Assembly (NCBI GenBank): GCA_021498095.1
Contig: JAIZWK010000001.1
Span: 1,860,001-1,892,000 of the forward strand
Length of the DNA: 32,000 nt
Direction of reading: 5' to 3'
DNA from: Candidatus Harpocratesius repetitus
GTDB taxonomy: Archaea; Asgardarchaeota; Lokiarchaeia; Sigyniarchaeales; Promethearchaeaceae
Part shown: in pieces, positions 1 to 32,000 of the stretch
How the letters are laid out: each line of letters begins with the position of its first letter
How positions within the stretch are numbered: position 1 is the stretch's first letter
Notes under the pieces: model-generated
The model's database searches: none
Seen by the model: only the letters and a program-made list of their open reading frames with translations
Told to the model about the DNA's origin: nothing
Translations under genes and position numbers: made by a program

Positions 1-92
1 TTCATACTTTTTTTATATTCTCTTATTAATTTTTAATTATCATTTTGAACCCACAACCTTTTCTATTCCCCTATCTTGCACTACACATTATC

Positions 93-503
93 ATGGGAAA
101 TTCAAACGATTTTGATGAATTATGGGAAGACATCCCCGGTTATGCATTTATTGCCTTAGGAAGGCGTGGACGGGAGCAGATCTCGCTATATCAATGTTTT
201 ACTCCAGGATGCAATGAAAAAAAGCTTGATATGTTGCATATTGTTGATGTTGAAGAGAAAAACATTCAAACAAATTCTGATGGAAGTAAAGTATCTTCTA
301 TTGCTTACAAAATTAAATGTGATACTTGTGGTTCTATTTTTAGGCTTGTATTTGAACAGTATCTTTCCCCTAATCCGGATAAGATAGATGAAAGTATTGA
401 AGCGGAAGAAGATAACTCGTTAGTTTTATTCGAAAATGTTTATGCAACTGATGAATCAGGACAACATAATTATGGCCGGATTGGATTTGTACAATCAAAA
501 TAA
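93..503 (+). CDS. Hypothetical protein with putative Zn-binding cysteines (CFTPGC ... CDTC)
   Basis: ORF track starts at TTG 45; ATG at 93 (MGNSNDF) is the more likely start. Two Cys pairs are separated by a beta-rich segment. No family recognised. Confidence 0.7.
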   Translation: MGNSNDFDELWEDIPGYAFIALGRRGREQISLYQCFTPGCNEKKLDMLHIVDVEEKNIQTNSDGSKVSSIAYKIKCDTCGSIFRLVFEQYLSPNPDKIDESIEAEEDNSLVLFENVYATDESGQHNYGRIGFVQSK

Positions 504-540
504 ATTTCAATTTTAATTTTTTGCAGTTTATTCATTAAAT

Positions 541-1272
541 GTGAGAACTATGCGCCCAATAATTCATTGTATTTTGTTTGATATGGATAATACTTTAATT
601 GAAATTCCCGATACTCATTCGTATTTTGATGGCTTGATTCAAGAGGTAATTGCAAAAGATTTTCATCTTCCTATGCCTTCTGTTGAATCCAGGGATCAAC
701 TTTGGCGAACGGGAGATGATTTCATTCAAGTTTTAAAATCATGGGGTATCGAAAGTTATAAACAATTTTGGCACTTTTTTGATAAACGGGATGTGATTGG
801 GCGCAAAAAATTGATGCAAGATGGGAAAATGCAATTATATCCTGATGTTCTTCACTTTCTCGAAAAAATGAAGAAAAAAAGCGTTTCTATGGCAATTGTA
901 ACAAATACTCCTAAATTTATTGCTGAACCAGAATTGCAAGAATTTAATATTATTCGTTTTTTCGATTATATTGCAGGTTTAGGAGATATTCAAGAATTAT
1001 GCAAACCAAATCCAGAAGGAATTCTTCAAGTTCTTAATCATTTGGGTTATCGTGCATCTGAAACAATATTTATTGGAGATTCAGTAGTTGATGCCTTAGC
1101 AGCTGCTCGTGCACGAATACATCCGATCTTAATTAGACGAAAAAAAAAAATACCTAAATTTCCAAAAGAATTGGATGAAAAATCTGTTTTATTCTTGGAT
1201 AATCTAACTGATATTCACGATTATTTTCAAATTATAGGAAAACAAGAAATTATTAATGAGCAATCAAATTAG
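541..1272 (+). CDS. HAD-superfamily hydrolase (subfamily IA, phosphoglycolate phosphatase-like)
   Basis: Motif I FDMDNTL, motif II VTNT, motif III KPNP, motif IV FIGDSVVD. The start may be ATG 550. Confidence 0.9.
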   Translation: MRTMRPIIHCILFDMDNTLIEIPDTHSYFDGLIQEVIAKDFHLPMPSVESRDQLWRTGDDFIQVLKSWGIESYKQFWHFFDKRDVIGRKKLMQDGKMQLYPDVLHFLEKMKKKSVSMAIVTNTPKFIAEPELQEFNIIRFFDYIAGLGDIQELCKPNPEGILQVLNHLGYRASETIFIGDSVVDALAAARARIHPILIRRKKKIPKFPKELDEKSVLFLDNLTDIHDYFQIIGKQEIINEQSN

Positions 1273-1275
1273 TAG

Positions 1276-2916
1276 ATGATTAAAATGGAAATTGAATTAA
1301 ATACACATATCGAAAAAGTCTTTGTATATCAACAAGGTGCACGAATTGTACGTGTGGGTAAATGTAATCTTTCAAAAGGTTCACATAAAATCTTGTTAAA
1401 GAAGATGACGAAATTTTTAGATAAAAATTCTGTTCGTATTAAAGGGACAGGAAATGGAAAGATTCTAAATATTGGAATCGAAAAACACACTTCACCTATT
1501 TCTAAAAATGAGGAAATTGCTAATATTAGGCAGAAAATTAAAGAAGTCAAGAAAAAACACCATGAAATAGAATTTCTACTGGAATTTATGGATGAATCTA
1601 CTGAAAATTTGCGAAATTTTGGAAAGGAGTTCTATTCAAGAGCCCCTATTTATCTAATTCGTGATAAGATGGATTTTAATAAAATTTCAGATACAGATAA
1701 TTTCATAACGAAAGAGATTCAACAAAAAATTAAAGAAAAACAAAATGCTGAAGAAAAGAAACGCGAATTAACTGAAGAATTGAACAGATTGCAGCGAGAA
1801 CTTCAATTGCTCTCACGAACATCATCATTTGAAGAATATTGGGAAATAATTATTAGTCTCGACGTTGTAAAAGATGGTGAATTTATATTTGAAATCCAAT
1901 TCCAAGTGAACAAAGCTTCATGGATTCCATTTTATGATATTAACTTATTAGAAAACCAAGCAGAAATAAAGTTGATGGCCAATGTCTTTAATTATATGGA
2001 AGAAAGTTGGGAGAATGTTCATTTAGAAATTTCTAGCGCAAATTTACGCCCTGTTAAAATTATTGAACCACATCCATATATTATTAGGGAACTTAAACCA
2101 GAACCTATAGTTAAACCGCGCCCTGCAAGAAGTGGGTTGAAATACATGAAAAAAAGAGCTATGGCTCCATTACCTGAAGCTGCTCCTGAAGAAGAAGCAC
2201 TAGGTGCAGGTACTGATCGGTTTGCTTTAGATATGATTAAGGAAAAACCCGCTCCTAAATTGGAAGAAGTTCATGCTGAAATATCTGAAAATTTAGGTGT
2301 TCAATCCTATTTAATTCCTGAGAAAGTATCAATTAGATCAGACAAACAACCTCATCCAATTATTTTGAGTGTTTTTTCATTAAATACAAAAAAAGGATAT
2401 TTCTGGAGTAGCGCAGCTCCAGATTTGCTTGTAATTAAAGATACAATATCAAATGGAGAACAATTGATATTACCAGGAAAAGCCAAAGTATATGAACAAA
2501 ATGAATTTATTAGTGAGATCTCCTTACCCTTAATTGCACCCTTTGAAACGATTGATATTGGTACTCGAAAAAGCCATGATTTAAGAATTGATAAAAAATT
2601 AGTAAATCGTCAATCAGCTAAAGAAGGAATTTTAAAAGGAAAAGTGGCAAAATTCTACGAATACGAAATTAAAATTAAAATATTTCGACACAGATCCAAT
2701 ATTTTGAAAATTATGGATCGAATTCCCCATTCTGATTCTGAGAAAATAAAGATCGGAAAGATAAATTTTTCAGAACCTCCAAAAAAGCAAGAATTAGGTG
2801 TAATTACTTGGGAAATCGACATGGAAAAATTGAAAAATCAAGAAGAAAAAATAATAAAATATTCGTTTGAAGTTACATGGGAAAAAGATATTAAAATTAC
2901 GCCCCCACTTCCATAA
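1276..2916 (+). CDS. DUF4140/DUF4139 (MuiA/TIGR02231-like) protein
   Basis: N-terminal V-F/Y-x-x-G-A-x-I-x-R strand, central coiled coil, ASWIPFYDI motif, 'LEISSANL', IxSD..PH segment and C-terminal K/Y-E-Y-E-I ... G-V-I-T-W ... Y-S-F-E-V pattern. Confidence 0.85.
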   Translation: MIKMEIELNTHIEKVFVYQQGARIVRVGKCNLSKGSHKILLKKMTKFLDKNSVRIKGTGNGKILNIGIEKHTSPISKNEEIANIRQKIKEVKKKHHEIEFLLEFMDESTENLRNFGKEFYSRAPIYLIRDKMDFNKISDTDNFITKEIQQKIKEKQNAEEKKRELTEELNRLQRELQLLSRTSSFEEYWEIIISLDVVKDGEFIFEIQFQVNKASWIPFYDINLLENQAEIKLMANVFNYMEESWENVHLEISSANLRPVKIIEPHPYIIRELKPEPIVKPRPARSGLKYMKKRAMAPLPEAAPEEEALGAGTDRFALDMIKEKPAPKLEEVHAEISENLGVQSYLIPEKVSIRSDKQPHPIILSVFSLNTKKGYFWSSAAPDLLVIKDTISNGEQLILPGKAKVYEQNEFISEISLPLIAPFETIDIGTRKSHDLRIDKKLVNRQSAKEGILKGKVAKFYEYEIKIKIFRHRSNILKIMDRIPHSDSEKIKIGKINFSEPPKKQELGVITWEIDMEKLKNQEEKIIKYSFEVTWEKDIKITPPLP

Positions 2917-3012
2917 TAAAATAGATTCAAACTATCATTTTTGAGTTTCAATATTCTTTCGATTTTTTGATTTTCTTTCTTCTAAAATTAAAATTTTCTT
3001 TTTTTGATGAAT

Positions 3013-4764
3013 CTAATGAATCTCAAGCTTAATTATTGGAATGGTTATTCTTTCTGAAGAATCTCCGAAAGGATCGTCAAACTGCCCTAAAAGTTGAATG
3101 CAATATTTTTTTTGGGAAGATTCTCTATTAATTTTTATAAGGAACTGAATTTTCATATCAAAAACGTTTGAATGCGGAATATCTTCGAATATTACACTAA
3201 TCCCTTTTGTGGGCTGAACTTTAATCTCATATTCTGCATGATATAATATGAGATCTGTCTGATTTTCTAAAGTTATTGTTATTTTTTTTGACTCATTTTT
3301 ATTTATAATAATTTCTGAATTTTTGGGTGAAATTCGGATAATTCCGATATTAGGAAATATTTTAAGAATTTTTTCCTTGAAGATTCTCAGTAACTGTGAT
3401 TTCTTTGGGTGAAACTCATATTCTGGCACGATTGAATTGTAAAGTTCATATAATTTTTGTTTTTTCCATAATTTAATGATTTTTTTAAATTTCATCTTTT
3501 CATCTTCATGTACTGGTGGAAAAAGAATATTTTCTGATGATTTTTGAATATTTAAATTAAAGTCGGAGTTAATTTTCAGCCCAAAATAAAGTATCCATAA
3601 AGAAAAAGAAGAGAGATTTGTTCCCAATTTTAATTCATATTGCTTGATTAATTTTGAATGGGAATAGCAAAATTCAACAAAACTGATTAAAAATATTTCA
3701 TTCTCTTTACAAATTGATAATTTATTCTTCTTTTGTTGATTAATCAAATTCGAAGAACTACTCATTACATAAAGCAATAACGCTTCATTTAAACAAAAGT
3801 CGCGATAAACTTCTATTTTTTGAATGTAGGAAATTATATTATATATTAAGTCTGCCAATTCACTTAATTTGTTTAAATGAATAGTTTCATTTTGAAGAGA
3901 AGGTTCGATCCATTTTTTTATCCATTCCTGCGTTTTTTTATGAATTTTTCTTGAAAATGCAAAATTTCTTAATAGAGAAGTATATTCTTTAGCGCTTTGA
4001 GTACTTCCTCTGGAAAGTGCCCAAATTGTTGCTAAAAGCACATCTGTTGTTTTATTTTCATCTAAATCCCAAAATATCATAAAAATTTCGCGAAGGATTA
4101 TTATTTGAAGTTCTGGTTTGTTTATTAATTCTTTATTAACTGAAATAATGTTCCCTTTGGATTGTACTCCAAATCGAACTGGATGAGATCTATTTTGAAA
4201 AACTCGAACAGAGATTGTAGGAATGTTTTTCAAAGGATTTCCCCATTTCTGTTTATAGAGCTTTATCATTTTCTGGAATTTTTGGTTAATTTCTATAGAA
4301 TCTTTATCAAATTTTGCAGTACTGGAGATTTTTGGTAAATTATATAATGTTATTGCCTTTCCATGCAGCTCTTTTAACATTTTTTCTGTTTTTTCAACTG
4401 TAGTTGCTCCTAATGATTGTCCTGCTGCACTGAATAAATAAAATCTTAATTCTTCGCCGAAATCCAAATATATTACAAAAGCTGTTATTTGAAATGCTTT
4501 GATCATTATATTTGGCAATATGGTTCCTTTCTTAAATACCGTTTTTGGCTTCAATTTAAGCAATCTTATTTCTCTGGGTTTTTTTTGGATATATTCTTCT
4601 TTTACAAATTCGACCAATTTTTTTTTAACTTTTTGTTCATCTGAATGAAATGTTTGTTTCATTGCTTGCGATGATCTTCTGATATGAGTAGATGAGCGTG
4701 ATCCTTTGATAGTTCGGTTCTTTCTAACTTTACGTGATTCTTTTGGATCTCTTGATGGTGGCAT
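3013..4764 (-). CDS. Large hypothetical protein (basic N-terminus, helical core, beta-rich C-terminus)
   Basis: 583-aa ORF with ATG start; no family recognised. Confidence 0.75.
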   Translation of the reverse strand: MPPSRDPKESRKVRKNRTIKGSRSSTHIRRSSQAMKQTFHSDEQKVKKKLVEFVKEEYIQKKPREIRLLKLKPKTVFKKGTILPNIMIKAFQITAFVIYLDFGEELRFYLFSAAGQSLGATTVEKTEKMLKELHGKAITLYNLPKISSTAKFDKDSIEINQKFQKMIKLYKQKWGNPLKNIPTISVRVFQNRSHPVRFGVQSKGNIISVNKELINKPELQIIILREIFMIFWDLDENKTTDVLLATIWALSRGSTQSAKEYTSLLRNFAFSRKIHKKTQEWIKKWIEPSLQNETIHLNKLSELADLIYNIISYIQKIEVYRDFCLNEALLLYVMSSSSNLINQQKKNKLSICKENEIFLISFVEFCYSHSKLIKQYELKLGTNLSSFSLWILYFGLKINSDFNLNIQKSSENILFPPVHEDEKMKFKKIIKLWKKQKLYELYNSIVPEYEFHPKKSQLLRIFKEKILKIFPNIGIIRISPKNSEIIINKNESKKITITLENQTDLILYHAEYEIKVQPTKGISVIFEDIPHSNVFDMKIQFLIKINRESSQKKYCIQLLGQFDDPFGDSSERITIPIIKLEIH

Positions 4765-4987
4765 GAATCACTTATTTTAAGTAAGCATCTTTAAAGAAAG
4801 CTCTATTTTTCAATAATCTGGTAAAAATTATATAATCCGCTAAAATTTCATTAAATATATTGAATCTTTTTCTATTTCTCTGTTCATTTCCATCTTTTTT
4901 ATCGTATTAAAAAGAAAAATTTTTTAGAAATAGAATACTTCTTTTCATGTTGGAAATTTATTCACACTGATTTTAGGAGACTCTAAC

Positions 4988-5566
4988 TTGTATAAACAAC
5001 TTACCCTTGAGCACGTTGTACGGATTCCTCCGACTAAATTTGGGAAAAATATTGAAGATGCTGCCTTTGAAATCTTATCAGAACAGTTTTCTGGTCAGAT
5101 TTTCGAAGATATCGGTTTTATAATTGTTGTTGTAGATGTCATCGAATTAGGCGATGGTAAATTACTTCATAATGATCCATGTCCATATTTTCCTGTAAAA
5201 TTTAATGTATTGGCATATGTTCCCGAATTACATGAAATTGTTGAAGGTATTGTAATTGAATGTGTAGAATTTGGCGCTTTCATCCGTTTGGGTCCTTCTG
5301 ATGGATTGTGTCATGTCAGCCAAATTACTGATGATTATATTAATTATGATAATATGGGTCAACGTTTTATAGGAAAAGAGACCAATCGAATTCTCACAGT
5401 TGAAGATATGGTGCGTGGTCGAATTATTGCTGTATCCATGGGATCAGGACGCTCTGGAAAATTAGGATTAACGATGAGGCAACCTTATCTTGGAAAAATT
5501 GAATGGATTGCTGATGAGATTGAAAAAAGTGAAAGTTTCCAAGAATCAATAGAAGTTGAAGATTAA
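4988..5566 (+). CDS. rpoE1: DNA-directed RNA polymerase subunit Rpo7 (E')
   Basis: VRIPPTKFG, EIVEGIV...FGAFIRLGPSDGLCHVSQI S1 domain, GKLGLTMRQPYLGKIEW. AGGAG SD precedes the TTG start. Confidence 0.97.
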   Translation: MYKQLTLEHVVRIPPTKFGKNIEDAAFEILSEQFSGQIFEDIGFIIVVVDVIELGDGKLLHNDPCPYFPVKFNVLAYVPELHEIVEGIVIECVEFGAFIRLGPSDGLCHVSQITDDYINYDNMGQRFIGKETNRILTVEDMVRGRIIAVSMGSGRSGKLGLTMRQPYLGKIEWIADEIEKSESFQESIEVED

Positions 5567-5639
5567 TTTTTTTTATGGTTTATGAATTTCATTCTATAAT
5601 CAATACTTATCTAAATATTAATAACTGCGAGATGTAATC

Positions 5640-5828
5640 ATGGTTAAAGAAAGAGCATGTAAAAATTGTCATTTAATCACCACTAAAGAATATTGCCCCA
5701 AATGTAAGACTCACACATTGAGCGAAGATTTTTCAGGGGCTGTTATTATTCTTGATCCCAAGCATTCGCAAATTGCGAAGCGATTGAATTTTGATGTCCC
5801 TGGAAAATATGCATTAAGGGTTCGCTAG
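5640..5828 (+). CDS. spt4: Transcription elongation factor Spt4 (RpoE'')
   Basis: RACKNC...CPKC zinc ribbon, FSGAVIILDP..S.IAKRL..PGKYALRVR; directly follows rpoE1. Confidence 0.97.
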   Translation: MVKERACKNCHLITTKEYCPKCKTHTLSEDFSGAVIILDPKHSQIAKRLNFDVPGKYALRVR

Positions 5829-5896
5829 TTGGATGATTTTAAAAAATTGATCTTTTAAAATTGTTATTATCTAGACTTTTTTTGATTCACTGTAGC

Positions 5897-6229
5897 TTAT
5901 ATCCCTTGAGGTGTTCCTTTCCAATTTGCATTTTCAATTTGTAGAAAACGTTGTTGTTCTTCTTGATTCATAAGTGCCAAGTTAATTTTTATATTCATTC
6001 CGAAGGGCGTTAGCGCATCTTGAATATTTTTTACAAACAAATTTCTCATACTATCAGGTATATTAGGAAAAGGAAGTTTTAAGGTTAAATGAATTTTTCC
6101 TTCTTCAATTCTTACATTTTGAATTATTCCTAACTGTGGTAAGGATGCATTTATTGCTGGATGTTGGATTTTTTCTAAAGCATCGTTAATTTTTGTTAAA
6201 AGTTCTTCATTCATGTTCATGATAATCAT
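5897..6229 (-). CDS. DUF59 / FeS-assembly-P (MIP18/SufT-like) domain protein
   Basis: ALEKIQHPAINASLPQLGIIQNVRIEEGKIHLTLKLPF matches the DUF59 pattern (L..V.DP....IV.LG.I..V). The start could be ATG 6220 or 6214. Confidence 0.8.
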   Translation of the reverse strand: MIIMNMNEELLTKINDALEKIQHPAINASLPQLGIIQNVRIEEGKIHLTLKLPFPNIPDSMRNLFVKNIQDALTPFGMNIKINLALMNQEEQQRFLQIENANWKGTPQGI

Positions 6230-6388
6230 TTTTTTACAATCTATGATCAGTTATAAATTATAGAGTTATTGCATAATTATTCAAATGTTTGTTGTTATAG
6301 TTGATTAATTTAACTTTAGATTTAATCCCTAATAATCAAAAGCGGAAGGTTTATGACAACGATGTTTCTTAAGTAACAAGGTGGTTAA

Positions 6389-6718
6389 ATGGTGGATAAT
6401 GTCACCCGATTTGTATCGCATGAATATCGCAATAAAGAATTTGAACAAATGGTTGAAAAGATTAGTGCAGAGGGGGGGATTAGTGTTGAGCTTTCGCGAA
6501 AATTTGCTAAAGATGCATTGCATTTGTGGGAAGATCGCCATCATCAAGATGTTTTAACTTTATTTACAGCTAAGCCTCAAACACTTCATCATGAAATTTC
6601 TCAAATGTTGGAATATCTTCGTGATAAATTGCGTCCTGTAATTTTATCTAAAAAGCGCATAGAAAAAGCTGTTGAAATTGCTGCGAATTGCTTAGAAAAC
6701 ATGTATCATATTATTTAA
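6389..6718 (+). CDS. Small helical hypothetical protein
   Basis: 109-aa ORF with protein-like composition, divergent from the DUF59 gene. Confidence 0.7.
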   Translation: MVDNVTRFVSHEYRNKEFEQMVEKISAEGGISVELSRKFAKDALHLWEDRHHQDVLTLFTAKPQTLHHEISQMLEYLRDKLRPVILSKKRIEKAVEIAANCLENMYHII

Positions 6719-6802
6719 TCAACACTAATTCTTGATCTATATTTGAAGATCTTTTTCAATACAAATCCTTTTTTTTCTTAATTTTTTTACTCTATTGTAT
6801 CT

Positions 6803-7483
6803 ATGTACTATAAAATTCCTTCAACACTTCGAGAACAATTAGCTCAACCTATTGGTCACCATTTTATTGGTAACCTTGAGCAGACTGATGAACTAATAGA
6901 CAAATGGATCGCTCAACAAATATCAAAACATACTCTTTCGTCCACCTCTATCTCAGTTCCATTATCTAATTCAAATTTTTCTTCAACTCAAAATTTTAAT
7001 AGTTATTCCAAATATCAACAAGATCTGATTAAAAACCGACCTTCTTTCCCTATCATTTCATGTGTTGGAGATGTTGTTAGTAAAACTTTTATTGAAAAAG
7101 AGTATTTACGACCTTATCTTAAATATTGCTTTATTGATGGAGGTACACAACGAGGGAAAAAAATTGATATTACTCACTATCCAAATTTTAAACAACGTAA
7201 ATTTCATAATCCGGCAGGTTGTATAAATGATGAAATCATTGATTTTATCAAGAAAACACGAGATGATCTTCACCAATATATCGTATGGATTGATGGAGAA
7301 GAAGATCTACTGGTTATTCCACTTATTTTAAAAATAAATCATGGTTTGGTTTTTTATGGACAACCTCCGCTTACCGATCTTGATCCTCAAATTCCTGCTG
7401 GATGTGTTGGGATTCGAATAACCCCCCAAATCCAAAATAAAATCGAGATTTTATTCAATCAATTTATTCTCATCTCAGAGTGA
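6803..7483 (+). CDS. DUF359 family, GTP-dependent dephospho-CoA kinase
   Basis: LREQLAQPIG, CVGDVVS, IDGGTQR, NPAGCI, IDGEEDLLVIP, VFYGQP...GCV motifs; canonical position between spt4 and rps24e. Contains a Ser/Asn-rich insertion. Confidence 0.9.
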   Translation: MYYKIPSTLREQLAQPIGHHFIGNLEQTDELIDKWIAQQISKHTLSSTSISVPLSNSNFSSTQNFNSYSKYQQDLIKNRPSFPIISCVGDVVSKTFIEKEYLRPYLKYCFIDGGTQRGKKIDITHYPNFKQRKFHNPAGCINDEIIDFIKKTRDDLHQYIVWIDGEEDLLVIPLILKINHGLVFYGQPPLTDLDPQIPAGCVGIRITPQIQNKIEILFNQFILISE

Positions 7484-7537
7484 GCAAAACACTTTCAGAA
7501 GCGCAAAAATTTTTTTGTAATGATACATTTTTGCAGA

Positions 7538-7598
7538 TGAGCTGAAAACGAAGGTCACTTACGGTATTACCGTGGGCCACCAGATTCAGTTTAGGTGA
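7538..7598 (+). promoter_or_regulatory. Kink-turn hairpin in the rps24e leader, abutting the SD (AGGTGA 7593-7598)
   Basis: C-stem GCUGAA(7541-46)/UUCAGU(7585-90), 3-nt bulge AAC, tandem G50.A84 and A51.G83, A.A, then G-C, G-C, U-A; apical stem ACGGU/ACCGU. Confidence 0.6.
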
Positions 7599-7603
7599 AA
7601 AAT

Positions 7604-7951
7604 TTGGTAGATATAAACGTTTTAAATAAAAAAGCAAATCCTCTTCTCCATCGTACTGAGATTGAGTTTGAGATTGAGCATTTAGGCTCTGGATCTCCAA
7701 ATCGATTGGAAGTTCGGGAGAAGTTGGCAGCAATGATGACTGCAAAAAGCGAATTGACTTTTATTCGCAGCATGAAACCGCGATTTGGCATACCGCAAGT
7801 TCATGGAATGGCACACATTTATGATGATGAAGCCACTGCTGAAAAAATTGAACCTACATACATCAAGATCCGTAATATGGAAAAAGAAAAACGGAATGAT
7901 GCATGGAAAGCTGAAAAAGCCAAAAAGAAGAAAAAGAAAAAGAAAAAATAA
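7604..7951 (+). CDS. rps24e: 30S ribosomal protein eS24 (S24e)
   Basis: NPLLHRTEIEFEIEHLGSGSPNR..VREKLAA...FG...G.AHIYD. TTG 7604 after the AGGTGA SD is preferred to the track's GTG 7595. Poly-Lys C-terminus. Confidence 0.97.
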   Translation: MVDINVLNKKANPLLHRTEIEFEIEHLGSGSPNRLEVREKLAAMMTAKSELTFIRSMKPRFGIPQVHGMAHIYDDEATAEKIEPTYIKIRNMEKEKRNDAWKAEKAKKKKKKKKK

Positions 7952-7968
7952 TCAGGTGAAAAATTAAA

Positions 7969-8421
7969 ATGAGCATAAATAAAGTAGAAGGCTTACAAAA
8001 AATTTACACAACTGGTTCAATGACAACATATCGTGTACAGAAAGCAGCCAAAATTGCGGATTTATTAAAAGATTTGCATTTAGAAAGTAAATATTTTGTT
8101 ATTTTAGTTGAGGGTAAAAAAGCATCCCCAAATTCATTCATTGACAAAAATGCAGAAATAACCATTCTTCCTAAAATTGCTGGAGGTGGACGAGGTCGTC
8201 GAAATGTTAAAACAAAAGAAAAACGACAAAAACCACCACGCAATAAAAATAAAGGTCCGATGTGGTCTGTTGAGAATGGAAAAGTTGTTCGTAATCGTAA
8301 AAGTTGTCCTAAATGCGGACCTGGGGTCTTTATGGCTGATCATTATGACCGTCAAAGTTGTGGAAAATGCGGATATACACAATTTAAACGGATAAATCGT
8401 AAAATTCCCTCTAAAAAATAA
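7969..8421 (+). CDS. rps27ae: Ubiquitin-like (SAMP/MoaD/ThiS beta-grasp) domain fused to 30S ribosomal protein eS31 (S27ae)
   Basis: aa1-73 end [21 protein letters not shown]....[16 protein letters not shown] (Ubl, codons to 8187). aa74-150 contain a basic extension and [25 protein letters not shown] (S27ae zinc finger). AGGTGA SD at 7954-7959. Confidence 0.93.
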
Positions 8422-8492
8422 ATAAATCAATTATTTTTCGAAATTTTTTTTTATGATTTTAGTTGTTTTTTTATACTTTTTCGTGATTTCAG

Positions 8493-10331
8493 ATGCCACA
8501 ACCATTTCTTTGCTTGGGAATTGAATCCACCGCACATACATTCAGCGTAGGAATTGTAAATGATAAAGGTAATGTATTAGGACTTTCTTCAGATACATAC
8601 ATTCCTCCAAAAGGTGGATTAAAACCGACTGACGTGGTAGAGCATCATTATAATGTATTTGAGAAGCAACTTAAACAAGCTTTACAACAAGCTCAAGTTG
8701 ATTTAAAAGATATTCAATTAATTGCATTCAGCCAAGGACCCGGATTGGGACCATGTTTGAGAGTTGGAGCTGCAGTTGCTCGAACTTTGGCATTAAAATT
8801 AAAAATTCCACTAGTAGGTGTAAACCACTGTATTGCACATGTGGAAATTGGACGGGTGGCATGTAATTGCGATGATCCTCTTACAGTATATGTTTCTGGA
8901 GGAAATACAATTATCAGTGCCTTTGAATCAAATAGATATCAAATATTTGGAGAAACAATAGATATATCAATTGGCAATTTACTTGATATGGTTGCGAGAG
9001 ATCTTGGTATTCCCCATCCTGGTGGTCCAAAGATGGAGCAAATTGCTCTTAAAGGAAAAAATTTCATCAAAATTCCATATATCGTAAAAGGTATGGATCT
9101 TTCATTCTCAGGATTATATTCTTATTGTCGGAAAATGCTTCATGATAATGGATTACTTAAAGAATCAATAACAAAAAAAGCAGTTCAATCCCAGAAAAAG
9201 GTTATTTGTAAAGAAGATTTAGTATACTCTCTTCAAGAAACTGCATTTTCCATGATTGGAGAAGTATGTGAACGTGCTATTGCTCATACTCATAAAAAAT
9301 CTGTTCTACTTACAGGTGGAGTAGCCGCAAATCGACGACTTCAAAAAATCATTGCAGACATATGTGAACATCAGCAAGTTGATTTTAACGTAGTTCCAAG
9401 ACGATTGGCTGGTGATAACGGGGCTATGATTGCTTGGACTGGATTTTTACAATATCAAAACAGCGGAGAAACTTCTATTGAAAATTCTGAAATAATTCCA
9501 AAATGGCGTATGGACGATGTTCCAATTTCGTGGAGAGCTGTTCAAATATCTAAATCAAAATTTAGAGAAATAAGCAATACTTCAAGTTTTAGTGTTAGTT
9601 CTAATCCCCAAATTCAAAATTTATTTTCTCATTTTTTAAGGTCAACCAATGTTGATGGAAAGACGGGAATTTTAAGTAATTTCCTCCAAAATTTTGAAGT
9701 AATTGGGCACGGTGCTGAAGCAGTTTTAGTTCGAATCAATTGGTTTGATAAACCTGCACTTTTAAAATATAGAATTAAAAAATCTTATCGTATTTCAGCA
9801 ATAGATTTACCCTTGCGAATTCATCGAACTATTACTGAAGGACGACTCCTAATTTCTTTGTATCAAGCAGGGATTCCAGTACCTTTAGTTTATGATATAA
9901 TACCAAATGAAGCTGCTTTGATTATGGAATTTATTGAAGGGAATCGATTAAAAGATAAAATTCCAGAATTACCTACTCAAAAAATTCAACAGTATTCTTA
10001 TTTAATTGGAGAATATTTAGCTTTAATGCATAATCTAGAAATTGGCCATGGCGATTTAACCACCTCAAATGTAATCTTAAAGCCTAACCACCAGTTAATT
10101 TTACTTGATTTCGGATTAAGTGTTCCTGATGTTGGAATTGAAGAAAAAGCTATGGATATTCATTTATTTCAGCGCGTAATTAAAAGTTCTCATGGAGATT
10201 ATTTTGATTTAATGGTTCCTGCATTTTTGGATGGTTACAAGCATCAAATTGCTGGTAATTATGAAGAAATTATGGAGCGGGTGGAAAAAATATCCTTACG
10301 TGGGAGATACATCTCTAAATCACTTCGATAA
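8493..10331 (+). CDS. kae1: Bifunctional KEOPS Kae1 (TsaD)-Bud32 fusion, t6A tRNA modification
   Basis: LGIESTAHT, FSQGPGLGPCL, VNHCIAHVEIG, VYVSGGNT, GGVAAN, DNGAMIA (Kae1); GAEA, HGDLTTSN, LLDFGL, E.KAMD.HL (Bud32 kinase). Confidence 0.97.
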   Translation: MPQPFLCLGIESTAHTFSVGIVNDKGNVLGLSSDTYIPPKGGLKPTDVVEHHYNVFEKQLKQALQQAQVDLKDIQLIAFSQGPGLGPCLRVGAAVARTLALKLKIPLVGVNHCIAHVEIGRVACNCDDPLTVYVSGGNTIISAFESNRYQIFGETIDISIGNLLDMVARDLGIPHPGGPKMEQIALKGKNFIKIPYIVKGMDLSFSGLYSYCRKMLHDNGLLKESITKKAVQSQKKVICKEDLVYSLQETAFSMIGEVCERAIAHTHKKSVLLTGGVAANRRLQKIIADICEHQQVDFNVVPRRLAGDNGAMIAWTGFLQYQNSGETSIENSEIIPKWRMDDVPISWRAVQISKSKFREISNTSSFSVSSNPQIQNLFSHFLRSTNVDGKTGILSNFLQNFEVIGHGAEAVLVRINWFDKPALLKYRIKKSYRISAIDLPLRIHRTITEGRLLISLYQAGIPVPLVYDIIPNEAALIMEFIEGNRLKDKIPELPTQKIQQYSYLIGEYLALMHNLEIGHGDLTTSNVILKPNHQLILLDFGLSVPDVGIEEKAMDIHLFQRVIKSSHGDYFDLMVPAFLDGYKHQIAGNYEEIMERVEKISLRGRYISKSLR

Positions 10332-10355
10332 AAATCTAAATCACTTCGATAAAAA
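10314..10355. repeat. Exact 21-bp tandem duplication (TCTAAATCACTTCGATAAAAA x2) spanning the kae1/bud32 stop codon
   Basis: Copies at 10314-10334 and 10335-10355, read directly. Confidence 0.9.
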
Positions 10356-10426
10356 TCCGAATCTCTGTAAAATTATTGATCTTCAATCAAAAAGGGGAAA
10401 AAAGTAGTATTTTATATTAAAAGCAA

Positions 10427-11167
10427 TTATTCCATTTGTTCGATTAATTCTTTGGCATTGGGTTTATTGTCTAACATGAATTTGATCCATTGTTTAATGG
10501 CATTTTCTCCACCGGCAAGTAAATCATCTAAATCAACACTGTCGGTCTCAGATTCTCCTTCAATGGCTTCTTTCCCAATTCTTACATTCCAGATTTTCGC
10601 TAACGTTTCCACAGCAGGTGCTCCAAGTTTAGAAAGTCCCCAAATCGCCGACTCTCTTGTATTCTTTTCTTCGTGGATAATCAGCTTAATTAAAGGGTTG
10701 ATGGAGGGTCTCCCAAGTTTGGTTAATGCCCAAACACCGCTGGCTCGAATATCCTTGACCTCGCTATGCAAAGTCTCCAGAAGGGGTTCTACTGCCATTG
10801 CACCCATTTTACTAAGGCTCCAAACGGCTGATGCACGCACATCCTTAGAAATATTTCCTAAAGATCGAATTAACAAGGGAATGGAGGGCTTTCCAATCCG
10901 ATTTAGCGCTTGTGCTGCACTTTTTCTTACATCTGCATTGTCATCACCCAAAGCCTCTACTAAAATTTCCACCGATTCTGGCTTTCCCATTTTTCCTAAA
11001 ATATAAGCCGCAATTCGACGGTATGTATAGTCGTTATGGTTGAGCAATTTGGTTACAGGTTCTAACGCTTCATCTCCCATTGATGCTAATTCATTAGCTG
11101 TATCGAGACGAGTCTTAGTATTGGGATCACCCAACTTTTGAATTAATTCTTCAATTTTTGAACTCAA
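10427..11167 (-). CDS. HEAT (PBS-lyase-like) repeat protein
   Basis: About six ~31-aa repeats such as L.D.N..VR.SAA.AL..IG.P. Confidence 0.9.
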   Translation of the reverse strand: MSSKIEELIQKLGDPNTKTRLDTANELASMGDEALEPVTKLLNHNDYTYRRIAAYILGKMGKPESVEILVEALGDDNADVRKSAAQALNRIGKPSIPLLIRSLGNISKDVRASAVWSLSKMGAMAVEPLLETLHSEVKDIRASGVWALTKLGRPSINPLIKLIIHEEKNTRESAIWGLSKLGAPAVETLAKIWNVRIGKEAIEGESETDSVDLDDLLAGGENAIKQWIKFMLDNKPNAKELIEQME

Positions 11168-11305
11168 AAAATTTCACACCGAAAAAAGTTTTTCTACCAT
11201 TAAAAGTGGGGGAGAGATTAAAAAGATAATGTTTCCCACATGTGGTATGTATTGAAGTAGCTCACCACTAAAAAAACAAAATTTAATTGAACAAGAATAA
11301 ATATA

Positions 11306-12133
11306 TTAAGAAAAAAGATCAAGAAGGCTGGAAACAAAAATCTGTGGGTGATATTCCGGTGAATATCGACATAAATCAGCTTTTGTATGGATTCCTGTCT
11401 CTACAGCAATAGTTGTAATCTGTGCATGATTACCTGCCAATATGTCGGTTGATAATCGATCTCCAATCATCACAGCTTTTGATGGATGGATTTCTAATTG
11501 ATTTAGAATGAATTTTATACCAGCAGGATCTGGTTTACCAAAGATTTTTTTTGGAGGAGAATGGAGAGCTGTCTGAAGAAATGCTACTAAGGCACCTGCT
11601 CCCGGCCATAGTGCATCTGGTCCGGGAAAAGAACTGTCTGCATTTGTGGCATAAAATTCTGCTCCTTTTTGAATTAACATCATGGCACATCTGAATTTAT
11701 TATAAGTAACAAAACGATCCCAGCCCACTAGCACAAAATCAGCATAAATATCACTTGGAAGTATTTCTAAATTTATAAGTTCAGGATACTTTTCATTTAA
11801 TATTACAAATCCTCGTTCTTTCATCACTTTATGCAAACCTGTTTCACCAATTAAAAAAACAGTTGCTGAAGGATATTTCTTTGCTAAAATATCGGCAGAA
11901 AGGTAAGCAGATGTGAATATCTCGTTCTCTTTTACATCTAATCCCAATTTCTGAAGTTTTTTTGCAAATTCTTGGCGTGTTTTTGATGAATTATTTGTTA
12001 AATATGTACATTTTTTATTCATTTGATGAAGTTTTGAAATAAATTCTACTGCTTCAGCAATTGGTTCAGAACCTCGATAAATTACTCCATCTAAATCAAA
12101 TATAAACAATTCTTTTTGCTCTACTACCTTCAT
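11306..12133 (-). CDS. HAD-IIA (NagD-like) hydrolase
   Basis: FDLDGVIY, LTNNS, VGWD, ATNAD, GKP, MIGDRLSTDI.AG motifs. Confidence 0.93.
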   Translation of the reverse strand: MKVVEQKELFIFDLDGVIYRGSEPIAEAVEFISKLHQMNKKCTYLTNNSSKTRQEFAKKLQKLGLDVKENEIFTSAYLSADILAKKYPSATVFLIGETGLHKVMKERGFVILNEKYPELINLEILPSDIYADFVLVGWDRFVTYNKFRCAMMLIQKGAEFYATNADSSFPGPDALWPGAGALVAFLQTALHSPPKKIFGKPDPAGIKFILNQLEIHPSKAVMIGDRLSTDILAGNHAQITTIAVETGIHTKADLCRYSPEYHPQIFVSSLLDLFS

Positions 12134-12222
12134 TAGGATATATAACCAATAACATTATTTGAAAATTGTTGTGAAATTTTTTAAAGGAAAATTCTAATTA
12201 ATGAATAGAGGGCTTTCTGTAA

Positions 12223-12810
12223 ATGAGTGAAAACCAAGATACTATGGAATTTTTTAATCAAGATTTCTATTCTCAAATCCATCGTTTAAAAAAACAAGGT
12301 CAATTTTATACACTAACACGCCTTGTTGCTGGTTTTATCCGAACTGCCAATGATTACAACTTAGATGTTTCAGAATATGAATATTGGTTGACTAAGTATT
12401 ATAAAGCCGAACGCACGGAAAAAGATATGCTCCCTCATGAAATTGATGTTTTGTTAGCTTCATATGAAGATAGATTACGTACTATTATTAAATATCAGCC
12501 AATTGAACATAGATCAAATAAATCCAGCTCAACATTGCCTATTTCTTTAAATAAGCAAAAATCATCGCATTTATTGAATTCTTCAGATTTTGCTGATTAT
12601 TCAAATAATCTTGATTCTTCATCTGCTTCAAATTCGTTAGATAATTCCACATCATCAACAATTTTTACTTCTAATGAAGATGAACAAATGATTAATTCAA
12701 TTGTTGATAAAGTTCTTAATGAATCTAGTAAAGATTTTGTTGAAGTGGATTCTCTGAAGAAATTTTCGTTAAAAAATGGCCTCCATCCGTTTGAAAATCA
12801 AAAGGATTAA
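12223..12810 (+). CDS. Hypothetical protein with helical N-domain and Ser/Asn-rich linker
   Basis: 195-aa ORF with ATG start, 34 bp upstream of the PPP phosphatase. Confidence 0.75.
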   Translation: MSENQDTMEFFNQDFYSQIHRLKKQGQFYTLTRLVAGFIRTANDYNLDVSEYEYWLTKYYKAERTEKDMLPHEIDVLLASYEDRLRTIIKYQPIEHRSNKSSSTLPISLNKQKSSHLLNSSDFADYSNNLDSSSASNSLDNSTSSTIFTSNEDEQMINSIVDKVLNESSKDFVEVDSLKKFSLKNGLHPFENQKD

Positions 12811-12844
12811 TTTTTAAGACCTCAGCGCTTTAATTTCATGAACA

Positions 12845-13888
12845 ATGGCTTCATTCCCATTCGATGAACTTTGGAATTATTATTTAACTGTAACTTCACT
12901 AAACAAACATTCGATTAAATATTACGGCGATAAAGAAGCCAGATATCACATGGAATCTCTTTTTCAAGCAGCTTCTACCCTTTATTCCTCTTTTTATCCC
13001 CAACAAATAGTGGAGTTTAAGAATTTTAGTCCAACCAAGACAGATTTCTTTTTTATTGGTGACATCCATGGATCTTTTTCTTCACTTCATCGAATGATCT
13101 CATTCTTTGTAAAAAAAATAGAAGCGGCTTCTAGTCAACAACGCCATATTAAAATTATTTTCCTTGGAGATTATGTCGATCGGAACCCACTTGATTTACA
13201 CACACTGGTGTTTCTTCTTTTATTTAATTTGAAATACCCCAAAAATGTATTACTACTTCGAGGAAATCATGAAGAAAAGACGATGAACAAACAATATGGC
13301 TTTAGATATTCTGTCCTACGGCAATTTCCAAGATCGTTATTCATTCAAATCTCAGAATTTTTTACTAAATTACCACTTGCAGCGATCTTTTCAGTTCCAA
13401 ATTCTTTTTCAATAATTGCACTGCACGGAGGAGTACCAATTAACCTTGAAGATCCTTTAAATCCTGTATTACTCCGAAAAATTGAGTTGAAAGCAGCTAA
13501 ATCTTCCATTTTAAATATGGATGAACTTTCCCAACAAATTTTATGGAATGATCCCAGTGAAACACTCCCTAAATCGGTAGAATTTTGTCCAAATCGGTAT
13601 CGTGGAGGCACTTTTTTTGAATTTAACAAACAAATTTTCGACATTTTTATGGAAGCGAATAATTTTGACCTAATGATAAGGGGGCATCAACAATTTTCCA
13701 CAGGATATCGGTTCTTTTTTGAGCAGCGTTTAGTTTCATTATTTTCAACTGAAAAGTACGTTGGGAATAGAATTGATGGTTGTATTGCTCAAGTAAATTT
13801 TCCTAACAAAAATGATAATGAAGCTATTGTGAAATTGCTCCACATACGTGATTTTAGAAATTTAAGTAAGATTTTAAGTAAAAAATAA
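12845..13888 (+). CDS. PPP-family Ser/Thr protein phosphatase (metallophosphoesterase)
   Basis: GDIHG, GDYVDR, LLRGNHE, ALHGG, LWNDP, IRGHQ, SLFSTEKY motifs. Confidence 0.93.
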   Translation: MASFPFDELWNYYLTVTSLNKHSIKYYGDKEARYHMESLFQAASTLYSSFYPQQIVEFKNFSPTKTDFFFIGDIHGSFSSLHRMISFFVKKIEAASSQQRHIKIIFLGDYVDRNPLDLHTLVFLLLFNLKYPKNVLLLRGNHEEKTMNKQYGFRYSVLRQFPRSLFIQISEFFTKLPLAAIFSVPNSFSIIALHGGVPINLEDPLNPVLLRKIELKAAKSSILNMDELSQQILWNDPSETLPKSVEFCPNRYRGGTFFEFNKQIFDIFMEANNFDLMIRGHQQFSTGYRFFFEQRLVSLFSTEKYVGNRIDGCIAQVNFPNKNDNEAIVKLLHIRDFRNLSKILSKK

Positions 13889-13913
13889 AAAATATGAGTA
13901 AAAAACCTTATTT

Positions 13914-15308
13914 CTATTTTTCAAATTCTTGAATCTTTGAAATCACATCATTTAACGAGAGATTGGAATTTTGATCTCCTGTAATAAAATTTTTCAAAGT
14001 ATACCTCTTTTGTTCTTGTTCTTTTGGGCCTAAAAACAAAAGAAAAGGTATTTTCATCCGATTAACAAATTTACTTACTGAGCGAAATGAACGATTCATG
14101 ATATCTATTTCCACCCGAATTCCATTTTTACGTAAAATTTTTGCAATTTCAATCCCAAAAGTTTGTGTTTCTGCTTTTGTTCCTATGAAAATTTCTGATC
14201 TTGGTTGTTCTGGTGGAAATTTCTCTTGACGCTCTAATGCAAGAATTATACGATCAAATCCAAAGGAGAAACCTAATGCTGGAGTTTCTTCACCTCCAAA
14301 GGCGCGAATCATTTCATTATAACGACCTCCGCCACAAATTTGTTTTTGCTTTCCTAAAACCGGAACATCAATTTCAAAAACAATATTTGTATAATAATCT
14401 AAACCTCGAGCAATACCGCAGTCTATTACATAATTCTTGATATCTGCTGCTTCAATAAGAGTGCTAACACGCTGAATTTTAGATTTGCTTATTGCTTCGA
14501 GCGTCTTCGGATATTCGCTAAACAGTTGATTTAAACGAGATATTATATCTGCAGATTTCCCAGTCATATATAAAAGTTGCTCCAAGCGTTCAATAATTGC
14601 TTGTGGGATCTTCTCTTCTTGCATCGATCCATAATAATCATTAAGAATGTTTTGTTCTGTCTGTTCTTCGTCCAATGCTCCTATTTCTAATTTTCGGAGC
14701 AGACTTGTGATTCTATCAACTATTCCAAATATCTTTTTTTGCTGTGATGGCGAAAGTTTTTCTTCCTCCAAATATGATCGTAATATGGTTAGATCATTAA
14801 TTCTAAGAATATAATCTTGCATTTCAAACCGTTCCATAACATTCATTGCGACAATTAACATTTCTGCATCTGCTGTGGCTGTATCCGCCCCAAAAATTTC
14901 AATTCCTGCTTGAGTAAATTGTCTAAAACGTCCAGGTGCAGGTTCATCATATCGAAAACACGGACCAATATAGTAGTATTTTTGAGGTTTGGGTCGATAC
15001 ATTAATTCACTTGTGATATAAAACCGCGCTAAAGATGCAGTATATTCAGGACGGAGCGCATAAAGTGCTGGATTTTCATCGGCGCGGTGTTTTGGAGGAT
15101 CATAAAATGTAAAAATATCATTAATGATTTTTTCACCAGATCTTTTTTTATAAATTTCGAAAAACTCATACATTGGCAGTTCAATTTGCTCAAAACCAAA
15201 AGATTGAAAGATTTTTTCAAGTTTGATATAAACTTCTCGTCTTTTCTTCATCTCTTCAGGTAGAAAATCAATAGTACCAGAAGGTCTCTGTAAATTTATT
15301 TTTTCCAT
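13914..15308 (-). CDS. hisS: Histidine--tRNA ligase
   Basis: PSGTIDFLP, LRPEYTASLAR, motif 2 CFRYDEPAPGRFRQFTQAGIE, ARGLDYYT, ICGGGRY, motif 3 PALGFSFGFDRI, C-terminal anticodon-binding domain. Confidence 0.98.
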   Translation of the reverse strand: MEKINLQRPSGTIDFLPEEMKKRREVYIKLEKIFQSFGFEQIELPMYEFFEIYKKRSGEKIINDIFTFYDPPKHRADENPALYALRPEYTASLARFYITSELMYRPKPQKYYYIGPCFRYDEPAPGRFRQFTQAGIEIFGADTATADAEMLIVAMNVMERFEMQDYILRINDLTILRSYLEEEKLSPSQQKKIFGIVDRITSLLRKLEIGALDEEQTEQNILNDYYGSMQEEKIPQAIIERLEQLLYMTGKSADIISRLNQLFSEYPKTLEAISKSKIQRVSTLIEAADIKNYVIDCGIARGLDYYTNIVFEIDVPVLGKQKQICGGGRYNEMIRAFGGEETPALGFSFGFDRIILALERQEKFPPEQPRSEIFIGTKAETQTFGIEIAKILRKNGIRVEIDIMNRSFRSVSKFVNRMKIPFLLFLGPKEQEQKRYTLKNFITGDQNSNLSLNDVISKIQEFEK

Positions 15309-15595
15309 TTCTTTTTCGCTTTGCTCGGCCAGAAGGACTCACCATTAAATTATTTGATTTTTATTCAAGGCTAATATTCAATCAATTCTACTAATATAAC
15401 TTCAGCAATAATATTTTTGCTTTAATCGAGGCTGCTAATTAGAAAAGAATGTGCCATTAACTATCAAAACTTAATTACACCCAAAAACATGATTTTATTT
15501 TTAAAAAGAATATCGAAATATTCTCATCTCTTGATTATGGCAATATAATGATTTGATCTGTAAAAAATTGTCATTGTCATTGTCTCAATTAAGGA

Positions 15596-15683
15596 AATGA
15601 TTTTAAATAGAAAAGCATTGATTTTAACTAGCAAAGTAATGATTTAACTAGAAAAACAATGATTTTAATTAGAATAACAATCA
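15596..15683. repeat. Four degenerate ~21-bp tandem repeats (consensus AATGATTTTAAnTAGAAAAnC) in the hisS / membrane-protein divergent intergenic region
   Basis: Units at 15596-15616, 15617-15637, 15638-15657 and 15658-15678, read directly. Confidence 0.8.
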
Positions 15684-15725
15684 TAAGTGTTAATTGTTAA
15701 TGCAAGAAATTTTAGGTGATTAAAA

Positions 15726-17030
15726 GTGAAAATTATTGAACGAATCCAAGCTTTTGATGTTGTACGCGGTTTTGCGGTAATTTTTATGGTTATTCTTCAT
15801 ACCGGTCTTCATGAATGGCTTGGTGCACAAGAACTTGAAGGTGGGGAACAGCAGGCTGATCCCGTAATGGGCTTCCTTATCTTCTTTTTGACAATCGCAG
15901 GAGTCTATTCTACAATATTAGTGGCTGTTAACAGCTATATGTTTTATCGACGTATAGAATCAGGAAAAAATACTCCTACTCAGCTTACATACTATGGGCT
16001 TTTTCTCGGAATATTTTTAATAGCGCTGAATTTCGTGTTTCGGATATTTTTAAGTGGCGATTCTGGTTGGTTATATTTTTTAGTTAAAAATGGAAATCCC
16101 ACCTTTTCAGAGCCATTTTGGCTTGTAAGTAGTTCCGCTTTAACAATTTTAGGTTTAAATTCTATCTTAGTCCCCCTTATTATGCGAATTCTTAATTCTC
16201 GACTTACAAGTGGATTGAAAAATCGTCAAGTCTATGTTATTCTCTTTTGGATGGGTTCATTAATTTTATTATTAACATTACCTTTCCGTTGGATGGGAGC
16301 TCCTGTAGTTGATTCGTTAATTGATTCTCACCGCTATGTATTAGCATGGATTCTCGGTTGTTTTGTATATGATAATTTTCCTCTATTCCCATTTGTAGCT
16401 TATGCTTGTTTTGGTGCTATTTTAGGTATTGCTTTAGCACGAAAAGAAAAACCTAAATATATTTTAGAGTATACATGGTTTCAAACAATATTTTGGTTCG
16501 GAGTTGGATTTCTTGGAATGTATTCTCTTGGGGGTATTCATCCCGGCTTAATCTATGAAACTTCTCGAATTGCTCTATTGGAAGATTTCTTTAGGCATAT
16601 CACTCAGTTGGGTGTGGTGTTTCTTTTCTTTAGCTTGGCATTATCCATCGTCGATTTCGCACCTCATGATAGAAAAATTCGCCGTATTAAAGGATTTCGT
16701 TTTATTACTCGTTATGGAATGATTTCACTCACAGTATATATTTTTGAGGCGTTTTTTTCTGGGTTAATAACTGGTTTATTAAATTTAATCCCTGCATTTC
16801 ATAATTGGAATGCTTCTCTTATGTGGGTAATTGTATTAGGTGTTGTTTTAGCTGGTTTATGGGGTGTAGCGGCTAAATTCTGGGAGAAAGTGGGATATAA
16901 GTATTCTGTGGAATGGTGGTTAATTTGGATCGCAGGAAAATTTTCGGGAAAAAAGAGTGAGAAATATCAAATGGAACGGATTTCACAGCAAGATTCATCT
17001 AAACTTGCTGAACCTGAAAAAATATCATAA
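15726..17030 (+). CDS. Multi-pass membrane protein, DUF1624 / HGSNAT-like acyltransferase family
   Basis: RIQAFDVVRGFAVIFMVILH N-terminal signature, FPLFPF and SLTVYIF segments, many hydrophobic helices; AGGTGA SD before the GTG start. Confidence 0.8.
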   Translation: MKIIERIQAFDVVRGFAVIFMVILHTGLHEWLGAQELEGGEQQADPVMGFLIFFLTIAGVYSTILVAVNSYMFYRRIESGKNTPTQLTYYGLFLGIFLIALNFVFRIFLSGDSGWLYFLVKNGNPTFSEPFWLVSSSALTILGLNSILVPLIMRILNSRLTSGLKNRQVYVILFWMGSLILLLTLPFRWMGAPVVDSLIDSHRYVLAWILGCFVYDNFPLFPFVAYACFGAILGIALARKEKPKYILEYTWFQTIFWFGVGFLGMYSLGGIHPGLIYETSRIALLEDFFRHITQLGVVFLFFSLALSIVDFAPHDRKIRRIKGFRFITRYGMISLTVYIFEAFFSGLITGLLNLIPAFHNWNASLMWVIVLGVVLAGLWGVAAKFWEKVGYKYSVEWWLIWIAGKFSGKKSEKYQMERISQQDSSKLAEPEKIS

Positions 17031-17212
17031 AATGAAAAATATTTTGTAATTCACTTGTTTATTCTGCAAAAAAGAAGAAAAAGATAACTAGAATCGCACA
17101 GACTGGCCATATTGGAGTTCTGCATCTTTTACACCGATATTAATTTTTAATCAAGAAGGGATTTGAAGATAATGCTAAAAATCCTTATGATGAAGGGAAA
17201 TAAAGAGAGAAG

Positions 17213-17312
17213 TGGCCCGACCCGGAATTGAACCGGGGTTATACGGGTTTAGCTGCTTGAAGATGCATCAAACATCCACAACCGTACCGTCTAGCCACTA
17301 ACATATCGGGCC
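17213..17312 (-). tRNA. tRNA-His(GUG) with 28-nt intron at 37/38 (intron 17248-17275); discriminator A73; CCA not encoded
   Basis: Acceptor GGCCCGA/UCGGGCC, U8, D-loop AGUGGCUA, anticodon stem UACGG/CCGUA, loop UU-GUG-G|C, T-arm CCCGG-UUCAAUU-CCGGG; 72-nt mature body plus intron with bulge-helix-bulge geometry. Confidence 0.93.
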
Positions 17313-17778
17313 TGCGTATACAAATGAATGATTAAAAGAATCATAATTGGCTAAAAAAATTTGCGGCACATACAATGAAATTTTAAATTTAGATAATTTA
17401 AGAATAAGAGGATTTAGGAAAATTTAATTTTTATGATTTTTTGACTATTTTTAAGAATGAAGGATCAATTAAGAGAAGCCTTATTTTTTAAATTATTTCA
17501 ATATTATCGTTCAAAAAAATCTCATTGACAATTTCATTGAAGTTTTAGAGCAAAACATACACTATTTATTAAAAGAAAAATATTACAATTAATTTAGAAT
17601 GTAGATTTAAAGGTCTTTGATATTTTAAATATAACTAAAAATATGCAGAACAAAGAATAAAAAAATTCACGAATATAATATCATATACTATTAAATGCAA
17701 AATTATTCGTAGTTCTTAAAAACAGAAACATTAAATCTTATTTGGTTGGTGTAGAAAATCCCTCTTTTTTTTATCTTC

Positions 17779-18129
17779 ATGCAGTCTAATGGATACCGAA
17801 CCTTTGTTTTTCCATGGACGCACTTTTCATCTTTAAATATTGCTCGAATCATCTATATTTCTCGCAAACACCTCTGGTATCATAAATCTTGCTCCCATCT
17901 TCAATTTCCCATCTTTCGGCATTACCAACGTAACATTTGTTATTCTACCGAAGAGCAACTGCAATTATTTAATTTAATTCAAGACATGCAGATAGATCGA
18001 AAAGGAAAAATCCCGATTAGTATAATTAGAAAAGAATATGAACTAAAACTTAAGGAAGCAGAGTCTCAAAAAATGAAAAAATCGCAGAAAAGACAAAGTA
18101 AAAGAAAATCTTTATCTGTAAAACAATAA
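17779..18129 (+). pseudogene. Probable 3' remnant of a decayed gene
   Basis: 116-aa ORF preceded by stop-interrupted, protein-like frames from ~17457 and a poly-T run at 17764-17772; no family recognised. Confidence 0.35.
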
Positions 18130-18142
18130 ACCCACTTTAAAG

Positions 18143-19423
18143 TTATGTTAAGCAATTTCTAACTTTCATTTCTCTATAATGTGTCAGAGCTTGCATGATT
18201 ATATCTAAAAGTGCCTGTGATTCTTCAATCAACTGCAAATTTGAAGTGATTATCGGATGTCGGGAAAAGCCGAACATAACTGCATCTTCATATTTTCCTT
18301 TTATTTTTTTACTTGGAACCCATGCGGGTAAATAGCCTTGAATTATATACATGGGATGTTGAAGGAAATAGGAAATGAGTAAATTGTCTGCAACCAGAAC
18401 AATCCATTCAATATATTCTGCTCCTAAAGACCAGGCTACCTCATGAAATTTAGCCAACATTGTTCCAACTAAACTTGGATCTGTGAGTTGAAATTTGATT
18501 TTTTCAACCGTTTTTACTGAAGGAGTGAACAATCCTTGAATTGTATCTCCTGTGGTTGGATCGTGAATGATGAAGTGAGTGTATTTGTATTCATCGGTGG
18601 TAATTCCAACCTTCAATTCTCGAATTCGTGCAACATCGGTAGGAAATGATTCATCCGCTATCGGAATGATTTCAACAGGCGCGGATCGTTCCATCATGGT
18701 ATTAGCATGATCATAAAAAGGTAAGAGAGGAGCAGGTAATCCTTTTGGAAAAATTCTACACCCTTCATATATATGCCTTCTAAAAGACAAAAGAAAAGCA
18801 TCGGATTCTCGCTGGTTGTAGAATACATCCTTTTCCAACATAAGAGCATAGGGATGAAGATCACCCGTTCTTCCCAAATATTGTACGGTGGTGTGTGCCG
18901 TTCGCGCTTCGATATACCATTTATCTATCTTATCGATGTGATCTTCTAGAAAATTTCGCATTACAGCGGAAGCCATTTCTCTAATACCAACGCGCGCTTG
19001 ATAACTGGGATGAACGTTCAATCCCCTGAGGTATCCTGTTCGAGTTTCTGGATCTATGGTAACGGTGTAGCAACCGATAATTTTATTCCGCTTGACGGTC
19101 TTGAAAATGCCCCAATAGTAATTGGGATCGCTGAATGATGAAAATACAAATGCAGGGTCGAGCATTTCGGGATAGGGAAATGTGCCCTGGTAAACCGCAT
19201 TATAAATTTTGACAATTGCTTTTGCATCTTCATAGGTGGAAGGTCGTGCGAATTTTGTGGGAACGATTCGTTTTTTCGGCTTTAATTCAATGTGATTGCC
19301 TTGTAGGTCGTATTTTTCGACAATCTCATCAATATCCTTCATTGCAGGAAATTCAAATTTCTTATTTTCTGAATTTATATTTGAAGGATCCGGCATTATA
19401 TTTGTTTGAATTTGAGACTCCAT
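18143..19423 (-). CDS. GNAT-family N-acetyltransferase (probably two GNAT domains)
   Basis: RPSTYEDAKAIVKIY..VY, GYLRGLNVHPSYQARVG acetyl-CoA-binding motif, second degenerate GNAT-like half. Confidence 0.8.
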   Translation of the reverse strand: MESQIQTNIMPDPSNINSENKKFEFPAMKDIDEIVEKYDLQGNHIELKPKKRIVPTKFARPSTYEDAKAIVKIYNAVYQGTFPYPEMLDPAFVFSSFSDPNYYWGIFKTVKRNKIIGCYTVTIDPETRTGYLRGLNVHPSYQARVGIREMASAVMRNFLEDHIDKIDKWYIEARTAHTTVQYLGRTGDLHPYALMLEKDVFYNQRESDAFLLSFRRHIYEGCRIFPKGLPAPLLPFYDHANTMMERSAPVEIIPIADESFPTDVARIRELKVGITTDEYKYTHFIIHDPTTGDTIQGLFTPSVKTVEKIKFQLTDPSLVGTMLAKFHEVAWSLGAEYIEWIVLVADNLLISYFLQHPMYIIQGYLPAWVPSKKIKGKYEDAVMFGFSRHPIITSNLQLIEESQALLDIIMQALTHYREMKVRNCLT

Positions 19424-19522
19424 AAATGAAAAAAAGATATAAGTATTTAAATGAGCAAAAAAAAAATAAATGGTTTTAAAATAAAAAAGAGATATATTTC
19501 ATTTTATAATGCAATATTTGTC

Positions 19523-21253
19523 TTATTTTTCTTCATCTATAGCTTTTAATAAAGAAGGTAGTTGAGAGGGTAAAATAATTGAAAAATGTTTGAAATTTGA
19601 TAATGCACCTTCTGATTTTACAATAAAAGGGTAGAATTTAGCATTGGTATTGCATAAACCTTTTAAAATTTCTTTTTTATCTTTTGAAGCTTCATTAATA
19701 ATTCTACGACACCAAAAAGGATTTTCTTTAAATTCTAATATTTTTTTTGCCTTTTTTTCCAATTTCTTCTGCCATTTCAAATCATTTTTTAAAAATTTGC
19801 CTGAATCGAAATGATCAAGAATATCAGAAAGAACTTTTTTACATTCTAAAATTAGCACTTTGGATCCTTTTACAGCAACCACATCAAATTCCATAAAAGA
19901 ATTATAATGGAGAAATTTCTCAATTTCTATAATTGGAAAAGGCCAATCGTTAAATTGATTCTTCATTTTTTTATATAATTTGTATTTTGGATATTTTTTA
20001 TTAATTGGGCCCCGAAATATAAGTTTACATGGAGAATAGCCGTTATCTTGACATATTTGAGCAACTTCTTTTTCAAAAATATTTCCACAATACTGCCTAA
20101 TTTCAGCTGATTTTGAAAGATTGAAAATATAATGCAGATAAGCCGTAAAAATTTGATAAATTGAAGTATAATAAAATCCCATAGAATAAAAGCCGATATA
20201 TTGTTTGATCTTACTGGTAAAAACCATAAAAGTATTTAGATCAAATTTTTGAATAATATCTTCTTCAGAGGAAAATTCCGGAAATTTATGCTTTTGATTC
20301 TCTAAAAAGAATTGGTTTATAAAGAATTTCAATTCTTCAGGATTAAAAACTTGAGATAGTTCTTTATTTATTGAATAAGGATCTAATCCGATACATACAT
20401 TTGTATTGCGCCTTCTATTTCTTTTTACATTTTTTTTATTTTTGGAATACTTTTTGGTTTTTGATATATAATCATACTTATAAAGGATTTTATGGAAAAG
20501 TATCTGAAAAGCTTTAAACTTTTTGATTATTTTTTCCTTCGATTTTGGTAGATGTTCAATAAAATAATCCCTAATTGCTTCAAAATGCAGCGGTTCAAAC
20601 CATTTTTGAGAAAATATTATTAGTGTTATTTTCAAAAATATGTGATCTGCGGGTTTTCCTAAATTTTTATGAACATCTATTAGCTTTGAAAAATATTCCA
20701 TTTCCGACATATTGTTTGAATAAAAATTGAGATAGAAAGAATGAAATTTTGTTATCAATTCATCAACCAATTTTCCTGTATAAAACTTTTCAAAATCGGA
20801 AAATGCTTTTACTGCAGGAAAATTCTTGAGAATTTCAAAATTAGGATACATATAAAAAACAGCATTGATATTTTTATTTTCCGACCCTCCTAATTCTTTT
20901 AACGTTTCTTTAGAAATTAGAGCGTTATGTAAACAGCTAAAATTTAGCGGGAGTTGAAGCTTAGGTGATAAATTAACAAATTTTTTTGGATTTTTTATAG
21001 GCATGTAATAATTTGCTATCGCTAATACATATAATGCCCCTAAACCAAAATCCAGTTTTGATCCTAACTCTTGACTTGTAAATGTTTGGTGGGTTGGGAG
21101 ATAATATTTAGGGAAAAATCTAACCATATAAGTAAATGCAATTGAGATACTTTCTTTTAGATTAAATTGATGCATATTTCGGATAAAATTATACATCTTA
21201 ACCTTTCCCTGCTCATTTAAAAGATTCTCAATTTGAAATGTTGATTGAGACAT
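19523..21253 (-). CDS. Hypothetical protein with C-terminal PD-(D/E)xK (NERD/restriction-endonuclease-like) domain
   Basis: GNIFEKEV...EFDVVAVKGSKVLILECKK (19838-19891). ATG 21253 or 21262 is more plausible than the track's 21319, which overlaps the upstream stop. Confidence 0.65.
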   Translation of the reverse strand: MSQSTFQIENLLNEQGKVKMYNFIRNMHQFNLKESISIAFTYMVRFFPKYYLPTHQTFTSQELGSKLDFGLGALYVLAIANYYMPIKNPKKFVNLSPKLQLPLNFSCLHNALISKETLKELGGSENKNINAVFYMYPNFEILKNFPAVKAFSDFEKFYTGKLVDELITKFHSFYLNFYSNNMSEMEYFSKLIDVHKNLGKPADHIFLKITLIIFSQKWFEPLHFEAIRDYFIEHLPKSKEKIIKKFKAFQILFHKILYKYDYISKTKKYSKNKKNVKRNRRRNTNVCIGLDPYSINKELSQVFNPEELKFFINQFFLENQKHKFPEFSSEEDIIQKFDLNTFMVFTSKIKQYIGFYSMGFYYTSIYQIFTAYLHYIFNLSKSAEIRQYCGNIFEKEVAQICQDNGYSPCKLIFRGPINKKYPKYKLYKKMKNQFNDWPFPIIEIEKFLHYNSFMEFDVVAVKGSKVLILECKKVLSDILDHFDSGKFLKNDLKWQKKLEKKAKKILEFKENPFWCRRIINEASKDKKEILKGLCNTNAKFYPFIVKSEGALSNFKHFSIILPSQLPSLLKAIDEEK

Positions 21254-21296
21254 AATTTTCATCACTTTTTTACATAGGAAAAAAAAGATCGATAAT

Positions 21297-21830
21297 TTAA
21301 AATAAATTAATTTGATCATCTAGTAGTTTTTTTTTGGTGGATTTTTTCTTTTTTACCGTTATTTTTTTCTTCTTTTTCGCTCCTGCTCCTTTCAATTTAT
21401 TTTCAGAATCAGCCAATGCTTTCTCCACCGCTGCCAAAGGATCGGTCGGTAGATTTTCAATATTTTTATTATCTGATTCAGATTCTTCTACATTATCGGC
21501 AGTTTCAAAAGAAAATTCATCCTTTTTATTTCCTTTTCCCTTCTTTTTCATTGATTTTTCATCGGGATAAACCACAGTTTCACTGTCTGAAATTCCGGCT
21601 TCGGTAATGAAAAACGAACAGGATTCGGGAGGTAAATCGGGAGCATCAACAATAATTGCAGTACGTTCTAAACTTTGATTGGCAGAAAACCCTTTGGTCT
21701 TGAACTGAATTCGAAAATGACAGCCGTGAGCGACAATATTACCTCCAATAGCATCATCTGCTGAAAAAGTCCCTTTCATTTGGGTGGCAACTTGATTTGT
21801 AACCAGCACAGCAATGTTGTAGGTTTCAGC
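21297..21830 (-). pseudogene. radA: 5'-truncated RadA/Rad51-family recombinase (C-terminal part plus long acidic/Lys-rich tail)
   Basis: AETYNIAVLVTNQV...GGNIVAH...R.A.IVDAPDLP...F.ITEAGISD. Homology starts abruptly at ~21830, with an in-frame TGA a few codons upstream and no Walker A/B. Confidence 0.8.
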
Positions 21831-22290
21831 AAAAAAGCTGTTTCTTCACCTGCAGAAGTTATTCCCTTCTATATTTTTATCAGATAAGACTTTTTATAAT
21901 GTAATTCAAAAATTAAAAAAGTGCGGTTTTGTTCTGTGCGAATATTCAAATACTGTTCCTCGATATATGAAAATTAAGTGCACCTTTTCAGGTAATACTT
22001 TTTTTCAAGAATTATTTAATCCACTTCTTTTAATGAATTCTAATTTTTCTTTCACCAATCAAGAAATAAAAAATAAAAATAATTTATCAACACAATCTAT
22101 CTTTACAAAATTTGTAATAGACAAAGCGGAACAAATAGATCTTATCGAATATATTGAGTATGCAATTTTGGATTTTACTTCTGAAGAAATAGAATCGATA
22201 TCTGAAAAAAAAGCGGAAAAATTAAAAAATATCGCAACCAGAATCTTAAAAAAAATTACGCAAAATTTAGGAATCTTTTTAGAAGAATAA
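21823..22290 (+). pseudogene. 5'-truncated winged-helix (PadR/MarR-like) protein
   Basis: The frame of track ORF 21967-22290 is open from 21823: SAKKLFLHLQKLFPSIFLSDKTFYNVIQKLKKCGFV...PRYMKIKCTFSG. There is no ATG/GTG/TTG before 21967, which lies after the HTH. Confidence 0.6.
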
Positions 22291-22332
22291 CTTGTTTTTT
22301 TAATTTTAAATACCAAAAAAATTTATTATTCT

Positions 22333-22890
22333 ATGCCTGGAAAAAACATTTCACATGATTTTGCTGATGAATTGTCAAATCTCTCACTTGAACACTTTTC
22401 ACATCTTGTATCTTACTTAAAATCTCATGTTAAGGATATTCCATTTAATTTTTCCACCATTGCGGGCGATTTAGGTTGGTCAATAGATAGAGTTCATGCT
22501 ATGTTCATGTTAATTCGAGATCTTTACCAACTATTTCGGGTGCAGGAAGAAGAACTGGCGCAGAAAATGAACAATCTTTACATCCTTAAAAATGATCCAT
22601 CAACACCTATTACATTAAAAATGACAGAGCAGCAGCTGCAAGATTTGGTGGATTTTCATTTTCTCACTTCCAAGCGTCCACAGTCTCTCATCACTCTGCA
22701 GAAAATACCCCGACTTCACCAATTAATTCTTGATTACCCCCCATTATTTCATCAAGTTGAAGGGAAAGGGGGTTGGGAACTCAATGAATCGGGAAAAATG
22801 GTATCGGAACAATTCAAACGGTTTCAAAGGGTGCATATAATTCCTGAAAATATTATAGCAAAGACAATCTTTATCGAAATTATTCATTAA
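22333..22890 (+). CDS. Hypothetical protein, possible N-terminal HTH
   Basis: 185-aa ORF with ATG start; FNFSTIAGDLGWSIDRVHAMF resembles an HTH. Confidence 0.65.
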   Translation: MPGKNISHDFADELSNLSLEHFSHLVSYLKSHVKDIPFNFSTIAGDLGWSIDRVHAMFMLIRDLYQLFRVQEEELAQKMNNLYILKNDPSTPITLKMTEQQLQDLVDFHFLTSKRPQSLITLQKIPRLHQLILDYPPLFHQVEGKGGWELNESGKMVSEQFKRFQRVHIIPENIIAKTIFIEIIH

Positions 22891-22973
22891 GTAGTAATTA
22901 CCGTAAAATTGATAGTTATAAAGATTTGAATACCCGTTTTTATTTTTAATTTGCGTTGTTTTTTCCATTTAAT

Positions 22974-23591
22974 ATGCAACCTTCAATGACTGTAGATTTA
23001 ATGCACGAATTTATTCAGCAAGCAACTATTGGGATTTCAAATTATTTTGCCCCCTTTATGGAACTTCCGCCTGATGAATATACTTTTACCTTTTTCCTTA
23101 AACGATTTTTAATATCAACAATAAGCAGATGGTGGAATAAAGAAAATATGCCTTGGAAGGTTGAAAATCATATTGAAGAATTAATAATTAAAAATCGAGC
23201 TTTTTCGAGATACAATATAATAATCTATCAAAAAACTGATAATGGTCAACAAGCATGGGTTTTTCTAAAAATTAATCTCAGTCCTGGAAAAATAAATCTG
23301 TTCAAATGGGATCTTAACCGCATTAATCTTCGATTTAATTCCAACCAAGCGAAATATAAGATCGTAGGAATCTTGGTGGGAAATTTACCTGTGTGCTATC
23401 TTTCTTTAAGGTTTAATAAAGAACTTTTCTCAATAAACGGCAGAAATTATCAAGAAATACTTAAGAATAATAATTTTTCCGAGTTTGAACCAAATGAAGA
23501 AGAAAAAATAAAAAATATTGAAATTAAAGAAGAATTATATAAAAATAGCGACGATAATGACAGAATTGATCTACTGATAAAAACTGCATGA
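22974..23591 (+). CDS. Hypothetical protein (possibly frameshifted at the 3' end)
   Basis: ATG 22974 within the track ORF; a protein-like continuation exists in other frames to ~23738. Confidence 0.5.
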   Translation: MQPSMTVDLMHEFIQQATIGISNYFAPFMELPPDEYTFTFFLKRFLISTISRWWNKENMPWKVENHIEELIIKNRAFSRYNIIIYQKTDNGQQAWVFLKINLSPGKINLFKWDLNRINLRFNSNQAKYKIVGILVGNLPVCYLSLRFNKELFSINGRNYQEILKNNNFSEFEPNEEEKIKNIEIKEELYKNSDDNDRIDLLIKTA

Positions 23592-23749
23592 TAAGTTATT
23601 TAAGGAAATTAAAAGAATAGAGATGAATTTCAAAATCGAAAAAATTTCGATGAAATTGATATTTATGAAGAAAATTATCAGATTTGCATGGTGTGGATAA
23701 ATTTCTGCAAAAAAAAAATATTTAGTATTTTTTCATGATGTGATTTAAT

Positions 23750-24013
23750 ATGAATACACAAGATTTGATTAAAAAGCAAAATTCTGGCAAAAAATCGTTG
23801 AATCGAATTGCTTCTTTAGATTTTCAGCGTGGATTAGCTGTTTGAATGATGGTATTTCTTCATGTATTTAATCATATCTATGATTATTCATGGGTTAACA
23901 TGGATACAATGTTTAATGGTTCAGTTCCATATTTACTTGCAGGATCTTTGGTAATATTAGCATTTTTTGGAAGTTGGGCAGGATATTTTGTGCTTCAAAT
24001 GCAAATGATGTAG
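23750..24013 (+). pseudogene. 5' remnant of a DUF1624/HGSNAT-like membrane protein, with in-frame TGA at 23843-23845
   Basis: MNTQ...RIASLDFQRGLAV*MMVFLHVFNH...SWAGYFVL is homologous to the N-terminus of 15726-17030. It ends after 87 codons. Confidence 0.8.
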
Positions 24014-24262
24014 ATTCGGGCTCATCCACCAAAGGTACACTAATTATTTCCAATATTTCCATATTTTTGGAATATTCATAGAATAAATACTCTTGCATTC
24101 AGATAATTCAAAAAACAAGAAATTGAATACTTTTTTCATTTTTTGTAAGTGATACAAAAAACTTATTAGGCTTTAGTGACGATCTTATAAAGTAAACGTC
24201 AAGATGGGAACCTTCTTTAAATTCCCAATTTGATTACAAATAAAATAATAAAAGTGAAAAAA

Positions 24263-24991
24263 ATGAAAATTGGTGCTTTAATTGGGTTCATTATTGCTGC
24301 CTTAGGTGCTTTTCTTCGTACATTTGCATATTTTCAAGTTACCACAGTTGATTTATGGTTAGATTTTCGAAATGCTTCATCTGTAATAGAAACACCAGTT
24401 CCTTTAGTAATTGTTGGCCATGCCGTTTTTATCTTTGGAATGTTGTTAGTGTTTTCTTCCGGTTTTGTTAAAAGTACAGCTATGATGGTAATAGGTAATA
24501 TTTTCTTTATAATCACCTTTTTGATGGAATTGAGTTTTTGGTTCTTTAATTTAATGTATGGGGGAACTTTAATTATTTTTAATGGTGTATATACCCTTTC
24601 TGCTTTGATTTACATGCTTGGGTGCATCAGTTTCCGAAAACATAATGTAATTACAGTTATCACTGGAATATTACTCTTTTTGTTAATTGTAGGTGTTCAA
24701 GGTGTAATTGGGATTGGACTTATGGCTCAATTTTTTGACGATAATGGATTTGTAAGCATGTATTTTGTAGCGCAAAGTGTTTTGACCATTTTTTGGGCAT
24801 TTCATGCGTTATTATTTAGTTTTTCGAAAAAAGAGTTAGGATGGAGTCATGAAGATGAGGAAGATTCTCTGTCAGTTGAATCGGGAGCTGCCTTTGCCAG
24901 TTATGTTCCATATGAAACCGGACCTCGCACCGAAGGAAAGAGTAAAAAGAAGAAAAAGAAGAAAAAGGATGATTTTACCTTTGACTTTTAG
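24263..24991 (+). CDS. Multi-pass membrane protein with acidic/poly-Lys C-terminal tail
   Basis: About six hydrophobic segments; ATG 24263 preferred to TTG 24230. Confidence 0.8.
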   Translation: MKIGALIGFIIAALGAFLRTFAYFQVTTVDLWLDFRNASSVIETPVPLVIVGHAVFIFGMLLVFSSGFVKSTAMMVIGNIFFIITFLMELSFWFFNLMYGGTLIIFNGVYTLSALIYMLGCISFRKHNVITVITGILLFLLIVGVQGVIGIGLMAQFFDDNGFVSMYFVAQSVLTIFWAFHALLFSFSKKELGWSHEDEEDSLSVESGAAFASYVPYETGPRTEGKSKKKKKKKKDDFTFDF

Positions 24992-25122
24992 AGTATGAAG
25001 GAAATTATCGTTTCTTTTTAATTTTTTATCTTAATTTTTTTCATATTTCTAAGGTCAGTTCATTTATTTGGTTATATAGGTAATATATTCTTGAGATCTT
25101 TTTCTTTAGCCAAAAGATCTTT

Positions 25123-26619
25123 TTAATTGATATCTTGTGTTGTATTTAAAAATCTATAAGCTGTAAGAAGGTATACCTTTGTACATTTTATTAAATCATC
25201 AATATAGACAAATTCATCCGCATTATGTGCATTATCTCCGCTGGGGCCGAAGACAACAATATTCTTTATACCTGTTTTTCGAAAATGACTTGCATCGGTC
25301 ATACCAGGAGAAAGAAAGAATAAACGCTTTGTTCTATAAATTTTCTCAAATTGGGAAGCTAAAATAGTGCAAATTTCGCTGTCTTTAGATTCTATTCCGC
25401 CCGTATTCATAATCAATGGCTCTAAAGAAATATCAACTAATCGTTTTCGAACTTGGCGAGAGCGGTTATGAACACTTTTATTCTCAAATTCTGAGGGAAC
25501 TTCAACTCGGAAGTGCAATTTATTAGCGTAATGAACAATATCATCAATGATTGTTTGAAGTGAAATCCCTGGCAATGATCTAATATCCATCATTAGTGTA
25601 CAATCATCTGGAATAACATTTGATTTTGTTCCTGCTTGAATTTGGTTAAAACTGACTGTAGTATGAAAGTATGCATTCAATGGGAGTCCATCTTCATTGT
25701 AATTGCGGTCTTTTTCTTTTCTTTTCGGTTTTGGTTTTGAAAATAGAGAACCAAGCAATGTCGATATGCTGTATCGAGCTAATATCCCTTTAATAAGGTC
25801 TGAAAAAGTAACTGGTGGTTTAGGATCGTGAAATTTCAATCCCTTTTGGGCATTATTAATAAATCGGGCCGCTTTATTTAGTGCATTTGATTTTGGCTTT
25901 GGTTGAGAACCATGTCCAGAAGCTCCGTGAAAGTGTAATCGAATCCAATTTGCTCCTTTTTCCCCAATAATTATGGCTGGGCTTTTAATTGGGGGTTGTC
26001 CTGTTGGTTCCCCAATAATTCGCGCATCTGCTGCCACTACATCTGGAAATTTACTGGATAAAAATGCCGCGCCGTATTTTCCGCTGATTTCTTCATCTGG
26101 TGTGAAAATCATCTGCAATTCTCCCGAAAAATCTACTTTAGATTGTTTTAGTAGTGCCATTGCCATCATTTGGGCAGCAACACCACTTTTCATGTCGATC
26201 GCTCCTCTTCCGTATATTTTACCTTGAATTATTTCTGGTTTTAGTGGATTTTCGATCACTTTCCAAGTGTTTTGATTAAACGGAACAACATCTAAATGCC
26301 CCATAAATCCCAGCCGGCGACCAGGTTTATTTCCTTTAAGGTTAACAATTAAATTTGGCCAAGTATGTTGTTTTTCATTTCCTTGATGGGGACATTCTAT
26401 TATTTCTGTGTTGATATCCCATTTTTTAAAAAAAGCAGTGCAATATTTCACAATAGGATGAAGATCGCTGAAATGCTTTTCATTATATGTTCTAGTATCG
26501 AATTTAATCAAATCTTTAACTAAATCAATGAGTTCATTTTTATGGTTATCCACCATTACCAGCAGTTCTTGTTCTTTGGCAGATAGTGGCTCAAATGGTG
26601 TGATTTGTTTTTCATTCAT
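25123..26619 (-). CDS. M20/DapE/ArgE-family metallopeptidase
   Basis: GHLDVVP, IYGRGAIDMKSG, PDEEISG, IIGEPT, GHGS, GMTDASHF, GPSG..AHNADE. Confidence 0.95.
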   Translation of the reverse strand: MNEKQITPFEPLSAKEQELLVMVDNHKNELIDLVKDLIKFDTRTYNEKHFSDLHPIVKYCTAFFKKWDINTEIIECPHQGNEKQHTWPNLIVNLKGNKPGRRLGFMGHLDVVPFNQNTWKVIENPLKPEIIQGKIYGRGAIDMKSGVAAQMMAMALLKQSKVDFSGELQMIFTPDEEISGKYGAAFLSSKFPDVVAADARIIGEPTGQPPIKSPAIIIGEKGANWIRLHFHGASGHGSQPKPKSNALNKAARFINNAQKGLKFHDPKPPVTFSDLIKGILARYSISTLLGSLFSKPKPKRKEKDRNYNEDGLPLNAYFHTTVSFNQIQAGTKSNVIPDDCTLMMDIRSLPGISLQTIIDDIVHYANKLHFRVEVPSEFENKSVHNRSRQVRKRLVDISLEPLIMNTGGIESKDSEICTILASQFEKIYRTKRLFFLSPGMTDASHFRKTGIKNIVVFGPSGDNAHNADEFVYIDDLIKCTKVYLLTAYRFLNTTQDIN

Positions 26620-26685
26620 TATACTTGAACTTATTCGATTGGCACCAAAAAATCTATGTTATGTGATTAAGTGAAAAAAAGAATA

Positions 26686-26886
26686 TTATTGTAAACGATT
26701 AAAATTTAGCAAGTCGTCGATGATATTTACATGGCTTACCAGCATTCGTTGGCAACAAAATCGAGTGATCCCGAGCTTTTCCCAGATTTCTTCAATGGGT
26801 ATCCCTTCTTTACGCATTTGTTCATATGGTTCAAATAAATGAGCAATGGGTTTTCCGCATGAGAAACAACGCATAGGTATAATCAT
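26686..26886 (-). CDS. rpoN: DNA-directed RNA polymerase subunit Rpo10 (N)
   Basis: MIIPMRCFSCGKPI...LGITRFCCQRMLVSHV; ATG at 26886. Confidence 0.97.
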   Translation of the reverse strand: MIIPMRCFSCGKPIAHLFEPYEQMRKEGIPIEEIWEKLGITRFCCQRMLVSHVNIIDDLLNFNRLQ

Positions 26887-27500
26887 TATTATCACAAGTT
26901 GAATTAGTTCATGATTAACAAGGTAGCATAGGGTATAAAATTTGTGGAAGATTGGGTAAAATTCAAGAAAAAAATTGTGGAATTTCTGGAGGTGATTATT
27001 TTTTAGCGAATTTTGAACTATGAGGAACAGAGGCTCCTAAAAAGATGATTTTTGTACTAAGACGATAAAAAGTGCCATCTTTTTTTAGTGATTGTAAAAA
27101 AGACATTTGATTATTTTTTAGCCTATATTTAATGCGGCAGTTTATAAACAAAACCTAAACGTTATAATAAATATATTTTAATTCAAACGTTCAATTTATA
27201 AAATATGGTAAAATCTATCAGGTTTTATTTTATAAAAAGTATTTATGAAAAAACAAACTATACGAGGTGACAAAGATACTATGAAAATTAACAGCGATTT
27301 CGCTAACCAGGATAGGATAAAGATGCAGAATCAGAAATTTTTCCAATTTTAAAATTGATTTTTCTTTTTCTTAGATTTCTTTTTCATGAAATAGTAAAAA
27401 AATATATCAAAATCACTTTTGTTAATATATTAGCAAACGAACATGATTTCAAATAAAAACAGTGCTTTTTTTAACTCGCAGAGCAAATTTAAAAATAACC

Positions 27501-29084
27501 ATGAAAATTTATCACGGTAATATTATTACATGCGACGCAAAAAACCACGTATATTCTTATTTAATTACTGAAAGCGGTCGCATTCGCTATGTGGGAGATG
27601 AAATTCCTGATACATATAAAAATCAAGGCGAGCAAATCGAATTGGGCGATCGAGCACTTCTTCCCGCTTTTGGCGATGGTCATATCCATTATTCGAATTG
27701 GGCAACGATCGCATCTGCCTACTTTGATGTGCGTGATGCAAAAAATTTCGAAGACATTGGTACAATCATCCGAAATTTTCTACCCAATGCTAAAAAGTTT
27801 AAGATCATTGCTGGTTTTGGGATTTCCAAGCACAGTGTGGAGGAAAAGCGGCTTATTACCCGTAAAGAACTGGATGAAATTTATTCCGAAAAACCTCTAA
27901 TTATTATTGGGTACGACGGCCATTCACTGGTTGCAAACTCGGCCATGATGGAGAAATTTCCCGAAAAAGTTAGGCAAGCACGAGGATATATGTCTGATCT
28001 TGGACATTTATTTAACGAAGCATATTATGAAGGCTTAGATTTTGCCACTTCATATATCTCTCCGATTACATTGGTGAATTGTATTATAAAAGGATACGAT
28101 AAAATCGCGAAATATGGAATTGGGTTGATTCATTCGGTTGAAAGTATTGGATTTCCTAATGATTTGGATGTAACCTTAGCATTGCTTATAGGTCGCGCAC
28201 AAGCTCATAAAAATTCAATACAAACTCGTTTATTCTTTCAAACAATGGATATTTCAAAGGTAAAAAAGCGAAAATTACCCCGAATTGGTGGATGTTTTGC
28301 TACTGCTTTAGATGGTTGTTTTGGTGCATGCGATGCTGCTTTAACTAAACCTTATACTAATGATCCTGATAACAAAGGAATTCTCTTCTACTCTGATGAA
28401 GAAGTAATGCGCTTTACTAAAGAAGCAAATCGAGCAGGATTGCAAATTGCTATGCATGTTATTGGAGATGCTGCAATAAAACAAGCGATACGCGCTTTGG
28501 AAGCGGCACTAAAGGATTACCCCAGAGAGGATCATCGCCATACACTAATTCATGCTTGCTTGATTTCTCCTGAAGATATTCAAAAGTGCAAAGAATTGGG
28601 AATTGGGATTACTTTACAACCTGGATTTTTAGTTTCACCCCTTGAACCAGAAAGTTATTTGAATCAAATTTTAGGTGATCGCGTTAAATCGAGTTCTCCG
28701 TTGCGAATGATTAAAGATGCCGGCGTTCATTTAAGTGGGGGATCAGATGGACCTGTAACACATCCCGATCCTATTGAAGGAATATATGGTGCATGTAACC
28801 ACCCTTATGATTCTTCACAATCACTAACAATCCAAGAGGCGTTAAAGATGTATACATCTGAAATTGCATACACCAGTTTTGAAGAAAAAGAGCGGGGTTC
28901 TTTGGAAGTTGGAAAAATTGCAGATATAGTAATTCTAAATAAAAATCCCCTGAAATTAGAACCTAAACAATTAAGAGAATTACAAGTAGAACAATTAATC
29001 TTGGCTGGGAACCCCTATCGAGAAGGTATGGGTATAGGTTCAATGTTGTGGCATGCGATTCGTGGAAGAAAACTTCCAATGTAA
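27501..29084 (+). CDS. Amidohydrolase family 3 (YtcJ-like) metal-dependent hydrolase
   Basis: LLPAFGDGHIH, LDG..GA..AAL..PY, HVIGDAAI, LIHA, GSDGP, GSLEVGKIADIVIL; ATG at 27501. Confidence 0.93.
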   Translation: MKIYHGNIITCDAKNHVYSYLITESGRIRYVGDEIPDTYKNQGEQIELGDRALLPAFGDGHIHYSNWATIASAYFDVRDAKNFEDIGTIIRNFLPNAKKFKIIAGFGISKHSVEEKRLITRKELDEIYSEKPLIIIGYDGHSLVANSAMMEKFPEKVRQARGYMSDLGHLFNEAYYEGLDFATSYISPITLVNCIIKGYDKIAKYGIGLIHSVESIGFPNDLDVTLALLIGRAQAHKNSIQTRLFFQTMDISKVKKRKLPRIGGCFATALDGCFGACDAALTKPYTNDPDNKGILFYSDEEVMRFTKEANRAGLQIAMHVIGDAAIKQAIRALEAALKDYPREDHRHTLIHACLISPEDIQKCKELGIGITLQPGFLVSPLEPESYLNQILGDRVKSSSPLRMIKDAGVHLSGGSDGPVTHPDPIEGIYGACNHPYDSSQSLTIQEALKMYTSEIAYTSFEEKERGSLEVGKIADIVILNKNPLKLEPKQLRELQVEQLILAGNPYREGMGIGSMLWHAIRGRKLPM

Positions 29085-29093
29085 TCAATCTTA

Positions 29094-29321
29094 TTATAAT
29101 AATTCAATAATAATTCTCATCCTTTTTTTGGATTTATTCATAATTACAATATACCAAAGATAATAATCAACGTAATGATATATCAACCATCCGAGAATTC
29201 CCCATATTATCGGGATCCAATATTTTTTATGAATCATATATCCAATCCAAAGAATTAAGAAAAGTAGATCAAAATAAAGAAAATCAACATTAAGAGTTCG
29301 AGTTACGAGAGAATCTACCAT
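29094..29321 (-). pseudogene. Probable 3'-truncated membrane protein
   Basis: Two TM helices (FLYFDLLFLILWIGY..KKY..IIWGILG..Y.YVDY), then abrupt change to non-homologous sequence ~29140. I recall this N-terminal pattern from longer uncharacterised membrane proteins (unverified). Confidence 0.5.
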
Positions 29322-29476
29322 TATTATAGAATGATTAGATTTTTTTCCTAAAAAGGGTTACACTTTCGTAAAAAGTATTTTATAGCAATATTTGATTAAA
29401 AGAAATGATTGAAAGGAATGAATAAAAGAAATAATAAAAAAAGAAAAGAGAAGCAAGATAATAAGTGTTAATAAGT

Positions 29477-29716
29477 TTATTTTCGAATTCGTTTGGCTTC
29501 TCGTTCAGATTCTCGAAGAATCACAATATCATTTAATCGGACCGGCCCTTTGATGTTTCGAGTAATGATCCGATTTTTATCTCGACCGTCGAGCACTCGC
29601 ACTTTGCACTGTAAAATTTCTCCTGTTAATCCAGTACGGCCGATAATTTGGATGATTTGAGCATTGCATTGGCCCCGATTTTGAAAGGAGGTATCTTCAT
29701 TTGATTTCTTTGCCAT
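29477..29716 (-). CDS. rps28e: 30S ribosomal protein eS28 (S28e)
   Basis: [47 protein letters not shown]. Confidence 0.98.
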
Positions 29717-29728
29717 GATTTATCCCTC

Positions 29729-30097
29729 CTACTTTCGCAATGCAGCTACTTTTTTGATTATATCCTTTAGATCGCTCTCAGTTTCTTTTGGTGCATTTGT
29801 AATTGCTAAAGCAGAACAAGGAATACTAATATTTGCAGCTTTCCCCAATTCAGCCCGAGTATTTACGAAAACATATGGTACCTTCTTTTCTTTTGAAATT
29901 GCAGGGAGATGCATAACAATTTCAGCAGGAGAAATATCGCCCGCGATAACTACTAATTTTGCAATACCTCGTTCAATAGCTTTTGTGGTTTCGTTCATGC
30001 CTTTTTTGATTTTGCCTTGTTTATTAACCGTAGTTTTCACAAGGTCTAAGACTTTAGTTTTAAGAGCATCCGGAATTTCTATATCGATGTAGGACAT
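29729..30097 (-). CDS. rpl7ae: Ribosomal protein L7Ae (eL8), kink-turn-binding protein
   Basis: GKIKKGMNETTKAIERGIAKLVVIAGDISPAEIVMHLP...VPYVFV..R.ELGKAA. ATG 30097 (MSYIDIEIP) has a GAGGT SD upstream and is preferred to TTG 30118. Confidence 0.98.
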   Translation of the reverse strand: MSYIDIEIPDALKTKVLDLVKTTVNKQGKIKKGMNETTKAIERGIAKLVVIAGDISPAEIVMHLPAISKEKKVPYVFVNTRAELGKAANISIPCSALAITNAPKETESDLKDIIKKVAALRK

Positions 30098-30104
30098 TTG
30101 TGTG

Positions 30105-30171
30105 TCAACCTCATTCAAAGTTGCCTAAAAGGGCTTCTTATCATTATTTCATCGGTTAAACGCATTTAACC
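30105..30171 (-). promoter_or_regulatory. Kink-turn in the rpl7ae 5' UTR that includes the SD, plus a competing hairpin
   Basis: Minus strand UUAACC-GAU-GAA (30159-30148) pairs with UGA-GGUUGA (30113-30105): 6-bp C-stem, GAU bulge, G.A/A.G, A-U. Alternative hairpin GGUUAAA-UGCG-UUUAACC (30171-30154). Confidence 0.75.
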
Positions 30172-30271
30172 AATAAAAGAGCAAAAGCAACGTAAAAATA
30201 AAATTTTTCGGTTTGGTTATACTTATTTTAACACTGATAAAATAAATAAGAGAAAGAATAAATCCTTTTTC

Positions 30272-31198
30272 TTATTTTTCTTCTTCTTCATCTTCTGGGA
30301 AAATTCTCTTCGCACATTCTGGACAAAGAGAGTGGGTGAACTTAATATTTGAAATCGAAGAAATATATGATTCAATTTGATTCCAATATCCATCATCAGT
30401 GCGAACTTTTTTACAGCTTGCGCATATGGGGATCATACTTTTAAGTTTATCAACTTCAAATTCTTTCTGTTTTTTCTCTGTTATATCGACATTACTTGCT
30501 CGAATCCCCATGAATTCTCCCGTTTCTGAAATTATTTTAGTAGCAGTATGTGCAATCCAAACAATTTTGCCTGATTTACTTTTAATTCTAAATTCAATTG
30601 TTTTTTTATTAAGAGAAAAAAAATTATGAAATAATGGAAGATCTTCAGGGAAAATAATTCGATCTAAAATATTTGGATCTGCATACCCTTCTTCTGGAGT
30701 ATATCCTGTGATTGTTTCAAACGAAGGTGATATATACAGAAATCCTTTGATTGGGTGGTACCAATATTCCCAATTAACTGTATATTCGATAAAAAGGCGA
30801 AATTTTTCTTCTGATTTAGCAATTTTTTCAAAATTTTCTGCGTTTTGTAAACTGAGTGCTAATACTTTAGTAACTAGAAGTGCAGGGGTAAGATATCGCT
30901 TGCGATATTCTGGAAACTTGAAATCTTTCATATAAATAAATCCGAAATGATGTTCATTCCTTTTTATTGGGATAATTAATGCTGTTTCGTTCAATATCCA
31001 CACAAATGGTGTATTTTCAAGTTCACGACAGTGAGATTTTAAGTCTTCTGGAAGTTTCTTATAAAATTCAATAATTTTTGGTGCAAAAAGCATTTGAAAA
31101 ACTTCCTTGCTTTTTTTCAAAATGTTATCTTTTTTTGCAAATTGAGTGATTTTTGTAATCATATCTAATACAAATGCAAAGTCTGCAATCTGGTTCAA
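30272..31198 (-). CDS. PAS-domain sensory protein with C-terminal Cys-rich Zn-binding domain
   Basis: SEEKFR...WEYW...FLYISPSFETITGYTPEE PAS, GKIVWI...G.RASNVDITEKK PAC, IPICASCKKVRTDDGYWNQIESYIS...FTHSLCPEC. TTG start; the N-terminus may be truncated. Confidence 0.85.
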   Translation of the reverse strand: MNQIADFAFVLDMITKITQFAKKDNILKKSKEVFQMLFAPKIIEFYKKLPEDLKSHCRELENTPFVWILNETALIIPIKRNEHHFGFIYMKDFKFPEYRKRYLTPALLVTKVLALSLQNAENFEKIAKSEEKFRLFIEYTVNWEYWYHPIKGFLYISPSFETITGYTPEEGYADPNILDRIIFPEDLPLFHNFFSLNKKTIEFRIKSKSGKIVWIAHTATKIISETGEFMGIRASNVDITEKKQKEFEVDKLKSMIPICASCKKVRTDDGYWNQIESYISSISNIKFTHSLCPECAKRIFPEDEEEEK

Positions 31199-31251
31199 TT
31201 CTTGTTCATCTCTGTTTGAAAATGGATTTAAAAAATAAATTTTTTACAATT

Positions 31252-32000
31252 TTAATTTAGTGGATATTTTGCTGAATGATGGAAAAAATGGGAAATTGTG
31301 CTTAAGATTTCATCTGAAACAAAATAAGGAATTTCTCCATGATGATCTGAGACAATGAATCCTTTTCCAGGAGAAATTAAACTCATTAATGCCTTTAATT
31401 CTTTAATTACTTGTGCAGGGGTGGCATGCACCAGATGGATTCCACTAAGATTACCAACTAAAGCTACTTTTTTATCAACTATTTTTAAACTTTCTTTAAT
31501 TTTATCCTGTTTTGAAATACCTACTCCTGAAATGGGTAATTGTAATAACTCTGGAAGAACTTCTTGACAACGACTTGAAGCGAAATGGTAAACAATTGGT
31601 GCTTTGATTTTTGGAAGTATTTCTTTTGCTATTTGATAGCCTGTTTCAATAAATTTTGATTTAGGGATAATAAAAGGACTTGACATTGGATCAAAATAGA
31701 TGATCATAGTAGCTCCCGCTTCAATCTGTCGATTTGCCCAATCTATTGCATATTTTATATTTTTCTTCATTAAATCTTCAAATGTTGATAAATCTTGATA
31801 TAATAATTCTATGTATTTATTAAATCCCATCCGCATTATTGGAAAGGAAAATGGAGAAAGAATTCCTCCTACAACTGGAACTGAATCTCCGAAATATTCG
31901 TGAAGCCCTTTAATTGTTTTTAATGTTTCAATAAATTCAGGAATTTCATCAATTTGCGGTGGTTCTATTGAGATTATTGAATTTGGATTTGATAAGATAG
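31252..32000 (-). CDS. Uroporphyrinogen decarboxylase / MtaA-CmuA methyltransferase family protein (5' end beyond the window)
   Basis: The frame is open to the window edge (…VPVVGGILSPFSFPIMRMG). AGATMIIYFDPMSS, IVYH, ALVGNL, PGKGFIVSDHHGEIP. Confidence 0.85.
   Translation of the reverse strand, partial: ILSNPNSIISIEPPQIDEIPEFIETLKTIKGLHEYFGDSVPVVGGILSPFSFPIMRMGFNKYIELLYQDLSTFEDLMKKNIKYAIDWANRQIEAGATMIIYFDPMSSPFIIPKSKFIETGYQIAKEILPKIKAPIVYHFASSRCQEVLPELLQLPISGVGISKQDKIKESLKIVDKKVALVGNLSGIHLVHATPAQVIKELKALMSLISPGKGFIVSDHHGEIPYFVSDEILSTISHFFHHSAKYPLN

Follow-up and report, generated by a model that had tools for sequence, protein, structure and literature searches.

A conserved K-turn leader before rps24e-rps27ae of Candidatus Harpocratesius repetitus appears to imitate 16S rRNA helix h33 and may be a translational operator read by L7Ae

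The window, by which we mean the whole stretch of 32,000 nucleotides of Candidatus Harpocratesius repetitus DNA that was analysed, carries the ribosomal protein genes rps24e and rps27ae, with Kae1-Bud32 downstream of S24e and S27ae according to Pfam, and, 22 kb from the leader described here, l7ae (Table 1). The leader occupies the spacer between a DUF359 gene (6803-7483) and rps24e. Pfam and equivalog matches confirm that L7Ae is encoded in the window, as a sequence-only reading of this DNA had claimed; the sole other L7Ae-family member in the genome is L30e, and eS12 is absent from it. The start of rps24e was placed at TTG 7604 by alignment of ten orthologues and not at GTG 7595 as in the ORF list. 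Within 8421-8493 (plus strand) a T-rich run follows the rps27ae stop and a promoter-like motif, CGAAATTTTTTTTTATG, lies at 8441, 52 nt before the ATG of kae1/bud32, so that the controlled unit is probably rps24e-rps27ae only; kae1/bud32, which had been counted into the same operon from the sequence, probably has its own promoter.

Table 1. Features of the rps24e leader, the genes behind it and the candidate ligand gene, in window coordinates.
Feature	Position	Strand	Details
BRE/TATA promoter-like motif	7503-7520	+	GCAAAAATTTTTTTGTAA; predicts a transcription start at ~7538-7542, the first C-stem bases
C-stem, 5' strand	7538-7546	+	UGAGCUGAA; U7538-A7546 paired with U7585-A7593, 9 bp in the MFE fold
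K-turn bulge, L1-L3	7547-7549	+	A7547 A7548 C7549 (AAC), three nucleotides
Bulged-strand core, GAAGGUC	7550-7556	+	G1b, A2b, 3b, GGU of the NC stem, mismatched C
Variable distal hairpin on the NC stem	7557-7577	+	8 bp, loop AUU here; apical hairpin of the MFE fold at 7558-7576
Non-bulged-strand core, CACCAGA	7578-7584	+	mismatched Y, ACC of the NC stem, 3n, G2n, A1n
C-stem, 3' strand	7585-7593	+	UUCAGUUUA; last base is the first SD base
Shine-Dalgarno (SD) sequence of rps24e, AGGUGA	7593-7598	+	GGUGA in 14 of 14 leaders, 5-8 nt before the start codon
rps24e (S24e)	7604-7951	+	PF01282, 98.6 bits; likely TTG start
rps27ae (eS31), Ubl domain fused in front	7969-8421	+	PF01599, NF001669; own AGGUGA at 7954-7959, 10 nt upstream
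l7ae (L7Ae/eL8), candidate trans-acting ligand	29732-30097	-	PF01248, 92.5 bits; TIGR03677 equivalog, 140.6 bits

The minimum free energy (MFE) fold of 7530-7610, at -21.7 kcal/mol, is the same structure as the K-turn that the sequence-only reading had drawn, with its C-stem, AAC bulge, G.A plus A.G tandem, NC stem and apical hairpin in the same places. The GCUGAA/UUCAGU helix makes up the inner six pairs of the 9-bp C-stem. Beyond the bulge follow the non-canonical pairs G7550.A7584, A7551.G7583 and A7552.A7582 (the 3b.3n pair), the NC stem G7553-C7581, G7554-C7580 and U7555-A7579, and the mismatches C7556xC7578 and A7557xC7577. The sequence and its predicted fold have the hallmarks of a standard K-turn, namely a three-nucleotide bulge next to a Watson-Crick C helix, tandem G.A/A.G pairs and an NC helix (GGU/ACC) after 3b.3n.

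The single-sequence signal for this K-turn is at chance level and is not significant alone. The fold of 7530-7610 has a z-score of -2.39 and is equalled by four of 200 shuffles, and a descriptor for K-turn hairpins (six or more C-stem pairs, a 3-nt bulge, GA/GA, three or more NC-stem pairs) found two matches in the window as against 1.8 expected from shuffles. Both values would suit a chance look-alike of a K-turn with no function, an explanation that we find barely conceivable because the comparative data contradict it: four genera share the element, with covariation, carrier genomes have it just once and at a single locus, and it is identical to h33. Conservation and covariation in 14 distinct leaders, together with the identity to the K-turn of 16S h33, are the grounds on which we accept the leader element as real. 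The second descriptor match (7016-7055, minus strand) lies antisense within the DUF359 coding region and was taken as the expected chance match.

Upstream regions of rps24e were taken from 60 related genomes, 14 genomes of the family and metagenome and genome collections; scans of these collections gained just four new leaders, and nine further S24e relatives from a protein search were left out. The resulting 14 distinct leaders, which are mutually related and all come from one family, have the common block (C-stem)-NNN-GAAGGUC-(variable hairpin)-YACCAGA-(C-stem')-GGUGA. Conservation of the GA pairs in relatives, the lack of which the sequence-only reading would have counted as a refutation, is found within this one Asgard family: GA is constant on both strands in 14 of 14 leaders, and five of the nine C-stem pairs show compensatory changes. 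The bulged-strand core has constant G, A, G, G, U and C, the non-bulged-strand core constant A, C, G and A, with changes confined to 7n (C/U), 4n (C/U) and 3n. GGU/ACC and the mismatched C never change; C-stem, bulge and distal hairpin, by contrast, are each replaced from one genus to another. The C-stem is exchanged wholesale (GCUGAA/UUCAGU, AGUUAAA/UUUAGCU, AGAUCAA/UUGAUCU, GCUAGA/UCUAGC, UAUCA/UGAUA), the bulge reads AAC, AUU, GUU, AAA, GAA, UAU or AGU, with L3 never G and in 8 of 14 leaders U, and the distal hairpin, present in every leader, varies in length and sequence with compensatory changes. A plain 3-nt bulge occurs in 11 of 13 complete leaders; the C-stem of two leaders contains an additional bulged U, and the leader of G008 is irregular.

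The proposed pairs fill 89.7% of cells in a MAFFT alignment, with compensatory changes at six pairs and at most 48% paired when the partners are slid, and 92.9% in a model-based alignment, with compensatory changes at seven pairs and at most 45% paired after sliding. Unguided RNAalifold recovered the C-stem (seven of its pairs) and GGU/ACC. A covariance model, R1, was used for genome searches. It gave one match of 57.5 bits in the genome of Ca. H. repetitus (runner-up 22.8 bits) and found no other copy of the element in this whole genome. A single strong match per genome (50-78 bits, next best at most 24 bits) was obtained in 10 of 14 Promethearchaeaceae genomes, and every strong match lies directly before rps24e. 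The positive genomes belong to genera g1, g5, g6 and g7 (four of the seven genera of the family), and the leader carriers include Promethearchaeum syntrophicum MK-D1 and Lokiarchaeum ossiferum. By eye and by R1 the leader was not found in genera g2, g3 and g4 of the same family; R1 matched none of 148 further Asgard genomes drawn from the whole phylum, and none was seen by eye in other Asgard families. A relaxed core pattern matched 19 times in the genome and 9-19 times in shuffles, and the two matches that were examined lie inside genes and have no stems.

The Ubl-eS31 fusion is found only in genus g1 and on one metagenome contig (L039). Fused or not, and in the leaderless genera too, eS31 of family f1 has a basic N-terminal extension of about 25 aa, which the sister family f3 does not have; such an extension of eS31 was called eukaryote-specific in a 2024 review. 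Across the family, presence of the leader correlates neither with the fusion nor with the basic N-terminal extension.

In 12 of the 13 complete leaders an AAAWTTTW motif stands at a fixed distance upstream of G1b (43-46 nt), the intervening sequence having diverged, and within the window this promoter-like motif is also found before rpoE1, l7ae and kae1. Going by the usual geometry of archaeal promoters, we infer that transcription starts at the first C-stem bases, in which case the entire 5' UTR would be the hairpin and the SD. The stem was seen by the sequence-only reading to end on the first base of AGGUGA, and A7593 is indeed shared by the two; with the putative start, the element would be a K-turn in the 5' UTR adjoining the SD. 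The start codon is TTG or GTG in 13 of 14 leader-bearing rps24e genes and ATG in 20 of 20 leaderless orthologues, a contrast that is not a statistical test because the sequences are related. The l7ae gene has a leader of a different make (30098-30175, minus strand), which lies downstream of a promoter-like motif, CCGAAAAATTTTAT, and reads UUAACC-GAU-GA ... GA-GGUUGA with the SD GAGGU inside the 3' strand of the C-stem. Its ACC-[G/A]AU-GA and GA-GGUU parts are kept in the family, and it looks like the known L7Ae autoregulatory class.

Because the rps24e leader keeps GA on both strands, GGU/ACC and the C after it constant while their surroundings change, the rRNAs of the genome were searched for this core. 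Both 16S copies carry GAAGGUC-AGGUUGACGACCU-UACCAGA; the 23S rRNA of the genome has no GAAGGU and so no such site. The 16S site sits between the universal CUUACC and GGUGCAUGG blocks, which places it in helix h33, where the Rfam archaeal SSU consensus structure has a C-stem CAGCAG/CA-GCUG, a 6x3 internal loop AAUGAA/AGA and a helix GGUCAGG/CCUUACC. At the position of a c-g pair in the archaeal consensus, the h33 helix of this lineage carries a C.U mismatch. The leader copies the loop (AACGAA/AGA), the three pairs and the lineage-specific mismatch, as C.C or C.U, and its bulge is AAC where that of the rRNA is AAU. Where leader and rRNA of the same genome are both available, 12-14 of 14 core positions agree, and differences occur only at 3b, 3n, 4n and 7n.

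Leader and rRNA K-turn (KT-33) thus have in common the core G1b-A2b-A-GGU-C/Y-ACC-A-G2n-A1n, a 3-nt bulge starting with AA, a C.Y mismatch after three pairs and a capped distal helix. They differ in that the leader element is part of an mRNA and its C-stem is regular Watson-Crick, against G-C, A.A and a bulged A in the rRNA, and in the rRNA distal stem-loop (AGGU-UGACG-ACCU), which is absent from the leaders. Since neither the C-stem nor the distal stem-loop is homologous to rRNA, the element would be a selected copy of a site and not a recent rDNA duplicate. Judged by its sequence, the leader imitates KT-33 of 16S h33, the 'beak' of the 30S subunit. The rRNA genes themselves have an unusual layout at 2300729-2305614 (G000:C1), with the 23S directly upstream of the 16S on the same strand and a 286-nt gap between them; the other 16S and 23S copies lie ~77 kb apart (G000:C1 724577-805945).

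In the Pyrococcus 30S head a copy of L7Ae (L8e) occupies KT-33 in h33, where eukaryotes have eS12, a placement predicted to hold for archaea without exception (PMC3553981). Practically all K-turns that have been tested are folded and bound by L7Ae (PMC6298567), and by way of K-turns beside the SD in 5' UTRs it represses its own mRNA as well as others; the -1b:-1n and 3b:3n pairs of these operator K-turns make their folding protein-dependent by published rules (PMC5539422, PMC6298567). The -1b:-1n pair is C:G in none of the 14 leaders (A-U in the one from the window), G is lacking at 3n in 12 of them, and 3b.3n is mostly A.A, a composition from which the leader K-turns are expected to require protein for folding. 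Because these positions fit the protein-dependent operators, L7Ae is expected to bind, and by analogy with those operators we regard its binding to the leader as likely. The copying of KT-33, a published L7Ae site (PMC3553981), supports L7Ae as a strong candidate ligand, as the sequence-only reading had suggested.

L7Ae might then be the only ligand, the leader adding to an L7Ae regulon of the kind to which the l7ae and nop5 leaders of Sulfolobus belong, and GGUC/YACC only tuning folding or affinity. The broad K-turn binding of L7Ae and its natural site on KT-33 would agree with this, as would the family-conserved K-turn-type leader of l7ae (ACC-GAU-GA ... GA-GGUUGA), according to which the circuit exists in the lineage. 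We nevertheless consider action of L7Ae alone unlikely. The l7ae leaders of the same genomes use other NC stems, so L7Ae does not need that of KT-33, and strict invariance without covariation at three pairs and a copied mismatch, with all else replaced, would be unexpected of a site read by L7Ae only. Two points weigh against any reading centred on L7Ae: it tolerates many NC-stem sequences, which leaves the invariant GGUC/YACC unexplained, and the bulge, with U at L3 in only part of the leaders, is not conserved, although L7Ae is said to recognise a bulged U (PMC3553981).

That L7Ae does not explain the frozen GGU/ACC and mismatch is the main argument for a second reader of the site, and eS31 suggests itself for this role. 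In archaea the beak is made up of h33, eS31 and eL8 (PMC11274626; PMC7196836, for the Thermococcus 30S), and loss of h33 takes away more than 80% of the eS31 interface (PMC6321566), the placement of eS31 in these papers being at helix level. Given this occupancy of h33 and eS31 as the product of the second gene of the operon, the leader would copy a site shared by L7Ae and eS31; neither the h33 mimicry nor eS31 (rps27ae) as the other h33 protein figured in the sequence-only reading. That eS31 takes part is a serious though still tentative proposal. It is more doubtful that L7Ae and eS31 bind jointly as on h33, so that a miniature 'beak' would be assembled on the mRNA.

eS31 could also be an autogenous repressor of the Nomura type by itself, with the K-turn copied only to shape its site and L7Ae dispensable. 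It is encoded in the operon, h33 provides most of its ribosomal interface, and the copied segment reaches beyond the K-turn core; against this, a perfect K-turn is unlikely to stay unoccupied in a cell with plenty of a protein that binds K-turns with high affinity, the leader lacks the distal stem-loop of the rRNA, and eS31 has been placed on h33 at helix level, so that we think this improbable. Any ligand in need of the distal stem-loop would not bind the leader. The product of the first gene, S24e (eS24), had been named as an alternative controller from the sequence. It is encoded by the proximal cistron and binds promiscuously in Thermococcales, but it is canonically bound in the major groove of h17, a helix of the 30S body, with an extra site at H45 (PMC3553981), neither of which is h33 or a K-turn, whereas the leader copies h33. 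We set S24e aside on these published sites and rate its binding to the leader as very improbable.

The reading that we favour on balance is that the leader is a translational operator which mimics rRNA and is bound by L7Ae, probably with eS31 as its partner, and most likely a feedback brake on ribosomal protein synthesis. When L7Ae and eS31 are in excess of free 16S rRNA, L7Ae would clamp the leader K-turn, eS31 would probably join it by reading the copied GGUC/YACC segment, and the RNP would lie right against the SD and the weak TTG/GTG start. Initiation at rps24e would be lowered and rps27ae affected by coupling or mRNA decay, and we infer that the net effect is rather probably repression. 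The presence of its own SD before rps27ae speaks against this operator model.

How the SD would be closed depends on the genus. RNA-only folding of genus g1 leaders leaves the SD mostly unpaired, with unpaired probabilities of 0.8-0.9 for both G's, so that occlusion is assumed to come about sterically or through entrapment. In leaders of the MK-D1 clade (L004, L005, L007, L037, L038), the C-stem ends in two wobble pairs to which the SD contributes its two G's, and a competing hairpin, ACCAGA/UCUGGU with loop UUGA, pairs the SD when the K-turn is unformed. This hairpin has 6-7 bp and is nearly isoenergetic with the K-turn fold, its UCUGGU being the C-stem end plus the SD; it is absent in genera g1, g5 and g7. 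On these predicted folds, protein binding in the MK-D1 clade could in principle open the SD instead of closing it, and a two-state switch is possible there.

The hairpin might also act with no specific repressor, as a 5'-terminal, possibly L7Ae-coated guard against 5' exonucleases, or in the MK-D1 clade as a switch arm or SD-opening activator. The predicted transcription start would make it the 5'-terminal part of the message, the g1 K-turn fold leaves most of the SD unpaired, and the g6 clade has the alternative SD-pairing hairpin. A stability hairpin requires neither a K-turn nor a copy of an rRNA protein site, however, and the alternative hairpin is confined as described above; we judge this explanation quite improbable.

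A search of the whole window against Rfam 15 at the gathering threshold gave no match, and at E <= 10 the region 7400-7700 had only chance-level matches (E > 0.3), none of them relevant. The archaeal leaders that Eckert and Weinberg 2020 describe (L4, eL15 and two S15; PMC7247131) do not include the present one, nor is this leader mentioned in the L7Ae RIP-seq and structural papers or in a survey of Asgard ribosomal protein clusters. The sequence-only reading knew of no description of it, and we found none in Rfam or the literature searched. A box C/D sRNA was considered and rejected: AGAUGAG at 7536-7542 is followed directly by CUGA, neither strand offers a terminal D box or guide spacing, and Rfam returned no snoRNA match.

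To our knowledge, very few cis-regulatory RNAs are known in archaea, and none were found described for Asgard archaea. The Methanococcus L1 operator is an rRNA-mimic leader of a ribosomal protein under Nomura-type autogenous control. The rps24e leader resembles the rRNA-mimic leaders of eL15, S15 and L4 (PMC7247131) in being a covarying structure upstream of a ribosomal protein operon and in its likeness to an rRNA site of a protein encoded in that operon; it differs from them in its operon, its Asgard lineage, a mimicked site shared with L7Ae, which is encoded elsewhere, and having no Rfam family. With the 5'-UTR operator of l7ae in Sulfolobus acidocaldarius and Archaeoglobus fulgidus (PMC5539422, PMC6298567) it has in common a simple K-turn hairpin in a short 5' UTR beside the SD, combinations of -1b:-1n and 3b:3n that are predicted to be protein-dependent, and L7Ae as the expected ligand. 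The two RNAs are not homologous: the rps24e leader belongs to rps24e-rps27ae, its bulge is AAC, AUU, AAA or GAA and not GAU, its NC stem is an invariant copy of KT-33 including the mismatch, and its SD comes after the C-stem and not within the stem-loop. The yeast RPL30 K-turn (L30), as cited in PMC5539422, likewise joins an L7Ae-family protein, an mRNA K-turn and feedback on a ribosomal protein; in that account the yeast system also controls splicing, has L30e acting on its own gene and holds no copy of KT-33.

Asgard archaea are the closest prokaryotic relatives of eukaryotes, and in the eukaryotic beak eS12 replaced L7Ae and eS31 became ubiquitin-fused. The leader bears on the evolution of the ribosomal beak, with a fusion similar to eukaryotic ubiquitin-eS31 in the same operon. 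If eS31 is involved, the leader would provide the first feedback loop on record for this protein, and a shared scaffold protein, L7Ae, and an operon-specific protein would jointly read one rRNA mimic. If the two do bind jointly as on h33, archaea might follow a general rule by which the L7Ae sites KT-15, KT-25 and KT-33 are copied into leaders of the genes for neighbouring proteins, and under such a rule L7Ae would be a shared co-repressor coupling several ribosomal protein operons to the supply of rRNA. Should the joint beak exist, the rps24e leader would be the first experimentally approachable ribosomal protein leader in Asgard archaea; the element is small, sharply defined and present in both cultured members of the group, MK-D1 and L. 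ossiferum.

In the same genome, the leader of rpl15e has no obvious K-turn by eye. The leader of an rpl14e-like gene outside the window (G000:C1:1315228-1315340, minus strand) has a C-box-like CUGAUGA ... CGA-GGUG overlapping the SD, which we take as a lead towards, and not as evidence for, a rule of L7Ae plus neighbour protein.

Follow-up and report, generated by a model that had tools for sequence, protein, structure and literature searches.

A SAMP2/ThiS-type ubiquitin-like protein joined through Gly-Gly to the sole ribosomal protein eS31 of a Lokiarchaeial genome

[quoted passage not shown] One of these fusions is ubiquitin-eS31 (yeast UBI3, human RPS27A/UBA80), in which a single polypeptide delivers the modifier and the ribosomal protein in a 1:1 ratio. 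In yeast, removal of ubiquitin from eS31 is needed for normal function of the 40S subunit, and ubiquitin acts as a chaperone in cis (PMC8122580). The 2021 review from which these data are taken frames the presence of ubiquitin on eS31 and eL40 as "chance or necessity" and holds that in archaea neither protein is synthesized with a ubiquitin-like protein (Ubl) at its N-terminus (PMC8122580). A second eukaryotic arrangement is FUBI-eS30 (FAU) of animals, where a Ubl other than ubiquitin, likewise GG-ended, lies ahead of a small-subunit ribosomal protein and is split off before or during assembly (PMC8122580; PMC10611586).

The archaeal systems that come closest are CsSAMP/CsJAMM and CsUb/CsRpn11 of C. 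subterraneum and JAMM1-SAMP2 of P. furiosus (5LDA), all with residues beyond the GG that have to be removed. In C. subterraneum a JAMM protease cuts SAMP precursors, and CsRpn11 acts exactly after the GG on both the Ub precursor and a linear Ub-GFP; deubiquitinases other than JAMM enzymes are not known in archaea (PMC6043591). Archaeal or bacterial Ubls of the ThiS/MoaD type are also found on functional partners, as in the Ubl-Cgi121 fusion of Thaumarchaeota (Cgi121 being a KEOPS subunit) and in MoaD-MoaE (PMC2948915). Such partners act in the same pathway as the Ubl, as enzymes or as subunits of a complex, and are not ribosomal proteins. In MoaX of M. tuberculosis, cleavage of the fusion is reportedly necessary for activity. 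A fusion to S27ae is not listed in the survey of Makarova and Koonin (2010), and no earlier description of an archaeal Ubl-eS31 fusion was found in the literature.

The gene described here has the architecture of a precursor, with a SAMP2/ThiS-type Ubl linked via its C-terminal Gly-Gly to the only eS31 of the genome, and it contradicts the statement of the 2021 review on archaea (PMC8122580). It resembles eukaryotic ubiquitin-eS31 in that a GG-ended modifier, here a predicted beta-grasp, stands directly before the basic extension of eS31 and the same zinc ribbon comes next, and in the small residue (G or A) after the GG. An example of the eukaryotic form is P0018 (PF00240 plus PF01599), encoded on a 686-bp metagenome contig and set aside as an ordinary eukaryotic ubiquitin-S27a, which reads RGG followed by GKKRKKK. 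The differences lie in the modifier, which belongs to the ThiS/SAMP2 family and is without detectable similarity to ubiquitin; in the protease, expected to be a JAMM metalloenzyme (release being predicted here) instead of the eukaryotic cysteine deubiquitinases; and in the spread, a few lineages of one archaeal family against a whole domain of life. FUBI-eS30 differs in its ribosomal protein, in a Ubl of the ubiquitin family, in being eukaryotic and in its processing by USP36. The archaeal SAMP and Ub precursors share the Ubl family, but theirs are short functionless tails or an artificial GFP, whereas the "tail" here is an essential ribosomal protein.

Layout of the fusion gene and identity of its two halves

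The window (the whole stretch of 32,000 nucleotides that was analysed) carries the fusion ORF on the forward strand at 7969..8421. It comprises 150 codons plus stop and is preceded, 9 nt 5' of its ATG, by a Shine-Dalgarno-like AGGTGA read directly from the sequence (7954-7959, forward strand). The Ubl domain, a predicted beta-grasp of the ThiS/SAMP2 family, occupies residues 1-73 (7969..8187) and ends in ILPKIAGG (residues 66-73), the codons of the last two glycines (residues 72-73) being at 8182-8187. The basic segment that follows, residues 74-97 (8188..8259), is predicted to be disordered and would form the N-terminal extension of mature eS31. Residues 98-150 (8260..8418) comprise the eS31/S27ae zinc ribbon with C113, C116, C131 and C134 and a short basic C-terminal tail, all of these features lying on the same forward strand.

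The initial annotation had described a single ORF with its own Shine-Dalgarno sequence and a SAMP-like N-domain joined at GG straight onto the basic eS31 extension, and the sequence is as claimed. Its view that eS31 can be obtained solely through this ORF also holds, as no second PF01599 gene was identified in the closed, one-contig genome of 4.36 Mb (next match 14.5 bits, E 0.2). The accompanying claim of an S27ae core without a preceding in-frame start stood only in part: there is an ATG at residue 98 (8260), 2 residues before the Pfam core, but no ATG, GTG or TTG in frame between G73 and M98. The conserved basic extension of eS31 (residues 74-97), for which unfused orthologues use a start codon of theirs, thus lacks a separate start in this gene. 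The eL40 gene of the same genome is unfused (open frame, 58 aa).

The Ubl alone scores below the Pfam cut-offs of both of its families, with 16.5-18.6 bits for ThiS (PF02597, cut-off 22.5) and 16.9-19.1 bits for SAMP2 (PF21965, cut-off 27). A stand-alone paralogue of 69 aa in the same genome, about 56-57% identical to the fused Ubl (E 8e-18), is above both (ThiS 35 bits, SAMP2 29.6 bits), and a second stand-alone paralogue there is 41% identical. The wider Ubl family matched ThiS in 50 of 51 members and SAMP2 in 39 of 51, and the best PDB match of its profile is P. furiosus SAMP2 (5lda_B, E 1.8e-5). No PF00240 (ubiquitin) match was found by Pfam in the fusion protein, and no similarity of the N-domain was detected to the ubiquitin part of eukaryotic Ub-S27a or to the ubiquitin-family (PF00240) protein that this genome itself encodes. 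Identity to the paralogue and the family profile agree with the earlier description of the N-domain as SAMP-like and not ubiquitin-like.

The AlphaFold2 (AF2) model of the N-domain has the order beta-beta-alpha-beta-beta-beta, with block pLDDT values of 94-98 in the full-length model (residues 11-70) and 88-94 in the domain-only model. Foldseek against the PDB gave weak beta-grasp matches for the isolated domain (E >= 0.07, none at E <= 0.001), and the best Z in a wide VIA-align search was 5.0, within the range of chance. Scores in that same chance range were obtained for MoaD 2q5w (prob 0.97), a TGS domain (prob 0.99), TtuB (Z 4.7), BubA (Z 4.8) and ThiS 3cwi (Z 3.9). The structural search being uninformative by itself, the family assignment rests on the sequence profiles.

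The eS31 half is clear. Pfam Ribosomal_S27 (PF01599) covers residues 100-137 with 73.4 bits (cut-off 22.3), and phmmer aligns the zinc-ribbon part with archaeal S27ae chains of ribosome structures at E 4e-18; the Foldseek and phmmer matches are archaeal and eukaryotic eS31 chains of such structures. The four cysteines (CxxC...CxxC) are invariant in the alignment of fused and unfused forms, and the zinc ribbon has AF2 pLDDT values above 90. The extension can be aligned with the N-terminal domain of eukaryotic eS31, from about residue 81 of Ub-eS31 chains.

The junction coincides with the natural C-terminus of the free Ubl paralogues and with the natural N-terminus of unfused eS31. The paralogues stop at the same AGG plus 0-3 more residues. 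The unfused eS31 of sister genera starts with (M)ARGAKRKVKTKEK, the exact point at which the fusion goes on after the GG, and residues 74-97 align residue for residue with the N-terminus of unfused orthologues that start MARGAKRKVKTKEK. Across the junction the fused sequences read GG-[GA]RG(A)[RK]R[NK]VKTKEK.

The gene upstream in the operon is rps24e (eS24, 7595..7951, forward strand), which encodes 118 aa with a poly-Lys C-terminus (Pfam Ribosomal_S24e, E 2.5e-28); it is itself preceded by a DUF359 gene (6803..7483, forward strand; PF04019, E 4.7e-17). Downstream is a kae1-bud32 fusion gene of 612 aa (8493..10331, forward strand; Pfam TsaD, E 5.7e-75, plus RIO1/Pkinase). The order DUF359-S24e-[fusion]-Kae1 is common to all fused lineages, and DUF359 also lies upstream of rps24e at two further loci (L001 and L037). 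Proximity to kae1/bud32 had been taken as a hint of a link to tRNA modification. This suggestion was not borne out, as the order S24e-S27ae-Kae1 is identical in unfused relatives and the adjacency is for that reason uninformative on the Ubl.

Occurrence and origin of the fusion

The fusion was identified in the three genomes of the source genus (g1), 3/3, and in 5 further metagenome lineages from different samples with the same operon context, a small group of Lokiarchaeial (Promethearchaeota) lineages. The same fused frame is present in 9 protein clusters from independent assemblies. A contig of 41.7 kb from an independent strain, about 96.6% identical, shows 51 substitutions and no indels with the fusion intact, and the substitutions listed include only 5 amino-acid changes, all conservative. 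In the Ubl part pS greatly exceeds pN, with a dN/dS of 0.06-0.19 for comparisons in which dS is unsaturated; judged from the sequences, both halves are under purifying selection.

A stop codon lost through an assembly or sequencing error, or a private read-through mutation, would also produce such a frame, and a stop after the GG in reads or relatives had been named as the sign of it. The frame is intact in the strain contig and in the other genomes of the genus. Recurrence in three genomes, five metagenome lineages and the indel-free strain contig excludes an assembly or sequencing error, and with selection acting on both halves and a closed genome that has eS31 nowhere else, an artefact or a private mutation has next to no probability. 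A different proposal is that an Asgard-stage Ubl-eS31 was inherited by eukaryotes, which later exchanged the SAMP-type moiety for ubiquitin, the present genes being surviving relics. It would account for the use of the same ribosomal protein, with the same succession of GG, small residue and basic stretch, in the phylum of archaea to which eukaryotes are closest. A basic N-terminal extension that can be aligned with its eukaryotic counterpart is, besides, already present in Lokiarchaeial eS31. Against this proposal stands the distribution. A survey of 13 other genomes of the family identified the fusion only in the 2 that belong to g1. Outside this genus, 400 genomes of the phylum gave no match covering both domains at E <= 1e-20, a threshold at which more diverged fusions, as well as those of unsampled lineages, could be missed. 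At 50% identity all fused forms fall into about one cluster among 1.84 billion representatives. The fused Ubls have their nearest relatives in stand-alone paralogues encoded by the same genomes (57-60% identity) and are unrelated in sequence to ubiquitin. The option of an arrangement ancestral to that of eukaryotes, left open by the initial annotation, is very improbable because the distribution is narrow and patchy within one family.

Since it is limited to a few lineages of one family, the fusion most plausibly represents convergence with eukaryotic Ub-eS31 and an apparently independent event. It would have arisen inside one Lokiarchaeial family through insertion of a duplicated stand-alone Ubl gene between rps24e and rps27ae; the Ubl would have lost its stop codon and eS31 its start codon. 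In a tree of S24e, eS31 and Kae1 the fused lineages do not form one clade (3 changes), and their monophyly is not rejected (p-AU 0.079), which fits either one gain followed by losses or several gains. The phylogeny of the Ubl domain (68 columns) is not resolved, a clade of fused Ubls being neither supported nor rejected (p-AU 0.51).

Two other kinds of extended protein were considered. Long N-terminal frames on the S27ae of family f4 genomes (G016, G018) are low-complexity sequences rich in Ala, Lys and Pro and not Ubls. A search for longer proteins bearing this Ubl, weak by design, gave the same fused forms only.

An unrelated modifier, a predicted beta-grasp, that sits at the corresponding place on the very ribosomal protein used by eukaryotes, apparently through an independent event, constitutes a natural replicate of the eukaryotic arrangement, which argues that a Ubl-eS31 fusion carries a selective benefit of its own. 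Such a benefit may be a chaperone in cis for a very basic zinc-ribbon protein, or a supply of modifier coupled to ribosome output. The system in which it could be tested is simple and comprises one Ubl, one ribosomal protein and a small set of JAMM proteases, next to sister genera free of the fusion.

Predicted maturation of the product

Because the GG of the Ubl is internal in the fusion, its C-terminus would be free for adenylation only after cleavage of the precursor. Conservation, precedent and a docking model suggest that a JAMM/MPN+ protease probably cleaves the precursor behind G73, so that mature eS31 is released together with a GG-ended modifier or sulfur carrier. The genome encodes at least 5 JAB/MPN ORFs together with 5 ThiF-domain ORFs, 3 of them MoeB/UbaA-sized, so that the JAB/MPN+ proteases invoked by the initial annotation are present alongside E1-like enzymes. 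The candidate proteases are a Rpn11/CSN5-like protein of 167 aa (P0085, C1:1654715-1655218), similar to CSN5, Rpn11, CsRpn11 and PfJAMM1, and an AfJAMM-like protein of 234 aa (C1:1078751-1079455, E 4e-13). Larger MPN proteins are encoded at C1:1736819 and C1:3825357. Residues beyond the GG, from 1 to about 60, are present in 28 of 53 representatives of the Ubl family. In this genome the SAMP2-like paralogue ends in AGGF and the ubiquitin-family protein in AGGY, and since these GGF and GGY precursors are present an activity that processes residues after GG must exist.

Docking covered one JAMM candidate, P0085, modelled with residues 1-90 of the fusion and Zn. The complex scored 0.87 against 0.00 for the best control. 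Of 80 solved complexes 58 attained this mark, as did 2 of 110 mismatched pairs. The runs share at least 74% of contacts, partner pLDDT is at least 72, and residues 67-76 of the fusion are placed against E28, H88, H90, S101 and D104 of the JAMM motif. Since JAMM-Ubl complexes (e.g. 5LDA) have already been solved, the high score may stem from likeness to them. The sequencing runs with the fusion locus are all DNA, with no RNA run among them.

The Ubl might instead never leave eS31 and stay at its N-terminus on the small subunit, serving as a docking or regulatory module and not as a free modifier; Giardia provides a precedent with its natural uncleaved Ub-eS31 (PMC8122580; PMC11354881). The linker of about 25 residues is, moreover, predicted to be flexible (AF2 pLDDT 61-75), so a tethered domain could fit. 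Such retention is nonetheless unlikely. The GG is disrupted in Giardia, whereas here the tail EITILP[KR]IAGG is invariant in 8 of 8 fused sequences despite domains only 38-63% identical between groups. The junction corresponds to the exact ends of free Ubl and free eS31 and is set inside the JAMM active site by the docking model, trimming after GG is already needed in this genome for other precursors, and in yeast ubiquitin retained on eS31 harms translation initiation (PMC8122580). Internal initiation at M98 would instead make eS31 separately and leave the full-length product as a Ubl with an extension to be trimmed or discarded. The ATG just before the Pfam core would permit this, and many archaeal S27ae are proteins of about 50 aa that begin at the equivalent position. 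The signal upstream of that ATG, however, is just a weak SD-like GGT, 3 nt away; GPMW also lies internally in unfused orthologues, whose own start is 25 residues further upstream, with Ile at that position in one orthologue; and the basic segment 74-97 is kept at the protein level in fused and unfused forms, which indicates that it belongs to functional eS31 in both. A separate start at M98 is highly improbable.

Under cleavage, the preferred reading, a Zn-dependent JAMM/MPN+ protease would cut between G73 and G74 during or after translation, with an output of one Ubl per eS31. The released Ubl of 73 aa, with its GG free, would be adenylated by an E1-like ThiF/UbaA protein and pass to sulfur transfer, to protein conjugation or to both, and mature eS31, from G74 onward, would join the 30S subunit. 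Before its release the Ubl may aid the folding or solubility of the very basic eS31 in cis, as ubiquitin does in yeast. Should this cleavage be confirmed, the fusion would provide the first natural example of an essential ribosomal protein matured by an archaeal JAMM protease.

A further JAB protein (C1:2402071-2402529) was set aside as a defence protease of a CBASS Cap2/Cap3-like cluster. Its gene adjoins an E2/E1-like ORF of 557 aa and nucleotidyltransferase-like genes.

The fusion ORF and its distribution

The fusion is read directly as one frame of 150 aa at positions 7969..8421 of the window (+), with an SD-like AGGTGA (7954-7959, +) 9 nt upstream; its start lies 17 nt past the stop codon of rps24e (7595..7951, +). 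ILPKIAGG occupies residues 66-73, residues 74-97 follow directly and then comes the zinc ribbon, with cysteines C113, C116, C131 and C134. In Pfam, Ribosomal_S27 (eS31/S27ae) matched residues 100-137 with 73.4 bits (cut-off 22.3), and the SAMP2 and ThiS matches on residues 19-73 were weak. The initial annotation had described the S27ae core as preceded by no in-frame start; this must be amended for an ATG at residue 98 (window 8260), two residues ahead of the Pfam core, and holds for the G73-M98 interval, where ATG, GTG and TTG are all absent in frame. The genome is a single contig of 4.36 Mb in which a family search identified no second eS31 gene (next match 14.5 bits, E 0.2), therefore eS31 must come from the fusion ORF. 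The upstream eS24 ends in an unbroken run of nine lysines.

The fused architecture is real and conserved across the genus and metagenomic lineages. The fused frame is free of stops in the three genomes of the genus (3/3), the ten remaining genomes of the family contain the eS31 half alone, and within the phylum (400 genomes searched) no match outside the genus spanned both domains at E <= 1e-20. A search of 5.8 billion proteins yielded eight more fused forms, of 137-179 aa and 55-80% identity, originating from JGI, ENA and Logan assemblies; all five metagenomic fused lineages fetched share the context DUF359 - rps24e - [Ubl-rps27ae] - kae1. A 41.7-kb contig from an independent study spans the locus at about 96.6% identity with 51 substitutions and without indels; those substitutions that are listed give five conservative amino-acid changes and no stop. 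Assembly error or private read-through is excluded by the frame in the genus, the metagenomic lineages and this indel-free contig.

No earlier description of an archaeal Ubl-eS31 fusion was found in full-text searches of the openly accessible literature, nor in PMC11354881, PMC2948915, PMC8122580, PMC9192718, PMC12962969 and PMC10307638, which comprise reviews on ubiquitin evolution and on Ub/Ubl in ribosome biogenesis, the 2010 archaeal Ubl survey and Asgard ubiquitin/ESP studies. According to a 2021 review, archaea produce neither eS31 nor eL40 with an N-terminal Ubl (PMC8122580). The 2010 survey contains Ubl-Cgi121 and MoaD-MoaE fusions, the S27ae fusion being absent (PMC2948915). Among Ubl-ribosomal protein precursors this is the first archaeal case found, and its Ubl is of SAMP2/ThiS type.

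The two halves and their junction

The N-terminal half is, judged by sequence, a member of a family of proteins of about 68 aa ending in ...(V/I)ILPKIAGG, common among relatives of this organism. Two stand-alone paralogues are encoded in the same genome, 57% and 41% identical to the fused Ubl: one ends in AGGF (C1:1941039-1941248, -) and adjoins an RNase Z-like gene, the other ends in AGG (C1:821832-822038, +) and adjoins MBF1-like zinc-ribbon/HTH and HflX-like GTPase genes, these neighbour functions being judged by eye. Both pass the Pfam cut-off for ThiS and the closer one also that for SAMP2; across the family, 50 of 51 members match ThiS and 39 of 51 SAMP2. The best PDB match of the family profile is P. 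furiosus SAMP2 (5lda_B, solved with JAMM1; E 1.8e-5). Similarity to ubiquitin, or to the PF00240 protein of the same genome, was not found in comparisons with the Ubl, in keeping with the original reading of this domain as SAMP/MoaD-type. AlphaFold2 predicts beta-beta-alpha-beta-beta-beta (block pLDDT 94-98 full-length, 88-94 domain-only); in the full-length model a linker of low confidence (71-95) comes next, and then a zinc ribbon predicted with confidence. When the isolated domain served as structural query, the top matches were beta-grasp proteins (MoaD, TGS, TtuB, BubA, ThiS), at scores within reach of chance, so the family assignment rests on sequence. The genome has four more ORFs of the ThiS family.

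The C-terminal half is an ordinary eS31, matching archaeal S27ae chains of ribosome structures (E about 4e-18) and eukaryotic eS31 (E 1e-9 to 1e-13). Unfused orthologues in sister genera carry the annotation 'Promethearchaeota archaeon 30S ribosomal protein S27ae', have 82-86 aa and start M-ARGAKRKVKTKEK...; after GG the fused proteins read [GA]RG(A)[RK]R[NK]VKTKEK... in perfect register, so the fusion joins precisely at the natural eS31 N-terminus of the lineage. In alignments the basic extension pairs with the eukaryotic eS31 N-terminal domain, from 4-10 residues past the ubiquitin GG of eukaryotic precursors. This extension (window 8188-8259, residues 74-97) also occurs in the unfused P0010-P0012 and is absent from typical archaeal S27ae in solved ribosomes.

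The order rps24e-rps27ae-kae1 is identical in unfused relatives, so the kae1/bud32 adjacency, previously taken as a hint of tRNA modification, carries no information on the Ubl. Kae1 and Bud32 form one 612-aa polypeptide (window 8493-10331, +) directly downstream of the fusion gene.

Proposed release of the Ubl and candidate enzymes

The fusion is probably a precursor, which a JAMM/MPN+ protease would cut between G73 and G74 to give, in 1:1 ratio, eS31 carrying its basic extension and a SAMP2-like protein of 73 aa that ends in GG and would serve as modifier or sulfur carrier. Before release, the Ubl might aid eS31 folding or solubility; in yeast, ubiquitin is a cis chaperone of eS31 and its removal is needed for normal 40S function (PMC8122580). 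The main rival, a Ubl kept permanently as a domain of ribosomal eS31, is considered unlikely. Giardia keeps an uncleaved Ub-eS31, with the GG disrupted (PMC8122580). Between fused genes of the present lineages the Ubl part shows far less non-synonymous than synonymous change (dN/dS 0.06-0.19 where dS is unsaturated). Across the four fused groups the Ubl domains share only 38-63% identity but keep an invariant tail EITILP[KR]IAGG, which is the pattern of free, activatable paralogues. Internal initiation at M98, the in-frame ATG, would make eS31 separately, and is most improbable because segment 74-97 is conserved as protein in both fused and unfused forms, the equivalent Met is internal in unfused orthologues (Ile in one) and only a GGT at 3-nt spacing precedes it.

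With regard to the predicted cleavage, this organism and its relatives must have an activity that trims residues beyond GG because the SAMP2-like paralogue ends in GGF, the ubiquitin-family protein in GGY, and tailed relatives occur; among 53 representatives of the Ubl family, 28 extend past GG by 1 to about 60 residues. C. subterraneum JAMM cuts SAMP precursors, CsRpn11 cuts Ub precursor and linear Ub-GFP exactly after GG, and no non-JAMM DUBs are known from archaea (PMC6043591). The genome encodes the enzymes required, with several JAB/MPN ORFs and five ORFs that have a ThiF domain. The two candidate proteases are a 167-aa JAMM with an intact E...HSH...S..D motif, resembling CSN5, Rpn11, C. 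subterraneum Rpn11 and P. furiosus JAMM1, and a 234-aa JAB protein related to AfJAMM (E 4e-13). Complex prediction of the former with fusion residues 1-90 and Zn scored 0.87 (best control 0.00), a mark that 58 of 80 solved complexes attain and that 2 of 110 mismatched pairs attain as well, with at least 74% contact agreement between runs and partner pLDDT of at least 72. Residues 67-76 are predicted to lie against E28, H88, H90, S101 and D104 of the JAMM; since JAMM-Ubl complexes are already solved, the model indicates likeness to a known binding mode and is not proof that this pair binds.

Other loci of the genome contain related elements. An 83-aa PF00240 ubiquitin-family protein ending in AGGY, a precursor with one extra residue, is encoded at C1:1085316-1085567 (-), about 6 kb from the AfJAMM-like protein (C1:1078751-1079455), and a UQ_con E2 at C1:220418-220846. 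At C1:2402071-2408138 a JAB protein of 152 aa is clustered with an E2/E1-like protein of 557 aa and several nucleotidyltransferase-like ORFs, an arrangement resembling a CBASS Cap2/Cap3-type defence locus. Six metagenomic Ubl relatives (P0024, P0040, P0062, P0072, P0075 and P0080) have post-GG tails of 20-65 residues and unrelated sequence, one tail being coiled-coil-like and one transmembrane-helix-like; these are possibly further 'Ubl-X' precursors.

Origin of the fusion

In relatives lacking the fusion, the start of rps27ae lies 4 nt behind rps24e; in fused lineages the Ubl coding unit lies between both genes, lacking its own stop codon and an eS31 start codon. A concatenated S24e + eS31 + Kae1 tree places the fused lineages in three places among the unfused genera of the family. 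Holding them together was not rejected (p-AU 0.079), nor was monophyly of the fused Ubl domain (p-AU 0.51), and the fusion may have been gained once and then lost in places, or gained repeatedly. An origin local to the family and convergent with eukaryotic Ub-eS31 is pointed to by the restriction of the fusion to few lineages of one family, by the closest relatives of the Ubl, which are stand-alone genes in the same genomes, and by the presence of a ubiquitin-family gene separate from the fusion and of an E2. That the fusion is ancestral to eukaryotic Ub-eS31 is very unlikely.

In loci L030/L031 of two high-GC genomes of another family (G016, G018; f4) the Ubl is absent and eS31 (135-137 aa) has Ala/Lys/Pro-rich low-complexity N-terminal and Gly-rich C-terminal extensions. 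P0021, from a 596-bp ENA metagenome contig, is a 126-aa ORF in which an S24e domain and the zinc ribbon of S27ae share a frame; it may be another fusion of the two adjoining ribosomal genes or a frameshift artefact.

Follow-up and report, generated by a model that had tools for sequence, protein, structure and literature searches.

[quoted passage not shown] Here we describe an archaeal gene laid out like the eukaryotic ubiquitin-eS31 precursor (yeast Ubi3/Rps31, human RPS27A/UBA80): an N-terminal modifier of probable beta-grasp fold closes with Gly-Gly and leads directly into a basic flexible extension and a C4 zinc ribbon, and the total length of the eukaryotic protein is similar to the 150 amino acids found here. 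By analogy, the same logic of equimolar output and isopeptidase release would be expected. The modifier, however, is ubiquitin in eukaryotes and a ubiquitin-like protein (Ubl) of the ThiS/SAMP2 family here; the eukaryotic precursor is cut by a USP/UCH deubiquitinase, whereas a JAMM/MPN+ protease is the likely, predicted agent here; and the present fusion, of independent origin, has an archaeal host and is restricted to a single clade of genus rank. The gene lies in a window (the whole stretch of DNA that was analysed) of 32,000 nucleotides from Candidatus Harpocratesius repetitus (assembly GCA_021498095.1, contig JAIZWK010000001.1, positions 1,860,001-1,892,000, forward strand).

Among other eukaryotic systems, FUBI-eS30 (FAU) of holozoans is a lineage-restricted fusion in which a divergent Ubl is joined via Gly-Gly to a small-subunit protein, as here, and is reported to be removed during 40S maturation (PMC8354635). 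It differs from the archaeal gene in its ribosomal protein (eS30), its eukaryotic host, its USP36-dependent cleavage and its Ubl, which belongs to the ubiquitin family proper. In Giardia, a Ubl-type domain also stands N-terminal to eS31, but this protein is reported to escape cleavage because its Gly-Gly is altered (PMC11354881), whereas Gly-Gly is strictly kept in the archaeal fusion.

In Archaea, the best profile match of our Ubl family is SAMP2 (H. volcanii; P. furiosus SAMP2-JAMM1, PDB 5LDA), which also has a C-terminal Gly-Gly; a further likeness is that, in our model of the fusion with a JAMM protease, the end of the Ubl sits in the groove of the protease. The SAMP2 proteins matched, however, are stand-alone chains of 66-77 residues, none of them fused to a ribosomal protein. 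The ubiquitin precursor of Caldiarchaeum subterraneum is an archaeal Ubl with residues past Gly-Gly that are removed by CsRpn11, so that such processing does exist in Archaea; it differs from our case in being a true ubiquitin homolog, encoded in an E1/E2/E3 operon and bearing a short, non-ribosomal tail (PMC6043591). Thaumarchaeal Cgi121-Ubl fusions and Ubl/S17 neighbourhoods tie archaeal ThiS/MoaD-type Ubls to translation and KEOPS genes (Makarova and Koonin 2010, PMC2948915). The gene described here is itself directly upstream of Kae1-Bud32, but the thaumarchaeal fusion is to a KEOPS subunit and not to a ribosomal protein, and an S27ae fusion is not described in that survey. A 2021 review considers such a fusion not apparent in Archaea. 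Prior documentation, which the earlier note had raised as a threat to novelty, did not come to light: our literature search, with many subscription papers outside its coverage, found no published description of a Ubl-eS31 fusion in Archaea.

A Ubl joined in frame to eS31

As the earlier note had proposed, positions 7969-8421 of the forward strand hold a single open reading frame of 150 amino acids with its own Shine-Dalgarno-like (SD-like) sequence, in which a Ubl, a basic linker and the zinc ribbon of eS31 (S27ae) follow one another in frame (Table 1). The AGGTGA lies 9 nucleotides before the ATG and 3 nucleotides past the stop codon of S24e, the gap between the two genes being 17 nucleotides. 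Five further fused genes were compared, and most of them likewise have a purine-rich, SD-like site (AGGTGA, AGGAG, GGGGG, GGGAGG) ahead of the ATG that opens the Ubl part, the weakest being that of P0006. At 32% GC, the 97 codons upstream of the core would stay open by chance with a probability of about 4.5e-4, so the length of the open frame is not fortuitous. An out-of-frame ORF of 72 amino acids (8177-8395) was treated as spurious. Downstream of the fusion, the T-rich tract is, from its sequence, likely an archaeal oligo-T terminator separating the gene from kae1-bud32; the promoter and terminator scans of the window are of bacterial type and uninformative for the DNA of an archaeal host.

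Table 1. Features at the fusion locus (positions in the window)
Feature	Positions	Strand	Basis
eS24 gene, operon partner 5' of the fusion, ending in a Lys run	7595..7951	+	Pfam Ribosomal_S24e, E 2.5e-28
Shine-Dalgarno-like AGGTGA	7954..7959	+	sequence
Ubl domain, ThiS/MoaD/SAMP2 family, probable beta-grasp, residues 1-73	7969..8187	+	profile matches, AF2, dN/dS
eS31 N-terminal extension, basic, residues 74-97	8188..8259	+	shared with unfused eS31 of sister genera
eS31/S27ae zinc-ribbon core, residues 98-150 and stop codon	8260..8421	+	Pfam PF01599, NCBIfam NF001669
T-rich tract (T5, T9 and T7 runs) 3' of the fusion stop codon	8434..8480	+	sequence only
Kae1-Bud32 (KEOPS) fusion gene	8493..10331	+	Pfam TsaD, E 5.7e-75, and RIO1/Pkinase

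The Kae1-Bud32 gene is a conserved neighbour that lies outside the Ubl-eS31 feature. The order DUF359, S24e, S27ae, Kae1-Bud32 is also found in relatives that have no Ubl, so this adjacency predates the fusion; S24e keeps its place ahead of S27ae in all relatives. We accordingly did not accept the adjacency as evidence of a link between the Ubl and Kae1-Bud32, and the suggestion that the neighbouring gene hints at a connection to tRNA modification is not supported.

The N-terminal moiety ends in LPKIAGG (PKIAGG being residues 68-73), and its reading as a SAMP/ThiS-like domain fused in frame to eS31 is borne out by the profile and Pfam matches. Taken as a single sequence, the Ubl stays below the curated Pfam and NCBIfam cut-offs (SAMP2, E 0.0017-0.008; ThiS, E 0.0026-0.013), and phmmer found no match for it in the PDB. 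The profile of its 56-member family matches P. furiosus SAMP2 (5lda_B, E 1.6e-5; PF1061, E 2.4e-5) as well as H. volcanii SAMP2, MoaD and TtuB; Pfam ThiS is matched by 55 of the 56 members and SAMP2 by 42. Pfam ubiquitin (PF00240) has no match listed in the fusion protein at E up to 1, where ThiS and SAMP2 appear instead, and the sole PF00240-like gene of the host genome sits elsewhere, not at the fusion locus. The fold was modelled by AF2 as beta-beta-alpha-beta-beta...beta, with pLDDT of about 83-95 over residues 9-68, in line with the beta-grasp expected in the earlier note. Structure searches with the Ubl-only model gave weak matches, the best in Foldseek being MoaD (2q5w, probability 0.96, E 0.066), with TGS domains also present; VIA returned TtuB (Z 4.4, rmsd 2.9 over 60 residues). 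The profile matches support a Ubl of the ThiS/SAMP2 type. Its G72-G73 (codons at 8182-8187) is invariant in the 11 fused sequences and in all stand-alone relatives aligned. Two further Ubl copies are kept in the host genome, which also has five ThiF-family matches (E1 candidates).

The C-terminal moiety is a clear eS31: residues 100-137 match Pfam Ribosomal_S27 (PF01599, E 1.3e-20; 73.4 bits for a cut-off of 22.3), and NCBIfam S27ae (NF001669) is matched at E 5e-21 (74.4 bits for a cut-off of 54). Cysteines 113, 116, 131 and 134 form the C4 zinc ribbon (CxxC...CxxC). Foldseek ranks highest the eS31 chains from ribosomes of archaea and eukaryotes (44-63% identity), and phmmer finds eS31 in the PDB at E 4e-18. 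This is the only S27ae match in the host genome (single copy); eL40 is not fused there, its open frame spanning 58 amino acids. Residues 74-97, between the predicted scissile bond (G73-G74, at 8187/8188) and the core, are probably disordered, as their AF2 pLDDT of 60-66 suggests; between two of the genomes (G000 and G001) they show zero nonsynonymous changes while 11 of about 17.5 synonymous sites differ. The eS31 of this family (f1) has the basic N-terminal extension whether or not a Ubl is attached; in the yeast literature, the basic N-terminal extension of eS31 is called eukaryote-specific.

Distribution and origin of the fusion

The fusion is genuine, and selection maintains it. Orthologs that have it, at 53-80% identity, were found in all three species of the host genus and also in metagenome contigs, which come from ENA and Logan assemblies and from at least four JGI data sets. 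The identical 150-amino-acid protein was recovered from independent assemblies, which, together with the orthologs in three species and several metagenomes, led us to reject an assembly error or a private read-through; a stop codon after Gly-Gly in relatives, looked for as a possible refutation of the earlier note, was found in none. Wherever it could be identified (in the window and at locus L067), the gene 5' of the fusion is S24e. The Ubl part has a dN/dS of 0.07-0.21, at a dS of about 0.9-1.8 where synonymous sites are near or at saturation. The IAGG motif is invariant in 11 of 11 aligned fused sequences, and its codons differ synonymously in the six genes examined as DNA.

At the same locus, sister genera have an unfused eS31 of 82-87 amino acids whose Met1 aligns exactly with the Gly-Gly of the fusion: unfused orthologs begin M-ARGAKRKVKTKEK, and fused ones read ...IAGG-ARGAKRKVKTKEK or a variant. 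Unfused eS31 occupies this locus in all other genera of the host family, and eS31 is also unfused in about 190 further genomes across the phylum in which S27ae was matched and open frames were listed. A search of about 400 other genomes in the phylum found no fusion, and when longer proteins containing S27ae were sought in a word index, members of the host clade alone came back. Every long open frame around an S27ae match elsewhere in the phylum was examined as a possible further Ubl-S27ae fusion (G002, G004, G007, G084, G102-104, G298 and G290), and all carry Ala/Lys/Pro-rich or basic extensions, not a Ubl; for G144 no ORF was returned. Its restriction to one genus-level clade, together with the unfused eS31 of sister genera at this position, marks the fusion as a recent event within one lineage, convergent with the eukaryotic one. 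The earlier note had left the choice between convergence and ancestry open; the distribution favours the former and makes the latter very improbable.

The closest relatives of the fusion Ubl are the lineage's own stand-alone paralogs; the trees of the Ubl domains and of the eS31 parts were too short to single out the donor among these paralogs or to establish one origin. The fusion may have arisen once or a few times within one Lokiarchaeial lineage, through insertion between S24e and S27ae of a further copy of a Ubl gene native to that lineage, so that Ubl...GG replaced the Met1 codon.

Predicted release of the Ubl and eS31

Is the Ubl released from eS31? The Gly-Gly of the fusion is internal, so its exposure calls for proteolysis. 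In 11 of 12 genomes, a single residue (F, Y, H, C or M) follows the Gly-Gly of the type-A stand-alone paralog; in the remaining genome, the stop codon comes directly after Gly-Gly. Further members of the Ubl family bear tails of 8-66 amino acids after Gly-Gly. Given these residues past Gly-Gly in stand-alone paralogs, a processing protease must exist, and cleavage of the fusion after Gly-Gly by a JAMM/MPN+ protease is plausible.

Three JAMM/MPN+ (Prok-JAB/JAB) proteins are encoded in the host genome, at positions 1,654,715-1,655,218, 1,078,751-1,079,455 and 2,402,071-2,402,529. One has the motif E...HSH...S..D and matches CSN5, Rpn11, the Rpn11-like protein of Caldiarchaeum and PfJAMM1. From sequence matches and modelling, we take the best candidate for the protease to be a 167-amino-acid Rpn11/CSN5/PfJAMM1-like protein (genome positions 1,654,715-1,655,218), whose match to PfJAMM1 is weak (E about 0.008-0.009), that to the Caldiarchaeum protein reaching E 0.002. 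The modelled complex of this JAMM with residues 1-92 of the fusion has an ipSAE of 0.81, against 0.33 for the best control, a score that may echo the solved PfJAMM1-SAMP2 complex (5LDA) and indicates likeness, not binding. Of 80 solved complexes, 58 reach that mark, as do 2 of 110 mismatched pairs. Across runs, at least 88% of contacts agree and the partner pLDDT is at least 72. The modelled interface brings JAMM residues 28, 88, 90, 101 and 104, in the predicted active-site groove, together with fusion residues 67-77.

In the mechanism that we propose, the ribosome would start at ATG 7969 and make one 150-amino-acid chain of SAMP2-like Ubl, Gly-Gly and eS31, which a JAMM/MPN+ metalloprotease would cut after Gly73 through an activity of the same kind as that trimming the one-residue tails of the paralogs. 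This cut would give two products in a one-to-one ratio: a Ubl that exposes the C-terminal Gly-Gly needed by an E1 of the ThiF family and may then serve in sampylation and/or sulfur transfer, and a mature eS31 starting at the basic extension, that is, with the N-terminus of the unfused orthologs after Met1 removal. We give a probability of about 0.7 to this reading of the gene, as a SAMP2-like Ubl-GG-eS31 precursor cut after Gly73 by a JAMM protease and convergent with eukaryotic ubiquitin-eS31.

Rival readings and meaning of the fusion

The NCBI annotation of the host genome starts eS31 at an in-frame ATG (8260-8262, M98), 15 codons ahead of the first Cys, for a product of 53 amino acids (P0094); the earlier note was thus mistaken in stating that no in-frame start precedes the core. 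Could eS31 be translated alone, from M98 or, as in other MAGs, from an ATT at Ile70 (81 amino acids), the upstream frame being untranslated or unrelated? The NCBI products for the host and sister genomes would fit, as would the usual length of archaeal S27ae in solved ribosomes (53 amino acids), and GGAGGTGG at 8182-8189 resembles an SD site in the host genome. However, the nucleotides of GGAGGTGG, which overlies the Gly codons, vary among the fused genes, and no ATG, GTG or TTG follows it in frame from G74 to M98 of the fusion ORF, so it was rejected as an internal SD; no clear SD-like site precedes M98 in the six fused genes examined, most of which have a good one ahead of the Ubl ATG; and several unfused orthologs have Leu or Ile at the position of M98. 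Moreover, no stop codon separates the Ubl from eS31 in any of the 11 sequences, the Ubl part belongs to a clear protein family under purifying selection, and residues 74-97 are conserved as protein, forming the N-terminus of the unfused orthologs. A start at M98 is therefore unlikely and eS31 must be made as a fusion, as the earlier note had maintained; separate translation of eS31 strikes us as very improbable. Equally hard to sustain is the idea that eukaryotes inherited a Ubl-eS31 gene from their Asgard ancestor and later swapped its Ubl for ubiquitin. The host is indeed an Asgard archaeon, the layout is colinear (150 amino acids, against 149-157 for most of the full-length eukaryotic precursor chains listed), a basic stretch separates Gly-Gly from the first Cys in both (39 residues here, 44 in the eukaryotic example), and phmmer alignments to eukaryotic precursors reach into this extension. 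But in composition-adjusted BLASTP the zinc-ribbon core is the sole part that aligns with a eukaryotic eS31, the Ubl is of the ThiS/SAMP2 type and nearest to paralogs of its own lineage, and the restriction of the fusion to one genus and close metagenome relatives, with unfused eS31 in the rest of the family and phylum, brings this reading close to refutation.

A permanent fusion is unlikely, though less so than the two readings above. The Ubl would then never be removed and would stay on the beak of the small subunit as an additional domain of eS31, where it could provide a docking site or act as a chaperone built into the protein. Cleavage is, after all, something that we infer; the flexible 24-residue linker could keep the domain off the ribosome body; and the retention of Gly-Gly may have causes unrelated to cleavage. 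The presence of two other Ubl copies in the genome also means that a free-Ubl role may not need the fused one. The uncleaved Ubl-eS31 of Giardia offers a precedent, but a changed residue in its Gly-Gly motif is given as the reason why it stays whole (PMC11354881). In the archaeal fusion, by contrast, IAGG is invariant despite heavy synonymous turnover, and the junction exactly reproduces the mature N-terminus of unfused orthologs. Paralogs also indicate that tails past IAGG are processed, and the model places residues 67-77 against the predicted catalytic residues of the JAMM. A defect of uncleaved ubiquitin-eS31 in yeast was reportedly described by Lacombe et al. in 2009. According to the 2021 review, overexpressed eS31 can function in yeast without the ubiquitin moiety.

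Public annotations shorten the gene to 53, 54, 81 or 87 amino acids, so architecture surveys built on those records miss the fusion. Returning to the cleaved precursor, we consider it more likely than not that a lineage of Lokiarchaeia evolved, on its own, a functional precursor in which a SAMP2-type Ubl is joined by Gly-Gly to eS31 and set free by a JAMM resembling Rpn11/CSN5. If this is true, the coupling of a modifier to eS31 would have been selected twice, in eukaryotes and in their closest prokaryotic relatives. This would point to a functional reason, such as chaperoning in cis of a strongly basic protein with a zinc ribbon, or joint control of ribosome output and Ubl supply, rather than to a frozen accident. 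The fusion itself amounts to a natural, independent replicate of the ubiquitin-eS31 design, drawn from another beta-grasp branch and set in Asgard archaea, which is what separating selection from accident requires; with one Ubl, one substrate and three JAMM candidates, it also makes a simple test system.

The fused reading frame and its start codon

The reading frame analyzed here (see table) joins a SAMP2-type ubiquitin-like (Ubl) domain (residues 1-73), ending in LPKIAGG, to the zinc ribbon of ribosomal protein eS31 (S27ae), with its cysteines at positions 113, 116, 131 and 134. The two are connected by a run of basic residues (74-97). At 32% GC, the 97 codons located 5' of the eS31 core would stay open with a probability of about 4.5e-4. 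The genome consists of a 4.36-Mb single contig. Just 5' of the fusion gene, an A-rich tract (7916-7948) corresponds to a lysine run, KAKKKKKKKKK, at the C-terminus of eS24.

Fusion ORF, its parts and its neighbours (window positions unless residues are given)
Feature	Position	Strand	Remarks
Fusion ORF	7969-8421	+	Single ORF, 150 aa
eS24 gene	7595-7951	+	17 nt upstream of the fusion ORF
AGGTGA (SD-like)	in the eS24-fusion gap	+	Nine bases 5' of the fusion ATG
Kae1-Bud32 gene	8493-10331	+	Downstream of the fusion ORF, after a T-rich tract
eS31 part	residues 100-137		Pfam Ribosomal_S27, E 1.3e-20; NCBIfam S27ae equivalog, E 5e-21

In Logan contigs and an NCBI contig of 83.6 kb, which belong to other assemblies, gene prediction gives the identical 150-aa protein. 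A database search returned eight more fused proteins of 137-179 aa with 53-80% identity, whose contigs come from separate JGI, ENA and Logan samples. Several of these eight carry precomputed Pfam ThiS and Ribosomal_S27 domains, and the single contig with an annotated upstream gene has S24e there. In whole-genome searches, each of the three species of the host genus (G000, G001 and G005) gave a match over the full length. When these species are compared, synonymous sites of the Ubl part are saturated or nearly so (dS about 0.9-1.8), with dN of 0.13-0.20 and dN/dS of 0.07-0.21, and the amino acids of the basic linker are identical in G000 and G001. Such conservation and low dN/dS argue that the whole 150-aa frame is translated and under purifying selection. 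A stop codon after the Gly-Gly in relatives would have pointed to an assembly error or private read-through, but none separates Ubl from eS31 in any of the 11 aligned sequences, and the fusion reading stands.

The earlier note described the gene accurately, save for its statement that no in-frame start codon precedes the eS31 core: an ATG at 8260 (M98) sits 15 codons before the first cysteine. This is the start chosen in the NCBI annotation of the same 4,361,485-bp contig, which holds only a 53-aa S27ae (8260-8421). Annotations of sister MAGs give 54 aa, 81 aa (from an ATT at Ile70) and 87 aa, and one sister MAG is annotated at the full 150 aa under the plain name S27ae (RLI64119.1). Because annotations call a short S27ae, the Ubl half is mostly hidden in protein databases. 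We rejected M98 and the other short starts. No SD-like site was seen before M98 in the fused genes examined at the DNA level, and in most of six full-length ORFs examined such a site precedes the Ubl ATG. Several unfused orthologs have Leu or Ile in place of M98, and residues 74-97 correspond to a conserved segment at the start of eS31 in related genera. The string GGAGGTGG, formed by Gly codons, was considered as an internal SD and discarded, as it is not conserved among relatives.

Proposed processing after Gly-Gly

Four observations lead us to infer that the precursor is cut after Gly-Gly: an invariant IAGG, paralogs with tails, the presence of JAMM and E1 genes, and a complex prediction. 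The IAGG motif shows no variation among the aligned fused sequences, and the six genes compared at the DNA level encode it with codons that have drifted. Since one group of stand-alone paralogs (type A) and other family members carry residues past the GG, their sequences imply that cutting after IAGG must already take place in the cell. Among the genes of the host are three for JAB/MPN+ proteins and five for ThiF-type E1 candidates. The first JAB protein, of 167 aa, matches CSN5, Rpn11, the Rpn11-like protein of Caldiarchaeum and, weakly, PfJAMM1; its residues E28, H88-S-H90, S101 and D104 are invariant across eight relatives. The second is AfJAMM-like, and the gene for the third adjoins an E1-like gene.

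The predicted complex of the 167-aa JAMM protein with residues 1-92 of the fusion scored 0.81 against 0.33 for the best control and thus passed its controls; 58 of 80 solved complexes reach that mark, as do 2 of 110 mismatched pairs. At least 88% of contacts recur between runs, with a partner pLDDT of 72 or more, and partner residues 67-77 contact JAMM residues 28, 88, 90, 101 and 104. This score expresses likeness, not binding, and may be a recall of the SAMP2-JAMM1 complex, which has already been solved (5LDA). Processing of the Caldiarchaeum ubiquitin precursor by CsRpn11 provides an archaeal precedent (PMC6043591). The main rival to cleavage is a permanent fusion, in which the Ubl stays attached to eS31. 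Giardia is reported to have such a protein, one whose Gly-Gly is altered. For the Lokiarchaeial protein, we consider this alternative unlikely.

At locus L042 (2,402,071-2,404,180), the third of these JAB genes, a Prok-JAB gene for 152 aa, and the end of a gene for a 557-aa ThiF/E1-domain protein overlap, and two small unannotated ORFs lie close by, perhaps forming a distinct operon for Ubl conjugation.

The Ubl family and its paralogs

The Ubl is a member of a Lokiarchaeial family whose proteins have about 70 aa and end in LP(K/R/H)IAGG; an exhaustive HMMER search gave 64 cluster representatives. As a single sequence, the Ubl part matches SAMP2, ThiS and PRK06437, all under curated cut-offs. 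A 56-member family profile compared with the PDB retrieved Pyrococcus furiosus SAMP2 (5lda_B, E 1.6e-5), PF1061, Haloferax volcanii SAMP2, MoaD and TtuB. Among the 56 members, 55 match Pfam ThiS and 42 SAMP2, and none has a listed match to ubiquitin (PF00240). AlphaFold2 with alignments gave a beta-beta-alpha-beta-beta...beta order for residues 9-68 at a pLDDT of 83-95; confidence is low in the linker (about 60-66 over residues 71-98) and about 83-89 in the zinc ribbon. With the whole model, Foldseek matched the eS31 chains of ribosomes from archaea and eukaryotes, and the Ubl model alone gave weak matches in fold searches (MoaD, probability 0.96; TGS domains; TtuB, Z 4.4). It is thus the profile results, not the fold search, that place the Ubl in a ThiS/SAMP2-type family.

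Besides the fused copy, the genome has two stand-alone Ubl copies (L002, 1495-1704, minus strand; L003, 1498-1704, plus strand). The family has two stand-alone paralog groups (loci L044-L063). In 11 of 12 genomes examined, type A has a single residue past GG (F, Y, H, C or M), resembling a ubiquitin-style precursor; type B mostly terminates at GG. In the host, type A adjoins an RNase Z-like gene and type B a gene for a zinc-ribbon protein, MBF1-like by eye. Seven metagenomic members (P0024, P0026, P0043, P0068, P0073, P0076 and P0083) have tails of 8-66 aa past GG, with no Pfam domain in these tails and one coiled-coil-like; they may be real precursors or gene-calling artefacts. Other metagenomic proteins show further layouts. 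P0053 (205 aa) contains three tandem SAMP2-like repeats, laid out as in polyubiquitin but each ending in KKIKGN, without Gly-Gly. P0065 and P0082 have the Ubl at the C-terminus of longer proteins, preceded in P0082 by a fragment of a Nop (snoRNA-binding) domain.

Distribution, origin and significance

Across 400 genomes of the phylum, the fused protein as a query retrieved nothing outside the genus at E 1e-24 save unfused eS31 of the host's family. The Pfam S27 model matched in 194 of 201 genomes. Around these matches, stop-to-stop frames span 153 residues in the three genomes of the host genus; other long frames, read by inspection with G144 left out, contain Ala/Lys/Pro-rich or basic extensions and no Ubl domain. 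In three genomes of one family (G102-G104), for instance, Ala/Lys/Pro-rich tandem repeats such as AEEAGKKPTAG precede the zinc ribbon (L068-L070). The eL40 of the host is unfused. This narrow distribution argues for a young, lineage-specific arrangement, whose Ubl differs from the eukaryotic one. Of the two origins envisaged in the earlier note, convergent with or ancestral to the eukaryotic arrangement, it strongly favors the former, the fusion being confined to the genus among the genomes searched.

Other genera of the family, including two closed genomes (6.04 and 4.32 Mb), present the same order of DUF359, S24e, S27ae and Kae1 or Kae1-Bud32, with an unfused eS31 of 82-87 aa. The more divergent fused proteins have the junction ...IAGG-ARGAKRKVKTKEK; the window protein differs after IAGG. 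Aligned fused and unfused N-termini indicate that the Ubl, ending in GG, was placed exactly at the former Met1 position of eS31. Methionine is usually removed before alanine, and by this rule we infer the mature N-terminus of the unfused orthologs; a cut after GG would leave the same N-terminus. In the Ubl tree, eight of nine fused domains form one clade, apart from both stand-alone paralog groups, and the donor paralog is not resolved; the eS31 tree is a polytomy. A single origin fits both trees without being proven by them.

The basic N-terminal extension of about 24 aa (window 8188-8259) is found in fused and unfused genera of the family alike (L014-L020, L026, L027); solved archaeal eS31 proteins (50-55 aa) and those of the neighbouring family (f3) are without it. 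In another Asgard family (G290, locus L073), the start of an unfused eS31 is Lys-rich and continues with FVISHLYRVENGK; BLASTP pairs this sequence with eukaryotic LALLQYYKVDDSGK. The neighbouring genes for S24e and S27ae are fused in another way in P0021 (126 aa, ENA metagenome), where an S24e domain is joined directly to the S27ae zinc ribbon.

Adjacency to kae1/bud32 had been taken as a hint of a tRNA-modification link. Relatives without the Ubl have the same neighbour, so that this adjacency is uninformative on the role of the Ubl. A tie of archaeal Ubls to translation or tRNA modification is already a known theme, given the Ubl-Cgi121 (KEOPS) fusion in Thaumarchaea and the Ubl-S17 neighbourhoods described by Makarova and Koonin (PMC2948915). 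The Kae1-Bud32 protein has 612 aa versus 575 aa in a relative (L008), the surplus apparently lying in a Ser/Asn-rich linker that separates its two domains. The DUF359 protein (6803-7483) has 226 aa versus 190-209 aa in relatives, and a 246-aa all-HEAT-repeat protein is encoded on the opposite strand (10427-11167).

An archaeal Ubl-eS31 fusion was described nowhere in the full-text literature searched, a coverage outside which many subscription journals lie, so that a prior mention is possible. A 2021 specialist review states that in archaea neither eS31 nor eL40 appears to be produced with a Ub-like domain at its N-terminus (PMC8122580). Ubl-ribosomal protein precursors are already known as a class. 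In the archaeal Ubl-eS31, nature has repeated the Ub-eS31 design independently, among the prokaryotes most closely related to eukaryotes.

Follow-up and report, generated by a model that had tools for sequence, protein, structure and literature searches.

G-1 of tRNA-His is among the most conserved tRNA identity marks. A subgroup of the Alphaproteobacteria is reportedly an exception, a histidyl-tRNA synthetase (HisRS)/tRNA-His pair without G-1 being said to have been described there by Ardell and Andersson in 2006 and by Wang and colleagues in 2007. In Escherichia coli HisRS, Gln118 has been assigned to C73 and R123 to G-1, and in eukaryotic HisRS serving A73 the Gln is replaced, by Ala-Met-Thr (PMC10100707); the role of Gln118 as C73 reader and its replacement in eukaryotic enzymes, both put forward in an earlier sequence-only reading of the present locus, are thus found in the literature. 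Caulobacter HisRS works without G-1 and relies on the anticodon, U72 and A73 (Yuan et al. 2011, PMC3064791), and the enzymes of Trypanosoma brucei and Acanthamoeba castellanii are likewise G-1-independent (Rao and Jackman 2015, PMC4338351). Reviews name only alphaproteobacterial, protist and organellar exceptions to G-1 (PMC9976931). The change from C73 to A73 has been placed in early eukaryotes (Heinemann et al., PMC3245924), and our full-text literature searches found no paper tying Asgard archaea to tRNA-His identity, Thg1 or HisRS.

Here we describe a HisRS and its tRNA-His from Candidatus Harpocratesius repetitus, a Loki-type Asgard archaeon, encoded close together in the window, by which we mean the whole 32,000-nucleotide stretch of DNA analysed. 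The parts of the enzyme that read the tRNA end have been rebuilt and the tRNA-His gene has neither the extra G nor C73, so the pair probably uses non-standard recognition rules. On balance we lean towards the reading that this sole HisRS and its linked tRNA-His form a pair with no need of G-1 or C73, and that the change began with the enzyme.

The synthetase and its partner tRNA

The features needed at this point are the following:
13914–15308, minus strand: histidyl-tRNA synthetase (HisRS), 464 amino acids, type A subfamily (open reading frame translation, Pfam, tree)
14916–14957, minus strand: motif-2 loop of HisRS, FRYDEPAPGRFRQF, residues 118–131 (translation and E. coli alignment)
17213–17312, minus strand: tRNA-His(GUG), Rfam tRNA score 47.6 bits; exon 1 at 17276–17312, intron at 17248–17275, exon 2 at 17213–17247

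The HisRS translation (window 13914–15308, minus strand), which includes GPCFRYDEPAPGRFRQFTQAG, carries the class IIa HisRS core (tRNA-synt_His, PF13393, 1e-48, residues 12–354) and a C-terminal HGTP_anticodon domain (PF03129, 4e-12, residues 376–461), the anticodon-binding domain that separates HisRS from HisZ. The motifs LRPEYT, ARGLDYYT and GGGRY are all present, and among solved structures its best matches are 1wu7 and 1qe0 (about 172 bits). This gene is the sole HisRS-family locus of the closed 4.36-Mb genome (31% G+C). Retranslation reproduces exactly the motif-2 loop given in the sequence-only reading, DEPAPGRFRQF without Gln and with Ala124 (codon GCA) at 14937–14939. In a HMMER alignment with E. 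coli HisRS (1kmm), Ala124 lies opposite Gln118, the residue present at this position in canonical G-1:C73-dependent HisRS, and the same alignment pairs R116 with E122, K119 with P125, R121 with R127 and R123 with R129 (E. coli and window HisRS, respectively). Arg127 and Arg129, the equivalents of the arginines that hold the G-1 phosphate (R121/R123 in E. coli, R120/R122 in Thermus), are therefore kept. The loop that the sequence-only reading gives for alphaproteobacterial G-1-independent enzymes, PGPGRFRQF, would be very like the PAPGRFRQF of the window HisRS.

The A73 tRNA-His that the same reading placed 2 kb from the synthetase is real: it lies on the minus strand, 1.9 kb from HisRS, with anticodon GUG, a G1-C72 pair, A73 (17213), a genomic A at -1 (17313) and no encoded CCA, and is interrupted after position 37 by a 28-nt intron. 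It was seen only with an E-value-mode Rfam scan or the intron mode of ARAGORN; default ARAGORN and an Rfam gathering scan returned zero tRNAs for the whole window and missed it. A search of the closed genome for a second tRNA-His found none, leaving this one. In intron mode ARAGORN also reported, elsewhere in the genome, a tRNA-SeC and an intron-containing “tRNA-Pyl(CUA)” candidate (calls such as 751326–751433 and 1668826–1668915); as only 36 tRNAs in total were called, many intron-bearing tRNAs were probably missed or misread. Between HisRS and tRNA-His lies a 434-aa open reading frame (15726–17030, plus strand) encoding a multi-pass membrane protein with no Pfam match; its presence at this site is shared with the two other same-genus genomes, at 72% and 45% identity, and not with more distant relatives.

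Searches of the closed genome for Thg1 and its C-terminal domain (Thg1C) gave no match, with a Methanosarcina control genome matching as expected; they bear on Thg1 and not on an unrelated G-adding activity. The canonical combination of C73 with a G-1 that is either encoded or added by Thg1 is thus absent from this genome, which instead has a tRNA-His gene without G-1 and no Thg1, as do 17 relatives. From this gene content, A73 with no encoded G-1 in a genome without Thg1, the mature tRNA-His is most likely to lack G-1.

Loop and tRNA-His types in the order and across Asgard archaea

The HisRS of 40 relatives fall into three loop types. Type A, FRYD(E/K)P(A/K/T)(P/K/R)GR, is found in f4 and most of family f1; type B, the canonical form (Y/F)RYE(R/A)PQ(R/K)GR, in families f2 and f3; and type C, FRDGPxKxGRYREF, in two genera of f1. 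Within the order, the division by loop type cleanly matches the division by tRNA-His type, with f1 and f4 Gln-less, A73 and without encoded G-1, and f2 and f3 carrying PQ, G-1 and C73. All type A and type C genomes read among the relatives within the order have A73 with A or U at -1; a type A HisRS goes with A73 and with a -1 base other than G in G000, G002, G005, G006, G007, G008, G010, G011, G013, G016 and G018. Encoded G-1 and C73 were found in fourteen f2/f3 genomes; the HisRS loop of these families reads ERPQ(R/K)GR. No Thg1 was found in 13 f1 and 4 f4 genomes, two more single-contig genomes among them, by a search that matched the Methanosarcina control.

Finding the tRNA partners depended on the query. 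BLAST with the window tRNA-His gave almost no relatives, and covariance models R1 and R2 ranked other tRNAs over tRNA-His in f3; BLAST with an f3 tRNA-His and model R3 did better. The f4 genome G022 is a single contig, only 63% complete as judged from marker genes; a HisRS was not found in it, and its tRNA-His has A73 and C at -1. This gene (L113, C1:2957300–2957640) shows an apparent T-loop intron followed by a second, alternative-looking 3' half (GGGGGTTTAATTACCCCC CGGGAC A CCA). The first pair of tRNA-His, in general a highly conserved G1-C72, is A1-U72 in some close relatives, and both forms occur in the genus of the window (L072, L066, L073, L080, L084). Type C HisRS (G004, G003 and G009; L104, L105 and L106; loop FRDGPxKxGRYREFxQxD) groups with the HisRS of an f18 genome (G079, L254) that carries a Thg1 homologue, which suggests that HisRS was replaced by transfer in the two f1 genera concerned; their tRNA-His is also A73.

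Across a sample of 70 Asgard genomes, PQ is kept in nearly all HisRS outside types A and C, and the 151 nearest cluster representatives in an exhaustive search of a 1.84-billion-protein library include 127 that keep the Gln. Both partners could be read in 37 Asgard genomes: 13 are Gln-less with A73, 19 have Gln with C73, five have Gln with A73, and none is Gln-less with C73. The tRNA-His of G001, G079, f5, f14 and f19 was not found by R3 or by pattern search, and these lineages were left unscored. Encoded G-1 and C73 go together in f6, f8, f9, f13 and f17. The f12 lineage has a C73 tRNA-His with U at -1 and a Thg1 homologue in the genome, the known archaeal mode of templated G-1 addition; in G064 (L295, L290) the Thg1-like gene lies about 8 kb from tRNA-His on the same contig. 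Lineages f7 and f16 (tRNA-His at L178, L179, L180 and L256, and at L259) combine A73 with no encoded G-1, and Thg1 was found in none of seven f7 and none of three f16 genomes. Their HisRS, of about 500 aa (L236–L248), retain a PQ loop, FR(D/N)ETPQ(K/R)GR. This looks like a second Asgard solution to working without G-1, possibly an independent one.

Type A itself is a small subfamily, of about eight clusters at 50% identity in the exhaustive search, distributed mostly in Lokiarchaeia and almost only in Asgard archaea. The window HisRS groups with those of f1, f4 and f24 and with representatives P0002–P0009 in a clade supported at 97–99% in two trees. This clade is nested among Asgard HisRS with PQ and a D(K/R)GGR loop (f5, f6, f12, f19, f20), of which f6 is paired with G-1:C73 and f12 with C73 and Thg1; a position inside Asgard HisRS clade II is not that of an enzyme of alphaproteobacterial descent, and a tRNA-His with G1-C72, or A1-U72 in relatives, does not fit the G1-U72 requirement of that lineage.

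Five residues (A, K, T, E and Q) are seen at position 124 across the subfamily, and several members depart from the simple pattern. P0009 has a PEPGR loop, with a tRNA-His 32 nt upstream that has A73 and C at -1. P0004, of the f24 type, keeps the Gln (PQPGR) and has the pocket insert described below, with an A73 tRNA-His (A at -1 in G122). The f16 genome G250 carries a type A HisRS beside an A73 tRNA-His with a genomic G at -1. P0007, the first branch of type A, has the insert and a PAPGR loop, yet the tRNA-His 1.3 kb away encodes G-1 and C73; P0007 is known from one metagenomic contig, and a second HisRS or tRNA-His in the same organism is possible. A search for its lineage among 400 Asgard species genomes gave no find. 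No tRNA was found on the contigs of the sister-group representatives P0010 and P0013, nor on those of P0003, P0005 and P0008.

In most of the type A loci inspected (window 13914–17312; L351, L352, L370, L387, L072, L071), HisRS is linked to tRNA-His, at spacings of 32 nt (P0009), 0.3–1.9 kb (G006, G005, G002 and the window) and 9.4 kb (G010). Linkage of a synthetase to its own tRNA is unusual and would favour co-inheritance or transfer of the two as a unit. The vicinity of P0007 is a small histidine-related neighbourhood, with elongation factor 1-alpha, a pyruvoyl-type histidine decarboxylase and, adjoining HisRS, a 584-aa gene (L352, 2221–3975) with matches to the HGTP_anticodon domain and HisG.

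These pairings bear directly on the proposal of the sequence-only reading that the enzyme is adapted to its A73 tRNA-His, to be checked by setting HisRS alignment and phylogeny against N73 and N-1. In its residue-level form, Ala124 would be a specific adaptation letting the motif-2 loop read A73, a single-contact co-adaptation that an A124Q change would shift to C73. The association itself holds in the 37 Asgard genomes, where every one of the 13 Gln-less loops goes with A73 and f1 and f4 separate cleanly from f2 and f3. It also agrees with the reading of C73 by E. coli Q118 and the replacement of the Gln in eukaryotic A73 enzymes (PMC10100707), and with the Gly at the equivalent position of Caulobacter HisRS (PMC4338351). 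The link is not strict, however: PAPGR beside a C73 tRNA, which that reading had named as the finding that would count against it if common, occurs once, in P0007, where the partner is a G-1:C73 tRNA-His, and is not common. PQ loops accompany A73 in f7, f16 and f24 (P0004), and position 124 takes any of five residues while tRNA-His remains A73. Nanoarchaeum equitans HisRS can do without the Gln and charges tRNAs with A73 or C73 to much the same extent (PMC10100707), and in Thermus the Gln contacts the 71–72 backbone and not the C73 base (PMC4357726). Given the variable position, the PQ/A73 pairs and P0007, Ala124 does not qualify as a dedicated A73 adaptation, and we regard the residue-level proposal as quite unlikely. 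The missing Gln is only a loose marker of altered recognition, and the sequence-only reading passed over a larger point, the lack of both an encoded G-1 and any Thg1 match in this genome.

Rebuilding of the acceptor-end segments

Alignment of type A HisRS with the nearest Gln-bearing Asgard HisRS reveals three changes, the first being the replacement of the motif-2 Gln by A, K or T. The other two map to the following segments of the window HisRS:
15060–15101, minus strand: pocket-loop replacement DPPKHRADENPALY, residues 70–83, directly before LRPE (alignment)
14625–14714, minus strand: insertion-domain segment, residues 199–228, with a type A-specific insert of about 20 aa (alignment)

In the second change the D(K/R)GGR loop has given way to a Gly-less, acidic and Pro-rich segment that is 7–15 aa longer (7 aa in the window HisRS), and the third is the insert in the insertion domain. 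The anticodon-binding domain of type A shows only a one-residue difference in the same alignments. In the Thermus HisRS–tRNA complex, the pocket for G-1 is made by the 71'RGGR74' loop, Gln and Lys of motif 2 touch tRNA residues 70–72, the Gln through 71–72 backbone atoms, and the helical insertion domain clamps C72-A76 (PMC4357726). The segments altered in type A thus correspond to the Thermus contacts with G-1, C70-C72 and C72-A76.

The Gly-Gly pocket motif was considered as a clean marker of G-1 dependence and rejected, as f3, f9 and f13, all with G-1:C73, are partly without it; the f3 loop reads K(K/E)GE(K/R) and the f13 loop DPWS. With the motif already degenerate in these lineages, its loss by itself is weak evidence, and P0007, a remodelled enzyme beside a G-1:C73 tRNA-His, means that remodelling by itself is no proof of G-1 independence.

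Drift might account for the loop without any functional link: the change would be neutral, in a HisRS lineage that evolves fast, and would occur together with A73 through shared ancestry in one clade. The HisRS tree has only two independent Gln losses (types A and C), too few for a statistical test of the association of loop and A73, and the exceptions to it run in both directions. We nevertheless find drift very improbable, as the Gln is kept in most of the nearest representatives and in the other sampled Asgard HisRS, both Gln-less lineages go with A73, and three acceptor-contacting segments are altered together.

The chief alternative is continued addition of G-1 by an unknown activity. As in eukaryotes, a G-1-dependent HisRS would then be served by a tRNA-His to which a non-Thg1 enzyme adds G-1 opposite A73, or which keeps G-1 through unusual 5' processing, and the loss of the Gln would parallel that in eukaryotes. 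Such a mode would sit well with the retained Arg127 and Arg129, with the resemblance of A73 and the D-x-P-A loop start to eukaryotic pairs (PMC10100707), and with G250, where G stands at -1 opposite A73. Against it, searches for Thg1 and Thg1C gave no match in this genome or in those of 17 relatives, three of the genomes being single-contig; the 23 A73 genes read include 22 with A, U or C at -1, so that keeping the encoded base would not yield G; the G-1 pocket loop is replaced in type A; and the window HisRS is nearer to archaeal and bacterial HisRS than to the human enzyme (172 against 90 bits). We consider it unlikely.

We thus return to a pair that needs neither G-1 nor C73. The elements of type A that hold the acceptor end (motif-2 loop, G-1 pocket loop and insertion domain) would have been remodelled first, and tRNA-His would have drifted afterwards from G-1:C73 to A73 without G-1. 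The enzyme-first order appears to hold on the strength of one metagenomic contig, that of P0007, whose insert and PAPGR loop beside a G-1:C73 tRNA-His fit an enzyme that changed before its tRNA. Ala124 would then mark relaxed constraint where base 73 is no longer read, as opposed to a residue tuned to A73. We predict that tRNA-His is probably chosen by other determinants, the GUG anticodon chief among them, by analogy with the G-1-independent HisRS of Caulobacter, T. brucei and A. castellanii; that the 1:72 pair varies freely between G-C and A-U within one genus is in keeping with an acceptor end of minor importance.

Implications and comparison with known systems

What is new here is the enzyme side: the subfamily, its remodelling and distribution, and the exceptions that limit a residue-level claim for Ala124. 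A wider reading can be entertained, although we would put it somewhat short of even: that several Asgard lineages (the Lokiarchaeial families f1, f4 and f24, and the PQ-keeping f7 and f16) abandoned G-1 and carry eukaryote-type A73, that the A73 of eukaryotes predates them, with G-1 addition by Thg1 layered on later, and that type A is an independent, G-1-independent and orthogonal pair. If so, eukaryotic Thg1-dependent addition of G-1 opposite A73 was built on an Asgard-type A73 tRNA, and type A is an independently arisen archaeal G-1-independent synthetase, produced by enzyme-first remodelling of the G-1 pocket. An independent archaeal system would be a new exception to the G-1 rule, located in the closest prokaryotic relatives of eukaryotes and with a eukaryote-like A73. 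The subfamily would also offer a natural series for studying how a synthetase and its tRNA can alter identity rules without lethal intermediates: PAPGR with G-1:C73 at one end, PQPGR with A73 in the middle, and PAPGR or PKKGR with A73 at the other. Its HisRS/tRNA-His pairs might also serve in orthogonal translation systems, and the existence of cultured relatives makes the question of G-1 directly testable.

The window HisRS shares its fold, domain order, catalytic motifs and motif-2 arginines with canonical HisRS (E. coli, T. thermophilus 4RDX, T. acidophilum 1WU7 and N. equitans). Those enzymes differ in having (E/D)xPQxGR with the Gln and G-1:C73 substrates, and the closest canonical kin in having a short (K/R)GGR pocket loop. 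Eukaryotic cytosolic HisRS is similar in its A73 substrate and replaced Gln; however, eukaryotes need Thg1 and G-1, and Thg1 was not found here, and human HisRS scores only 90 bits. The pairs of T. brucei and A. castellanii share A73, no G-1 (here at the level of the gene), no Thg1 and a Watson-Crick 1:72 pair. Their enzymes are eukaryotic-type and distant (126 bits for T. brucei, 3hri), their motif II is unlike the Caulobacter type, and for them the biochemistry has been demonstrated.

The pair of Caulobacter crescentus also has A73, no encoded G-1 and no Thg1. There too the HisRS is the sole one, divergent and with small inserts, and the equivalent of E. coli Q118 is replaced (by Gly118 in Caulobacter, PMC4338351, and by Ala124 here). 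Specificity in the present pair is a prediction from sequence, its tRNA-His carries an archaeal intron, and its 1:72 pair is G-C or A-U in place of the G1-U72 wobble required in Caulobacter. Unlike the Caulobacter enzyme, type A has its main inserts in the pocket loop and insertion domain, and the window pair is archaeal and nested in Asgard HisRS, an independent origin.

Follow-up and report, generated by a model that had tools for sequence, protein, structure and literature searches.

Guanosine at position -1 (G-1) is treated as a near-universal identity mark of tRNA-His. According to published reviews, C73 is universal in archaeal tRNA-His and A73 arose in early eukaryotes, and the only organisms listed as lacking G-1 are a group of Alphaproteobacteria, Trypanosoma brucei and Acanthamoeba castellanii (PMC3245924, PMC6471195, PMC9976931). 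A paper from 2026 remarks in passing that archaeal tRNA-His can have either C73 or A73, without mention of Asgard archaea (PMC13433404); in a full-text literature search we found no paper treating tRNA-His identity in these archaea. The structural basis of G-1 recognition has been described for the HisRS-tRNA complex of Thermus thermophilus, in which Gly72-Gly73, from the D-R-G-G-R loop of the opposite subunit, line the G-1 pocket, Arg115 and Arg122 of motif 2 hold the G-1 phosphate, and Gln117 touches the backbone at 71/72 (PMC4357726). In the HisRS of Caulobacter crescentus, an enzyme that functions without G-1, Asp-Asp takes the place of Gly-Gly and is reported to block the G-1 site (PMC4357726). 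T. brucei HisRS has likewise been reported to be G-1-independent (PMC4338351).

The tRNA-His gene analysed here lies, together with the HisRS gene hisS, in a 32,000-nucleotide stretch of DNA (the window) from the closed genome of the Asgard archaeon Candidatus Harpocratesius repetitus, 4,361,485 bp in size. It resembles the C. crescentus pair (PMC3064791, PMC4357726) in having A73, no encoded G-1, no Thg1, a single and presumably co-evolved HisRS, and no Gly-Gly in that enzyme. The two systems differ in that the host of the window is an archaeon and its HisRS pocket is altered by an insertion and not by Asp-Asp. Moreover, the C. crescentus tRNA-His has G1:U72 and a 9-nt D-loop with U20a (PMC3064791), whereas in the window tRNA the pair is G1:C72 (in some relatives A1:U72) and the D-loop has 8 nt and no U20a. 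With the cytosolic pairs of T. brucei and A. castellanii (PMC4338351, PMC3561963) it would share a tRNA-His without G-1 and the absence of a Thg1 acting on it; however, T. brucei has U73 and keeps a KGGH pocket, and both organisms are eukaryotes in which this state is clearly derived. The general eukaryotic system, in which Thg1 adds an untemplated G-1 to a tRNA with A73, is similar with respect to A73 and the missing encoded G-1, but the window genome has no Thg1 homologue, and its HisRS is not of the eukaryotic type and lacks the GG pocket kept by human HisRS. Finally, the canonical archaeal states (G-1:C73, or C73 with a templated G-1 added by a Thg1-like protein, TLP) share the tRNA scaffold, the intron type and the RNase P context with the window; they differ from it in having C73 and a G-1 that is encoded or TLP-added, as opposed to A73, a non-G base at -1 and no TLP. 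From the comparison of sequences presented below, we consider it probable that Asgard archaea contain G-1-independent HisRS/tRNA-His pairs, and that these arose more than once.

The features of the locus are collected in Table 1. The mature tRNA comprises 72 nt, to which the intron adds 28 nt, and CCA is not encoded, according to the sequence and ARAGORN. In the 7-bp acceptor stem, GGCCCGA/UCGGGCC, positions 17306-17312 pair with 17214-17220, and G1 is base 17312. U8 and A9 are followed by a D-arm (UGUU/GACG, loop AGUGGCUA), an anticodon arm (UACGG/CCGUA, loop UUGUGG...C) with the anticodon GUG, a variable region of 4 nt, and a T-arm (CCCGG/CCGGG, loop UUCAAUU). Around the intron, the fold runs from the 5-bp anticodon stem through two 3-nt bulges, which enclose a 4-bp helix containing one U-U mismatch, to a 7-bp intron helix.

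Table 1. Features of the tRNA-His and hisS genes in the window (window coordinates)
Feature	Position	Strand	Evidence
tRNA-His(GUG) gene, positions 1-73	17213..17312	-	ARAGORN with introns, RF00005, own model R1, covariation
tRNA-His position -1: A, not G	17313	-	sequence read
tRNA-His discriminator A73	17213	-	sequence read; A in 16/16 orthologues of families f1, f4, f7, f16 and f27
tRNA-His 5' exon, positions 1-37	17276..17312	-	
tRNA-His intron, 28 nt, canonical 37/38 site, bulge-helix-bulge fold	17248..17275	-	
tRNA-His 3' exon, positions 38-73	17213..17247	-	
hisS, 464 aa	13914..15308	-	Pfam PF13393, E 1e-48; 1.9 kb downstream of tRNA-His, same strand
HisRS residues 70-81, DPPKHRADENPA	15066..15101	-	alignments
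HisRS motif 2 loop, FRYDEPAPGRFRQF	14916..14957	-	alignments

When introns were allowed, ARAGORN called the gene as tRNA-His(gtg) i(38,28), and an RF00005 search over the whole genome matched exactly window positions 17213-17312 (47.6 bits, E 7.6e-9). Default ARAGORN and the Rfam gathering scan reported no tRNA in the window, because neither tolerates the intron. In an alignment of eight tRNA-His sequences (the window and seven orthologues), 97.6% of the cells were paired, as opposed to at most 52% when the 3' partners were slid, and compensatory changes occurred in 17 of the 21 pairs. Pairing of the acceptor cells was complete (100%), with double changes in six of the seven acceptor pairs; column 73 was A in all eight sequences. 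The covariation across orthologues therefore fixes the acceptor register and hence the identity of base 73. An alternative register, with G17312 as G-1, was ruled out by U8/A14, the 5-bp T-stem and the covariation. The preliminary description of the window had claimed A73 without an encoded G-1, and had argued that U8 and the 5-bp T-stem fix the acceptor stem. The sequence (A at both 17213 and 17313), ARAGORN and RF00005 bear out the first of these claims, and the covariation adds to the basis of the second. The gene is thus a genuine intron-containing archaeal tRNA-His, with a cloverleaf, a GUG anticodon and a bulge-helix-bulge intron at 37/38, in which the canonical prokaryotic marks of tRNA-His identity, an encoded G-1 and C73, are both absent.

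Genome-wide, ARAGORN with introns found a single His(gtg) tRNA among 36 tRNAs in total. A covariance model of the spliced tRNA-His (R1) gave the window gene 96.7 bits and the next match in the genome, a tRNA-Gly, 43.5 bits, and a structural scan that asked for a UGUGR anticodon loop together with anticodon, T and acceptor stems that match left one credible tRNA. A further ARAGORN call, 'tRNA-His(atg)', proved to be a tRNA-Ala(GGC) with G3:U70 and an intron of about 28 nt near 38/39 (G000:C1:2122063-2122166). A total of only 36 tRNAs implies that ARAGORN missed several tRNA genes with unusual introns, which would leave room for a canonical G-1:C73 tRNA-His of split, permuted or multi-intron architecture elsewhere in the genome, the window copy being silent or decaying. 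We regard this as highly improbable, given that none of the three methods detected a second GUG tRNA in the closed genome, that the window gene is conserved with compensatory changes in eight genomes, and that the sole HisRS belongs to a non-canonical clade. The second canonical tRNA-His envisaged in the preliminary description was, accordingly, not found. Two other ARAGORN calls, at G000:C1:1668826-1668915 and 751326-751433, are a tRNA-SeC(tca) and an intron-containing 'tRNA-Pyl(cta)' that is doubtful, with only 29.3 bits against RF00005.

When 25 Asgard HisRS proteins, covering every type, were run against the genome with tblastn, no HisRS gene besides hisS was found. The interval that separates hisS from tRNA-His holds a 434-aa ORF on the other strand (window 15726-17030, +), which has no Pfam match. 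Thg1 or TLP was sought in the closed genome in three ways: a six-frame search with PF04446 gave no match (the M. acetivorans control was positive), an HMM derived from six Thg1 proteins of Asgard archaea gave none at E up to 10, and tblastn with six Asgard Thg1 proteins gave a best E of 0.29. A candidate RNase P RNA was found at G000:C1:709938-710219 (+) as a full-length match to the archaeal model (58.5 bits, E 1.5e-15), with a score well under the Rfam gathering score of 84, and the RNase P RNA of this lineage is divergent.

The preliminary description had proposed tabulating positions -1 and 73 of tRNA-His across Asgard genomes. About 200 Asgard genomes were searched with three His-specific models of our own, and each candidate was inspected by eye and with ARAGORN. 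In distant lineages models R1 and R2 proved non-specific, the top matches being tRNA-Gln or Gly, and the search of 150 genomes scored only 27 candidates per genome. Simpler searches were of little use: BLAST of the window tRNA-His against 60 relatives matched only the T-arms of other tRNAs (Val, Pro, Arg), IUPAC patterns (TGTGG or TGTGA plus T-loop) gave chiefly chance matches but recovered the gene of Promethearchaeum syntrophicum MK-D1, and BLAST with the f2 tRNA-His returned mostly tRNA-Asp, together with the f3 gene. The gene was not located in G061 (an Odin-sized closed genome), G071, G095, G087, G067, G001 and several other families.

The tabulation gave A73 with a non-G base at -1 in 16 genomes, G-1:C73 in six, and C73 with T at -1 in one. 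A73 was found in every tRNA-His gene located (16/16) in five families: the window's own family f1 (the window, G002, G004, G006, Lokiarchaeum ossiferum and P. syntrophicum MK-D1), f4 (Sigynarchaeum springense and G022), f7, the Heimdallarchaeaceae (H. aukensis and H. endolithica, both closed, and four further genomes), f16 (G109) and f27 (G156). The 1:72 pair in these genes is mostly G:C, and A:U in three. Since A73 is conserved across five families, the state of the window tRNA is a lineage trait and not an error. A sequencing or assembly error at 17213, which the preliminary description had considered, is refuted by this conservation, which includes four other closed genomes, and its probability is practically nil.

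The encoded G-1:C73 state was found in six families with one genome each: f2 and f3, of the same order as the window, f8 (labelled 'Asgardarchaeia'), f9 (Thorarchaeota), f19 (NCBI label Crenarchaeota/Thermoproteota) and f24 (conflicting NCBI labels, Thorarchaeota and Heimdallarchaeota). The third state belongs to the Sif/Borrarchaeum-type genome G097 of family f18, whose tRNA-His (G097:C1:161784-161854, L197) has C73 and T at -1, and which carries a Thg1-family gene (G097:C1:153867-154244) 7.5 kb away. This tRNA-His sits directly behind another tRNA, and the layout of tRNA and Thg1 is the classical arrangement for templated addition. All three ways of handling position -1 therefore occur within the Asgard phylum. 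In the PF04446 survey, 16 of 400 Asgard genomes had a match, and the five A73 families, with 63 genomes between them, had none (0/13 in f1, 0/4 in f4, 0/31 in f7, 0/12 in f16 and 0/3 in f27). One of the two possibilities offered in the preliminary description, a Thg1 with eukaryote-type untemplated activity, is thus not supported, as a homologue was found neither in the closed genome nor among these families.

Two of the tRNA-His genes carry inserts at non-canonical sites. That of G041 (f3, G-1:C73, A37; L218:1423-1525) has an insert of about 30 nt in the variable region, and that of G022 (f4, A73; L112:1501-1601) has an intron inside the T-loop.

The base at -1 in the 16 A73 genes is T in nine, A in five and C in two. 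The encoded base, A in the window, could in principle be kept on the mature tRNA if RNase P cut at a shifted site or if transcription began at -1, with a HisRS that takes any N-1. The HisRS of Aeropyrum pernix has been reported to accept G-1, A-1 or C-1 (review PMC9976931), and the T found in nine of the 16 genes would be able to pair with A73. The base at -1 is nevertheless not conserved and fits the AT-rich leaders, A-1 is unable to pair with A73 in the window tRNA, and retention of -1 by RNase P depends on a -1:73 pair (PMC3245924, PMC4338351), and we find this reading quite improbable.

In five genomes of the window's family, tRNA-His and hisS share a strand, the tRNA being located upstream at a distance of about 1.9 kb in the window, 1.5 kb in G002, 0.3 kb in G006, 4.7 kb in P. 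syntrophicum and 9.4 kb in L. ossiferum. The linkage of this co-evolving pair is conserved.

The HisRS of the window is altered at two sites that contact the G-1 region in T. thermophilus. The DPPKHRADENPA loop, at the site of the canonical D-[KR]-G-G-R, is seven residues longer than usual and has no GG, and in the motif 2 loop, FRYDEPAPGRFRQF, Ala stands at the position of Gln117 and Glu at that of Arg115. Both sites are altered throughout the clade formed by f1 and f4, where the pocket loop lacks GG and exceeds the usual length by 7 to about 20 residues, and motif 2 reads D-E-P-[A/K/T]-x-G-R. A search of 1.8 billion representative proteins found the two altered sites together in the eight closest clusters only (P0001-P0008, 37-61% identical to the window enzyme); D-K-G-G-R is absent from all of them, P-[A/Q/E]-P-G-R is found instead, and the next relatives carry canonical motifs. 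The motif 2 arginines (GRFRQF in the window enzyme) are retained in all Asgard HisRS compared. The window HisRS matched the Thermoplasma and Staphylococcus enzymes (E 2e-49) better than the human enzyme (E 1e-24), and it has neither the GG pocket nor the DNPAMTRGR loop of the eukaryotic type. In the tree of Asgard HisRS, the clade of the window nests among archaeal enzymes.

The Heimdall-type HisRS (about 500 aa; f7, f16 and f27) differ from this pattern in keeping P-Q-[K/R]-G-R, including the motif 2 Gln, and have EE, DE, DD, SE or FG in place of GG. A HMMER pairwise alignment with the Thermoplasma structure 1WU7 places DD opposite GG, and these acidic pairs are similar to the Asp-Asp pocket of C. 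crescentus. Their closest PDB match is the Thermoplasma HisRS, followed by the trypanosomal one. By contrast, the HisRS of Asgard genomes with G-1:C73, or with C73 and Thg1, have KGGR, KGDR, KG or GQ in the pocket and mostly P-Q-x-G-R in motif 2. Exceptions among the G-1:C73 genomes are G089 (f19), whose pocket aligns poorly, and G149 (f24), which lacks the motif 2 Gln and has GQ in the pocket.

On a maximum-likelihood tree of Asgard HisRS, A73 maps to three clades and requires at least three changes: f1 with f4 (support 100/99), f7 with f16 and f27 (99/97), and the enzyme of G004 (f1) alone, which is of a eukaryote-like type. The G004 enzyme is sister to that of G149 (f24), and the best PDB match of this type is human HisRS (E 3.6e-70); in G149 the eukaryote-like type is paired with a canonical G-1:C73 tRNA-His. 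G004 represents one genus of f1 in which HisRS was swapped to this type (L176), and its tRNA-His (L090) has A73, and A37 instead of G37. The correlation between tRNA state and HisRS covers 23 scored genomes, which are related to one another and are not independent samples.

These alterations bear on the question of whether G-1 might still be present on the mature tRNA, added opposite A73 by an enzyme unrelated to Thg1 or diverged from it beyond recognition, with a HisRS that depends on G-1 as in eukaryotes. A G-adding enzyme other than Thg1 could escape homology searches. Eukaryotes do combine A73 with G-1, the window HisRS keeps the conserved motif 2 arginines, and the state of the pocket motif is not always a guide to G-1 dependence. 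We nevertheless judge such an addition unlikely: neither the closed genome nor any of the 63 genomes from the A73 families yielded a PF04446 match, the nucleotides added by characterised archaeal TLPs are templated, which would lead one to expect U opposite A73 (PMC3245924), and the G-1 pocket loop is replaced or acidic in the A73 HisRS clades.

We favour a G-1-independent pair, the other possibility named in the preliminary description, because tRNA-His and HisRS are each encoded once, A73 is conserved, and A73 co-occurs with HisRS clades that lack the Gly-Gly motif. In the window's clade the loss of the motif 2 Gln also counts in this direction, as do the linkage of tRNA-His with hisS and the presence of a candidate RNase P RNA in the genome. 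The support is indirect, the mature 5' end and the independence of the enzyme being deduced from the genes. Several observations point the other way. The window HisRS retains the motif 2 arginines that bind the G-1 phosphate in T. thermophilus, and the Heimdall-type enzymes retain the motif 2 Gln. The pocket dipeptide is also an unreliable marker: T. brucei keeps KGGH, E. coli (NG) and S. aureus have only one Gly, G149 has GQ, and two A73 genomes have FG and GK. Gly-Gly was dropped as a strict marker of G-1 dependence on account of the T. brucei, E. coli and S. aureus enzymes.

Under the favoured explanation, the window gene would be the sole and functional tRNA-His of the archaeon. Intron removal and ordinary RNase P cleavage would yield a mature tRNA-His that starts at G1, ends in A73 and has no G-1. 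This tRNA would be charged by a co-evolved HisRS with no need for G-1. The clade of that enzyme is confined to the Promethearchaeum/Lokiarchaeum family and Sigynarchaeum; within it, an insertion replaced the pocket loop and the motif 2 Gln was lost. As in C. crescentus, histidine would then be specified by other elements, probably by the GUG anticodon and by A73 or the acceptor end.

The preliminary description had further suggested a bearing on the origin of the eukaryotic system. Eukaryotes might have inherited A73 from an Asgard ancestor whose tRNA-His had A73 and no G-1, untemplated addition of G-1 by Thg1 being imposed later. This keeps some plausibility because A73 is found both in the Lokiarchaeum/Promethearchaeum family and in the Heimdallarchaeaceae. 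We consider it doubtful, however, and prefer convergence, because the distribution of A73 is patchy, three HisRS clades are involved, and the eukaryote-like HisRS is paired with G-1:C73 in one genome. The presence of A73 in Asgard archaea stands, and its bearing on eukaryotes is weaker than had been implied. As for the proviso that A73 might be common and already reported in the lineage, it is indeed common, and our search turned up no earlier account of it in Asgard archaea.

The state of this tRNA-His points to an undescribed archaeal way of marking the histidine tRNA. It extends to the best-studied Asgard archaea, since P. syntrophicum MK-D1, L. ossiferum and Heimdallarchaeum all have A73, no encoded G-1, no Thg1 and a HisRS altered where G-1 binds. 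Two of these A73 organisms are in culture, which makes direct testing possible. If correct, our interpretation would represent the first rewiring of histidine identity in archaea, one that arose more than once; all three modes of acquiring G-1 identity or dispensing with it would coexist in one phylum, and A73 would not be exclusive to eukaryotes within the archaeal-eukaryotic lineage. The Asgard pairs may also supply further candidates for orthogonal HisRS/tRNA pairs.

Gly-Gly is also missing from a further set of HisRS clusters, P0009, P0011, P0012 and P0024 (528-551 aa) and P0037, P0039, P0044, P0047 and P0048 (about 500 aa), in which it is replaced by TDEG, TPEE, TGEG, IDEG, SDAG, VDAV, SDQF and CDGA. 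Judging by these motifs, the clusters may represent further G-1-independent lineages.

Follow-up and report, generated by a model that had tools for sequence, protein, structure and literature searches.

The genome of Candidatus Harpocratesius repetitus, an Asgard archaeon, appears to encode a single functional, intron-containing tRNA-His, the mature form of which probably starts at G1, carries A73 as the discriminator and is charged by the linked histidyl-tRNA synthetase (HisRS) without the additional guanosine at position -1 (G-1). The gene lies in the window analyzed here, i.e., the whole stretch of 32,000 nucleotides from this genome. G-1 is a near-universal feature of tRNA-His, with the known exceptions restricted to one alphaproteobacterial clade, a few protists and a nematode mitochondrion (PMC9976931). 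Our survey showed that A73 without an encoded G-1 is no one-off but a lineage trait, found in several families of Asgard archaea.

The tRNA-His gene, its parts and the two protein-coding genes next to it are laid out below:

17213..17312, minus strand: tRNA-His(GUG) gene of 100 nt, reduced by splicing to a tRNA of 72 nt (ARAGORN with introns, RF00005, the covariance model R1 and a scan for GUG tRNAs)
17276..17312, minus strand: 5' exon, tRNA positions 1-37, with the acceptor strand GGCCCGA, the D arm, the 5' strand of the anticodon stem and the loop up to G37 (sequence, ARAGORN)
17248..17275, minus strand: intron of 28 nt after position 37 (ARAGORN, precursor fold)
17213..17247, minus strand: 3' exon, positions 38-73, with the 3' strand of the anticodon stem, the 4-nt variable loop, the T arm, the acceptor strand UCGGGCC and the discriminator (sequence, ARAGORN)
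17277..17279, minus strand: anticodon GUG, positions 34-36 (sequence, ARAGORN)
17313, minus strand: position -1, an A and not a G, for which no pairing with A73 is possible (sequence)
17213, minus strand: discriminator N73, an A, with no encoded CCA (CUUCUC comes next; sequence)
15726..17030, plus strand: ORF of 434 aa between the tRNA-His gene and hisS, with no Pfam family
13914..15308, minus strand: hisS, coding for the presumed partner HisRS (464 aa; PF13393, TIGR00442)

The acceptor stem is formed by 7 bp between GGCCCGA (17312-17306) and UCGGGCC (17220-17214), with G1:C72 as its 1:72 pair, and is followed by U8 and A9. The anticodon stem is UACGG/CCGUA, with a 7-nt loop (UUGUGG, the intron and then C38) in which U33 is present, while the T arm comprises the 5-bp stem CCCGG/CCGGG and the loop UUCAAUU. 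When introns were allowed, ARAGORN reported a tRNA-His(gtg) with a 28-nt intron at 37/38. The Rfam model RF00005 matches 17213-17312 end to end (model positions 1-71) with 47.6 bits (gathering score, 29), and the gene is the top match in the genome of our tRNA-His covariance model R1 (64.6 bits). Neither ARAGORN with default settings nor a window-wide Rfam scan at the gathering score called a tRNA at this locus, presumably because of the intron. In the minimum-energy fold, the precursor keeps all four arms (-40.1 kcal/mol, z = -3.2), and the intron prolongs the anticodon arm as a helix. In the same fold, the 3' splice site lies inside a 3-nt bulge (AA|C) and the 5' splice site is not in the textbook 3-nt bulge, which amounts to a relaxed bulge-helix-bulge motif. 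Thus, the locus shows the hallmarks of a tRNA-His: a cloverleaf fitting the tRNA model, GUG in a 7-nt loop with U33 and, as shown below, compensatory changes in its helices.

The gene resembles the canonical archaeal and bacterial tRNA-His in its cloverleaf, GUG anticodon, 4-nt variable loop and nearly all other positions. It departs from the canonical form, in which an encoded G-1 is paired with C73, in having A at 17213 (position 73) and A rather than G at 17313 (position -1). A73 with no encoded G-1 is also the state of the eukaryotic cytosolic tRNA-His, to which Thg1 adds G-1 without a template (PMC3245924). A first-pass annotation of this DNA had already given the coordinates, the acceptor stem and both end bases, all of which were borne out by the sequence, ARAGORN and RF00005. 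It had also considered that the A at 17213 might be a sequencing error; this can be set aside because A73 recurs in 27 other Asgard tRNA-His genes.

The genome is closed, in one contig of 4,361,485 bp with 31% G+C, and the window gene is its sole tRNA-His. A scan of both strands for a T arm and a 7-bp acceptor pair enclosing a YUGUGR loop recovered no credible second GUG tRNA, and the canonical G-1:C73 copy that the first-pass annotation had proposed looking for was found nowhere in the genome. The other genomic matches of R1 are tRNAs for Gly, Glu, Val, Gln, Ser, Lys and Leu and a two-intron tRNA-Asp, with no further tRNA-His among them. ARAGORN's "tRNA-His(atg)" at G000:C1:2122064-2122165 (-) is in fact tRNA-Ala(GGC), with G3:U70, A73 and an intron that the program misplaced at a non-standard site; likewise, the second match in this genome of the sequence pattern used in the survey below (at 2779364) is not a tRNA. 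One might still suppose that the window gene is not expressed, has become a pseudogene or stems from a faulty assembly, with the canonical tRNA-His sitting elsewhere, given that ARAGORN finds only 36 tRNAs in a genome where many of them have odd introns. Against this, the genome is a single contig, three independent searches came up without another GUG tRNA, A73 orthologues with compensatory changes occur in 27 other genomes, and the gene stays within 5 kb of hisS across its family. This supposition is hardly credible, and a hidden canonical tRNA-His gene is very unlikely.

Several other tRNA genes drew our attention in these searches. ARAGORN missed a tRNA-Asp(GUC) in which the D loop and the T loop are each interrupted by an intron (G000:C1:4189681-4189805 (-)), and called a selenocysteine tRNA (UCA) at G000:C1:1668826-1668915 (+), which scores 31.8 bits with RF00005. 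In the tRNA-Gln(UUG) at G000:C1:3307938-3308027 (+) and in L042 from another genome (G117), a 5-bp stem leads into the loop CCUUGAC or CCUUGAA; barring an intron or a shift of the stem, position 33 would be occupied by C rather than U. L042 had been a candidate tRNA-His and was rejected as a tRNA-Gln. The Gln-like acceptor (A1:U72 with A73) of some relatives raised the idea that this tRNA-His arose from tRNA-Gln through an anticodon change; a comparison within its own genome revealed no special similarity to tRNA-Gln.

We then surveyed position 73 and the -1 base across the Asgard archaea by a pattern search of 221 genomes combined with fetching of the flanks, with orthologues in the window's family (f1) located via the flanks of hisS. 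The pattern (YTGTGG...GGTTCRANNCC) is blind to family f3, which has A37 in the loop, and to several f1 genes with other T stems. When 40 relatives were searched by BLAST with the window gene, every match fell on the T arm of a Val, Pro, Leu or Arg tRNA, and no orthologue was retrieved. The survey yielded 28 A73 genes from seven families (f1, f4, f7, f10, f17, f19 and f28), with U at -1 in 17, A in nine, C in one and G in one. They span the whole of f1. Besides the window gene, those read are:

f1, G002 (the window's genus) and G006: U at -1, A1:U72, A73
f1, G013 and G011: A at -1, A1:U72, A73
f1, G012: G at -1, A1:U72, A73
f1, G005: U at -1, G1:C72, A73
f1, G003, G004 and G009 (genera g2 and g3): U at -1, A73
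f4, G016 and G018: U at -1, A73
f7, G044: A at -1, A73 followed by CCA
f10, eight genomes: A73, with U, U, C, U, A, U, U and U at -1
f28, two genomes: A73, with A and A at -1
f19, three genomes: A73, with U, A and A at -1
f17, two genomes: A73, with U and U at -1

A CCA is also encoded after A73 in all the f10, f28 and f17 genes read and in one of the three from f19. Most of f1 has A1:U72, as opposed to the G1:C72 of the window gene.

The C73 state was seen in eleven families in all, and each of the 20 C73 genes read with its flanks has G at -1. These comprise G014 (f2), G042 and G046 (f6), two genes of G045 (f7) and ten f3 genomes, with G-1:C73 also verified from the flanks in f11, f12, f16, f18 and f26. 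For f14, f31 and most f26 genomes, C73 comes from pattern matches alone, with N-1 unread. The canonical G-1:C73 form is thus found in the sister families f2, f3, f6, f11, f12, f16, f18 and f26 (C73 only for f14 and f31). Across the Asgard archaea, there is accordingly a strict coupling: C73 goes with an encoded G-1, and A73 goes without one. Both states occur inside one Heimdall-type class (f10, f19, f26, f27, f28, f30 and f31), since A73 is found in f10 (19 genomes), f19 and f28 and C73 in f26 (17 genomes of 2.4-5.9 Mb) and f31. Family f10 fits a Heimdall-type family, with two closed genomes of one genus that fit Ca. Heimdallarchaeum.

A few genes from the survey stand apart. The tRNA-His at position 932 of L085 (G012) is the one A73 gene with G-1, either by chance or as an encoded version of the eukaryote-like G-1/A73 arrangement. 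L093 (G046:C270) and L091 (G045:C3) are extra tRNA-His genes in tight tRNA clusters beside the canonical gene (Pro-His-'stop' and Asn-His-Gly); these clusters perhaps belong to mobile elements or are of foreign origin. In the L093 copy, G-1 is combined with A73 and with a mismatch at C1/A72. L094 (G003:C772), on a 3-kb contig, is a bacterial-looking tRNA-His with G-1, C73 and the D loop AGCTCAATTGGTTAGAGC, and is probably contamination (the contamination of this MAG is 4%).

To assess the A73 genes as a group, we aligned 25 of them to the tRNA model and found 97.9% of the cells in helices to be paired, in an alignment that was fitted to the model and thereby favors pairing. In the same model-fitted alignment of 25 genes, both partners have changed in 18 of the 21 pairs, and the covariation score reaches 0.84, compared to 0.20 for shuffles and at most 0.16 for slid partners. 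Because the helices have been kept through compensatory changes, the A73 genes are, on the evidence of their sequences, working tRNAs under structural selection. When compared with 21 C73 genes, position 73 is the sole position in the tRNA that consistently separates the two groups. Two further contrasts appear in the alignments (A2 and A3): pair 51:63 is G:C in all 21 C73 genes and variable in the A73 genes, and G10 is invariant in the C73 group only. The pair C50-G64, which neighbors 51:63, is listed as an identity element of an archaeal HisRS (PMC9976931).

The -1 base of the A73 genes tells a different story from position 73. Among 24 tRNAs of the window's genome, -1 is T in ten, A in nine, C in three and G in two. 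The -1 bases of the A73 genes can hence be viewed as ordinary, unconserved background because tRNAs throughout the genome also mostly have T or A there. The excess of U-1 (17 of 28), which we considered as a signal of U-1:A73 pairing, is indistinguishable from this tRNA-wide distribution. These figures bear on the alternative that RNase P leaves on the encoded -1 base (often U, which is able to pair with A73) and that the HisRS needs just any -1 nucleotide or a well-placed 5' phosphate. U is indeed the commonest -1 base in these genes, and the HisRS of Aeropyrum pernix reportedly accepts G-1, A-1 and C-1 (PMC9976931). However, A-1 faces A73 in the window gene, and A is at -1 in nine of the 28, leaving no pair that could shift RNase P; U or A at -1 is the background in all tRNAs of this AT-rich genome; and an identity element should be conserved, which the -1 base is not. 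We therefore regard retention of an encoded -1 base as quite improbable, and return to a mature tRNA-His that would lack any extra 5' nucleotide.

The other route to a -1 nucleotide is its addition after transcription. The first-pass annotation had offered two readings of this gene, namely a Thg1 with eukaryote-type untemplated activity or a G-1-independent pair of HisRS and tRNA, and had advised a search for Thg1 or a Thg1-like protein. A six-frame search of the closed genome with PF04446 (Thg1) gave a best match with an E-value of 0.02 (16 bits) and three stops inside it, and PF14413 gave no match. A tblastn search of this genome with 11 Asgard Thg1-family ORFs had a best E-value of 0.29. 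The Thg1 branch is consequently unsupported, and the G-1-independent pair is left as the better reading: the sole tRNA-His has A73 and no encoded G-1, in a genome where these searches detected no Thg1.

The same search finds Thg1 elsewhere. It detected the protein in Methanosarcina, used as the positive control, and PF04446 scored above the cut-off in 11 of the 221 Asgard genomes, from families f14, f15, f18, f20 (4/4), f21, f22 and f24 and one f3 genome. Among the sampled genomes of the A73 families, largely incomplete MAGs for which an absence means not found in those searched, it was detected in 0/12 of f1, 0/24 of f10, 0/14 of f17, 0/8 of f19, 0/3 of f4 and 0/3 of f28; for f1, the scan of the 221 genomes gave a further tally of 0/3. 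Thg1 was also not found in the sampled genomes of f12 and f26, which encode G-1. It is conceivable that G-1 is still added opposite A73 by an enzyme unrecognizable as Thg1, be it a Thg1-like protein that has diverged strongly or a nucleotidyltransferase with no relation to Thg1. In favor of this, eukaryotes combine A73 with an untemplated G-1 (PMC3245924), G-1 itself is near-universal (PMC9976931), and the conserved arginines as well as the motif 2 Gln are retained in several A73 HisRS lineages. Yet neither the six-frame HMM searches nor tblastn with the 11 Asgard proteins found a Thg1, the sampled A73 families yielded none in a search that detects it in other Asgard families and Methanosarcina, and the G-1 pocket loop of the window HisRS is remodeled. 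On balance, such a hidden enzyme is unlikely.

The remodeled pocket belongs to the product of the hisS gene located 1.9 kb downstream of the tRNA-His gene. This protein matches PF13393 (1e-48) and TIGR00442 hisS (349 bits, cut-off 286.75) and falls under the cut-off for the HisZ paralogue (TIGR00443, 219 bits against 271.65); by these scores, 13914-15308 codes for a true HisS. Its nearest relatives in named records, at 70% identity, come from a 'Promethearchaeota archaeon' MAG and an uncultured archaeon. In an alignment to solved structures, the motif 2 loop reads RYDEPAPGRFRQF in the window HisRS against RHERPQKGRYRQF in the E. coli HisRS, such that Arg116 of the latter is replaced by Glu and Gln118 by Ala. 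In the Thermus thermophilus HisRS, G-1 is held by Arg115, Arg122 and the R71-G72-G73-R74 pocket of the other subunit, and in the Caulobacter HisRS Asp-Asp replaces the two pocket glycines (PMC4357726). Counting back from the conserved LRPE, the pocket loop of the window HisRS has E-N-P-A with an insertion of about seven residues and no Gly-Gly. The f10 HisRS has K-D-D-R at the pocket positions, with Asp-Asp in place of the two glycines as in Caulobacter.

These changes fit the loss of a G-1 pocket, yet they do not constitute a rule. Gly-Gly is also absent in the C73 enzymes of f6 and f7, which have A-D, A-G or A-E at the glycine positions. Loss of the motif 2 Gln118 was rejected as a general marker of A73, as this residue is kept in f10, f17, f19 and f28 and absent in the C73 family f26. 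Hence, no single HisRS signature follows A73 everywhere. The altered HisRS loop pointed out by the first-pass annotation is thus real in this enzyme, with Arg116 to Glu, Gln118 to Ala and a remodeled pocket, but is no general correlate of A73.

In a maximum-likelihood tree of 27 Asgard HisRS sequences, the A73-linked enzymes fall into three well-supported clades, each of which adjoins C73 enzymes:

Clade 1: f10, f17, f19 and f28, adjoining f3
Clade 2: f1 genera g2 and g3, adjoining f26
Clade 3: f1 genera g1, g4, g5 and g6 with f4 and G044, adjoining f6 and G045

The A73 label requires three changes on this tree against a mean of seven for shuffled labels, and 0 of 500 shuffles had as few. Judging from the tree, changes at the tRNA end coincide with changes of enzyme lineage, either at least three times or via transfer of the enzyme. 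Family f1 has two unrelated HisRS lineages with 28% identity (g1 and g4-g7 versus g2-g3), both with A73, suggesting that hisS was replaced at some point inside this family. The two genes are 0.1-5 kb apart in f1 and G044 (13914-17312 in the window; L080, L081, L083, L084, L085 and L088), and in f17 the tRNA-His gene lies directly upstream of hisS (G190:C26 and G216:C13). In f10, they are unlinked, at about 135-140 kb from each other. If they travel together, the genes of a co-evolving pair of HisRS and tRNA-His could be transferred in one step.

Together, these observations suggest how the system might operate. Splicing of the intron and ordinary RNase P cleavage at +1 would most likely yield a mature tRNA-His starting at G1, with A73 and no extra 5' nucleotide. 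The genome has a candidate RNase P RNA, which is full length and scores 58.5 bits, under the Rfam cut-off of 84. The linked HisRS would then most likely charge this tRNA without G-1, presumably recognizing it by the GUG anticodon, the discriminator A73 and the terminal part of the acceptor helix. A G-1-independent pair of HisRS and tRNA would fit all of the evidence.

Such pairs are a known kind of system. G-1-less tRNA-His and a matching HisRS are found in the Caulobacter-type alphaproteobacteria (PMC3064791; PMC9976931, PMC4357726). The window's genome shares with these A73, no encoded G-1, no detected Thg1 and an enzyme lineage that co-varies with the tRNA. Unlike the Caulobacter type, the putative Asgard system is archaeal, and its tRNA-His gene in the window has an intron. 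The 1:72 pair also differs, being G1:C72 in the window and A1:U72 in most of f1 rather than G1:U72; thus, the Caulobacter identity base U72 is absent from the window tRNA. The pocket of the window HisRS is altered via an insertion (E-N-P-A) rather than the Asp-Asp of Caulobacter. G-1-independent pairs are also found in Trypanosoma brucei and Acanthamoeba castellanii (PMC4338351, PMC3561963). The likeness to these lies in A73 and a genome with no Thg1, with G-1 being absent from their tRNA and not encoded here, and structures of the trypanosome HisRS (198 and 190 bits) outscore the bacterial ones as matches for the f10 enzyme. While the protist cases are secondary losses within eukaryotes, the Asgard state is present in several archaeal families. 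The Asgard system differs from the general eukaryotic one in that no Thg1 was found in the window's genome or the sampled A73 families, and the HisRS structures that come closest to the window enzyme are those from Thermoplasma and Staphylococcus, not the human one.

As far as our literature search reached, this is the first putative G-1-independent pair to be found in Archaea. A 2023 review of identity elements assigns '-1, C73' to archaeal tRNA-His and lists no exception among the Archaea (PMC9976931). Our search of the full-text literature, with most subscription journals outside its scope, found no prior report of an A73 or G-1-less tRNA-His in Archaea, and a preprint on the CCA enzymes of Asgard archaea makes no mention of tRNA-His. 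The first-pass annotation had allowed that A73 might prove both common and already reported in the lineage; the former holds across the Asgard archaea, and for the latter we found no report.

The Asgard archaea are the closest archaeal relatives of eukaryotes, which lends the occurrence of this state among them added interest: the supposedly universal mark of tRNA-His has probably been dropped in an archaeal branch close to the eukaryotes. A 2012 review of Thg1 placed the change from C73 to A73 in early eukaryotes. A tentative and rather doubtful extension of our results is that an A73, G-1-less tRNA-His was already present in the Asgard lineage ancestral to eukaryotes, with the G-1 added by Thg1 re-imposed later. 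Were this true, eukaryotic A73 would be inherited rather than a eukaryotic invention, and the untemplated addition of G-1 opposite A73 would represent a later re-imposition of the mark. The timing of A73, and whether the untemplated activity of Thg1 evolved on an A73 tRNA, can be tested in cultured organisms; we take f1 to be the Loki-type family to which the cultured strains belong. The Asgard versions also offer natural pairs of HisRS and tRNA-His that are maybe orthogonal to the canonical ones.

Elsewhere in the window, 8493-10331 (plus strand) codes for a 612-aa protein in which Kae1 (TsaD) is fused to a Bud32/RIO-type kinase, a fusion that occurs in many archaea. In the region 19523-21809 (minus strand), an ORF of 170 aa matches just the last third of the Rad51 fold and overlaps the start of a 598-aa ORF without a Pfam family; these two ORFs may represent a split or interrupted RadA-like gene.
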